This document shows positions 1-64,000 of a stretch of 64,000 nucleotides of DNA, one piece after another. The first letter of the stretch is position 1; each line of letters starts with the position of its first letter. The notes beneath the pieces are model-generated. The model searched no databases. It was not told where the DNA came from and saw only the letters and a list, made by a program, of their open reading frames with translations. The DNA lies in NCBI GenBank assembly GCA_951406725.2, contig OX597818.1, positions 1,798,001-1,862,000 on the forward strand, read 5' to 3'. A program made the translations under genes and the position numbers. Source of the DNA: Octopus vulgaris (lineage: Eukaryota).

Positions 1-1242
1 AAAATAAAAAAATCGATTTTGTACAGAGAGAAGCCATTGAAAAATGTTTGAGGCCGATATGGCAACAAACAAGTTAGATAACGAGGGGTAGTCGCTTCGG
101 CACTGTAGAGGTGCGTTTCCCTAGCGAAGAAATAGCTAGGGAACATTCAACATGGACATTGAAGTCAGAAGAAGTAGTTCTCCTGTCACTTACTTAGGAA
201 AGAGAACTTCGAAAATCACAGTTACGGATATACCACCTGAAATAGATGTGGCCTTTGTCATAGCCGATATTCCCTTAGACAAAGAAGAAGAAATTTCAAT
301 TCTTCAGTCTAAGAGATACCACCACATGAACTGGTTTGGTCAAGATTTAGAGCTTGTCATCCAAGCAAACCCCTCAGACTTAGAAAAATTGTCCAGTTCC
401 CTTACAATTGGAGAAAATACCAGCATGATGGTGGTAGTCGAGGGGAGAAAGCCCAGATGTTAAAAATGTGGCGAGAAAGGCCACATAAGGTCGAGCTGTA
501 AGAAGAGGACAGCCAAAGAAAATGCAGCAGAAGAGGAAAGCACGACGCCAAAGACAACGACCACACCGCTAGAAATAGCAGGCACGTCGCGCACCCCAAT
601 TGCCGAAGTACAGCCGACAGCGGGAGAAAACAACAACAAAAACGACAACATCCAGGAGTGGGTCACCGTAGAACCTTCATAAAGAAGACGGAAACGGAAA
701 AACCCACCCTCTTCGGATACACAGGAATATGCTCCGAGACAGACAAGCACACCCACACCCACAAATACAGTCGCAAACACACACGTAGCCAAAAAAAACA
801 CATTGGAAAAAGTACACACAAATACACACACACACCTACCACAGGCACATACACACCTACAAACACCTGCGCTTCTACAAACACACCCACACCCACACCC
901 CTCCACAATCGCCTAATATAAAAAAGACGAAACACCTTCACGGCGATAAACAAAAATAATAAACTATTAATAGACAAATTTGTTTTAATGAAATCGGCAA
1001 AAAAATATATCGCAACAGATGTAAATAATACTATTTCTGAAAATCTCGAATTATATACTATAGATAACTCTGACTATTTTGAACGAAAAAAATCTTTTGC
1101 GGAGGACGTCGGTCCGTTACAGATGAACTTTTCGAGCCATCTGTACATGCAATTCGCGAAAAAAATAACCTCGCAAAACACAACACTCACAGACAGAAAA
1201 GAGGAGGGTGAAATTACACCCTCTCTCCCGTTAAAACAGTAA
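1..1242 (+). pseudogene. Tx1-like ORF1 (CCHC zinc knuckle protein), disrupted
   Basis: 152..463 ends in VEGRKPRC then a stop inside the CCHC knuckle; Thr/Pro-rich linker follows; homologous to the ORF1 at 40675-41850. Confidence 0.75.
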
Positions 1243-1289
1243 GTTTTAAAAATTCGACTAATTTTTCACGTTCTCGTTTAAACTTGGTT

Positions 1290-3791
1290 GTATAAATATT
1301 CGCAGCCTGGGGTCATATTGGAAGCAAGGCTACCTCCTTAACGACCTTAGGTCGCATCGTTTGGATGTAGTTGTAATTACCGAATCCAGACTGAATGGGC
1401 TGCAGGCTTTTTCGCCCCTTCTAAACGGCTACGTTTCTCCCTTTCGACCGGGAGGGGGTGGAGGAGTGGCACAGTGCTGGTCAGAAAAAACCTGGATTTA
1501 GAGATTAGAACTGTCTTTATAGTTCCGGAAGGCAGGTTGGTCGTTTTGGATGTGACGCACAGCAGTGGTAAAGTGTTCAGGCTGGTTGCTGTCTATGCTC
1601 CCTGCGAAGGAAAAGCCGGGCAGAAAGATTACTTCAGAAGCCTAAAGAATTTTCTTGGTACGTCGAACACGTTATAGTATTGCAAGGTGACTTCAACATA
1701 ATTTGTGATGCACGCGTAGATTATGTTGGCTCGAGAAAGAATAGGAGGGGATTACCACACCTCAACGATCTTCTAAGTCGTTTCGAGTTGGCAGATCGAT
1801 TCAGACTGGACCACCCAGACACTCCAGCGTGGACCTGGACAAGAAACGACGGGTCGTCCAGATCGTACATAGATAGAATCATAACTAGAAGGAAAGATAA
1901 GAAAATACTTGGCTGTCCACAAAAACATATCGTCAGCTACAGCATTCACAAATTAGTGACCTGCACGCTCGACATAGATAGCATGTGTAGACGAGGTACC
2001 GGTTACTGGAAGCTAAACAAGTCACTATTGGACTGTGAAGCCTACACGAATCGGATTAAACAATTAGTAATGAGGGCGTCAACCGGATCCATTATCAACA
2101 ACAAATGGTGGTACGCCCTGAAAAGAGCCATCAAATTTGAGTCAATTAGGTTTAGCAAAGAATTAGCTAGTGCTAGAAACAGAGTAGAAAAGGAACTAGT
2201 TAAGGCAATAGATGAGGCAATGAGGTCAGGCAGTGCATCGAAAGTGTTAGCGGCGAGGTTGGCACTCGACCAACATTTCAAAGCTAATTATGAAGGGTGC
2301 ATTGTCAGGGTTAAGATCCGTGTAATGAGACAGGAAGGGATCATACAGCCGGATGGGCCCAGGTGGTAGAGGGCCAGCGTGGCAACAACTCAACCATTCG
2401 ATCTTTGACGGACCCAAATGGACGATCAGTAAACGGACCCGTGGAGATGTGCAAGGTGTTTCACGATCATTTCGCCCAGCTATTCGGGAGGAGCGGCGGA
2501 CTGGAGCGTGGGGAGAAGCTCGCAGACTTCCTAGCCGGTTCGCCGCGTCTATCGAGGCCGGATGCGGAATCTTGTGAGGCGCCGATCACAGCCAAGGAAG
2601 TCGAGGATGTGTTGGCAGACTGCGGCCGGGACAAATCACCGGGACTCGATGGTTTGCCTTACGAACTCTATTGTAGCATGCCAGACTTGTTTGCGCTCCT
2701 ACCTACATGTGTGTACACCAACTGGCAACAGAACGGGAGAATTCCTAAGTCTGTGAGCCGAGGGGTAGTAGCGCTGTTAAGAAAGGACCCAAACAAAGGG
2801 GATTTAATTGATAATTTTCACTCTGCTTAACGGATTGTTGAAGATTTTGGCCAAGGTCTTAGCAAAAAGGTTGGCGCGGGTCGTGCGTGAACTTGTTGGC
2901 GAGGCGTGAACTTGTGCCATCCCTGGAAGGACCATCCACGACAATCTCCACTTTCTACGCTATACCATAGAAAGGGTAAATAGGATTCCTGGCAAGGATG
3001 GGGCTATGGTCCACTTGGACCAATCGAAAGCGTTCGATAGGGTAGACCATCAGTATCTGGCGGCGGTCCTCGCGGCGGCTAGCTTCGGCCCGACCTTCCG
3101 CGGATGGATCAACGCTTTATACATCAACATCGAATCGGTAGTTCGGGTGAACGGTTTCTTTTCGGAGCTGTTCCGCATTGAACGTTCGGTACGTCAAGGG
3201 TGTTCTCTCTCCCTGCTTCTTTACATTTTGGCCCTCGAGCCGTTGCTGAGGAGGTTGGAAACTATGAGGGGCACTCCGCAAGATCTAGGGTGCGGAAAGT
3301 CAGCTTCGGCGTATGCGGACGACATCACCGTCATCGTATCCCGGGTCGAGCACCTACAGTGGTGGGTGAGGCCTGAAGGGATTACGAAGCGGTGGAAGGA
3401 GCGAAAGTCAACCGGGATAAATCGGTCGGCTTGCAACTCGGCACCTGGAGGGGCAAGTCGATGTCTTCCGACAGCGTCGTAGGACGTTGGACAGAAGGGC
3501 CGGTGAAAATGCTTGGAATCTGTAATTAAGATCTTTCCGCCGACCTCCCTGAATAGGGAGGAGCGAGCCTGTTTTCTCTCGGTTGTTGCTGTGGCGAAAG
3601 AAGTAGTATGGAAGACGAGAATGAAAGGAATTGCAACCGGCATGTTTATCTCCAGTCTCGAGCTAATCGACTTTTTCGTTTTCCACATGAAACGGAAAAT
3701 AAAGCTGGAGAAGAAATGCCTGTCGCAAAGTGTGTTTCGTAAAAGATGGAAGTATATAGCAAGTATGTTGCGAGTGAAAGAACCTGTTTAA
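1290..3791 (+). pseudogene. ORF2 apurinic-like endonuclease plus reverse transcriptase; frameshifted, with an apparent internal deletion near 3520
   Basis: ORF pieces 1474-1677, 1680-2369, 2363-2830, 3006-3482 and 3513-3791 carry successive APE/RT motifs in different frames. Confidence 0.88.
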
Positions 3792-4029
3792 TCGAGAATG
3801 TAAAAAAGGAGATAGCAAAGTCTTCAGTGTGAGTATGTGGTTTGTGGTTTCAACGCGTCCTCCGCTTCATTTTGTGTTAATCACTCATTCTCATTTAATT
3901 GTATATATTTTAATTGTTTGTTTAGTCATACGTTTCGTCTCATTCGATACCCTGACCCCCAACGTTTGTTTTGTCTGTCCCCGTATTGTCCCCTCTTTTT
4001 CTCAACCTTATGGTGAATAAAGAAATACT

Positions 4030-4228
4030 CAGTCTCTCTCTCTCCCTCCCTCCCCCGCTGTGTCTTTCCCGTGAAACTCTGCCTCCTTCCACTTTTCTTT
4101 ATCTTATTTTTGTTTTGTTAGACGCAATGGCTCTCTCTCTCTCCCTCTCTCACTTTGTCTTTCCCGTGAAAATCCCTGCCTCCTTCTTCCACTTTTTCTT
4201 TATCTTATTTTTTTTATGTTAGACGCCA
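4030..4228. repeat. Two imperfect tandem copies of a ~95 bp CT-rich unit
   Basis: ctttcccgtgaaa...ccacttt...gttagacgc occurs twice. Confidence 0.7.
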
Positions 4229-4425
4229 TCAAAAAGTAATGGCTGATATTTGTTATGGTTAAAAGTTATGGTTGAAAATTGTTGAAAATAGATTTTTACC
4301 CTATCCGCGGGTGCCTCGGGGAAAAAATAAGTTGACAAAACCCAGATAGAATGTTGACAAATGTCCTCCTAAAATTTGAGCGACATGCGTGCTAATTTGT
4401 GGATTTACATAAATTCCTATCACGT

Positions 4426-4427
<2 letters not shown>

Positions 4428-4465
<38 letters not shown>

Positions 4466-4472
4466 ACACACA

Positions 4473-4569
<97 letters not shown>
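4428..4569. repeat. (CA)n microsatellite
   Basis: Direct reading. Confidence 0.98.
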
Positions 4570-4570
<1 letters not shown>

Positions 4571-4809
4571 CCTCCCTTTTATAGATATGATAATAATTGT
4601 CTTCGTTGCTGTCAAACTCCTTCTGAATGAATTCCCAAACAAATCGACCAATGAACTAACATCAACACAAAATTGGTCAAATATTGTTGAAACTGTTCGA
4701 TTTCAGTAATGGGAAGTTACTTAGGTACTTGAACTATGTTCAAAATTTCAAAGTTTTCAATTTTATTTTCATTTAACTTATAGGGAGCAACTAATTGCTT
4801 TTGCCATTG

Positions 4810-4840
<31 letters not shown>

Positions 4841-7291
4841 TTTCATCATCATTATTACTATTTGGTGATCCCAGTCGAAACAGACCTCTTCACAGGGCTA
4901 AGGAACCCAAGTCTTTTGACCATGTCATCAGAATTGAGGACTTTATAAGATCTACCACCAGATGACCGAGGTCCCCTACGCAAACTAACTCATCTTTTAC
5001 TTTAGTGACCAGTGATACGAATCCCCCGTGATGTGAGTGTTAAAGTCCCATAAATTTATTTTGATGTTCTATTTGTGTTCCACGCAATATTTTTCCTACG
5101 TATAAATGGAGTGCAACAAACTTTTAGTAGATTTTAATGTTTATGGGGTGTATCTCTCCAAAGATGAACCCTCTTCAACAGAAAATATCGTCCACAACTA
5201 CTCTAAAAGATGAAGGAGACATTATTTGATGTAGTTTTAGAAATATTATGCCTGAATAAAAGAATGGGTGGACACATCTAGGAGATTTTATATTGAAAAC
5301 TCATTTTATTGATTTAATGCATCAAATTTGTGTCAACCAAATCTGAAATATAACAATGTAGTATTGTACGTTGAGGTTAAACCAATGAAATGACATAGTT
5401 ATGCAAGGTAAGCTATTACTCATGTTTGTAGCTGAGCCAAACAGTCAGTAGTCCAGGCTATCATCGTTTGTTCGTTAAATTATTTTGTTTCTGGCAATGA
5501 ATCACATATAAAACAAATTACTAAACATATAATTTAACAGTAAGTCGAATTCACACGCGAAAACTCATGCTTTTAGAACTAATATTAAGCTATCAAATGT
5601 TAAGACCTGTTACATTCGATACCGTAATATTAGTTCGGGATGTATCGTTTGTGCATGACTATGTTACTTTTTACTGGTGTCTCAAATATTAGATTTACTC
5701 CCAGATGTAGATTACAGCAGGTATTTCGGTGAACAAATATAAAGGCGCACCCAGCTATTGTATTACTGATGATGAGTAAGGAAGAACGATTATATATATC
5801 TTCGTATATATTATTATATGAAAGTTATATTTGAAAAATAAAAACCCGAATCTATTTGCAAACAATAATTTGATGGCAAATTTCACTGTAATGTTTTCTT
5901 TTATAATTTATCAAGATGACATATTTTTTCGTTTATACAAGATGTAAAAATGAGGTCATAAAGTTCTCCTGTGACTTTATTCCCTTTTGATGTATAATAT
6001 TCGCATGAAGCTTATCAGTTTCATGGTGGATGTTGTAAGTATGAATATGATACTTAAAGCCTTTAGAGTTTTAAGATTCAGTGCAAACACGATAGAATGG
6101 ATCCGCAATAGTTTTAGCTGAATTGCTCCATAAACTATGAATTGTCAACCAATTAATGCACCATTGTACATTAATTGACACACTTTTGCATGTTATCTGT
6201 GAGACAGGCAGAAAAGGGAAAAGAGCAGCCTGGATGAATAGTTGGGGAAAAACATGGTAAAGAAGAGAGCTACTCGGCTATGAGATTGCTGACGTGTAGG
6301 TGAGCTATTTTAGTCGATAATGAGCTTCTTCTTGTGTGTTTTCTCCCTAGTAAGTAACAAACGCTGACATAAAATGTCCGACAATTCTATCCATTTACTT
6401 CGATAAACTTAACCCACTGGAGCATGTGAGCAGCAAGTATTCCACGTGTCTGACCAATTCGACACAAACAGTTCAGTTTAATTCGATTTTCCATTGAATG
6501 TCCAGAAGGCGTATAAGAAATTCTTCAGTGTCTTATGCACCTCACACGTAGGAGCTATACCTCTACAGACAACATTTATGAAGCTTCCTCTGCACCTAGT
6601 GTCTTTGTCTCGAAATTAAATTTCTAAACCAATGTTATTCATTTTAACCATGAAAAATTTGACAAAAGAAAATGGATAAACTCAACAGAAACCTAGTATT
6701 TATTTTACTGAGAACACACTACGTATTTCTTGGAAACTGACATTATTAATAAATCTTTTATTTTTACTCAAATTTAAGGTTTCTTTATACATAATAGTTG
6801 TAAATTACTAAAACGTTTGTACTTTCTTCTGCAGTCTATTGTTAACAGCGATGTGGATGCTGCCATATTTGATATAGTCAATAAAGATATTTTAAATATT
6901 ATTACCCCTTTAATTATATTAAAATTGATTATCAAGTTTAGTAATTAGTGTTGATGATGATATCAAAAAGACAGTTTTGGGCAAAGAACTGGAAAATAGT
7001 ACTTTTCTGTGATGTAACAGGATGTGTGATTGACGAGGTTCTGCCGTGCTGTTCTATATCTCTGCTGCTGTTTCTTGATATTTGTTCTAACTGTTGATCT
7101 TTTATTTTTACCCCATATAAATCCGCTCACTCTAGCCTTTTAAGGACAGGGGTTTTCCTCTCTGGTCAAGACATTATCAACTTCAAGTGCCACTCAACGT
7201 GGAAAGAAAGAAAGTGTAGAGCTGCCAACCAAAGTGTTTGTTTTCGAATTGTTGATGAGAACGGCGAGAACACCGTAGCTACTTGAGTATA

Positions 7292-8502
7292 CGAGGGACG
7301 TTCAATAAGTAATGCCTCTGACCCAGCTCTGAATTAATTGTGGTTTCTGATTTACAGGTGTTTGAACCGAAGTGTGAAATGGAGCCTGTTGAGTGTCGAG
7401 CAGTGATCCGGTTTTTGTATTTGAAAGGACGCACACCACAGGAGACTTTTGATGAAATGAAAGTAACTTATGGTAATGATGCCCCATCATATAACCTTGT
7501 AAAACGCTGGCATCATGAATTCAAACATGGTCGGAACTCTGTGGAAACAGCTCCCAGATCTGGTCGCCCCCTTCTGCCATTGATGAGACGTCTGTCCGTC
7601 AAGTTGAGGCTGCCACTTTGGAAGATCGACGCATAATTATTCGCCAAATAGCCCATGAGGTCAAGATTAGTACCGGATCTGTGGAAACTATCATTCATGA
7701 CCATTTGCATATGCAAAAGGTGTCTGCCAGATGGATTCCCAGGTTGCTTACGCCTTTCCAGAAGCAAGAACGCGTCGAGTGCTCGAGGGTGAATTTGGAG
7801 ATGTGCCAAGAAGATGAGTCAAAATTTTTCAAAAGACTGATTACACAGGATGAAACCTGGGTCCATCACGATGATCCAGAAACCAAAGCCCAGTCAATGC
7901 AGTGGAAGCACCGTGACTCACCCCCTCCAAAGAAGGCAAGGGTGTAGCCCTCCGCTGGCAAGGTCATGCTCACAGTCTTCTGGGACCAGGACGGAGTAGT
8001 GATGACAGATTTCCTGGCAAAGGGTACCACAATTGCAGGAGCCTATTATGCTTCACGTTTGTGGAAATTAAGAGAAGTTATCAAAATCAAGAGGCGGGGC
8101 AAGATCAGCAAAGGCATCCTCCTCCTGCAGGACAACGCTCCGGTCCACAACTCGCTTGTCGCCAGATCAGAAGCAGAGGCGTATGGCTATGAACTCCTCC
8201 CCATCCCCCCTACTTTCCTGACCTTGCACCCTCTGATTTTCACCTCTTCCCAATCATGAAGTTGTTTTTGAAAGGAAAGCGTTTCCCAGATGATGCAGCC
8301 TTGATTTCTGAAGTCACGTTGAGGTTGGAGGACCAAGCTGGGTTCTTCTACAAAAACGGTCTCCAGAGCCGCATCAAACGATGGGAGAAATGCGTAACTC
8401 TGGTTGGTTCCTATGTAGAAAAAGACTAATAACTGTGCCAAGTTTCGTTGCTCTACTGCTATGGGAAGTGGGTCAGGGGCATTACTTATTGAACGCCCCT
8501 CG
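7292..8502 (+). mobile_element. Full-length mariner (Tc1/mariner DD34D type) element
   Basis: TIRs cgagggacgttcaataagtaatgcc / ggcattacttattgaacgcccctcg flanked by TA; transposase inside. Confidence 0.95.
7379..8429 (+). pseudogene. mariner transposase pseudogene
   Basis: MEPVECRAVIRFL start, WIPRLL, QDETW, QDNAPVH, PDLAPSDF-like motif; frameshifts and an internal stop at 7947. Confidence 0.93.
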
Positions 8503-8740
8503 TATATAGGAGGAGGCAACTGGATGGCAGAATAAACTGGGACTTTATATAAGGTTTTTCTCCGAATTAATCTACATGACTTTCCCTACCTATTGAGGAC
8601 TCCTCTCGTTGACTTTTTTTTATTATCGATTATCTGTTGATTTCATGTTCTTTCTTATCTATCTACTGACTTTAATGTCTTGGGTTGTTGTAGTTAATAT
8701 AAGACATCATTGTGCGGTGAAAGTTGATGCATATATATAT

Positions 8741-9433
8741 ATTTTATCATTAATTAAAATCTTAGGGTAGCAAGAATATTTATTGAAAAAATTCTTAGTT
8801 ACCAGTGGTCTAGCGAGAAGGAAAAAATTAGTCAATAGACTATACATTATTCAGAGAAGAATACAATGTACATTCAAACACGAAAGAGATACCCGAAGAA
8901 TAGGATATCTGACTCACTAGAAAGAGCAGTTAAACTCTAAGCCACTAATTGTTGTAATTCCGAAAGTGATTGAAAAATAAAAATAAAAACTTTTACCGTA
9001 AGAGTTTTTTCGATAAATATTCTTGCTACCCTAAGATTTTAATTAATGATAAAATGTTTTTTGGCTAATTTTGGAAGAAAATCGACAATTTACTTATTTA
9101 GTGCCGGTTGAGCTCTGCATTTGCGCGGCGGATTTAAAAAATTAGAACCTATAGACTCGTGGCTGATTATTTATCGTTCCGTGTCTATGTGTTCATTCCT
9201 GGCAACCTACTGAAGACGCAGCGCCAGATATAGACTGAAATTATTTTATTTCAATCTGTATTTAAGTCTGCAGAAATCTTGCAGGGTCTAGGATTAAGGT
9301 AAAAGTTTATATTTTTCAATCACTTTCGGAATTACAACAATTAGTGGCTTGAAGTTTAACTGCTCTTTCTAGTGAGTCAGATATCCTATTCTTTGGGTAT
9401 CTCTTTTGTGTTTGAATGTACACTGTACTCTTC

Positions 9434-9437
<4 letters not shown>
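8741..9437. mobile_element. Penelope-like element end fragment with interleaved inverted repeats, in (TA)n
   Basis: 8741-8781 is inverted at ~9015-9055; ~8852-8978 is inverted at ~9311-9437; contains a hammerhead motif; TA tracts on both sides. Confidence 0.6.
9206..9292 (+). ncRNA. Type I hammerhead ribozyme motif (palindromic stem III)
   Basis: CCUA-CUGAAGA-C-GCAG..long hairpin..CUGC-A-GAA-AUCUUGCAGGGU-C/UAGG; GUC cleavage site after 9288. Confidence 0.8.
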
Positions 9438-9494
<57 letters not shown>

Positions 9495-10765
9495 TAGAAT
9501 TGAAAATGCGCGCACTCAAAAGGGGTGCAAAATGTCATAAAAAACCTTAAAATGCTTGCATTGTTGCTCAAGAATATTGGAATCACTATATGTTATACAT
9601 TTTGTGGCATCTTAAAACGAAAAGAGACTCATGTGTGAATTACGATGTCACGATAATTATTAAACCGAGTTCTTAATATATAAATTTGAAAATGTACAAA
9701 GTATGATCTTTAATTTAGAATAAGTAATTCCATTTTCATCCCAAAGTATATAAAAACATATTTCACACTGCATGCAAATTACCGTGGTAATAAAAAAAAA
9801 AGGATTTATGATGAAGTAAATCTATATAACAGAGAAAATACGAAGCCGAAGTAATTATAAGCAAAGATAATTCGCATTATGATACACAAATTAATGAAAT
9901 AGTTATGCGAATTAAATAAATTCTTACTAAATTATTTTTATAAAAATAATCATTCATAGATTGAATTATTGCGTAAAGATGACATTAGTATTTATACACA
10001 ATTGTTTTGTTAAAATTGAATATACGATAAATATAACCTAATTTTAATGAACTAACATTTCTTGTGATAAAAGGATGCCACAGACTGTACAACATATAGT
10101 GTGGCCCAAAAGTGGGTTTACAGTTATTCAACTATCTCTTTCGCATTCATATATTAACAGTTTAGATCTTAATTATTAAAAAAATACGAAACAATATGAA
10201 GCATGATGGAGCACTTCCACATTATGGGTTAACAGTAAGAGACTACCTTAACCAAGCCTTTCCACAGAGTTGGTTTGGAAGACAGGACAACATCGAATGG
10301 CCATCATGTTCACCTGACCTGACACCAATGGATTTCTTTTTGGGGGGATGTTGTAAAGAACAAGGTTTATGAGAAGAATCCCCAAACAGTAAATGGATTA
10401 AACGATTACATTTCTGACGCATTCACTGGAATTGATGGAGATCAGAATTTGTGCCGCACTGTATGCCAGAGTGTTCTGAAGAGGTTTGAAGAATGTTGCA
10501 ATGTTGAAGGAGGACATTTTGAGCTTCTGAGAAATTAAACTTTGTTTAAGATGTGCATAAAGTATATGATTGTAAGATAGAAATTTAAATGTAATAGAAT
10601 GCTTTAAAAGAATTTTAAAGTGCCTACGTGATAACTGTAAACCTATTTTGGGCCATCCTGTCTAGTGATTCCAATATTTTTGAGTAACAATGATAGTCCC
10701 ATACTTTTTAAGGTTTATTAGGACTTTCTGTAACCCTTTTGAGCGTGCGCATTTTTCAATTCAAG
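9495..10765. mobile_element. Non-autonomous TIR element (~95 bp imperfect TIRs) enclosing other DNA
   Basis: gaattgaaaatgcgcgcactcaaaaggg...aatattggaatcacta is inverted at 10663-10765. Confidence 0.7.
10097..10660 (+). mobile_element. Internally deleted Tc1/mariner DD41D (rosa-like) transposon
   Basis: TIRs gtggcccaaaagtgggtttacagtt / aactgtaaacctattttgggccatcctg; manual translation from 10202 gives HDGALPHY...WPSCSPDLTPMDFF (41 residues between the two D) and GGHFELL. Confidence 0.85.
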
Positions 10766-11113
10766 TTTCGTACTTTTTAAGGCAATGCTTGTAATATTTC
10801 ATATATGTACCGTACATCTAGTAGTGTGGCAGCTAATGGGTGTATGTCTGAGTGTGTGTGTGTGTGTGCGTCGCACGCGCGCGTGTGTGCGTGGGCGTGC
10901 TTGTTCATGTGTGCGTGAGTGAGCGAGTGTGTGCGCGTGCGTGCTTGTTCTTGTCTGTGTGTGTGTGTATGTGCATGAGAGCGTGTTCTTGTATACTCCC
11001 ACAGATCTTGTTTAATTTAGTTTTAAAATTAAGAGAAATCAATGTCATTTATATTTCTTTCTTTCGCATTAATCAATAGTAAGTGTTAATTTACATTTCT
11101 TCCTTTTCTCCCT

Positions 11114-11189
11114 ACAATATTTCGGCTCTTTAATGCATGTTGCAATATTTCGGCTCTTTGATGCATATTGCAATATTTCGGCTCTTTGG
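11114..11189. repeat. 28-bp tandem repeat, about 3 copies
   Basis: caatatttcggctcttt repeated three times. Confidence 0.8.
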
Positions 11190-11694
11190 TGGTTAAAAAA
11201 TACATGGAGTATTATAACTCATACGGCTTTTTCGACGCTGATCTAGTTTTCTTCTTGGAAATTTACGGGGTGTGCATTCACAAATGAAGCAGGTAAGAAC
11301 AAATATGCAAATCTTTTTCAAGTTTAAAATGCGACATTGTTTTTGTTATATCTACATTCCACACACAAATACATAAAAACAGAACACGCTCGCACACACA
11401 CACACACTCACACACACAAGAACAAGCTCACACTCACACACAGACGTACATCCATTAGCTTTCACTTCCACTTCGGTACGTCCGACAGAACAAGCACGCA
11501 CGAAGACAGCTGCATGCCAAATTATCGCTCATTAGTTGATGATGATTGAAAATTAACCAATAAAATGCGATCACCACGCAAACAGCCACGGCCCCTTTAC
11601 ACTTTTATTGGCAACCTAGGCATATATTGTCAGACAAGTAGTAGACGCGACTACAACATTCTGTTATCGGTCACTGCGTGCCTGACAGATATAT

Positions 11695-11830
11695 AGCTTC
11701 CGTTTAACAAATCCACTCACAAGGCTTTGATCAGCCTGAGACTACAGCATGAAGACACTTGCCCAAGGTGCCACTTAGTTGGACTGAACTCGGAACCTTG
11801 AGGTTGGGAAGCGAACTACTTACCACACAT
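11695..11830 (-). mobile_element. tRNA-derived CORE-type SINE 5' fragment
   Basis: Reverse complement of ...caccttgggcaagtgtcttc... shared with other copies in the window. Confidence 0.7.
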
Positions 11831-12489
11831 ATACAGCATTTATAAAACAGATAATAACTTACATAATGCTTCAAATGTAGAAGTAGAATAGCAAGCACAA
11901 GGCTTAATTTACATGAAGAATAATAACATATACATAATGCTTCATATATAGAAGTATTGTAGCATATATAAAGAGCTTCATATATCACCAGATCCTTCTG
12001 TAATAAAGGGTGACATAGATATTGACTGGTTGGCTGGTTGATTTATCCAGTCATACTTTACATCGTATAAAGAGGTGGGAGAGGGGGATAAAAAAAGAGA
12101 TACAAAAGATGTACATGAATGCACATACGAGATTTGGAGACAGGGAATGAATAAATGAATACTACACACATACACACACACACAGTAACAAAGAAAGAAA
12201 AAACATCGCAAAGATAGAAGGGGAGAAAACAATTGAATAACGCGAGAAGTTGTAAAAATGAGAAATTTGTTTTATTCAATTTTATTTTATGGTATTAAAC
12301 ATTAATCTTTTAAAAATTTGTAATCATTTCATTTTGTATAAGCTGCAAGAAATTCAAGAGAAGTTACATTATAATTATTCTATGTATGCCATATTTCCTG
12401 ATATTACCCATGCCAAAAGAAAGCCATCATGAGAAGGGTAATACTCTAGTAACATACATATAGTTTCGTATACAGAATTATAAAGTATA

Positions 12490-12712
12490 AAGTAATCTCT
12501 CGACTATCTCGGGTGTTACGTTCCAAAAGCCCCTGCGATAGTTGAAAATCCACGAAGGAGAAACAGTATTGTACTGTATTTTCTCTTTTATTATTTTTAT
12601 AATTTGTATATATTTATTTTATTATAAATACAAAACAACACCACGTAGGAATCGACGTAAGATTAAATAAGAAACCGCGATAGGTGAACCGCGATATGGC
12701 GAGGGATTACTG
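12490..12712. mobile_element. pogo/Tigger-like MITE
   Basis: agtaatctctcg / cgagggattactg terminal inverted repeats with TA flanks. Confidence 0.7.
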
Positions 12713-12749
12713 TATAGGCTACATATATATAAAAAAAAGTTATCTTACA

Positions 12750-13146
12750 TCTTTATATATAAAAGTCAAGTTGTGTGTCTGTCTCCTACGATTTAGATTC
12801 CTAACTACTCCCACATTTTGCGGTGCAGTTTAACCAAAACCGGGTATCTTATAGTCGTGATTCATATCGAGCCCTTCTGGGTATTAGCGCGCGTCTACGA
12901 TGAGTCTACGATTTAAAAAAAAATTACCATCATTTTTTTCCATTTTAATGCATTTTTTTCGCTATTATATAAGGGAAGTAACTCTCTAAAAACGTCTACG
13001 ATGAGTCAACGATTTAAAAAAAAATTTACCATCATTTTTTTTCCATTCTTAATGCATTTTTTGCTATTTTTTGGCTATAACTCTCTAAAACTGCTTATAT
13101 AGTTATTTCCCTTACAAACCCGAGCAACGCCGGGCTATACCACTAG
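12750..13146 (+). mobile_element. Non-autonomous Helitron-like element
   Basis: A|TC start, subterminal hairpin cccgagcaacgccggg, CTAG|T end; three copies in the window. Confidence 0.85.
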
Positions 13147-13352
13147 TATAATATAATGCAATGTGCCTCATCGGTCATGCTAGAAAGAGAAGATTAAAAC
13201 AACAGAGTGGGAATGAGTGAAGTCTGAGAGAGCTAAAGAAAGCAAACAGTAGTAAAAGGTTTTACTCTGAAGACGCTGGTATTTTAATCAAAATAAAACT
13301 GTAAAACTTTATCGTGAATTGTATTTAGTTTATATATATACGCATATATTAG

Positions 13353-13393
<41 letters not shown>

Positions 13394-13615
13394 CCTTGTC
13401 CTACGTCCTGGTTTTGTTTTGTTGTTTATTTTTTATACTTTATTTTTACCGTTATTGTTTTTACGTTTTTGTATTCTTATTGTTGTCACGTATTCTGTAT
13501 TTTTGTTCGTGTACTTCGTTCGTTTTCCGTCCTCGTGTTGTATACATTCGAAGCTTTCTTCCAGGGGATCTAATGCACTTGGCTTAGATTTCCCGTGGCG
13601 GGCTGCCCATATCGG

Positions 13616-13677
13616 AGCAATCTCAAGATTAATCAGCCGAAATTGCTAAGATGATCTGGTTCTTGACTGATGACTGA
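13616..13677 (+). ncRNA. Candidate non-circularly permuted hammerhead ribozyme, copy 1
   Basis: AGCAAUC/UCAAGA ... UCAGCC-GAAAUUGCU ... UCUUGA-CUGAUGA-CUGA; stems III (6 bp) and I (6 bp) are in exact register with the core. Confidence 0.65.
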
Positions 13678-14394
13678 GGGCTTCGAATGTCCCGTCCTGT
13701 GGTTCTTGTGTCGTCTCTGTGGCGTTTCATGTTCTTGTCCATGTCTGTAATTATTTTTACTGTTTACCTATATAATCGGCGGCTACGTATCCACAATTGT
13801 CCTTATACGATAAGTATATTTTTTTCTCAAGCATTGATACGACTCTTAATCTTTCTTTCTCTCTCTCTCTCCTCCCTTATTCCCCCTCCTTTCTTTCCCT
13901 CTCCATCCGTTTCCCCCCCCTTCTACGTTTCTCTATCTCTCTCACCTCCAGCCCCCTCGATCTGTCTCTTTCTTCTCCTCCCTCGTCCACCTTCTCTCTC
14001 TTTTCATCTGTCCCTTTCTCTTGTCTTTTGTTCTCACGTGACCGCTGACCGCTGTTGAGCGCTCTTTTCGTTCCAGCAGCCGTTGAAGCAACACGTACTT
14101 GTTCGTCTCCCTGTGGCCATTAGGCACAACTTCATAAGCCAGCCCCATGCTCAATTCGTCCTGTCGAAAGACCCTTGTCCTACGTCCTGGTTTTGTTTTG
14201 TTGTTTATTTTTTATACTTTATTTTTACCGTTATTGTTTTTACGTTTTTGTATTCTTATTGTTGTCACGTATTCTGTATTTTTGTTCGTGTACTTCGTTC
14301 GTTTTCCGTCCTCGTGTTGTATACATTCGAAGCTTTCTTCCAGGGGATCTAATGCACTTGGCTTAGATTTCCCGTGGCGGGCTGCCCATATCGG

Positions 14395-14456
14395 AGCAAT
14401 CTCAAGATTAATCAGCCGAAATTGCTAAGATGATCTGGTTCTTGACTGATGACTGA
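14395..14456 (+). ncRNA. Candidate non-circularly permuted hammerhead ribozyme, copy 2
   Basis: Identical to 13616-13677. Confidence 0.65.
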
Positions 14457-14736
14457 GGGCTTCGAATGTCCCGTCCTGTGGTTCTTGTGTCGTCTCTGTG
14501 GCGTTTCATGTTCTTGTCCATGTCTGTAATTATTTTTACTGTTTACCTATATATATATATATATATATGAAATCAAATATCAAACTCTGTTTTCAAAGTA
14601 TTATCGTTCACATAACATATACATGAATGTTATGTGAACAATATTTTTGTCCTATGTGTAGGTTTTTTTAGCATTTAATGCATTTTTCATTTATTGAGAA
14701 ACTGAACACCACGCATCTCGACTTTTATTAACAATA

Positions 14737-14783
<47 letters not shown>

Positions 14784-14828
14784 TCGTACTACATCATTTC
14801 TTAATATTATATCCTGTTGCTTATTTTG

Positions 14829-14865
<37 letters not shown>

Positions 14866-16010
14866 GCAGCAGGATATCAAGAGGTGATGCAGTACGACTG
14901 TTTCTAGCGGCTCCATTTAATTGAACAATGCAATCATTACATCAATTTAAATGCAGAGCTATCATTACCTGCACAAATAAATATGATTTTAATTAGTTTA
15001 AGGAGCGAGATGACAGAATCGTTAGCATGCCGGATGAAATGCTTAGCAGTATTTCGTCTGCCGCTACGTTCTGAGTTCAAATTCCGTTGAGGTCGACTTT
15101 GCCTTTCATCCTTTCGGGGTCGATTAAATAAGTACCAGTTACGCACTGGGGTCGATATAATCGATTTAATCCGTTTGTCTGTCCTTGTTCGTCCCCTCTG
15201 TGTTTAGCCCCTTGTGGTTAGTAAAGAAATAGGTATTTCTTCTGCCGTTACCTTCTGAGTTCAAATTCTGCCGAGGTCGACTTTGCCTTTTATCCTTTCG
15301 GGGTCGATAAATTAAGTACCAGTTATGCACTGGGGTCGATGTAATCGACTTAATCCCTTTTGTCACTTCTTGTTTGTCCCCTCTATGTTTAGCCCCTTGT
15401 GGGCAATAAAGAAATAAGAATTTTAATCAGTTTGACACATTAATATAATTTTTCTCAAATACTTTAACTGAGAGAGATGGAAGAAATCCATGTTATCTCT
15501 GTTATAGCTAAGAAAAGACTACACTTCCAAGAAAGGCACGAAGCCCACTGCGCTCATAGCTTGTAAAGGATTGAGGTTCATTCAGTTACTCTATACCCAA
15601 TTTACTACTCCTAATGTCTTGACAGTAATGTCTTGACCATACCTAGCCATGAGCTATCTTGCCCTTCATTCCAAACAGGCACAGTCCTCTAGTCTTAGAT
15701 TTAGTAGTTGATAAAAAGAGAAATAAATTAGAAATGAACCTCAATTATTTACAATCTATGGCCTCAGTGGGGTCTATGACTTTCTTGGAAGAGTAGTCTA
15801 TTCTTAGCTACAATAGCGACAACATGGATTTTTTCCATCTTCTTGCTCTATTAAAGCATTTGAGAAAAATTATATTAATGTGCCCAACTGATTAACATTT
15901 TAATTATTTATGTAGCTGATGATAGTCCTGCATTTAAATTGATGTAATGATTGCATTGTTCGATTAAATGGAGCCGCTTAAACTGCATCACGTCTTGATA
16001 TCCTGTTGCT
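14866..16010. mobile_element. Foldback/MITE with ~300 bp diverged inverted arms; left arm interrupted by a SINE
   Basis: aggatatcaagaggtgatgcag...atttaaatgcag plus 15421-15580 are inverted at ~15730-16010. Confidence 0.7.
15001..15417 (+). mobile_element. tRNA-derived SINE, dimeric
   Basis: Pol III B-box-like gagttcaaattcc twice; second unit restarts at gtatttc(g/t)tct; flanked by a ttttaat(t/c)agttt duplication. Confidence 0.88.
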
Positions 16011-16105
16011 TATTTTGATTTTATTCACCTTACTTCGAGGTGTGCGGATAATACCGGACTTAGTGCTTCAACTGAAGTACTTGATTCAACTGAATCTCAA
16101 TTATT

Positions 16106-16168
<63 letters not shown>

Positions 16169-16387
16169 CATATACACGCATACATTCTCACTCATACACA
16201 CACACACAGAGGTGCACATGCACACACACACATATACACACACACACACACTTTCATTTTCTTCTTTCCTTTTAGTCCAGTCTTCCATATTTGCCCTTTC
16301 TGATACAAGCTCTTATATCATTTATATTATTATTGAATTGAACACCACACATCCATTTCCAAGTAAATTTTTATGTTTATATATATA

Positions 16388-16990
16388 TGAAGTGGCTGTG
16401 TGGTGGCAAGCTTGCTTACCAACCCACATGGTTCCGGGTTCAGTCCCATTGCGTGGCACCTTGGGAAAGTGTCTTCTTCTGTAGCCTCGGCCCGACCAAA
16501 GCCTTGTGAGTGGATATGGTAGACAAAAACTAAAAGAAGCCCATCGTATATATATATATATCAATTAGAAATGGAAACGAAAACAATAATAATAATCATT
16601 AAACGATAAATTCAATTTAGTTTAATTATTTTATACAACAAATGACACATCTCATAAATTACAGCTGTTTCCATTCAATTAATAAAAACAAGTTTTTCAA
16701 GAATAATAAAATACCGTTTAAATGTAATGAGTTTCATCAGATCGGCATATCTGCTTAAATATCTATATATTTGTGTGTCTGTGTTTGCTCTTCCCCACCA
16801 TCGCTTGACAACCAATGTTGGTATGTTTGCGCCCCCGTAAATTAGCCGTTCGGCAAAAGATCCCAATAGAATAAGTACTAGGGTTACGAAGAATATGTCC
16901 TGGGGTCGATTTCTTCGACTAAAGTCGGTGCTCTAGCATGGCTGCAATCGAATGACTGAAATGAGTGAAAGAATAAAACAATAAAAGAAT
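16388..16990 (+). mobile_element. CORE-type SINE with an insertion in its internal (TA)n
   Basis: Head gtggctgtgtgg...ggttcagtccc...ccttgggaaagtgtcttc and the standard family tail; foreign segment at 16562-16755. Confidence 0.8.
16657..16743 (-). ncRNA. Minimal type I hammerhead motif (ACAGCUGU palindromic stem III)
   Basis: GAU-CUGAUGA-A..imperfect AU-rich stem II..G-GAA-ACAGCUGU-A/AUU. Confidence 0.6.
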
Positions 16991-17444
16991 ATATATGCAT
17001 GTGTGTATATATATATATATATTAAGTTTATTTGTTTGTATTTTTGAAATTAGCTATTTCATCTTTAAATATGAAAAATTAATTTATTAGGTCTTTATTA
17101 TATGTGCATATATATTTATTTATGGAGATTATTTTAGATCTTAATTATAATTTTTATATACGTTTATATATTTTCATTGATAATTTATATATAATAGTAA
17201 TTTTTTTAAAAGATATTTATGTAATTAGATATAGTCTATTACCGATCTTAGATTATTGGTGGGTTTCTTACCTTATAAATTAAAATTAATATTTAACATT
17301 ATAATCGATTTTGATATAATCATAATTGTTAAGTTTTAAGTTTCTAGTTTGGTAATAGAGTTTATTATAAGTAAAATTATTATAATATTTATATCTTAAA
17401 AATATTGTTTAAATATTTCTGATTATTTTTAAAATATTTCAATT

Positions 17445-17540
17445 AACCTGAAGATTGACTGTAACCATAACTCGAATTATCAATTGAATTTAAATTATTG
17501 TTATTCGAATTGGTACAGCCATGAAACGATCGTAGTGTTT
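17445..17540 (+). ncRNA. Minimal type I hammerhead motif (ACGAUCGU palindrome), degenerate
   Basis: CUGAAGA at 17448-17454, stem II CUGUA(A)CCA/UGGUACAG, GAA-ACGAUCGU-A at 17523-17534; weak stem I. Confidence 0.55.
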
Positions 17541-17686
17541 TACTCTTTATCTTTTATTAAACTTTTAATACTTTTGATAATTCTAAAAACAATTTTTTTA
17601 AATAAAAAAATTAATTAATTAATTAATTAACTGATAAATAAAATAATATATAAATATAAAATATACATACATATATATATATTTGT

Positions 17687-17717
<31 letters not shown>

Positions 17718-17836
17718 TTATAAGTTTAAATTATTTAAATAATTTTTTTTTTTAACTTTTATATTTTAACTTAATTTTATGTATTGGCTTATGTTTTTCA
17801 CTGTTTGATTTGCCTAATAGTGGTTTTATCTCTAAT

Positions 17837-17907
<71 letters not shown>

Positions 17908-17990
17908 ACACAAAGAGAAAACACAACAACGCGAGGACGTGGAACAAATATAGTATTATTGGACGCTCAGGAAGGAAGGGAAGAAGGAGG

Positions 17991-18025
17991 ATTTTACGTT
18001 TCGAGCGTAGCTCTTCGTCAGAAAC
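17991..18025 (-). ncRNA. Minimal type I hammerhead
   Basis: GUUU-CUGACGA-A-GAGC-UAC-GCUC-GAA-ACGU-A/AAAU. Confidence 0.75.
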
Positions 18026-18133
18026 ATAGGAAAAGGAAAGATCCAGAGAAGGGAAGACGGAGGGAAAAAATCGCCAACGGTACACAAGCGGTCACATTTT
18101 GAATATATATATATATGTATGTATATATATATG

Positions 18134-18167
<34 letters not shown>

Positions 18168-18264
18168 TATATAGTTAAGAAAGCACAAAAAAAAACACAA
18201 CAACGTGAGGACGTGGAACAAATATAGTATTATTGGACGCTCAGGAAAGAAGGAAAGAAGGAGG

Positions 18265-18299
18265 GTTTAACGTTTCGAGCGGAGCTCTTCGTCGGAAAC
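18265..18299 (-). ncRNA. Minimal type I hammerhead, U4C variant
   Basis: GUUU-CCGACGA-A-GAGC-UCC-GCUC-GAA-ACGU-U/AAAC. Confidence 0.65.
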
Positions 18300-18425
18300 A
18301 TAGGAGAAGGAAAGATCCAGAGAAAGGAAGACAGAGGGAAAAACATCGCCAACGGTACACACGCGGTCAGATTTTGAATGGATATATATATATATGGATA
18401 TATATATATATATGGATATATGAAT

Positions 18426-18476
<51 letters not shown>

Positions 18477-18861
18477 GCGTAGGAGTGGCTTGCTGACCTG
18501 GTTCCTGGTTCAGTCCCACTGCGTGGCACCTTGGGCAAGTGTCTTCTACTATAGCCTCGGGCCAACCAAATCCTTGTGCATGGATTTGCTAAACGGAAAC
18601 CGAAAGACGCCCGTCGTATATATGTATATATATGTGTGTGTGTGTATATGTTTGTGTGTCTGTGTTTGTACCCCCAACATCGCTTGACAAAAGATGCTAG
18701 CGTATTTCCTTCTCCCTAACTTAACGGTTTGGCAAAAGAGACCGATGGAATAAGTCCTACGCTTACAAAGAATAAGCCCTGGGGTTGATGTGCTCGACTA
18801 AAGGTGGTGCTCCAGCATGGCCAAAGCCAAATGATTGAAAAAAATAAAAGAGTAAAAGAGT
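18477..18861 (+). mobile_element. CORE-type SINE
   Basis: Full head, internal TA/TG tract, aaaagagt tail. Confidence 0.85.
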
Positions 18862-18876
18862 ATATATATATATATT

Positions 18877-19080
18877 ATTCTTTTATCTGTTACAGTCATT
18901 TGACTCCGGGCATGCAGAAGCACCGCCTTTAGCTGAACAAATCGACCTCAGGACTTATTCTTTGTAATCCTAATGTTTATTCTATTGGGCTCTTTTGCGG
19001 AACCGCTAAGTTACGGGGACATAAACACACCAACATCGGTTGTCGAGCGATGGTGGGGGAACAAACAGACACTCAAAAAT
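18877..19080 (-). mobile_element. CORE-type SINE 3' half
   Basis: Reverse complement of the family tail. Confidence 0.8.
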
Positions 19081-19103
19081 ATACATATATACACACACAC
19101 ACA

Positions 19104-19164
<61 letters not shown>

Positions 19165-19592
19165 GCATATATAGGTACGGACGTCACCAACTGTGTGAAC
19201 AACATGAAGTACGAAAACAAACGAGTTAAATACGCAAACAACGAGCGAAAATGGAAAACAGGACAAGTAACAGAGAGAACGACCCTTCATTAGTTGTCGG
19301 CTGACTATCTTTGAAAATAGAAAAGATAGAAGAAAGAGATAGAAAAATGTCCAGTCCTTAGAATGTCGTGCAAGAATAGAAAGCTGGACGGTGGTCATGT
19401 GTGAGCAACGAGAGAGAGAGAGGGAGGAAAACAAAAAGACGGGGAGAGAAAGAGACAGCTAGAAAACGGTGAAGGGGTGAAAAAGGGAATGAGAGAAGGA
19501 TGGGGAAGAAAACAGTGTAGAGTAGATTTGTATCAAAAAGATTAAGATAAACTAATTTGGAAATGGATGCGTGGCGTTCAATTAAATAAGTT

Positions 19593-19655
<63 letters not shown>

Positions 19656-19796
19656 TATACGGGTACAGGACGTCACCTGTAAACAACACGAAGTGCAAAA
19701 ACAAACGAGTTAAATATACAAACGATATATAGATATGATGTATGTACATATATATGTATATATATATATGTGCGCATATACACATATATATATATA

Positions 19797-20433
19797 CTAG
19801 CAGTATCGCCCGGCGTTGCTCGGGTTTGTAAGGGAAATAACTATATAAGCATTTTTAGAGAGTTATAGCCAAAAAATAGCAAAAAATGCATTAAAAATGG
19901 AAAAAATATGATGGTAAATTTTTTGAAAAATCGTTGACTCATCGTAGACATTTTTAGAGAGTTACTTCCCTTATATAATAGCGAAAAAATGCATTAAAAT
20001 GGAAAAAAAACGATGGTAAATTTTTTTTTAAATCGTAGACTCATGTAGACGCTTTCTTAGCCATTTCTGTTTTGGTGTCTTCAAGCCATGAAGTCGTTGT
20101 TCTAAAAGAACGCTGGTCTCCTTGACAACGCATTACGACGTTGATTTCCTTACACTCCCTTCCCCACAGGTGCAGGTGTGAGCGTGGACGCCAACTCCGC
20201 CGCCATCGACACACGAAAAATTACGCATTAAAATGGAATAAAAAATAATGTTAAATTATTTTTAAAATCGTAGACTCATCGTAGACGCGCGCTAATACTC
20301 AGACGGGCTCGATATGAATCACGACTATAAGCTACCCGAATTTGGTTAAACTGCACCGCAAAATGTGGGAGTAGTTAGGAATCTAAATCGAAGGGGACAG
20401 ACACTCACACAACTACAGTTTTATATATATAGA
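19797..20433 (-). mobile_element. Non-autonomous Helitron-like element
   Basis: Same termini as 12750-13146, inverted, with a longer interior. Confidence 0.85.
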
Positions 20434-20444
20434 TATACATAGCG

Positions 20445-20890
20445 CAGTAGTGGTGAGATGTGACAGCAAAGAAAAGCATACATTCACTCTCTGCATGCAA
20501 TTAGACTCGGAAAGTTCGTGAGGAACCCATTGACCCAATTTGCTGACTTTTCCGATAGCACACAGGTCTCAATGAATGGTTGAATGACCAAATCCAAGCT
20601 TCTCTGCTAGTTCCTCAACAGTTACGATGAGATTTTGTTCCACCAGGGTTTTCAGGATGTCCTTGTCGAGTTCTACAGATCTTTCAGGATGAGGCTCGTC
20701 TTCTAGGCTGTTCCAATATAGCTTTGAAAAAAAAATAGCTGTTAAAATCGAAATGCACTCTTCAAAACTTGCACTATGAATAAGGACAAGATAAAATTAC
20801 TACCTGCTTTTATAGCAAGTTAATATAAGTAGTTTATCCCATTCCCCTCTGACTTTTAGTTCAAGCTGTTGAAAAAACCGCATTATTATA
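20445..20890 (-). mobile_element. Deleted mariner fragment
   Basis: Minus-strand translation SLEDEPHPERS...EELAEKLG...GQWVPHELS. Confidence 0.8.
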
Positions 20891-20920
20891 TATACATACA
20901 TACATACATACATACATACA

Positions 20921-20952
<32 letters not shown>

Positions 20953-21256
20953 CACACACACTCTCTCTCTCACACACATGCACACATTTATATTCTGTTA
21001 TTCTTTTATATGTTTCAGCCTTGAGGTTGTGGCCATGCTGGATCATGTGTGTGTGTGTGTGTGTCTATCTGTCTGTATGTCTGTATGTATATATGTATAT
21101 GTATGCGTGTGAACAATAATATTTTCAACAGATGTGTTGCAAATGTATCTGATTGTTCTCAAGCTTCAATACTGTGTGTGTGTATGTGTGTGTGTGTGTA
21201 TGTATGTATATGTATGTATGTATGTGTGTATGTATGTATGTGTGTGTATGTATGTA

Positions 21257-21287
<31 letters not shown>

Positions 21288-21458
21288 ATGTATGTATGTA
21301 TGTATGTATGTATGAGTGTATGTTTACTTTATTACTAACTATCTCTGGCTATTTACTCTCTTCCAAGAACATTTTCACTCACACTTATGTGTTAGCTTCC
21401 CATACATTTTACTCATGTATCTATCAGCGTGATAGAGAGAAACAAATATTACATCTAG

Positions 21459-21998
21459 TTTCACTTTATTCGTTGCCCACTGTGTGTGTGCGTTTGCGTG
21501 TGGTGTAAACCAGACTAAGAAAAGCATTTGACACACACCAGAATGTGAGTTTTCTGTAAATTTTGCTTAATTGGAGTTTAAATTTTAAAAACTGGACCTG
21601 GCATGACGCGATGCATTGTACTCTTAAAACTGCTAGGTAAATTGTAATTGAAGAAATCCTATATTGTAGATTTCTATAACTCCCAAAGGGAGGCAGATAA
21701 AATCTGCCTTTTATAATAAGAGATACACATATCTCTTATTATAAAAGGCAGATTTTATCTGCCTCCCTTTGGGAGTTATACAAATCTACAATATAGGATT
21801 TCTTCAATTACAATTTACCTTGCATTTTTAAGAGTACAATGCATCGCATCATGCCAAGTCCAGTTTTTAAAATTTAAACTCCAATTAAGCAAAATTTACA
21901 GAAAACTCACATTCTGGTGTGTGTGTCAAATGCTTTTCTTAGTCTGGTTTACAGCACACGCAAACGCACACACACAGTGGGCAACGAATAAAATGAAA
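21459..21998. repeat. ~540 bp near-perfect palindrome
   Basis: Arms ~21459-21725 and ~21731-21998 are reverse complements around a spacer of a few bp. Confidence 0.92.
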
Positions 21999-22151
21999 GT
22001 AATTGACTTACTGTAGTGAGTGATTCTTTCACTCTGCCTCCCACTTCCTCTTTCAACACATAGACACGCAAATATATAAATAAAATTGTAAGCTAACGTG
22101 CGTGTGTGTGAGTGGGTGTGTGTGGGTGTGCGCGTGTGTGTGTGTGTGAGG

Positions 22152-22191
<40 letters not shown>

Positions 22192-22254
22192 GCGTGAGTG
22201 TGTGACAGGAAAGTTTTTTGCGACGAATATAACACCTATATCCAAGTAGCAGAA

Positions 22255-22845
22255 AGATAAGACAGTAAGGTGTGATTTGGGGGAAATTTGACTGCTATTT
22301 CTACCAGGTCTAGCTGCCATGTAGGGGTCTCCCTCATAGGCTCATACATACATATATACATAGATAAGACAGTGAGGTGTGATTTGGGGGAAATTTGGCT
22401 GCTATTTCTACCAGGTCTAGCTGCCATGTAGGGGTCTCCCTCATAGGCTCATACATACATATATACATAGATAAGACAGTAAGGTGTGATTTGGGGGAAA
22501 TTTGGCTGCTATTTCTACCAGGTCTAGCTGCCATGTAGGGGTCTCCCTCATAGGCTCATACATACATATATACATAGATAAGACAGTAAGGTGTGATTTG
22601 GGGGAAATTTGGCTGCTATTTCTACCAGGTCTAGCTGCCATGTAGGGGTCTCCCTCATAGGCTCATACATACATATATACATAGATAAGACAGTAAGGTG
22701 TGATTTGGGGGTAATTTGGCTGCTATTTCTACCAGGTCTAGCTACCATGTAGAGGTCCCCCTCATTGGCTCATATATATATATACATACATAAGACAGTA
22801 AGGTGTGATTTGAGGGAGATTTGGCTGCTGTTTCTACCAGGTCTG
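22255..22845 (-). repeat. 107-bp tandem array (~5.5 units) with an HDV-like ribozyme fold on the minus strand
   Basis: Period 107 (repeated ORF starts 22320, 22427, 22534, 22641, 22748). Confidence 0.9.
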
Positions 22846-22914
22846 TTAGGCCTTCTCATGTAAACTCAAGCTTTCTCATGCCTTGAACATAAGACCAAAG
22901 CAGAGAATGTATTC

Positions 22915-23135
22915 TTTTATTCTTCTGCTTTTTCCAGCCATTGGTCTGTGGCCATGCTGGGGCAATGCCTTGAAGAATTGTAGTTTAATGAATCAACTCC
23001 AGTTTTATTTTTGTAAGCATTGTACTTATTCTATCTGTTTCCTTTGTCAAACCACTAGGTGACAGGGATGTAAACAAACCAACATTCGTTGTCAAGCAGT
23101 GGTGGAGGACAATCACAAGCACAGACACGCACACA
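22915..23135 (-). mobile_element. CORE-type SINE 3' half, diverged
   Basis: gccatgctgg...tacttattctatc...tgtaaac...ttgtcaagc. Confidence 0.7.
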
Positions 23136-23211
23136 CACACACATACATGCATACACATATACACACATACATACATACATACATATATATATATGTGTGT
23201 GTATATATATA

Positions 23212-23470
23212 TTGCAGCGTGGAAGGTGTTTGTAAGCCATTTAAGAAACACAAAAAAATCGTTACATTCACTTCAACATTTAAATTTAATTTGCCAAAAT
23301 ATTTTCGTCGCTTTGAGACCGCGACCTGTTCACTGACAAAAATATCGTGCTAACAGGTCGCGGTCTCAAAGCGACGAAAATATTTTGACAAATTAAATTT
23401 AAATGTTGAAGTGAATCTAACGGTTTTTGTGTGTTTCTTAAATGGCTTATAAACACCTTCAACGCTGCAA
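23212..23470. mobile_element. Inverted pair of PLE pseudo-LTR-like ends
   Basis: 23212-23330 is inverted at 23352-23470; TA-rich flanks. Confidence 0.75.
23290..23340 (-). ncRNA. Minimal hammerhead with G3:C8-swapped core
   Basis: UUUGUCA-GUGAACA-G-GUCGC-GGUCUCAAA-GCGAC-GAA-AAUAUU-U/UGGCAAA. Confidence 0.72.
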
Positions 23471-23632
23471 CTGTTTTCGTTCCAGCACACGATCTCAGAT
23501 CAAGTCACTTGCTATGCAAGTACATCTCTGTAACTATATATATATTTATATATATATATATATGTATATTGGTAAAAACAGTAAGATAACAAAAGAAAGA
23601 AAGAGACCTCAATATTATGTAAATAGAGGAAA

Positions 23633-24025
23633 TCTTTATATATAAAAGTGAGGTTGTGTGTCTGTCTCCTACGATTTAGATTCCTAACTACTCCCACATT
23701 TTGCGGTGCAGTTTAACCAAAACCGGGTATCTTATAGTCGTGATTCATATCGAGACCGTCTGGGTATTAGCGCGCGTCTACGATGAGTCTACGATTTAAA
23801 AAAATTTACCATCAATTTTTCCCATTTTTAATCCATTTTTGACATATATAAGGGAAGTAACTCTCTAAAATTTATTATTATATCTCAGAACGTAAAAAGC
23901 TACAGTAACACCCCTCCCCCTTTGTAGTTAGCCATATTGAGATGGCTATTATACTTTACATCTCTAAAAATGCTTATATAATTATTTCCCTTACAAACCC
24001 GAGCAACGCCGGGCGATACTGCTAG
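23633..24025 (+). mobile_element. Non-autonomous Helitron-like element
   Basis: A|TC ... cccgagcaacgccggg ... CTAG|T. Confidence 0.85.
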
Positions 24026-24699
24026 TACATATATATATGTATATATACTTCGTGGTAACCTACATGTATAAATGTATATATATATGTATGTGTGTGTGTG
24101 TGTGTGTGCATGTGTGTGTGCACGCGCACATGCATTATGTGGACGATACTTTCAACCAATCCCTAACAACTGTATCTGATTTTTTAAGTGCTTCAATCCA
24201 TTGTATGCACCTATATTTACTAGATTACTTCAATGTCCTCTCCCTTTGCATTGATGCGCAATTTTCTATAATTTATAGATCTGTCGGCATTTTTGCCCAC
24301 ACGGGCCTGCTAGTTTTATCATAATATATGATAGATTATTTAAGGCTTCTTCTAACTTTTCTTTCGAGGGAAATGTTTCTTCATCAGCATTTCGTACGGA
24401 AAGGTTTTACGGCATTAGTGAATCAGCGGTGTGTTACAACATTGACTCAAACATGAAAGTTCCCTTTTTACCCCAATTAACATAGCTTTACTTAAGATGG
24501 GTTACAAAATATACGTTGATCTGGGAGTGGTTTAGATGCCAGTTCACTTGCTCACAACCTTGCGTCAGTAGATGTAGATAAGAAAAGAAGGATGCAATTG
24601 ATAATTTCTGATCCATACTTCAAACAAATGTAGAATATAAAGTTTTAGACGAAAGTGTTAGCTAAGCGGTAGGCTCTTGTCTATAATGTGGTCAAGAAA

Positions 24700-24890
24700 A
24701 CGCAGATCTATACAACACGGAAAGATCTGTCCATGATCAACTTAACTTCAAGCGATTTGTCGTTGAGGGAGTAGGTAAGAAATCTGATTTCTGTTGAGCT
24801 CTGTTCAAGTTGGATCAAATGAAAGCATTCGATGGGGTCGAGCATCGTTACTTGGCAGCTGTTTCTAAGAAAACATGTATTGATTCCATT
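24700..24890 (+). pseudogene. Ancient Tx1/L1 RT fragment
   Basis: Translates as ALFKLDQMKAFDGVEHRYLAAV, matching LDQSKAFDRVDHQYLAAV at ~3010. Confidence 0.7.
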
Positions 24891-26039
24891 TCATCTGATC
24901 TATGATTAAACTAAATGACTACTTGTCTGATTCTGGTATTGATATTTTTTGGGACGTTCATATACCTATCTACAATGGTAATGTGTCAATAACTTTACAG
25001 ATATGGTTGGGTATCAGTTGCGCCAAATACAAATACTGTGATAGTCACATACTTTGTAACTCCTTAGCTTTTTAGCTAGCTTTCTCATCATTATAATCAT
25101 ATAACATTACTGTGTTAATTAAAACATTTTTGTCATGGAAAGTTATATTAGGTTTATGATGGCTTAGATTACTTATTTGTTTAATGTGAAAAAGGCGTGT
25201 TCCACTAGTCCCAGGATCGATAAGCTACCAACAACGTCTACCCAGAATGCTCAGTATAATGTGGCTAAGCATAGCTATACGATGAGGCTGCGGTATATAT
25301 AGAAATAACTGGGCAGGAGAGAATGTATGCTCATATATGTATATTTTATGTAAGGCTAGTTTTCTCGCAGCTAGTTTCTCCGATAGAGCTCCTGTCTTGA
25401 GTTAAGCTAAGACCAAATTTAGGCACCTGACATCAGGAATGTTCTTACGCGCTCAAAGTCTGTATGAGCCGGATAATACGGCTGGCGATGCGCCGATCGT
25501 TGCATTTTTATAGAGGTTTAGTGATGGATATAAGCGACAACTTTCCCACGGAAAGTCTGGAAGTCGACTGGGACGAAGGATAGCCGATTCCACAGAATTT
25601 TTCAGCTTGGTGTAACATCCAGAAAATCTTCACCTGCCAATGCACTAGGGTTACACTGGCAGTTCGAGGGGGAAAAAACCAAAATAAATCTCTATAAGTG
25701 CGATAGGACCATATTTGTCTAAAATGTGCATACAGCGTCGAAATTGCTCTTCGTCCACTCGGTTGGGACACAAGCATTGCTGGCCTGTGGAGCTATTTTA
25801 AACTACTGATGTCGCGTGTAGGATGGATCTAGCTATCGACCGAACTTCCCGAGAACATCATATCTCCACATTCTTTTGGCGTGGAAGGACAGGCAGGTTT
25901 CCTCTGCCTACGGTCACAGTCAACGAGATTGTAAGGTGGACGAAGCTGAAATCACTAACCTTACCTCTTCGGTTTGGTACTTCTCAACTTTCAAGTTCAT
26001 TTTGGAAATACTGGCGGATTTGCTGAATATTATTTTTAT

Positions 26040-26567
26040 TAAGTGAGAGAGCAACGCATGCCATCCAAATTATACTGAGATACAAATATACGAAGCCCAA
26101 TATACCCATCATGACTAACCGTCTGATAAGGGTACATCAGGCACATGCATCACAACTATATGTGAGCGATGTGGTGATCCCATATCAAGATGAACAGCGC
26201 TTGACTTTGCAAGTGGGGACCAGTTAGAATTTTCTTTAGGTCGAGTAGCCCATCCCGCTCAAAAGGTCCCTGGATAAGGGTTGTTTATCCTCACCACTAC
26301 TCCTGCTAGTGAGCAGAGATGCACGTATCGTCAGACCACTAAGGTTTACGATCAAGTAACTGACACACAAATCTGAGGTATTGAGCATATATTTGTTGTA
26401 GCTCATCTTTTACACCAAGATAATAACAGTTTCAATCAGTACAGATCAGAAGCCATTAGAGCCACTGCCTTGTACTACACAAAGGCAATTATTACCATTA
26501 TTATTGTTGTTGTTGTTGTTATCATCATCATCATCATCATCATCATCATAATCATCATCATCATTAC

Positions 26568-26642
<75 letters not shown>

Positions 26643-27375
26643 AAGGCGGCTAGCTGATAGAATAGTTAGCAGGCTGGGCAAAATGCTTGACGGTATTTCG
26701 TCTGTCTTCACGTTCTGATTTCAATTTCCGCTGAGGTCGGCTTTACCTTTCATCCTTGCTGGGTCAATAAAATAAGTACTAGTTGAAAACTAGGGTCGAT
26801 ATGATCAACTTACCCCCTACCCCTGAATTTGCTGGCATTATGTCAAAATTTGAAATCATCATTATTATTATTATTGAATGAGAGGGCATTGCATGCCATC
26901 AAAGTGACACTGGAGAACAATTATACGAAGTATAGTATACCCGTCATGACTACCCATTTAATAAAGATACACATGCATCACAACCACATGCGAGTGACAT
27001 AGTGAGCTGATTAAGATAAACAGCGCATAGCCTTGCAGATGGGGACCAATTAGAATTTTCTTCAGGTCGAGTAGACCACCCCGCTCTGAAAAAAACAGCT
27101 ATGTTTCCAGAGGTGAATTATTCAAACCTCAGGGAATTCCTCTCAACACATGGCTATGATGCTCCCCCACTACTTCTCCTCGTGATCAGAGATGCACATA
27201 TCGTTAGCCACCAAAAGACATGCTCAAGACATGTTATTAAATAGAATATTTTCTGTAGCCCATCTGTTATACCAAGACAAAACATGTACATAATAACACT
27301 CCAATCAATTAAGATCAGAAGCCATGATAGCCAGAATCTAAGAGAGCCAGTGACTAGGTACTGCATCAGGGCATT
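26040..27375 (-). mobile_element. Two diverged copies (~26040-26490, ~26875-27375) of a LINE 3' end with (TAA)n-like tails
   Basis: Shared gcatgccatc...atacgaag...catgacta...ttagaattttc...ggtcgagtag blocks next to ATT tracts. Confidence 0.55.
26644..26857 (+). mobile_element. tRNA-derived SINE, monomer
   Basis: ggcggctagctg...gtatttcgtct...ctttaccttt family motifs. Confidence 0.75.
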
Positions 27376-27410
27376 TGTTGTTGGTGTTGTTGTAGTTATT
27401 ATTATTATTA

Positions 27411-27799
27411 TTTCACGCTTTGCATTTGTACAAGTTGGCTCCAAGTCTCACCCAGAGACCTAAAGAGACAAGTTAGAAGTTCATGTTGGTGTTAAGCCTA
27501 GGGTGCCATATATTTGGTTTTGTACATAGTGTTGTTGTAGAGGATGTTTTAAAAACCATAAAAAAATCATGTGTTTGTTTTAAAATTTGAGATTACATAG
27601 ACAGTATTTTACGTAGGATATGGGCAGTTCCCATGAGCACTATCTTTTGAATTTCTTCTATTTTGGAATTTCCTGGTATCTGGGCTAGGTAGCAACCAAC
27701 CCTTGTGCTATCATTCCTAGGGTACCTATGACAACAGATATTGTTTTAGTCTTCAGGTTCCACATTTTGCTAATTTCTATTATTATTATTATTATTATT

Positions 27800-27851
<52 letters not shown>

Positions 27852-27852
27852 A

Positions 27853-27894
<42 letters not shown>

Positions 27895-30800
27895 TATTAT
27901 TATTATTATTATCATTATTATTATTATCATTATTATTATTATTATTATTATTATATGTTTGACTTTTGCTGGTATCTGAGTTAGGTAGCAATCAGCCCCT
28001 TTTGCTATCATTCCCAGGGCACTTATGACAACAGGTATTGTTTTAGTCTTCAGGTTCCACTTTTTGCTGATTTCTATTTCCAGATCTTCATATTTGCTCA
28101 ATTTTTGGTAGGTTTTGACAGATACGTTTATATCAATTGGGACCAGTCATATCAATGAGGAGGCATGATTTTTATCTGAAGTCTTTCAATATGATGTCTG
28201 GCCTATTTGCATCTATCTTTCTGTCAGTTTGAATGGTGAAGTTCCAGAGGAGTTAGATGTGGTCATTTTCAAGCACTGGAGGTGGTTTGTGTTCCCACCA
28301 GTTTTTTCATGGGGCAACTCAAGGATTTTGCAAATTACCCAGTGAATATATTGTGCAACTCTATCATAACTGTTGAGATACTCTGTAGGCGCAAGAAGAC
28401 TGCACTTAGAGACAATATGATCAATGGTTTCATTTTGTTGTTGACATACATTATATGTTGGGCTACTGCCGTTCTTTAATATGTTGGCCTGGTAGTTCCT
28501 TGTAGGTATGCATTGATCTTGAGCTGCTATGATAAACCCTTCTGTTTCAGATGTTAAGCCAGAGGCCATTATCCATTGATGGGTCAGGGCTTTGTCAACA
28601 TCTGCATTATTCGCTCTCTTTTGGTATTTGCCATAGAGAGGTTTTTCTTGCCATTTATCAATCAGAATATCTCAGGCAGCAGTTTTAGCACGGGTTTTCA
28701 TGCGCTTAGCTTTTTCTGCGCTTGTTTCTTGTACGTCTAATTCCGGAATTTGTTGTATTTGCAATTCACTTAGATATTCCTTTGCCTGTTTTGTTACTGA
28801 GTATGATGCTTTCTTGATTTCATGTTTTGAGACAAGTTTTAACATCCAGTCCTCAGAGTTTTTCAAATAGGTGTCTAGGCCAATTGTGGCAATCTTCATT
28901 GTTAATGCTAGTTGTAAAAGTCCACGGTCTCCCTCTTTTCTTGGCAGATAAAGTCGTTCTATGTCTGCCTTAGGGTGGTGCATTCTATGCATTGTCAACA
29001 GTTTTCGTATTTTTCCGTCAAGATTACATATTTCAGTAATTGACCAGTTAATGATATTGAAACTGTAAGTCACGACTGGTATGGCTAATGCATTGATCGC
29101 TTCGATCTTATTTCTCGCAATCAGCTCTGTCCTGAGTATTGCTCTTACTCTGCGATAACATTCTCTCCTGATCCTTTCCTTCATCACTGAGTGCCTTATT
29201 CCGTCCCCTTCAATTACCCCTAGGTACTTGTAGCTCTCCGCAGGGTCTAACTCTTTTATGACATTCTGCTGGTCAAGGCTAACGTTAGATGTTTCTGTTA
29301 TTTTTCCTTTGATAAAGGTAACTTTTGCACATTTATCGAGGCCAAATTGCATTCTGATGTCCTCACTGAATTGTTTAACAATCGCTAGTAAGCCCTTAAG
29401 TTGTTGGTCATTTTTTGCAAAGAGCTTAAATCATCCATGTAAATGAGATGATTTATATTTTTATCAAACATTTTATATCCGTACTGTGCGTCATTGAGCA
29501 ATTTTGAGAGAGGTATTAAGGCTAGACAAAAGAGGAGTGGTGATAGTGAGTCACCCTGGAAAATGCCACTTGAAATTTTTACATCACCAGCATTTTGAGA
29601 TTCATCGTCACTGCTCAAAGTTAGTGTGGTTCTCCATGATCTCATACTTACAGACAAAAAGTTTCGCAGAGTAGGCGCTATTTTATACATTTCCAGGCAT
29701 TTCTTAATCCAGCTATGTGGTAGGCTATCAAAGCCTTTTTATAGTCTATCCAGGCTATTGACAAGTTCTTGTGTCGTTTGTGACAATCTTCTAAGATCAT
29801 CTTATTAATGAGTAGCTGATCTTTACAACCATAGAATCCACGTTTACATCCTTTTTGCTCATTAGGGAATATGCTGTTTTCTATTAAAAAACTATAGGTA
29901 TATTCAGTCAGGACAAATGTTAGCGTTTTATATATAGTTGTTAAGCAGTTTATGGGTCTATAAGTTTTTGGTTCATTTGTTTCTTCACTTTTTGGAAGCA
30001 GGAATATACCATTGACTAGCCAAGAAGGCATCCTACTAGGGTGTTGCAAAACATCGTTGTAAAGTTCTGTTAGCAGTTCATGGCTCTCTGGGAAGGCATT
30101 CAACCAGAAGTTAGGAATTTTATCCTTTCCTTGAGACTTCCATTTGCTTGACCTCCTGAGAGCAGATCTTATATCTTCTACCTTGACACCCTCCCACTTT
30201 TGCTCCTCTACGGATTCCAAGTCTAGATATTCTACAAATCCAAGGTGCCTTTTTCGTTGTGTGTTTTTTCTTCTGCCCAAATTTTATTTCAAAATCTCTG
30301 CACTTTTTCTTTTGATGGTACAGACTCCACAGTAACTGGTGTTTTTCCCTATCTTCCTGTAAAACTTTTGGGGGTTATTTTTGAACATGTTGTTGTCCTT
30401 GAAGAATCTAACATGCTTTTCAAACCTCGCTATGCGGGCAGCTTTAGCAGATACCTTTTGCTTGATGGTTTCTATGGTGGCATCAATATCAAGTATAGTT
30501 TTATTTTATATTTTTTCTGTAATCTTTGGGTTTTTGTAGGTTTGGTAGTCTTGTCAACCTTAAGGTTTTTCAAACTTTCAATGTCAGACCTAAGTAGTTT
30601 AATTTGTTCTTGAATACGCTCTTGCCAAGAAGGCTTTTTGTGGGAATGTTGCCGTTTTCTAATCTTTTCACCACATAGAATCGTTGAGATTTTCGCGGAT
30701 GCATGATACAGGTGGTTGAGATCTGTGATATCCACATCATTAGCTGAAATTATATCCTTAAGTGTAAGGCGGATTTTACCAATTATTTTCAGGTTTTGGT

Positions 30801-32278
30801 TAGAATTGCGGATTTTAGGGAGTGTATCGCCTTCATCCATACTGGTTTCTTTAATTTTCAGCCATTCAGTCATGATTTGATTTTTTTAGCTCATGTAGTT
30901 CTGTTGGGTCAATATTTGTGTGACTTTCTTCATCTATTTGATGTTCATTTGTCTTAGTGTTTATGCTTAGTTCAGGGAGTATTTCACTTTGCCTATCAAT
31001 TTTACTATCTCTTTCAATACTTACTGCGTTTTTATCAGCCCTGGGCTAGTCTATAATTATTTCCTCTGTATTATCTTCTGTAGCTGCAGCTTCGTTCTTT
31101 TTATCCTTTACTGCTTGTTTAATTTGGTCAGTCTCTACTTCAGTCAGTAATTTTTTTCATAATGTTTCTTCTGACGTTGGCAAGTTTGTTACTGTCTATG
31201 TAGGGTCTTACTTCAGGGTGTTTCTGTCTCTAGTTTAAGTAGGTTTGTACAGTATTAGATTTATCTGTGGGGAAATATATGGCATGGTAGAAGGCCGTAA
31301 GAACTTCTTTACTATCTCCCCTAGACCATTTGCATTCTTTTTCTTTTGGTTATTTGATGACGGGCATGGATGGCCATCTGTTGGAATATTCCTGTTGTGG
31401 GGTACGTCCCGCTCCTGAGTGTCGGAAAGATTTGAATCAGTAGCTGATTTTTCAATCAGAATTTGGTTCAATATTCGGGTATGTGGTCTTTTGTAATCCG
31501 ATCGATGACCATTGCGATTTGTAATTTGCTTTGTTAACAGTGTGGCATGACGAGCTTCGACGCTTACATTAGGAGACGAATCTGTCAGTTTAGGGTTAAT
31601 TTTTTGCGACAACACCGTCTCCGTGTTCTCTGCATGTAAACATTGTTCGTAGTGTAGCTTCTTAAGGCTAGCAGATCTGTATTCGTCTGTATTTTTTTGT
31701 TGATAGATTTATCTCCGAACATAGTTTTTTTGTGGTGTTTTTTAAACTTATGAAAAGTTCACTCTGTCTGTGTTAGTTCGAAAAAATGAAAATAAAATAA
31801 GAAGAAAAAAAGCAAGTTTTTATTTTGTTTTTGCTTGGTTTGTAACACGTGCTTTCATGTGCCTGAGTGTGTGTCCTGTAAATTTCACGTAGTTGTGTAA
31901 AACTTTGGGATGTATGTAAAGTCTTATGGGTATCAAAATGTATATATGATTGTGTAGACATTCGAGTGTATGCGTAATTACTCAATTTATGTACTCACTA
32001 TTTTGGTCCGTTTTTGGTCCTTATAATTTGTAAACTTTCCGATGTTGATATCGCGTGTGTGTTTCGCACATGTTTCATTGAAACACCGTTCGTAGGAGAA
32101 ACTGTACTTTGTATGGCAGTAAAATTCCGTTTTTTTCTTAGTATCTTCCTTAAAAGGCCACTTCCTTCAAGTTTTCCTCAGGTTCCTTTATCTAATTCCA
32201 TCCATGTTATTGGATTAGATTTGTTTTTGAATGGAGAGCCAGGTTTAGTACATCCATGTCGTTATTCAGTATGGGCCC

Positions 32279-32280
<2 letters not shown>
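27411..32280 (-). mobile_element. R4/Dong-like non-LTR retrotransposon (RT plus restriction-like endonuclease), near full length, decayed
   Basis: RT motifs (GKDKIPNFWL, YRPINCL, GIFQGDSLSP, YMDD, FGLDKC), CCHC remnant (ETIDHIVSKC), RLE tail (KYEDL..IPVV..ALG); flanked by (TAA)n. Confidence 0.88.
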
Positions 32281-32344
<64 letters not shown>

Positions 32345-32345
<1 letters not shown>

Positions 32346-33258
32346 AGCGTTTTTCAATTCTGTTCCCATCTCTTGCCGAGTGTCTTCCTGACACCTAGGG
32401 CAGAGAACCGTACTTTATATATTGGTAGGATATTAAAATAAACAAAAATTACAAAATCAAAGAGTAGATAATAAATGCTCTTCTCAGTACATGTGACATA
32501 CCAGTTAAAACGATCTTTTGAACATCTTGCGTGGATTGTAAGCCAGGGATCATTCTTATATAATTTTCAGTTCCTTTCAATAATCGATTTCGATTAGCCA
32601 ATCTTTATATTTTCTGAGTTTATCAAATTCTTTTGCTGATATATTATGGTCACAGGGTATACTCATGTCAATCCATAAACAGACTTTACTGTTTTGGTGT
32701 TTCACAGCAATATCTGGTTTATTTACTTTGATGGTCCAGTCTGTACATACTGGGAGGTCCCAAAGTTACCTGACACATAGCTTCCAGTGTATGTAGGTCC
32801 CAACTCTGTCGTGTCTGTGAATATATTCCTTCTTAGCCAGGAATAATTATTCCTTCTTAGCCAGCGATAATATGATTTATTGTTTCTTGTCCATCTCCAC
32901 ATATTCTGCAGTTATTTGTTATATTTCTTTTCATTATATGTTTTTGGTAATTTCTGCTGGAGAGGCTTTGGTCTTGTGCTGCAATTAAAAATGCTTCAGT
33001 CTCTGCTTTGAGTCCTGAGCTTCTCAACCATCGCTGGGATTTTTTTCTGTCTATTTCTTTTAGGTTTATTTTAGCCCAATATTTGCCATGAATGGGCTCT
33101 TCTTGCCATCGTTTTATCAAGGTCTGTTGCTGTTCTAGTTTTAGTTTAGATTTCATTTGTTTTATAGCTTTTGTTGTTTCATCTTTTTCATATTTGTTAG
33201 GTAGTATGACTTTTTGTTTGTATTTGTCAGCTTCCTTAAATACTGAAAACAGTTTTTG
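32345..33258 (-). mobile_element. R4/Dong-like 3' fragment
   Basis: HGKY...AAQDQ...CRICGDGQETINHI; (TAA)n flanks. Confidence 0.82.
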
Positions 33259-33288
33259 TTATTATTATTATTATTGTTGTTGTTGTTG

Positions 33289-33351
<63 letters not shown>

Positions 33352-33356
33352 TTAAA

Positions 33357-33568
33357 GTGGTGGGCTGTCAGAATCGTTAGCGCAATGGACGAAGTGCTTA
33401 GTGGCATTTCGACCGTCGCAACGTTCTGAGTTCAAATTCTGCCGAGTTCGACTTTTGCTTTTCATCTTTTCGGGGTTGATAGATTAAGTACCAATGACAC
33501 GCTGAGACCGATGTAATCGACTAGTCCCCTTCCCCTAAATTTCAGGCCTTGTGCCTTTAGAAGAAAGT
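33357..33568 (+). mobile_element. tRNA-derived SINE, monomer
   Basis: cagaatcgttagc...gagttcaaattc family motifs. Confidence 0.75.
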
Positions 33569-34021
33569 ATTAACTTTTAGGTACCCTTCAATAACAGATT
33601 GGAAGTTTTTCTCAACTGAGAGTGTTAGAATAACGTAGACTTGTCAAATAAGCTAGGGAATAATATTTGTTATCGCCTTTTCTCACATGGACACACATGT
33701 GTAGAGACAGAAATACGACAGACATACACATAAATGTGCGCACTCACACACACACATGCATATGCACACATATTAATATTTGTTTTTAAGTCAAATCATA
33801 TATAAAATCAATTTAACATTAAACTGAAGGGGTTATTCAGTCCATTTTAGTAGTGTTTACTAAACTTTTACAAGCAAATGAATGAGAGTGGGCTCGAAGT
33901 TTCGATTTGCTTGCCTTCGTGAAACTGTCTGACAAAGGCAAGCATGAAGTCAACTTCTTATCAACTTCTACAATAAAAGTTCAATGTATGTGTGCGTGTA
34001 TGTGCGTGCGCATACACACAC

Positions 34022-34099
<78 letters not shown>

Positions 34100-34439
34100 T
34101 CGCATATATACACGCGTGCTCACACATACACACACGCGCATATCGAGTGACAAGGTTAAGCATGATTCAAATAAAGAACTCAATACAAGAATCATATATA
34201 ATTCATAATGTTTATTTTTATGTTTTACAAACTGTTTCACCTACACAACTCCATTTGAGAATATAAGTAGAAATACTAACAGGCACTACGATATCCATTG
34301 TTTGTAGTGGGTTGATGTTACCAGAGATCAGAACAAACAGAAATAAACAAAAGCAAAAGAATGTTATATATATACATATACATATATATATATACATACG
34401 TATAAATATTAGTTTATACGTGCGTGCGTGGGTGCATGC

Positions 34440-34549
<110 letters not shown>

Positions 34550-35105
34550 CTGTGTGACTGTGTCTGTATGTATTTGTGTTTGTTATGACATCAAAATAAG
34601 TTGGAGTTCTGAAATAGGATACTAGAAAGTAAAGTAATAATTAGACAAAAGCTAAAGAGAGAAGAAATAATGACATTAAATTCATCAACAATGATATGTT
34701 TTTATTAGAACAATGTCAATATTTTGATTGTTGAAATGCATGACAAGCAACAAATCTGTGGTTTGTTCTCAGAAATAGATGAGTTTTATGAACAGTTTAC
34801 AAGTGATAGAAATATAATGTAGCAGTTTCTTCAGTAAGTTAACTGCATCATGTGAAATGACAGAAGTAAATGGCTCTTCTGTAAATCGGAACATGACATT
34901 TAGGAGAGGGAACCCTCTTCCTTCTCTGATTATACTCTCTAACCTACATTTTTCTATCGATTTTGTGTAAATCCTCACATTTTATGTATCCCGTCATTGT
35001 AGTGTCTCTTTCTTTTCCCGACCCAGTAGCAAACAAAAGAAATTCTTCTTCTTCTTCTTCTTCTTCTTCTTCTTCTTCTTCTTCTTCTTCTTCTTCTTCT
35101 TCTTC

Positions 35106-35154
<49 letters not shown>

Positions 35155-36420
35155 CAGTAGTTTTATTTTTATAGCGTGCTTTCACTTCCCTACCGAGCGC
35201 AGCTCTGTGTGCCTTGGATATGTGCTGTGATTTGTTGTGAAGCTCTGATGGTTACTGTATTGAAAGTGTTCTGCGTAGGATGTATGCAGTGCCTAGTAGT
35301 GCAATTTTCTGTATGTTATATGTGTTTATAAGTCCTGGTGTTTTTGTTATGTATTTGTCTGAATATTTTTTTTTATCATGCCTAATGCACCTACTATGAT
35401 AGGAATTGTTTCCGTTTTTAGATTCCACATTCTAGTTACTTCCATTTCCAGGTCTTTGTATTTTGAAAGTTTCTCCATTTCTTTTAGAGAAACGTTGTCA
35501 TCTGCTGGTATTGATGCATCAATTATAAAGCGTTTTTTTCCTCATGATCTCTGACAACTATATCTGGTCTGTTGGCCTTAATTTCTCTATCTGTGTGTAT
35601 TGGCATATCCCAGAGTATGGTTGCTTTCTCGTTTTCTGTGATCTTTTCTGGTGTGTACGTATGCCATCTTTTTTCTGTTGTTATTCCATAATGTTGGCAT
35701 ATCTTCCAGTGTATGTAGGTCCCAACTCTGTCGTGTCTGTGAATATATTCCTTCTTAGCCAGGACTGGGCAGCCAGAGATAATATGATTTATTGTTTCTT
35801 GTCCATCTCCACATATTCTGCAGTTACTTGTTATATTTCTTTTCATTATATGTTTTTGGTAATTTCTGCTGGAGAGGCTTTGGTCTTGTGCTGCAATTAA
35901 AAATCCTTCAGTCTCTGCTTTGAGTCCTAAGCTTCTCAACCATCGCTGGGATTTTTTTTCTGTCTATTTCTTTTAGGTTTATTTTAGGCCAGTATTTGCT
36001 ATGAAGGGGCTTTTCTTGCCATCGTTTTATCATGGTCCGTTGCTGTTCTAGTTTTAGTTTGGATTTCATTTGCTTTATAGCTTTTGTTGTGTCTTCTTCT
36101 TCTTCTTCTTCTTCTTCTTCTTCTTCTTCTTCTTCTTCTTCTTCTTCTTCTTCTTCTTCTTCTTCTTCTTCTTCTTCTTCTTCTTCATATTTGCTAGGCG
36201 GTATGATTTGTTTTTTGTATTTGTCAGCTTCCTTAAATACTGAGAACAATTTTTTTGTTTTGAGAACAATTTTTACTGAGAACAATTTTTTGTTTTGCTC
36301 GTGTTTTGCCGCTATTTGTATCAGTTGTCCTTGCTTCTGAAGTAGGTATTTTTGCAGTCCTATGGTGGTTATTTTATAATAGTTTTCCAGCTTTATAAGG
36401 CCTCTACCACCTTCTATACG
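35155..36420 (-). mobile_element. R4/Dong-like 5'-truncated copy with an internal (GAA)n expansion
   Basis: CRICG..ETINHIISGC..RHDRVG..ANRPDIV; 3' end in (TAA)n. Confidence 0.88.
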
Positions 36421-36426
36421 TTGTTA

Positions 36427-36458
<32 letters not shown>

Positions 36459-36465
36459 GTTATTA

Positions 36466-36524
<59 letters not shown>

Positions 36525-36530
36525 CATCAT

Positions 36531-37110
36531 TCAGTAGTTTTTTTTATATCGTGCTTTCACTTCACTACCGAGCGCAGCTCTGTGTGCCTTGGGTATGTAC
36601 TGTGATTTGTTGTGATGCTCTGAATGTTACTGTAGTGAAAATGTTTTGCGTAGGACGTGTGCAGTGCCCAGTAGTGCAATTTTCTGTATGTTATTTGTGT
36701 TTGTAAGTCCTGGTGTTTTTGTTATGTATTTGTCTAAATGTTTTTTTATCATGCCTAATGCACCTACTATGATAGGAATTGTTTCTGTTTTTAGATTCCG
36801 CATTCGAGTTACCTCTATTTCTAGGTCTTTGTATTTTGAAAGTTTCTCCATTTCTTTTAGAGAAACGTTGTCATTTGCTGGTATTTATATATCAATTAGA
36901 AAGCATTTTTTCCTCATGATCTCTGACAACTATATCTGGCCTATTGGCCTTCATTTCTCTATCTGTGTGTATTGGCATATCCCAGAGTATGGTTGCTTTC
37001 TCGTTTTCTGTGATCTTTTCTGGTGTGTACGTATGCCATCTTTTTTCTGTTGTTATTCCATAATGTTGGCATATCTTCCAGTGTATGTAGGTCCCAACTC
37101 TGTCGTGTCT
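36531..37110 (-). mobile_element. R4/Dong-like 5'-truncated copy
   Basis: RHDRVG..NRPDI..KLSKYKDL..IPIIVGALG; same 3' end as the 35155 copy. Confidence 0.88.
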
Positions 37111-38256
37111 GGAAGTGTCAGCGTGATAGGTAACCCCACCTCCCATTAGGATCGGATGCTTATAGTATTATTCCTATTCTTATGGGTGAACTAAGGTAAT
37201 GTTCTATAAAATATTTTGCTCAGAAATACGAGGAAACACCATCTGCAGATTTGAAACATGATTAGATAGTTAACTACCTCATTCCTTCGGCCAACTTACC
37301 TCTAGTATTTGCAAAAAAAAAAAGAAAAAAGAAAAGAAAAAATAGCTTTCTATAAAGACCGGCTGATTCTGTCACAGCACCACCTGCAGTTTACCCGCCA
37401 CTTCACCACCACTCTGGACCCCACTCCACCATATTGTTACACCAGGTATCAATAATAATAACGTTTGTAGTATTTATGTGGTTCCTCGATTCACTGGTAA
37501 TAATAACTTAAACTCGTTCAAACCACAACGTGCCGTTTTAGAAAAGATGATATTGGAAAACGTAATCCAAAAGACAGGATAGACATAGTTGGAACGCTTT
37601 TAGTCATGGGTATGCTCTCTCACTGTTCATCTGGGGTAGCGTGAACGAAAGTATGAACGATATGAAAAAAAAAACAGAAATAAGAGGTAACAACATCTTT
37701 TGTTCCCTTTTCTTTCTAATAATTGCGAGCACTCGATATTCTGACCCCGTCATAATTCCCAACTTGACCTTTACGTCAACGACCATTAAAGTTGACATCA
37801 TGTCTCCCTACTCCTGCATATTCACCCTGACATTGACCTCGCATCGATTTCAACTCTGATTTTAGCTAGCATCAAGTCTAATTTTCTTCAATAGGTTCTA
37901 CCATAAATGCTCTTTTAAAAACAATTCGTATTTAGATTTTACGGATTACATCGACCCCACTCTTATACCCATCTGGGAGACATAAAAGACAAAACATGCA
38001 AAAGCCGGATTTGAAACTTTTCCTATTCTTATTGAAATGCAAGAGGCTCGTATTTCCTACTGTTACTGATTAATTATCCTTGGTGTAATAAAATATAATA
38101 CTGTTTAGTATTCTTCGGAAAGCTCACCGCCGCTAACGTTTATGAAATTCCAGCAAATCTTTACATTGCAACGTCTGTACACCATATTAGTTTCAAATTT
38201 TGGCTCCAAGTCAGCAATTTCGGGCAAGATGGTAAGTTGATTACATCGACCTCAGT

Positions 38257-38616
38257 TAGCACACCGGGCGAAATGTTTAGCGGGCGAAATGTTTAGCGGT
38301 ATTTCGTCTGCCGCTACGTTCTGAGTTCAAATTCCGCCGAGGTCGACTTTGCCTTTCATCCTTTCGGGATCGATAAATTAAATACCAGTTACGCACTGGG
38401 GTCGATGTAATCGATTTAATACCTATGTCTGTCCTTGTTTGTCCCCTCTGTGTTTAGCCCCTTGTGGGTAGTAAACAAATAGGTATTTATTTTAACGACC
38501 TCGAAAGGATAAAAGGCAAAGTTGATCCCGGCGGCATTTGAACTCAAAGCGTAAAACCCGAAGAAATGCCGATAAGCAATTTTTCCAGCACGGTAACGAT
38601 CTCCAGCTCGTCGCCT
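38257..38616. mobile_element. Two tRNA-derived SINE pieces, tail to tail (+ 38257-38488, - 38495-38616)
   Basis: Family motifs on opposite strands. Confidence 0.75.
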
Positions 38617-38765
38617 TAATGTTTGTTCACAATGTATTGCAAATATGTTGACAATAGAAAAACTGTCTTCCCCGCAAACCATCCGTTTCAACTTCATTTT
38701 TAATGCTGATGTGTTATGTATCTCGTATGTTTTCATATAAAGCTAATCATGGAAATATTATAGTA

Positions 38766-39446
38766 ACTGCTGTGGCCTCTGCTACTCGGACCAGCCTTTC
38801 ACACAAACACACCAGATTCATTCAAACTTCCTACCCTCGATACCCATATTGTGTTCCCCGCACTAAACCCTTTCTTTAGTTATTCCCCACCTCTGACCGT
38901 TTATCCAGGACTTCTTCAAAAGAAACATCAACCTACATATCGATTTTGTTGCGCTTCTGGGATCTCTGAAAGCCAAGGGTACAGCACATAAATCTACTAA
39001 AAATGTCAATTATTTGGTATTTTGTACCTATTTGGCCCTGACTGACCTGATCTCTTATTTCTGACTGAACTGATCTTTAATCAAAGGTGCTCCAAGATCG
39101 AACCTTAAAGATTGCAGTGCACTATACCAGCTCGTCCGACTACTTTACTATGTAATGAGACGAAAGATGATGCCACTCTCACCTCTCATTACGGTGTTTC
39201 CGTGGAAGTTTCCCTTTGTTCTGAGTATCATATGTCACGTGTTTATCTTGTAGGTTTCAATTATTTGTATAACTCTATTACTGTTCTCGATGTATGTTGT
39301 TTAACTGTAAATAAAGAAAACAACTCTCAACCGTCCTGGAGAAAAATACTCATAACTCAGAATTTATGAATTTTTGCGTTACATCATTTAGCATTTCAAG
39401 TGGCAGTCCCATATTCTGAAGGTTTCTAATGAATACAATTACTTAT

Positions 39447-39515
<69 letters not shown>

Positions 39516-40215
39516 GTTTCGCTGTCTGTGGTTGGCATTTCACTTGTATGTAGGTTACCCAAATAAATAACTTTAAAAATATACAGCTCCACAAATATGC
39601 TCCTGTATGGCTTCTAATAATTTACTCGATGTCGAAAGTAAAAAGCAGAAACATTAATACCATTTGATTATATATACCAAAATATGATTGTGTATATAAT
39701 TGATTATATACAAATGTATGTAGATACCCGGAATGAATTGCCCGGATATGTATATAATTATGTAATATTTTCACCATTTCCGATGTGTTTAGATTTTCTC
39801 TATTCCGTTTACAATTACAAATCCACGTTACTGCTGTGGCCTCTGCTACTCGGACCAGCCTTTCACACAAACACACCAGATTCATTCAAACTTCCTACCC
39901 TCGATACCCATATTGTGTTCCCCGCACTAAACCCTTTCTTTAGTTATTCCCCACCTCTGACCGTTTATCCAGGACTTCTTCAAAAGAAACATCAACCTAC
40001 ATATCGATTTTGTTGCGCATCAGGGATCTCTGAAAGCCAAGGGTACAGCACATAAATCTACTAAAAATGTCAATTATTTGGTATTTTGTACCTATTTGGC
40101 CCTGACTGACCTGATCTCTTATTTCTGACTGAACTGATCTTTAATCAAAGGTGCTCCAAGATCGAACCTTAAAGATTGCAGTGCACTATACCAGCTCGTC
40201 CGACTACTTTACTAT
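38766..40215. repeat. 386-bp direct duplication (38766-39151 and 39830-40215)
   Basis: Near-identical; I see two substitutions (gcgcttctggg vs gcgcatcaggg). Confidence 0.92.
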
Positions 40216-40408
40216 CGAAGAATAAAACTTATATTTGTTTCTTTATTACCCACAAGGGGCTAAACATAGTGAGGACAAGCAAAGGGATAAAGTCGATTAC
40301 ATCGACCCCAGTGCGTAACTGGTACTTATTTAATCGACCCCGAAAGGATGAAAGGCAAAGTCGACCTCGGTGGAATTTGAACTCAGAACGTAGCGGCAGA
40401 CGAAATAC

Positions 40409-42018
40409 TGATTTCTTTATTACCCACCACGGGCCAACATAGAAGGTACGTACACAATATCGGGGAACTAAATTTATAAAAATAGGAAACATAAAGAAAG
40501 AAGCAAAATTAAAAGAAACGAATGAATCATGAAAAAGATGATATAATGAGGCGGAATGCCCACTTCATCCCCGAAGCCGAGTGGTTACATTGAAACTGTT
40601 TTACCGTTCAATCATACTTATCTAAAATTCAGCAGTTCAATACCGTAGTCATTTTTTGGTTCGGTATAACAGGTCTATTTTGGCAATTGCTCTCTTTCCT
40701 CAATCACCTTCCACAATTCAATACCCTTATCATACTTTTTTACTATCTCCATTTGTGCCTTATTTAACAATTGGCATATAATAGGATCACCATCTACATC
40801 GAAGAATTCCACTTCGACCACATCCTTCCACTCACTCACCAGGTTTACAACATCATCCTCCGCGTCCGCATACAAAACGCAAGTGAAACAAACAGGGGGA
40901 GAGGGAGCCATATCTACGTCAAGTGTGTTGGCATTTCTTTTCTGTTTTGTTGTTGGAGGGGAATGGGTAGGTTTAGTGTTTGCATGGGAGGGTGTGGTGA
41001 AAAGGGAGAGGGAGGGCACTGGGTGGGTTGGGGTTCACAAGTACTTTCTTTTTTTTCTTTTTTTCCCGGCTATTTCCCATCCCCTATCTTCTAATACTGG
41101 AGTTTGGTGATGGCTGTCGCTCTTCTACCATTTTGGGTGATGGAGGGCAGTTCACTCCTATGTGGCCTTTCTGGCCACATTTAAAGCAGCGAGGAATCCT
41201 GCCCTCCACCCACACTTTCAGGATCAAATCCCCAATCCACAGGTTCTCGGGAAGCACTTCGGAGACCTCCACCTCAGCTTGGAGGGTAATTTCGATGATT
41301 TGTCCCTTCCATGTTGCTCCTTCCATCACTTCCGCTTGAATTACCTTCACCTCTTTTTCTCTTTCAATAAAGAGAGCCGCCACCACCCAAGCCGCATCGA
41401 TTTCAGGGGAAATCCCTTCCACTTTGATTTTGGCAATCCTCTTGCTCATTTAAGACGGCTAGAGGACTACCTTTTCCGTTTTTAACACTTTTGCAGCGTG
41501 GGCTATCGCTCTTTCCTTTGTTTTATAATGAACAATAATCGTCCCGAATTTGCTACCTCTGGCCAGATAGGTAATATCCTGTCTATCTCTTTCATGTGGT
41601 CGACCCTCTTTTTCTCAATTGAGTAAACTTTGTACGTTACCATCTTCTTTTGGATTTCATTCATCCTAGTCTGCGGTGGGGACAACCTCACGTCGTTCCC
41701 CACCTTTACAGCCATTCTACTGTCTCTTTCCATATTTGCCAGGTTTATTTTCTTCCTTCTCATCTCGGTTGCCTCTGCAAAACTTTTCTTTTCCAGACAT
41801 GCGTCCAACATCTTTACTACCTTAACCAGTTCTTTCTCCGAAGAGGACAACTCAGTTTCGATTAGGTTCGAATATACACGACTTCCATCTGCCCTCTCTC
41901 AATACTACTGAGAGACGGCACAAATACTCAAAAACGGCTGCAAACGCGGCACAAAGAACAACAAAATCAATCAGTAATACACAATATAGCCAAACAAACT
42001 AGCTCGAACAACTCACAG
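40409..42018 (-). mobile_element. ORF1-only Tx1-related non-autonomous retrotransposon
   Basis: 11-bp TSD agacgaaatac (40398-40408, 42019-42029); ORF1 with CCHC knuckle; AATAAAGAAAT 3' end; no ORF2. Confidence 0.85.
40675..41850 (-). pseudogene. Tx1-like ORF1 zinc-knuckle protein, frameshifted
   Basis: AKIKVEGISPEIDAAWV...VEGRIPRCFKCGQKGHIGVNC aligns by eye to the 152..463 ORF. Confidence 0.82.
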
Positions 42019-42401
42019 AGACGAAATACCTATTTCTTTACTACCCTCAAGGGGCTAAACACAGAAAGGACAAACAAGAACAGACAAACAGATTAAGTCG
42101 ATTATATCGACCTCAGTGTTTTCACTGGTACTTAATTTATCGACCCCGAAAGGATGAAAAGTAAAGTCGACCTCGGCAGAATTTGAACTCAGAACGTAAC
42201 AGCAGACGAAATACGGCTGCGTCTTTTTCCCCGACGTGCTAACGAATCTGCCAGTTCGCCACCTTAAATAAAACTTATATTAGCTCACATTTAAATCCTA
42301 TTCTATTAAATGATATTTACCGCTCGCTGGATGGAGTACGTTTTTGCTGATCCAATAACGGAACAGTGCACTACACACACATATATGAGTATATATACAT
42401 A

Positions 42402-42449
<48 letters not shown>

Positions 42450-42452
<3 letters not shown>

Positions 42453-42868
42453 TTTTATTCTTTTACTTATTTCAGTTAGTTGAGAGCGGCCATGCTGGAG
42501 TGCTATCTTGAAGGGTAAAGTCGAGTAAATCGATCCCAGGATTTATTTTTAAGCCTAGTACTTATTCTATCGGTGAATTTTGTAGAACCGCTAAGTTACT
42601 GGGACGTAAACATACCAAAACCGGTTATCAAGCGGTGATGGGGATAAACACAGATACAAAGATACACAAACACACATTCACACGCACATACATACACACG
42701 CACACACACATACGACGGGCTTCTTTCAATTTCCGTCTACCAAATCTACTCATAAGGTCTTTGGTCAGCCTCGGGCTGGCCAAAGATACTTGCCCAAGGG
42801 ACCATGCAGTGAGACAGAACCCAGGACTATGTGGTTGAGAAACTTCTTACCATACAGCCATGCCTGTG
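42450..42868 (-). mobile_element. CORE-type SINE
   Basis: Reverse complement of the family sequence. Confidence 0.82.
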
Positions 42869-42883
42869 TCTATATATATATGT

Positions 42884-42923
<40 letters not shown>

Positions 42924-42936
42924 ACGCACGCGTGCG

Positions 42937-42969
<33 letters not shown>

Positions 42970-43001
42970 TTATATCTGTGTATGTACACATACGCGCGCG
43001 T

Positions 43002-43094
<93 letters not shown>

Positions 43095-43294
43095 GCCATT
43101 TGCTGAAATAAAGAATGAATGCAAAATGAAAGAATGCAAAAACATTTCTTCCGATGTGCGTAGATACTTAAATTGTGGGATGTCTCCTGGCGGACTATTT
43201 CATGATTTGTTTATTGAGATGTACCCAAACACCTTCTCCAATCAATAGCACAGTGTGTCAGCAGCTGCATAGAGCAGTGTGTGAGAAAGCTACT

Positions 43295-43330
<36 letters not shown>

Positions 43331-44719
43331 CAATAAGTGAATGACTACCCAGCGAGTCAATTTTTCTTGTTGAGAACTTAGTGTATAAGCCATGAAGCTA
43401 TGCGCACTAACTGAACATAATCTGTCAAGTAATACATGCAGTACCTGCCGCAGAAATAGTAGTTTAATCTTAGCATTGTTGCGAGGTTTACCAAAGAAAG
43501 ATATGAAGATCATAAAGCAATTGTACGTTGTCGTTAATAACTCCCAGTTAAAATACATAAAGTTGGTTTATTGAAATGTTTTCTCTTGTGACAAATCAAT
43601 AGAGATGTTGTCAATACTGCTCTAGATGTTTTTTACTGTATTATTTCCATGCAACAATAATTGATGTTTTATAGGAGTTATTTATTTTAGCAGCCCACTA
43701 TATCATGGCTAGTGTTACTTTAGCAGTCTCGCTTCTTGTTTAATTTGCTTTAGCCATTAATGCGCCGCTTTCCTTACATCCTAATCGTTCTGCAGCTTTC
43801 GTTTTTTTAGTTAATTCATTTAATCTATCACAGCTGCCACCACCTCCTTTAGTAAGTCTTTTATGTCGTCTGATGTAGTCTTTGATGTATGTTTTGTGGA
43901 TTTTATTCCTGTTTAGTCCTCGAACAGTAAGACCTTAGTTTTTAGAATTAGCTTATTTTGTAATATTACAGACCACCGTATTATCATTTAAATGCTTTAG
44001 TAAAAACAAAAACAAAAAAAATCATTAAAACTTTTAATACTTTCGAAAAATAAATAAACCTGAACTTTTGAATTTCAGGCTGCTACAATCTCTGCAAGTT
44101 TTCTCCAAAGCGTTTCCATTTACTATCTAATATTTGAAAAACAAATGAGGCAAAGATCTAACAGTACTTGTTACTCTGTGATATTCGGTACTTAGATGCT
44201 TTCAAAGAGTGCTGGAGGCGTTTTTTTATCTTTATTTCAAGATGTACTTTCGTTATCTTTATTATGATTAGTTGATATGATGCGGTATTTTTCAAGAACA
44301 CAGTTCGAATTTCTCATTAATGTTTAGAGTTTCGTGTATGTAAAGGAAAATAACTTTGAGGTCCCAGCTTCTGCACTCGGTCGACCAGTAACTTTCTTTT
44401 CTCTTTGAACCGTCTTACTTCAACTTTTGCCACAGACAAGGATGGATTTCTATGTTTTTCTTTGCGTTGTCGTTATTTTTCCAAAGGAGCTGTAGTGTTG
44501 TCTGTAGATAATTTACTGAAAAATGTTGTGGTAGATGATTGCTTCCAACACAGACGTAAACATGGCTCTGCGAATAAAAAGTTCACTTTGCAACCATCTG
44601 GCTGTGTTTGATCGCACTGCATGACACCTTTGGCAAATTATTTCCACTACGACCTCAGGTTGATCAGTAGCTTGAGAATGAAACAAACCTTAAAGAAGCT
44701 GTGTGTGTGTGTGTGTGTG

Positions 44720-44802
<83 letters not shown>

Positions 44803-45165
44803 AGTAAATGAAAAAACGTAAGCAGTACAATATAGTCCATCTAATCGAGATGTTTCTTTACTGACAGTGCTATACCTCTCAGCTGATTGAAGTGTACAAT
44901 GTGTGCCTTCATGTATGCTTACCCACTTCATAGCTCCGGGCATGAATTTATACTTCACCCTTTACATTTCCTTGGTAATCAATAGCATCTGATGAGATGA
45001 ATAGTTACCAAAGCATCGACTTGTCCAGCAACGTAATTTGTAAATATTTGTTTGTGGTATATTTGAGTCGTTTTTCCCATTTATTTAACATCGTTGAAAT
45101 ATATGTAAATGTGTATGTGAATGTGTATGTGTGTATACGGGGAGAGAGGGATAGAGAGCGAGGGA

Positions 45166-45203
<38 letters not shown>

Positions 45204-45999
45204 AAAGAAAAAGAAAGGAAGAAAGAAAAGAAAAATAAAGAATATTTGTATATGCATGTGTATGTGTATATTTTAAATTACGGTCATTGTTTTAAAGCCA
45301 GTTTTAAAATAACAACAGAACATTTACTGATGCAGAGACTCAATGCTGAAAGGAGAGATGAATTTATATAAAGTTTTCCTTGACGGCGACTTCAAGTTTT
45401 ACCTAACGGCTTAGTCAAACAAAACCATCCATGTGTCTATTTCTTGCCACGGCGGAAGGATATCAACTGACACTTTCGAACACTATGTACAAGCCCATTG
45501 AAAACATAAAACCATATGGTCAGTGTTCAGAAAATAGGAAATCCATAGCAATAAACATGCTGTTAGCGGCATTGCTGTTGTTTTACTTTGTAAAAGATTA
45601 ATGTTATGGAACCAATAACTGTGAATTAAATATATTCAGAATGGCAAATAGTTTATATTGGTTCAGTAATAATATAGTCTCATATATTGGAAATATCTTG
45701 TACTCCGATAGAGGCGTTCGTGAAGACCAAATCCAGTATACCTGATAAATAGCATAATTGCTACATAGAAAGATATTACGTTGGGTCAGATAGTATTATT
45801 AGCATTCCCATTCTAATAGTTGTTTCCTCAGTCACCATTCAATTCTGGTATTGCTAAAATGATTTAGCAAAAGGTTATTTGCATATCATATCTTTTTAAT
45901 CTCTATTTGTTCGATATAACGATTTACTTATAATTAACTTCGATGTAATACTCTTTACAGATAATTGCGATACAACCTGCTGGTTTATTCAAAATCTCT

Positions 46000-47247
46000 G
46001 AGTTACCGCCGTTTTTTAAATTTAAACTTTTTGACAGGTTTATAAAAAAATAACAACTAATTAATCAATAATGTATTCCCCCTTGTTGTTTACAACTTCT
46101 TCCCAACGTTCAACAAGATTTTTAATACCTCGTTGATAGAAATCACCCGATTTCGACTCGAAAAATTGATCCAACCAAGCTCTCAATTCTGCATCAATAT
46201 TGAACGAAACTCCACGCATAGCATTTGAAAGAGATCGAAAGAGGTGGAAATCCGTTGGTGCCAGATCAGGAGAGTATGGTGGGTGTGGTAGCACTTCCCA
46301 GCCATGCGTTTGAATGGCTTCCTTGGTAATATTGGCGATATGAGGGCGGGCGTTGTCGTGCAGAAGAACTCCATGCTGTCGATTAGGTCTTTTCTCTTGA
46401 ATAGCTGTATTGAGTCGTTCCATCTGTTGAACATAGAGTTCCGCCTTGACCGTTTGGTTCCGTTCAAGCAATTTGCAATGGATAATCCCTTCCCAGTCCT
46501 ACCATACGCACAACATCGTTTTACGCGGATGAAGATCTTGTTTCACGCGCGGTGTTGCTTGTTTACTGGGGTTAAGCCATTCCTTACGCTGCTTCATATT
46601 GATGTACAGACACCATTTTTCGTCGCCAGTAACGATTCAGTAAAGAAATCGTTGCTTGTGTACATGAGTTGAGCGGTGACGAGCAAGCAAACCAGCGGAG
46701 TCACTTAAAGCATGCGGAACCTATGCTCCATACTTCTGTACCTCTCCCATCGAGTAAAGATGCTTCTCTATAGCAGTGTGGGAGCATTCCATTTTCTCTG
46801 CCAGTTTCCTTGTCGTTTGACGAGAATTTTCGTGCAAAAATTGGTTTAATCACTCTTCATCGAACTCAACTGGACAGCCAGAACGACGGATATCTTTGAG
46901 GTTAAAATTTCTATTTTTGAATTTGGCATACGAATCACGAGCGGTTTTTTCAGCTATGGCACACTTTCCATACACAGCACAAATGTTACGAGCAGCTTTT
47001 GCGGCCTTAAAACCTTGATTAAAAGCAAAAAGAAGGAGGTGTCGAAAATGCTCGTTTTTCTTAACTTGACATTCCATTTTAATGATTTGAAAATAAACAA
47101 AAATTAACTGAAATTAGCTAGAAAAAAAATAGATTTCAAAATGATTCAAAAATAGAATTCTCGAAATAAATAGATTCCAAAATTTTAAAACGCAATAAAT
47201 TCCAAAATTAAAAAAAAAACGACGGGAACTTAGTTGCCAACCCAATA
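46000..47247 (-). mobile_element. mariner element; one TIR intact, the other eroded
   Basis: gacgggaacttagttgccaacccaata terminus; transposase remnant inside. Confidence 0.9.
46061..47077 (-). pseudogene. mariner DD34D transposase pseudogene
   Basis: MECQVKKNEHFRH N-terminus; HDNARPH and YSPDLAPTDFHLF motifs; stops and frameshifts. Confidence 0.93.
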
Positions 47248-47406
47248 AATATTGTATGTAATAGTCGTTAATAATCGTTCAATTAATATGTACTTAATGT
47301 AGTTTTTATCATTCGATTTAGCTATGATTATTGAGGTTTTCTGAGTGTGCATCTAACGAATGTGTATTTACATCTTTCCCTCCCTCTCTCTCTCTCTCTC
47401 TGTATA

Positions 47407-47462
<56 letters not shown>

Positions 47463-47654
47463 CGTGTGTATCGTTGGCGATTTTCTTTCTCCGTCTTCTC
47501 TTCTTTGGACTTTTTCTTTTTTTTTCTATATTTCTGACGAAGTTCCGCTCGAAATGTGAAATCCTCCTTCTTTCTTTCCTTTCCTGAGCGTCCAATAACA
47601 CTGTACTTATTCCACGTCCTCACGTTGTTGTGTTTTCTCTTTGTTCATGTCTGG

Positions 47655-47703
<49 letters not shown>

Positions 47704-47718
47704 ATATCTATCTATCTA

Positions 47719-47780
<62 letters not shown>

Positions 47781-47783
<3 letters not shown>

Positions 47784-48545
47784 TTTCACCTACATCGAAA
47801 CCAACATAATAGCCAGAGTCAGTTGTTTATATACATTAATTAAATTTGAGCGAAATTTAAAAGTTTTAGAGTAATAATGGAGATAAAAGTCTTCAGAGAA
47901 TTTGTAAAAGAACTTCTTGTAGGAAGTGTTTGAAACTGTGTTAGTTTATGGCTCTTCTACCTGGAGACTAACAAAAAGTCTTGACATTATGCTGAATGAC
48001 ACCTCTACACGCGTTTCATTCTATTTTCAATGTGGCCTAGGAAGAACACTCCACAAAAGAAAGAATATACAATAAGCTTCCTGAAGTATCAGACATCATA
48101 CAGAAAGACACAGATAAATTTACTGGACACTGAATTAAGGAGAAGGTTGTTAATAGACGACACTAGATGTCACTGAGGAACTGTCACATAACATGGACAA
48201 TAGAGAAGGGTAGAGTATCAGAGCGATGGCTGCCCTAGCAAGCTCGACCTGAAACTCATATATATGCAATACATACATACATACATACATACATACATAC
48301 ATACATACATACATACATGCATACATATATATATACATACATACATGCGTACATACATGCATACACACAGACACACACATGTATATATATATATAGGGAG
48401 AGTTTACGAAGAAAACAAAAGACGAAGACAGGTGGTGTACAAAACAAACAGATGTATTAGTATAACGCTCAGGAATAGAAAAAGTCTTTTACGTTTCGAG
48501 ACTACGCTCTTCTACAGAAAGGGACACAGAAAAAACAAGGAGAGA
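47781..48545. repeat. Left arm of a ~0.8 kb inverted duplication (partner 56177-56991)
   Basis: Near-identical reverse complement; the same spurious ORFs appear on opposite strands. Confidence 0.92.
48486..48521 (-). ncRNA. Hammerhead-like motif with A6U core (CUGUAGA)
   Basis: CUUU-CUGUAGA-A-GAG..CUC-GAA-ACGU-A/AAAG; inverted copy at 56201-56236. Confidence 0.5.
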
Positions 48546-48602
48546 AAAAATGTGTGTTGTGGCTAACCATCTATCATATATATATATATATATATATATA
48601 TA

Positions 48603-50024
48603 GGAAGAAAACCAGCCTAGCAAAATATGTCTGGGAACTAAAAGAAAAGGAAGCCCCACCTTTCAACGTGACATGGAGCATTCTGAACAGGGCGGCACCA
48701 TACAGCCATGGAGCATACAAAAGTAATTTCAAGTGCAAGCTTCGTCTATTAGAAAAAATGTATATCTTATTCAAAGACAATAATTCTTTGAATCAAAAAA
48801 GTGAGCTAATGAACTTATGTAGGCACGCGGCTAAATTTAAAATGTCGAATATAAATATACCATATGGATAGAGTATATATTTTGTATTTTTGATTTTGAT
48901 TTTGACTCTTGAACGATGAGCGCTACGATGGATTTTGTTTCCAAGCTATGCGGATCTTAATCCGTATAGCAAAGTCTTATGTTTCTACATATATATTAGG
49001 AAAAACCTCCAACTTTGTTTTCATGTTATTGTATTGTATAGGATTACCTTGATTATTTATATTACCTTGATTATTTATAAATGACCCAAAATAGGATGTT
49101 ATATTTTATTTTATATGTCTTTCGTATATATTTTTATTAATGCACCAATTTTTTTTTAAAAAAAGCAATGTTTTTTTTTAAAAAAAAGCAATGTTGTCAA
49201 AATTAGAATGTTGATATAAGTATGTGTATAGCAAAGCATATGTATTTGTAAGCATGCGTATCTGTGTATGTGTAAGTGAAAGTATGTTTGTGCTTAAGCA
49301 CACATATACACGACTGTATGTATATGTATCCATTCAAACTTGTGTATGTATACTTGTCTCCATATATGCCAATAATGCCGTTACACTGCTTGTATACATA
49401 ATTTTTTCTTATTTCGTTTTTTTCCCCACCCCTCCTTCGTTCCTTTTTCTCTCTCTCCCTTTCTTTCGTCCCCCCCCCTTACTCAGTATATGAGAATCGC
49501 TACATAGATCATTTTTAACTTGCGTGCGAGATGGTTTGCGTGAATATATGTACACATGCTTTTATGTGAATATTTAGATTTATATTCATACGTTTGTATA
49601 TGTATGGCGTTTGCGCGCATAATTTTGTGTATGTTGATATATATATGTAGATTTTAATATAAATATGTATTGCAGTGTAATATTTATAACAGGTTTAATT
49701 TCTATGCATTAATTTGCACTGTCTTCATTAACGTCAATATGTATTTTATTCAATGTAAGGTTTTTTCCTCGGATTTTATAATTTTTATAAGTTTTTTTAT
49801 ATATATATACATATATTTTTGACCTTTTTGTTTATCGCTCGAAGATTGACCGTTTTTTCTAAAGGGCCAATCAAACAAGTCCATTTCTTTTTAAAGGTGT
49901 AGCGTTTGTAAGAGTATAGATTGAATTGATATATCGGTTCCATTCTAGCAAAAACTGTCTGATGAACGGCAACGAGAAACTCAGAGTAACAGATTTTGTT
50001 GAATTTTCTGCTGCTTAAAATAAA

Positions 50025-50025
<1 letters not shown>
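48603..50025 (+). mobile_element. Penelope-like element 3' part (GIY-YIG endonuclease C-terminus plus tail)
   Basis: TSLAKYVWELK..W.IL..A.PY..CKL.LLEK..I..LNQKSEL..CRH to 48871; hammerhead near the end; (TA)n flanks. Confidence 0.8.
49951..49997 (+). ncRNA. Minimal type I hammerhead
   Basis: AAAACUGU-CUGAUGA-A-CG-GCAA-CG-A-GAA-ACUCAGAGU-A/ACAG-A-UUUU; cleavage site after 49988. Confidence 0.75.
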
Positions 50026-50077
<52 letters not shown>

Positions 50078-51654
50078 TGTATAGACATATATTTATGTGT
50101 ATATCTGTTGAATCAATATAAGGTCTGCCAATCTGTTTGGATGAATTAAAGTATTGTGCTGAACAATCTTATTAATCTATCTCGCCTAACACAATATACT
50201 TTCTTATATCTTACCCGAGCTTTGCTTTATTTCTTCTCCAACCAGCGTTTAAGAGTGAGCATCAATGCTTAGGGAAGCAGTTTATGAGATTAATATAAAC
50301 TAGGGGGCCTGTGAATATTTCACGGAATTAATGATAAAGCTATTGGCTTTTTTCTGAAAACTTTATCCCAAACACCTGAAAGCGTAACCTGTGTGTGTCT
50401 GTATGAATAGATTTTCGCTCATCTACTACTTATTGAAAACTGAAAGAAATTGAAATACGACGATTACTTAATGCACTTTATATACTTTATGCGCAATTTT
50501 ATAGACTTAATATACAGCTCTCATACAATAACTATTCCCTCTTATTTTTCTACTTTTCCCCATAAACAGAAAGAAAATATCCTGTACATATGATACAACC
50601 TTTAGTTAAATTGCATATATCTGTCACGTAAATAGGCGTGAATATTTCGTGGAATTGTACTTATGCGCATGCGTTAAGTGATAGATAACAGTTCAATTTT
50701 TTTAAAATTCGCTTTTCACTATCCAATCACCACGGATACTTCCACCACCACCTCTATCCCCACCACCTTCATCACCACCACCTTCATCTCCACCACCACC
50801 ATCTCTCTCCCTCCACCCTCTCCCTTCTCTCTCCTTCATCTCTTTCTCTCTCTTTCTCTCTCTCTCTCCTCTCTTTCTGCCTTTCATTAACAGAACATCA
50901 CCCTTCTGCTAAAATTATATTTTTAACTCTCTCCTCCTTTACCTTCCACTAACTTTTTAACCACGTAATACATATTACATTCCCCCACCTCAAATCATGG
51001 ACGCTTCTCTCTCCCTATTTTTCTTTTTCCCTCTTTCTGTCTTTTCTCCCTTTTTCTGTCTCACTCTTATCTTCTTTTTCTTTCTCCGTTCTTTCGCTTC
51101 ACGTGAAAGCGTTACAATTACAATTCCTCTACCTCACGTCATGGGCGCTACTCTCTCCATCTTTTTCTCCCTCACTCTTTTCTCCCTCACTCTTTTCTTC
51201 TCCCTCTTTTTCTCTAATCACGTGAAAGCATTACCGACGGGCTAAGTACCGCAATGGCAAGCCGAATTATTATAAGACTAGCTGGCTCCGTGCCATCAAA
51301 AATGACAGCTAATAGTAATATTTTATATATAAATAAGAAATTTTTAGTTTAATGATACTTTTATTACCAAATTTTTTGTAAGTAATTTTAAAGTTTTCCT
51401 TCCTTCTTGTACGACTTAAGACCATATAAAGCTGGCTATGACTAAATAGCGGAGCTGGTAAGTAAATACTAACGTTTTCGAAGCATCATTTCCTTTCAAT
51501 TGGGCTTGTCATTAATGAAACCAACCTCAACTCATACGACTTAAAGCCACAAAAAGCAGTCCGTGACTTATAGTTGATGTTGTAAAAACTCACTATCGAA
51601 AATTTATTACATAAATTTCTTATATATATATTTCTTATATAGATATATATTTCA

Positions 51655-52297
51655 TAAATATAAATAAATTAGACATATGTATGAACTGTTAAATGTGTAT
51701 TTATAATATACTTTTCAAGTGGTGCGGTTTTATATTCTTGATACACTAAGGCAATAATTGTATATGTTTGCGTAGGTGTGTGTGATTGTAATAATTATTT
51801 TTAACACAACAGATAGAATATGGATGGTAATTCAAATTAGTACACTTGACAATGTTATCTAGTGGTTGTATCTTGAGATGTGTCATCGATCATCGTTAAT
51901 TACTGAAAGAACGCTGGTTAGTTTATGTATAGTTGCTGAAAGAACATTGGGTAAAAATTTCTTAATATAAATAAATTAAGAACATGTATAAACTGTTAAA
52001 TTAAGATGTGTATTTATAATATCCCTTTCAACCACAATTGCTTTATATTCTTGATACACTGAGGCAATAATTATTTTCTCTAATGAGTTTGTATATACTC
52101 TTTACTCTTTTACTTGTTTCAGTCATTTGACTGCGGCCATGCTGGAGCACCGCCTTTAGTCGAGCAAATCGACCCCGGGACTTATTCTTTGTAAGCCCAG
52201 TACTTATTCTATCGGTCTCTTTTGCCGAACCGCTAAGTTACGGGGACGTAAACACACCAGCATCGGTTGTCAAGCAATGCTAGGGGGACAAACACAG

Positions 52298-52354
<57 letters not shown>

Positions 52355-52670
52355 TACGACAGGCTTCTTTCAGTTTCCGTCTACCAAATCCACTCACAAG
52401 GCATTGGTCGGCCCGGGGCTATAGCAGAAGACACTTGCCCAAGATGCCACGCAGTGGGACTGAACCCGCAACCATGTGGTTGGTTAGCAAGCTACTTACC
52501 ACACAGCCACTCCTGCGCCATATGTATGTTTGTGTAGGTGTGTGTGATTGTAATACTTATTTTTAAAAAAACAGATATGGATGGTAAATCAAATTAATAC
52601 ACTTGACAATGTTATCTAGTGGTTGTCTTGAGATGTGACATCGATCATCATCTGTTGGTGAAAGAACGCT
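51655..52670. repeat. ~310 bp tandem duplication; second copy interrupted by a SINE
   Basis: 51655-51960 recurs at 51965-52075 plus 52520-52670. Confidence 0.7.
52097..52519 (-). mobile_element. CORE-type SINE, full length
   Basis: Complete head to (AGTAAAAG)n tail on the minus strand. Confidence 0.9.
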
Positions 52671-53131
52671 GATACTCACACATACAAGCATACACATACT
52701 CCCCTTGTATACGCACACACATACACACACATACTCACACATACACATATACTCAGCGTTGACTATTCACCATCCCACTTCCATTGCACACACACACACA
52801 CACACAAAATTTCACCTACCTCCCTTTTACATACACACACATATACTCAAAGTTGAAACGCTGTTTGATATTTTTCACCGTAGGATTTCCATCATCCCAC
52901 TACCAAATTTATCATCACCCCTTCTTTATTCATCTACCACCCCTCTTTTCTCATTCTTATGTTGTGACGGAGAAAAACAGAAGAGTATTATTGTAGTAGA
53001 TATTTTTAACAATAATAGTTTGTTCAGTTATTCCTTATTCCTACAGTTCGCAAAGATTAATCTGGCTTTTTAAATCCGATCAAATATGGTCTAGGGTTAT
53101 ATGTATGTGTGAATGTGTGTGTGTGTGCGTG

Positions 53132-53171
<40 letters not shown>

Positions 53172-53224
53172 TGGGTGTGTGTGCGACAGAGAGAGAGAGA
53201 AGGGAGAAAGAGAATACCTTTGCT

Positions 53225-53760
53225 GCAGAGATGTAAAACTAATTGCAGAACTAGAAGCGATCCAACGCCACTTCACAAAGAAGATAAAACTCAGTAAAAC
53301 ACATGGGCTACTGGGAGAGATTCAGGGAACTGGGATTCTACTTCCTGGGGAGGAGACGTGAGAGATATACAATGCTATACATGTGGAAAATAATGGAGGG
53401 TCTAGCTCCAAATTTCGGAATTGAAATCTACGACAATCCCCGAACTGGACGGCATTGCACAGTACCAAAGTTCTCATCTTCTCCATCGAGGATACGAACC
53501 CAATATTGTAATAGCTTGGGATTCAAGGGACCACAACGTTTTAATGCCCAACCACAGAACATCGGGGATCTTCAAAAAACGTATAGACAGTTTTTTATCT
53601 GCAATTTCAAATAACCCACATCGTGGCAGAAGGTACAAAGAAGAAGAGCAACGTCCAACTCGTTACTCCACTAGAAGCAATACTGGAAAAGTCCCCGGGC
53701 GCAATAAAGGTGGTGCACCATCATGGCCTCAGAGCTGGCTGAAACCCATAAAAGATAAAC
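53225..53760 (+). mobile_element. CR1/L2-like LINE 3' fragment
   Basis: IAELEAIQRHFTKKI...YWERFRELG..RRRERY..MWKIMEG. Confidence 0.75.
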
Positions 53761-54751
53761 GATTATATATATATATGTCTGTAACATATGTGATAATTAT
53801 TCGGTTACCATAATATAACTCCGAGTTCCGGATGTCGGGGCGGAAACCTGCACCGACCTCTCTTCAGTTATCGAGATAATCAAAATATGCCATGAAAATG
53901 ACCGTTACACAAAGGGAAATTACTATGTAAGTGACCGTTATTAAGACAAAAGTGCTATCAGAATGACCGTTAAAATAAGGGGAAAAAACCGAAGTGGGGA
54001 AGTAAAAAGTAAAAGAGTAAAAATGCTCATAGCAATCGCGTATGCGAGCAAGTACACACATACACATGCGCGCACGCACTCTCACGTACATGTGCCTATA
54101 TGCATATGCTCATTCAGACTTGTTGAAACACACACATGCGCACCCACACATATGCCAATAGATGCACATATATATGCAACCAAGCATGTACACATATACA
54201 TATCCACACACGCGTGAGCACACACACGCACTTGCGCATACCCGTACGCGTAGTTATATTCAAATACACGTCTAAAAATACGCTCATGCTATATGCTCAC
54301 TCACACTCGCGTGAAACACATGCATGTACACCCACACATATATGCAACCATACACATGTACATATATACATACCCGCACACATGTACATATATACATACC
54401 CACACACACGCACATACACACACACGATTTATACATATGTTTATCCGCACATGCGCACGTACACACACATACACACGTGCACATACCCATACGCGCACAG
54501 TTATATTCAAATGCTCGTCTAAAATACGTACATGTTATATATGCATATGCTCACTCACACTCGCGTGAAACACTTGCATGTACACCCACATATATATGCA
54601 ACAATACACATGTACATATACATGTATATATATGCATACCCGCACACAGGCACACTCACACACGCGCGCGCACAAAAGTTCATATACACGTTTATATACG
54701 CACATGCACAAGAAAAATGCAGGGTGAAAGGTAAAATACAGAAAAATATGT

Positions 54752-54808
<57 letters not shown>

Positions 54809-54911
54809 TAAAAAATATATATATATAAAATATAGAGAGACAAAAAGCTTGTACGTGGACACTATATAAAAAGCAAGTTGTATCTGTGATCTTGGGGGGA
54901 CCAAAAACGTA

Positions 54912-55430
54912 ACAAATGTTTAGCCATATCTGGACATGATCCACAAAGTTCAGTTCTTGAATTTAGACATGTAGTGGGGGTCTAAGCTGCTTTTCCAAAT
55001 CACAAAAACCACACTTTCCACTGCCGTTGGTGTAAGGTTTACACTTGGCTAAGATCTTCCAATGAGTGATGTGACTGGATAATTTGGTCCTTTTCCTTTT
55101 ATCCCAATGCCTGAAGCTCAAGGTGTGATTGTTGAACTGGCCTTAAAATTACCCTCTGGAAGGCCCACATATTTCTTTGTCGAATCTGTGTCCTTAGTGG
55201 TTGTAGAGTCTACGGTGCCTTCATAAATGATGGTCTCGTACATGCAAGCACCATTTAGCGGGCACAAATTTTTATCCCTGCATGAACAGCTGGTTTCATT
55301 TTGTGGTTTTAGCGTGTTGTGTGCGATTATATTTTTTAAATTGGTAGTTGAGCTGAAACTGATTTTTAAGTTATGTCTATTGAAGAGCTTTCTGTAACTA
55401 TGGTTGACTGGAAAATAGCCAATACTCCTG
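54912..55430 (-). pseudogene. PLE GIY-YIG endonuclease fragment
   Basis: KLFNRHNLKISFS...CSCRDKNLCPLNGAC...IIY...YVG.PEGNFK then WKILAKCKPY...LNSRTEL. Confidence 0.85.
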
Positions 55431-55982
55431 TCACCAGTCCAATAATAAAGAAAAGAAAACATAAGAATAGGAAAACCATCAGGTTCACACGCCCCTAGTC
55501 CCCCGAAGTGACCTTTAATATAGGTAAGTATTTCTTAGCACTGATGGATAGACATTTTTTTACATATTAATTGAGATATATTTTTATTGCTTTATAAATT
55601 TTTACACATTTTTTCACCCTGAATTTATCTTGCGCATGTGCGTATATAGACGTGTATATGAACTTTTTATGCGCACGTGTGTGCGCCTGTGTGCGGGTAT
55701 GTATATATGTACATGTATATATGTATATGTACATGTGTATGGTTGCATAGACACGTGGGTGTACATGCGAGTGTTCTGCGTGAGTGTGAGTGAGCATATG
55801 CATATATATGTATGCATGCATGTATGTATGTATGTACGTGGGTGTGCGTGAGCGCATGTATATGTTTGTACATGCGCGCATACACGATTGCTATTAGCAT
55901 TTTTACTCTTTTACTTTTTACTTCCCTCCTTCGGTTTTTTCCTTATTTAACGGTCATTTTCATAGCATACTTTGATTGCCTC

Positions 55983-56043
55983 AATAACTGAAGAAATGCC
56001 GGTGCAGGTTTCCGCCCCGACATCCGAAATTCGGAGTTTTATT
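55983..56043 (+). ncRNA. Hammerhead-like motif in a pseudo-LTR (degenerate partner at 53814-53871, minus strand)
   Basis: AAUAA-CUGAAGA-AAUGCCGG..CCGACAUCC-GAA-AUUCGGAGU-U/UUAUU. Confidence 0.6.
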
Positions 56044-56176
56044 ATGGTAACCCAATAATTGTCACGTATTATGTTACAGATAAATTCCTCTATTTACATA
56101 ATATCGAGATCGTTTTTATTCTTTTGTTGTCTTACCATTACTATTAATATATATATTTTTTTTTTCCTTCCTTGTC

Positions 56177-56444
56177 TCTCTCCTTGTTTTTTCTGTGTCC
56201 CTTTCTGTAGAAGAGCGTAGGCTCGAAATGTAAAATACTTTTTCTATTCCTGAGCGTTATACTAATACATCTGTTTGTTTTGTACACCACCTGTCTTCGT
56301 CTTTTGTTTTCTTCGTAAACTCTCCCTATATATATATACATGTGTGTGTGTGTATGTATGTATGTATGTATGTATGTATGTATGTATGTATGTATGCATG
56401 TATTTATGTATATATGTATGCATGTATGTATGTATTTATGTATG

Positions 56445-56478
<34 letters not shown>

Positions 56479-56991
56479 TGTATGTATGTATGTATGTATG
56501 TATTGCATATATATGAGTTTCAGGTCGAGCTTGCTAGGGCAGCCATCGCTCTGATACTCTACCCTTCTCTATTGTCCATGTTATGTGACAGTTCCTCAGT
56601 GACATCTAGTGTCGTCTATTAACAACCTTCTCCTTAATTCAGTGTCCAGTAAATTTATCTGTGTCTTTCTGTATGATGTCTGATACTTCAGGAAGCTTAT
56701 TGTATATTCTTTCTTTTGTGGAGTGTTCTTCCTAGGCCACATTGAAAATAGAATGAAACGTGTGTAGAGGTGTCATTCAGCATAATGTCAAGACTTTTTG
56801 TTAGTCTCCAGGTAGAAGAGCCATAAACTAACACAATTTCAAACACTTCCTACAAGAAGTTCTTTTACAAATTCTCTGAAGACTTTTATTTCCATTATTA
56901 CTCTAAAACTTTTAAATTTCGCTCAAATTTAATTAATGTATATAAACAACTGACTCTGGCTATTATGTTGGTTTCGATGTAGGTGAAAGAA
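56177..56991. repeat. Right arm of the inverted duplication (partner 47781-48545)
   Basis: Reverse-complement identity. Confidence 0.92.
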
Positions 56992-57555
56992 TTTACTGGG
57001 TTTATTGAGTTTCCAGTCAATGAAGTGATGGCACCTTTTATGTTGCATCTGATGGACCCCGTTTTTCTACCATTATTCAAAAGACCATTGCTCCTGTAGC
57101 ATCTTCTAGACTGTGATGCAGGGTGGTGATTCTCGTAATTGTATCTGATTTTAGAAAAAATCAGTCGCCATAATTTCTTACTGTTGTTTCTGGAAATTCA
57201 GAAATTCACTTATGTGACTAATACAATCTTTAATCCCAAGTGGTTACTATTATTTGTCATTATATCATAGATGTTAGCTGTAGTTTCTGATATTGTATTA
57301 ACGTCGTAAGTCTGCTTTAAACTCAATTCACCCTTTTTTTTTAGGGAAAGGGTGGATACAGACCTCAGTAACTTGACTGGATTGTGATAGTAGACAGAGC
57401 TGCACAGTTGGATATGTATATCATTGAATGCTACTGTTTTCCAGACCTGGAAACTGGGGCATATGTGCTTTGCAGAACAATAATGTAAGACAGAAAATAT
57501 GAATGTGTGTAATACATACATACATGTATGCATGTATGTATGTAAATATTTACAT

Positions 57556-57677
<122 letters not shown>

Positions 57678-58910
57678 CACATATATATATACATACATAT
57701 GCATATATGCATATATAAAACGCCTGCAGAGAACATATGGATCTGTCAACTAATATTTTCTATTATTTTAAAACTAAATATATATTCTGTTATAGAATTA
57801 ATTAAATTCATATGGTTTTGTGCTGTGTTAGGTCATCTATATTTTATAATTATTACTCAGTCTCTATATGATTAGCTGACATCGACTAATGTCTAAACAA
57901 TATTACCTTAGGGAGTATGCACGATGCTGACTTCACTGAAGCTGAATGAAATACTGGGTGGTGGTGGCGGTGATTGTAGTGATGGTGGTGATAAAGGTCG
58001 CTGTGAAGGTCATGGTGGTGATGGTTTCGATAGTCGTGGTACTGATGATAATAGTTGTGGTGGTGGTGGTAGTGGTAGTGGTGGCTGTGGTGGTGATGGT
58101 GGTGATGGTGGTTGTGGTGGGCGGGGGAGGGTCGCCGTCGTCGTTGTCGTTGTAGCTGTAAAGACCTGTGTAGATGCTGGTAGTGTACGTCTGATGTCTA
58201 TGAACAACGCTAAATGTGTGTATATGTGTTCGTAGGTGTGTATGTGTGTGTGCGAGTGTGTGTTTATGTTTGTATAAGCATATGTACTTATACGTGTTTC
58301 TGTCAACATGTGCTTGTAAGTGCGTGTGCCTGTGCGTGTATGTATGTGTGTGTGCATGTGCCGCTCGTGAGTGGGCGTATGTCAGCGTTCGTGGTTGTGT
58401 GAGCGTGTATGCGTTTGTGTGTGTGTATGAGTGTGAGAGTGTGTATGTATGTGTGTATGTGTGTGTGTGTGTTCGTGTGTATGCATGCATTCTACACCAA
58501 ATGGCCTCCTGAATATTACTTTCACACAATGTAAGCTTGTTTATTGTAATCACTCTCGGAAGAAGCTTTTTGATAGCAATAACCGGCTGATATAATTAAG
58601 CAAAGGATATAACAATATTTCATGCTTCGATGCTAATAAGTGGGTAACTTTAAATTCCTTTAAAGATTCTCTAATTTGGATAGCAATGACGATTTGGTAA
58701 TATTATCGGTAATTATAATAAACGGCTTTCTCATTATATGTACATAGAAATATACAAAATGCCATCAGCCAGCCAGTTCAAATTTGACACTCAGTATCTT
58801 CACTGCCACCACCGGCAGTAACTTCACAACCATCACCTCACCATCATCGTTACCATATGGTTGAGTAGTGGTTTATTTGAAAATTTTGATAATAATATCT
58901 GGAGCTTTGA

Positions 58911-59326
58911 GGGTGGCTAACTGGCAGAATCGTTAGCACGCCGGGCGAAATGCGTAGCCGTATTTCGTCTGCCGTTACATTCTGAGTTCAAATTCCGCCG
59001 AGGTCGACTTTGCCTTTCATCCTTTCGGGGTCGATTAAATAAGTACCATTTGCGCACTGGGGTCGATATAATCGACTTAATCCCTTTGTCTGTCCTTGTT
59101 TGTCTCTCTGTGTTTAGCCCCTTGTGGGTAGTAAAGAAATAGGTATTTCGTCTGCCGATACGTTCTGAATTCAAATTCCGCCGAGGTCGACTTTACCTTT
59201 CATCCTTTCGGGGTCGATTAAATAAGTATCAGCTACGCACTGGGGGTCAATGTAATCGATTTAATCCCTTTGTCTGTCCTTGTTTGTCTCCTCTATGTTT
59301 AGCCCCTTGTAGTCCATAAAGAAATA
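58911..59326 (+). mobile_element. tRNA-derived SINE, dimeric
   Basis: 17-bp TSD aatatctggagctttga (58894-58910, 59327-59343); second unit restarts at gtatttcgtct (59143). Confidence 0.92.
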
Positions 59327-60315
59327 AATATCTGGAGCTTTGATTCTTATAAGCTAGAATTCAAGTTGCACGAAGCAGTGTTGAATATAATATACTCGTG
59401 TTAAATCTTATTTAACATGCTTGAGCATACTTAGATGTGGTAAGACCTTCCTCAGTCAAAATAGCCCCCGGAGAAAATTTTCCTCCGAGACGACATGTGT
59501 GAAACACATTGGGCTGTGAATGACGTTACAGGACGCATGCGTTTCAAACTTTACACACATCAGCAAACAGCGAATGCTGTTTCAATGTAATTCGCTTTAA
59601 ATAGTTTGGAACACACTAACTTTGATCACAATAACCATTTGTTAACATTAACTGCGATTAAATTAAGCAATTTTCTCTGTATCTACATCCCGAGTACAAC
59701 GAGAAAGAAAAGGATTTGATAATCCATATAAAACATAGATACAGTGCTGTCACCAAGCGACAGCAATCAGCTCTTTGAAACCTTATAATATAGGTACATT
59801 GATAACAAAATAAATAAACTTCAGCTAATAGCATAGTATGCTATCATATGTTAAAAGGGAAGCATCTTTTACATTCATGTCTTTTATAAGTTTCTTTTCT
59901 TCGACTCCCTACGGATTCTAGAAATCCAAATAAACCGTTGATGTATATCGTTATTTTCTTTTTCTTAATCTCACGGCATATATATTATTAGCTAACTTTA
60001 ATATTTTTTTATTCTGAAAGATATATATTAGTAGCTTAAATAGTTCTGTTAGTTAACTTTAGTAATAGTCTCTTGCTACGCATATATATATTATTAGTTA
60101 ATTTTAATATTTCTCTCCCATTATACATATATATATATTGTTAATTTTTACCTTAGACTTAAGCTGTATTTTTCTTCCAATAATTTGATATTTATACTGG
60201 ATATTTCTGATAATGCTTCTTAATGATAATGCTTCTCAAAGTTACAATATAACCTTTTCTTGAGCGCAACAAATAGAAAATATTTATTGATATATCATTT
60301 ACTTTTATTTTCCAG

Positions 60316-60521
60316 TATGTACTATGGACGGACCTCTTGGCATGACTACTGGTACTATAAAAGATTTCCAAATCAAGAGTTCAAACAGTTATCCTCAGGT
60401 GTGGGACAAATACTGCCACGAAAAATATGGACGTGTTTACATGCCGAATAAATATGGATGGTGTGCGAAATACAAGTCACCATCTGAATGGCTGATGGTT
60501 GATCTTGGTGTTGCAGCAAAG
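60316..60521 (+). CDS. Internal exon of a host gene encoding a discoidin (F5/8 type C) domain
   Basis: Acceptor ttattttccag|, donor aag|gtactt; open frame CTMDGPLGMTTGTIKDFQIKSS...GWCAKY...EWLMVDLG fits the C..PLGM..G.I.D.QI..S..W..WL.VDLG pattern. Confidence 0.88.
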
Positions 60522-61204
60522 GTACTTCATTTTATCATTCACTTTTTATAAGCTAAAGGACGAGTTTTGAATTAGCTGTCAATACCTCATGGTGGGTGGG
60601 GAGTGTCTCATATAATGGAGATTACGATTGTGAACACTTTTTTCCCCCAAAAATTAAATTTTTTATAATTTTCCCTCTAATTCCGTACCCTCCTCTTTAA
60701 CCTAAACTAGTGCTAGCTATTTTAAAACTCCACCAACCTAACAAAATGTATCACAATCAACAAAAATAAATATTATTTGCTTGAATTCAAACAGTAATTA
60801 TCTTAATCTTCCTTATGACAGCAACATCAGTGATTATTCAGAAGGTAAAAATAATGATGATAGTAAAAAGACGGAGGAGGGAGAGAGAGAGAGGGGGGGT
60901 ATGTGTGTGTCTGTGTGCGCGTGTGTGCGTGAGTGTGTGTGTGTAACAGAGAAAGAGAGAGAATGATAGAGAGAGAGCTACGATTACAAAAAATTATACT
61001 ACACTAGATTAATACTAAATTTATTGCATTCTATATATTTGTTGTACAAGATTTTTTTATTTGAAGTCGTGTGTTGAAACAGATATTGTTATATTTCGGA
61101 ATGGTCATTTTGCCAGTTTAGCCAATAAAAACACACGCACTATATATTTGATGTTATTTTGCTTCAGTGTTATTCATTTTTTACATTAATCTTAAACTTA
61201 TTTC

Positions 61205-61249
61205 GGCCAGAGTTCTTTCGTCACACTCCTGTGACCGCATCAGTGGTCC
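61205..61249 (-). ncRNA. Minimal hammerhead-like motif, A9C variant
   Basis: GGACCA-CUGAUGC-G-GUCACA-GGAG-UGUGAC-GAA-AGAACU-C/UGGCC. Confidence 0.6.
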
Positions 61250-61699
61250 TTTGTTTTCTTCTTTCTTATTTGTGTGTCTCTCCTTACTAACCGTCAGCCA
61301 TTTTGTATTTCTATTGTATGTCTTCATTTGCGCATGCTTATATCTCTATGTGCGTCTATGTTTAGTTAGTGTGTGGGGGGGATGCCTGTAATATTTGTAT
61401 CTTCTGTAATTTGTTCATGTAATTTGTTTTTGTTGTTATTTTTGTTTATTCTTATTTTGTTCATGTGTTTACATCCACTTATTATTATTATCATTACGTA
61501 TGCTTGTATGTATGTATGTATTACAACAATACATACATGTAGATCATTTGTTTCCAACCGATCGATTTTGCATCATCTGCTCCTAGTCTTCAACTTTCAC
61601 ATTAAGAGACTTAAGGTTACTTTTGACAACATCCCTAAAACGTTTCTTAGGTTTATGTCTCGGACGTTTGCCACGCTGCAACTCCCCGTAAAAAAAAAA

Positions 61700-64000
61700 T
61701 TGCTTTCGTAGCCTGTCATCCTGCATCCTAGCAAGGTGTCCAACCCAACGCATCTGATTGCATATGAGGATTATTTCAATACTGGATGTGTTAGCTTGCT
61801 GAAGAACAACGGTGTCTGGTGTTAAAGACTTCTATTTGATGTCTAGTATCCTCCTAAGTTTGATGAAATCTTTCAAAAGCCTTGATGTGGCGACAGTATG
61901 TCGTTCAGGTATCAGAAGAGTACAGGAGGCCCGTTAAAATACAAGATTCATAGATACTAAGCTTGGTTTTGAAGGTGGACAAAGGTGTTAGGTTCCACAT
62001 AGGGTTGGGTTGGTGGCTTAGAGAACATGATGGTTGTTTTCTTTAGACTGGTGGTAAGTCCAAAAGCAAAACAAGCTCTAGAGAAGAGATCCAATACAGC
62101 TTCTGTGTCCTCCTCGATGTGAGCAACGAGAGCTACATCATCATCATAAAGGAGCTCTCGAACAAGGGCCTGGAATGTCTTCGACTTTGTATCAAAGCGT
62201 TTAACATCAAAGACCTCCTTACCTTTGGTTCTGAAACGAATATAGTCGCCGATATCATAGTCTTGGAAAGCATGCAAGATAGTTACTACAAAATATATGG
62301 AAAATAGTGTTGGAGCAGCAATATCACATTGTTTAACTCCGTTGACCCATTGAAGTTAAGATGAGCTTTCATATCACTATGAAGTTGCTTAAACAAGTTT
62401 ACAAATTGAGGTGGACATCCAAATTTACCAAGAATGGTCCAGAGAACGGTCCTATTAATAGTGTCGAAGGCTTTTGTTAAATCGACAAATACCGGTTAAA
62501 GAGCTATGCTACGTTCGATGCATTTCTCCTGGAGTTGACGAGCAGAAAAATCATGTCCGTTGTGCCATGACTTGATTTAAAATCACACTGATTCTCCAGG
62601 ATGACAGGATATATCCATATTTTTAGCCGATTAAGTAAAAGTTTTGCAAAACCCTTACCGACTATTTCAAGCCGGCTTATACCTCTGTAATTGCCACAAT
62701 CGGATTTGGATCCTTTTCCTTTCAACAATGAAATTAAAATGACATCAACCCAGTCCTGAGGAACAGGAGCACCCAACCAGATATGTGATATTAGATTGTG
62801 GATCTCTACAGCAAGCCTATTACCCCCGTGGAGGAGAATTTCAATAGGAATACCGTCAAGACCTGGTGCCTTTCCAGTATTTAATTCTTTGATTGTGTTT
62901 TGGATCTCATCTATAGTTGGATGTTCCATCATCTCATGAATCCTTTTGGGGCAGATTACTGATGACATTTTCATCAATAACTGAAGGATTAAAAAAGAGA
63001 TCAGTGAAGCGATCAGTCCAACGTTTCATGATGCCATCATGATCCTTGATGAGAAAATAGTTGTCTTTAGTGGTACCACAAATAAAGACCGAGGACCAAA
63101 TACTCGTCCGATCAAGTGATATACTGTTTTCAGGTCTTTACTGTTATACGCTTTCTGGATTTTTTCAGAAATATCTGACCACCATTTGTTTTTCATTTGT
63201 CTTATCTTTCTTTGGAGTGATGATTTTATCCTTTTGAGAGACTGCAGTAACGGCTTTTTATCATCATTTGGAGCACCGAGGTATTTTTGGTGCAGCTTAT
63301 TTTTATCTTCAAGAAGTTTATTGATCTGTAGATCATTGTCACCAAACCAGTCCCGATGTTTTCTATTTCTGAGAACAAGAACCTCAACTTCAACATTGTA
63401 AATAGTGGTCTTAAACTGAGCCCAAGTTACTTCCAATTCCGCTTCTCCAATAGCATTTCTAAGATTCGCCTGCACCTTATAGTCCCTTAATTTCAACACA
63501 TCGATACGTTTAGGGACTTTTATTCCTCCAGATCTTATTCTACGCATGATGCAGAGTTTCAACTTACCGCGTATTAACATATGGTCAGTCCCACATTCTG
63601 CACCTCGCATGACTCGGACAGTGCAAACATCAGGAATGTTTCGTTTCCTGGTGATAAGGTAATCAAGAATATGTCCATGTTTGGATCTTGGATGCGTCCA
63701 GGTAGTTTTATGGATATCCTTCTGATGAAAAACAGTGTTGTAGATGATGAGATCAAGTTCAGTGCAGAGCTGAAGAAGACGGAGACCATTAGCGTTTATT
63801 TTGCCCAAACCATGTCTCCCTAGTGCATCCCAGGTCTCATAATCGCATCCAACACAGGCATTGAAATCGTCAAGAAGGCGGATCTTATCTGCATTTGGAA
63901 TCAAAATCATAACCGATCTGAGATCTTCATAGAAATTCATTATAGATTCACTGCTGCTATCAAGAGTAGGAGCATAAACAGAGATAACAATCATAAAACG
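61700..64000 (-). mobile_element. RTE-clade LINE ORF (APE plus RT), decayed; continues past the window end
   Basis: VYAPT, DFNA.VG, TWTHPRSKHGHILDY, TDH; GKAPGLDGI, NYRGIS, ELLYDDD. Confidence 0.9.

Follow-up and report, generated by a model that had tools for sequence, protein, structure and literature searches.

A putative Penelope-like retrozyme of Octopus vulgaris with a rewired hammerhead motif, and chromosomal arrays that point to repeated copying of one RNA

Near one end of a 64,000-nucleotide stretch of the Octopus vulgaris genome (the whole stretch of DNA that was analysed, here called the window), two long direct repeats enclose a non-coding spacer within a TA microsatellite, and each repeat carries a hammerhead-like motif. 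What kind of element leaves this footprint: a pair of LTRs, or successive turns of a tandem unit? And could its transcript cut itself, close into a circle, and return to the chromosome from there?

Comparison of the window with itself answers the first question. Positions 13390-13774 and 14169-14553 are identical over 385 nt at a spacing of 779, in agreement with the two direct repeats of a preliminary description of this DNA. The first nucleotide of the match is a 1-nt flank match and the final six, TATATA, are common with the target; the element-specific repeat is 13391-13768. TA runs stand at both ends, as expected of the insertion into (TA)n that was proposed. The insertion is one-and-a-half turns of a tandem non-coding unit rather than an LTR pair, and is laid out as follows.

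13331..13390, no strand: left flank of the (TA)n target, a TA run
13391..14553, + strand: whole insertion, 1.49 turns of the 779-nt unit (unit 1-779, then 1-384), 5'-truncated and with a fixed 3' end
13391..13768, + strand: first repeat copy ('pseudo-LTR'), its left end being the truncation point
13769..13774, + strand: TATATA at the unit junction, a near-universal copy end and putative internal priming site
13775..13825, + strand: conserved motif past the junction (GCGGC.ACGTA ... CTTATA.G.TAAGTATAT), common to related families
13826..14169, + strand: pyrimidine-rich non-coding unit body
14170..14547, + strand: second repeat copy, with the second ribozyme at 14323-14469, its predicted cut after C14401, and the fixed 3' end at 14547
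14548..14568, no strand: right flank of the (TA)n target, from which a separate target-site duplication is indistinguishable
13623..14401, + strand: predicted 779-nt self-excised monomer or circle, with ends taken from the predicted cuts

The unit is 41% T and 28% C (44% GC), and neither of the two spacer frames tested in the window has a Pfam match, which bears out a CT-rich, non-coding spacer. It contains no ORF, and so nothing of the Naiad type (N-terminal GIY-YIG, C-terminal RT). The insertion is thus non-coding, lacks a true LTR, and consists of tandem units with one hammerhead each, all as in non-LTR retrozymes.

The genome searched comprises 2.8 Gb in 227 contigs. The best 40 matches to the ribozyme region are 100% identical, and the 30 examined are all head-to-tail 779-nt units. 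A subfamily-diagnostic 30-mer has 497 exact genome matches and a broader one 2188. Most positional results come from a subfamily sample of 78 mapped 30-mer loci (contigs C1 and C2, and contig C3 up to 81.3 Mb; the last six listed loci left out). There the copies end at unit position 384 in 74 of 78 loci and at 382-383 in two more, a TA run follows the 3' end in 76, and the 5' ends lie at varied distances upstream of it, 143 to 1691 nt away. None of the 78 begins at unit position 1 (the nearest starts are 6, 6, and 772), so the 384-bp repeat is not the defined LTR it had been taken for; its left end is merely a truncation. The seven multi-unit loci aligned cover 2.0-5.5 units, the longest array having 5.5, and inverted neighbouring copies occur at three pairs (L070, L075, and L013).

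The fixed 3' end, variable 5' truncation, and partial tandems, together with microsatellite targeting and inverted neighbours, are those of a non-autonomous Penelope-like element (PLE). All of these traits, TA targets included, are described for Penelope-like elements (PMC8557442, as far as consulted). Retrozyme character with one hammerhead per unit, claimed at the outset, is supported by the tandem units across family copies. Both ways in which that claim was said to be able to fail are closed. An assembly artefact is excluded by the unit-to-unit junction with its fixed TATATA, which has 139 exact occurrences in the genome, and by the 779-back joint in two contigs of an independent run (organism B); an absence of other copies with this architecture is excluded by the many head-to-tail copies. 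The family is, judging from its sequences, young and present in many copies, and to that extent the suggestion of a recent insertion stands. The identity of the two repeats adds little to it: such identity is expected when one template is copied twice, and by itself therefore dates the insertion only loosely.

Several related arrays were seen beside the subfamily. In four runs that may be of RNA, contigs span the unit junction and account for much of the unit; no weight is placed on them here. A sister family (L247-L252, L275-L277) has units of 843-864 nt, a 25-mer with 795 matches, and arrays of up to six ribozymes whose unit length is array-specific. One sister-family copy lies directly 5' of three subfamily units (L282), by nested insertion or template switch. 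A related subfamily forms an array of five ribozymes with nearly identical units of 720-726 nt (L110). In a chimera at L128:1900-2950, the 3' end and tail motif of family B are joined to the body and ribozyme of the unrelated family C.

How might such a unit be released? Each repeat carries AUC/UCAAGA ... AGCC GAAA UUGC ... UCUUGA CUGAUGA (the slash marks the predicted cut), with C17 at 13622 and 14401, exactly the two positions, 779 apart, at which cleavage had been predicted. The parts of the first motif are listed here.

13544..13558, + strand: outer helix O, 5' strand, pairing with 13676-13690 and predicted to keep A9 near stem II
13561..13598, + strand: hairpin H, leading to the stem II 5' strand; fourth junction arm
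13601..13605, + strand: stem II 5' strand GGCUG (G10.1 = 13601), upstream of the cut and unjoined to A9
13607..13613, + strand: bridge helix, 5' strand, pairing with 13653-13659 with one mismatch; a brace between stems I and II as in type SGC
13616..13628, + strand: S block, comprising the stem III 5' strand, AUC triplet, predicted cut after C13622, and stem I 5' strand
13634..13647, + strand: G block, comprising the stem II 3' strand CAGCC, GAAA (G12 = 13639), and stem III 3' strand
13661..13673, + strand: C block, comprising the stem I 3' strand and CUGAUGA (C3 = 13667, A9 = 13673)
13676..13690, + strand: outer helix O, 3' strand

The blocks stand in the order S-G-C with stems I and III and the full core, which is the arrangement of a type-SGC hammerhead and upholds the permuted hammerhead of the preliminary description. 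The motif is more than permuted, since the 5' strand of stem II precedes the cut. A plain SGC reading, in which stem II would immediately follow CUGAUGA, is ruled out: no base pair forms there in any of 10 representatives, and an unbroken C block (CUGAnGA, then the stem II strand) is found in none of them. Instead, A9 runs into the outer helix, whose other strand reaches G10.1 by way of the hairpin, giving a four-way junction. In families B and C this junction is perfect; in the window's subfamily it contains 2-nt linkers. The bracing helix measures 5-8 bp in six relatives, and in the window a mismatch interrupts it.

Across seven related sequences, pairing holds in 96% of 221 cells, against 20-49% in slid controls, and six pairs have changed on both sides (stems I, III, and the outer helix). 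Stem II is invariant among these seven. It differs between five sequence-unrelated families (GGCUG/CAGCC, GAAGGA/UCCUUC, GAAGG/CCUUC, GAGCA/UGCUC, and GACACC/GGUGUC), always with the 5' strand upstream; the upstream match is absent from one representative, L115. A descriptor scan gave 221 matches in the loci examined, most of them by design from chosen families, and none in 2.3 Mb of shuffled sequence. Among its finds are three sequence-unrelated families (L128, L100, and L155) in which stem II and all other helices are rewritten. The core letters are kept, the free N7 varies, and the NUH triplet varies within allowed values (AUC, GUC, GUU, AUA, and GUA). The hammerhead wiring thus covaries across unrelated families; catalysis itself is a prediction.

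Standard tools do not recognise this motif. No Rfam hammerhead match was found in the window, either at the gathering threshold or at E 10, and the minimum-energy fold of the ribozyme region omits the knot. With its S-G-C order and no Rfam match, it is not the type I hammerhead of non-LTR retrozymes; nor does the 779-nt monomer, weakly folded at z 0.11, show their high self-pairing. To our knowledge, the A9-G10.1 break has no precedent, and the wiring was not found in the open-access literature searched. The block rule for hammerheads, in the sections of PMC10085705 consulted, assumes that A9 is joined to G10.1; here the two are detached.

The same wiring, read by eye, closes the Naiad_Obim and Naiad_Ovul consensuses in the portion of the Craig supplement used, and a motif taken from the published octopus Naiad consensuses occurs 879 times in the genome. 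A decayed Naiad in this genome also ends in it, and 7 of 30 Naiad RT loci have it within the flank examined. In the part of PMC8557442 consulted, Naiads are listed as being without a canonical hammerhead, and eight are marked 'half core', Naiad_Ovul among them. An RT search in which 150 of 245 candidates were scored gave 123 Naiad matches, none of them intact, the longest open frame being 292 aa; no sequence match was found between the unit and Naiad 3' ends.

If the motif cuts, the genome might preserve copies that begin at the cut. A search for TA joined to the motif yielded, by manual count among its first 100 matches, at least 37 distinct loci with TA-joined starts: 22 begin at unit 233, eight at 235, and seven upstream. 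Unit 233 is the first base after the predicted cut (after C232). Of the 22 starts at 233, seven have additional non-TA letters in front of the T; in the other 15, the T could derive from the TA flank, so that a start at 234 is possible. In the subfamily, 4 of 69 copies at risk start at the cut, against 0.28 expected at a flat rate (two of these four are also in the 37-locus set), and so do 2 of 11 distinct matches in a Naiad-type family that is unrelated. Within the subfamily, starts at the cut account for only some 6% of copies. The majority of copies continue through the site, with no indel there in 77 read-through junctions, and none of 13 copies stops at the upstream cut. From the genomic 5' ends, then, we infer cleavage after unit C232 in vivo.

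Two other classes of ends were considered and set aside. Starts at unit 239-242 (9-10 of them) are not a sign of cutting, since another TTAAT, a microhomology hotspot at 454-459, attracts as many (4 of 25). A transcript start at unit 385 is ruled out, with only one of 19 copies stopping there.

The arrays also bear on what happens after cutting. At family-polymorphic sites, 0 of 117 unit-to-unit comparisons differ, against 32 expected (linked sites, 17 arrays), and private alleles recur in every unit of their array. In L279, one of seven long loci examined and a member of the window's own subfamily, the same five A>G changes at unit 245-259 occur in all four ribozymes and turn GAAA into GAGG, an A14G/A15.1G form of the core. 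In L275, a sister-family array 83% like the subfamily over 293 nt, eight A>G changes lie within 53 nt 3' of the cut in its six ribozymes; one such site is lost in one unit through a 1-nt deletion in a G run, and the remainder of the unit has two other shared substitutions. An A after G tends to be spared in L275 (1 of 8 changed, against 7 of 10 others; p 0.02). ADAR disfavours an A that follows G.

Genome-wide, the double A>G change has 29 matches at 15 loci in 11 patterns, against 0 and 0 for two matched double T>C patterns, 22 for a single T>C, and 4124 for the unedited motif. Five of the 15 loci are arrays of 3-6 units, each internally uniform; two of the edited arrays (contig C15) are alike, 30 kb apart, and may be one event. 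The A>G changes are clustered and strand-specific, and they destroy GAAA. Private A>G clusters are absent from the 78-locus sample, whose selection for an exact ribozyme 30-mer could not have shown them in the ribozyme. Edits that destroy the core must be later than cutting. For L279 and L275 alike, even the shortest precursor with a repeat contains two edited ribozymes, so one RNA molecule was copied more than once. The repeated copying of an edited monomer is most simply explained by a ligated circle. No account of such edited genomic arrays, or of rolling-circle copying in PLEs, was found in the open-access literature searched.

Could the same DNA arise without a circle? The ribozyme might cut while long inserts come from uncut read-through, and multimers from an RT that jumps from the 5' end of the monomer to its 3' end; a circle and a linear monomer with seamless jumps leave identical DNA. 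In favour of this alternative, reverse transcription by a PLE enzyme starts internally, with a preference for uncut RNA in vitro (PMC11167929, in the part consulted), most octopus copies read through the cut, and the monomer is not self-paired. We nonetheless regard it as unlikely. Uncut multimers alone fail to give identical edits and private alleles in every unit, and the contrast between extra letters at 7 of 22 cut starts and no indel in 77 read-through junctions fits ligation better than jumping. Growth of arrays in the DNA, with a short insertion lengthened afterwards by unequal crossing-over or slippage at its direct repeats, is most improbable. Later duplication could account for a C>T shared by units 2 and 4 of L275 and for the two like C15 arrays. 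Arrays are nonetheless dispersed, each with its own TA-joined ends, and since the shortest direct-repeat precursor of L279 or L275 has two identically edited ribozymes, an RNA monomer must have been re-read at least once even so.

The motif could also be no ribozyme at all, just a conserved structure (a protein-binding site or an RT pause) at which stalling piles up 5' ends at 233. The silence of Rfam even at E 10, and a break between A9 and G10.1 for which no precedent was found, would suit that explanation. It is nevertheless very unlikely, given core letters that are kept while N7 and NUH vary within allowed values, and starts that fall on the predicted bond both in the unit's own family and in the unrelated Naiad-type one. 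A plant-like LTR retrozyme, in which the 384-bp repeats would be two true LTRs, would account for two identical repeats with one ribozyme each around a non-coding middle. It is scarcely credible here: the left boundary is unfixed, arrays reach 5.5 units, and no short target-site duplication is visible. The hallmarks of plant LTR retrozymes (two defined LTRs; type III hammerheads; a 4-bp target-site duplication) are not those of this insertion.

What is left, and what we hold to be the probable answer, is a 5'-truncated, 1.5-turn, non-autonomous Penelope-like non-LTR retrozyme: its rewired hammerhead would cut, the monomer would circularise, and a borrowed RT would roll it into (TA)n. A transcript across such a locus would be cut at 13622 and 14401 to give a 779-nt monomer. 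The monomer likely circularises, probably through a host ligase of the RtcB type, most inserts being seamless across the cut; RtcB ligation is reported for other animal retrozymes (PMC7229834, in part). A PLE protein would then nick (TA)n and prime internally at UAUAUA, so that the insert end would differ from the RNA end; internal initiation is described for the Poseidon PLE (PMC11167929, in part). Inserts longer than one unit would be further turns on the same molecule. Open monomers would leave 152-nt inserts beginning at the cut, and circles would leave inserts of any length, here 1.5 turns. Some molecules would be A-to-I edited after cutting, with edits that kill the core and become fixed in every turn.

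Several observations weigh against this retrozyme reading. A monomer with z 0.11 is unlike the self-paired circles of known retrozymes; A9 is detached from G10.1, with an imperfect junction in the subfamily; and starts at the cut are as few, and stops at the upstream cut as absent, as given above. In vitro, the Poseidon PLE used uncut RNA and had no need of the hammerhead (PMC11167929, in part). Finally, the one intact young PLE found shares no sequence with the unit, and the Naiads found are not intact.

Which protein might mobilise the unit? The start of the spacer had been likened to a PLE endonuclease C-terminus. The letters SLYDKY... are present in one frame, and the likeness is unsupported: neither frame has a Pfam match, the best blast hit to an intact PLE protein scores 16.9 bits, and 1-nt indels between subfamilies break the frame. 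The motif at 13775..13825, shared as a module between families, is more likely a PLE 'tail' or RT-binding module than a coding remnant. No ORF was found upstream of the ribozyme in loci L001-L200, and no autonomous PLE sharing the 3' end of the unit was found among the top candidates scored. A young intact PLE (L273:1463-5401, G000:C17) has a 1312-aa ORF that encodes an RT and, C-terminally, an endonuclease. The 150 matches scored for it are 92-100% identical, TA runs flank it, and its pseudo-LTR has a type I-like hammerhead of CUGAUGC core. Its protein has no Pfam match at E 0.01, and by its motifs we take it to be Neptune-like. It has only a 21-nt AT-rich match in common with the unit, and as mobiliser is a candidate only.

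The window holds other mobile sequences. Another PLE 3' end is present twice at 17900-18380 (-), with a period of 274 nt and TA runs between the copies, and includes a type I hammerhead of small size (CUGACGA ... GAAAC GUA); a similar type I motif is at 47534 (+). We take 48479-48871 (-) to be a remnant resembling a PLE endonuclease C-terminus, and 1351-4400 (+), 28200-31700 (-), 7322-8259 (+), and 46061-46498 (+) to be broken LINE-like RT elements and mariner-like transposase fragments. A tandem SINE-like repeat pair at 15049-15423 (+) is nested in a long-inverted-end element (14906-14998 with 15886-15978), and 22255-22844 is a tandem array of 5.5 units of 107 nt that are 96% alike.

These results bear on the role of hammerheads in Penelope-like elements and on the origin of the tandem 'pseudo-LTR'. 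The genome appears to keep a record both of copies that begin at the predicted cut and of single edited RNAs that were copied repeatedly. A cut-ligate-roll cycle could thereby be put to a direct test with constructs of 155 and 779 nt. A bolder proposal stands in even balance: that the four-way junction opened between A9 and G10.1 is a new topology, the hidden Naiad-type ribozyme, driving an active, genome-wide family of large unstructured circular RNAs, with ADAR edits that lock the circles and arrays that record their copying by PLE RT. The wiring would add a hammerhead topology beyond the six block permutations, would explain the apparent lack of a ribozyme in Naiads, and would mean that thousands of copies in a single animal genome escape standard searches. 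If the bolder proposal is true, the chromosomal arrays would be a direct record of a Penelope-type RT copying circular RNA.

The relatives that follow are compared on the parts of their sources consulted. Like the Poseidon PLE of Anolis (PMC11167929), the octopus unit has a putative internal RT start at fixed sites, AT-rich targets, and an optional tail. The Poseidon start site is not homologous to the target, its hammerhead is dispensable in vitro, and no reads ended at the cut in the portion of that source used; the octopus unit, in contrast, ends within UAUAUA matching the target, and many of its copies start at the predicted cut. With Naiads (PMC8557442) it shares (TA)n targeting, partial tandems, inverted neighbours, and the ribozyme wiring; unlike them, it has no ORF and no match to Naiad 3' ends, and the local Naiads are decayed.

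Among ribozymes, a close comparison is the type-SGC hammerhead HRIMA-1 (PMC10085705), which has the same S-G-C order, short linker between stems I and II, bracing helix, and full core. The octopus motif departs from it in three respects: the stem II 5' and bridge strands are upstream of the cut; A9 does not precede G10.1; and two extra helices enter. In the sections consulted, that source gives the SGC type as known from metatranscriptomes and not from genomes of known organisms. The PK hammerhead (PMC11300833) is likewise knotted with a standard core, but keeps a three-way core, forms its pseudoknot with loop II, and has a different strand order.

The tandem architecture itself, a PLE-derivative retrozyme, is of an already known kind. 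Metazoan non-LTR retrozymes are described as non-coding tandem units with one hammerhead each and are proposed to be PLE derivatives (PMC7229834; bioRxiv 10.64898/2026.07.22.740005; both in part). The octopus unit shares with them tandem non-coding units, a single hammerhead, GC under 45%, the absence of an LTR, and a proposed derivation from PLEs through circular RNA. It differs in its rewired hammerhead, where theirs is type I; in its weakly folded 779-nt unit, against 170-450 nt typically and up to 972 reported; in inserting strictly into (TA)n, with a 3' end fixed inside the unit; and in what appears to be a DNA record of both the cutting and the re-reading of an edited molecule.
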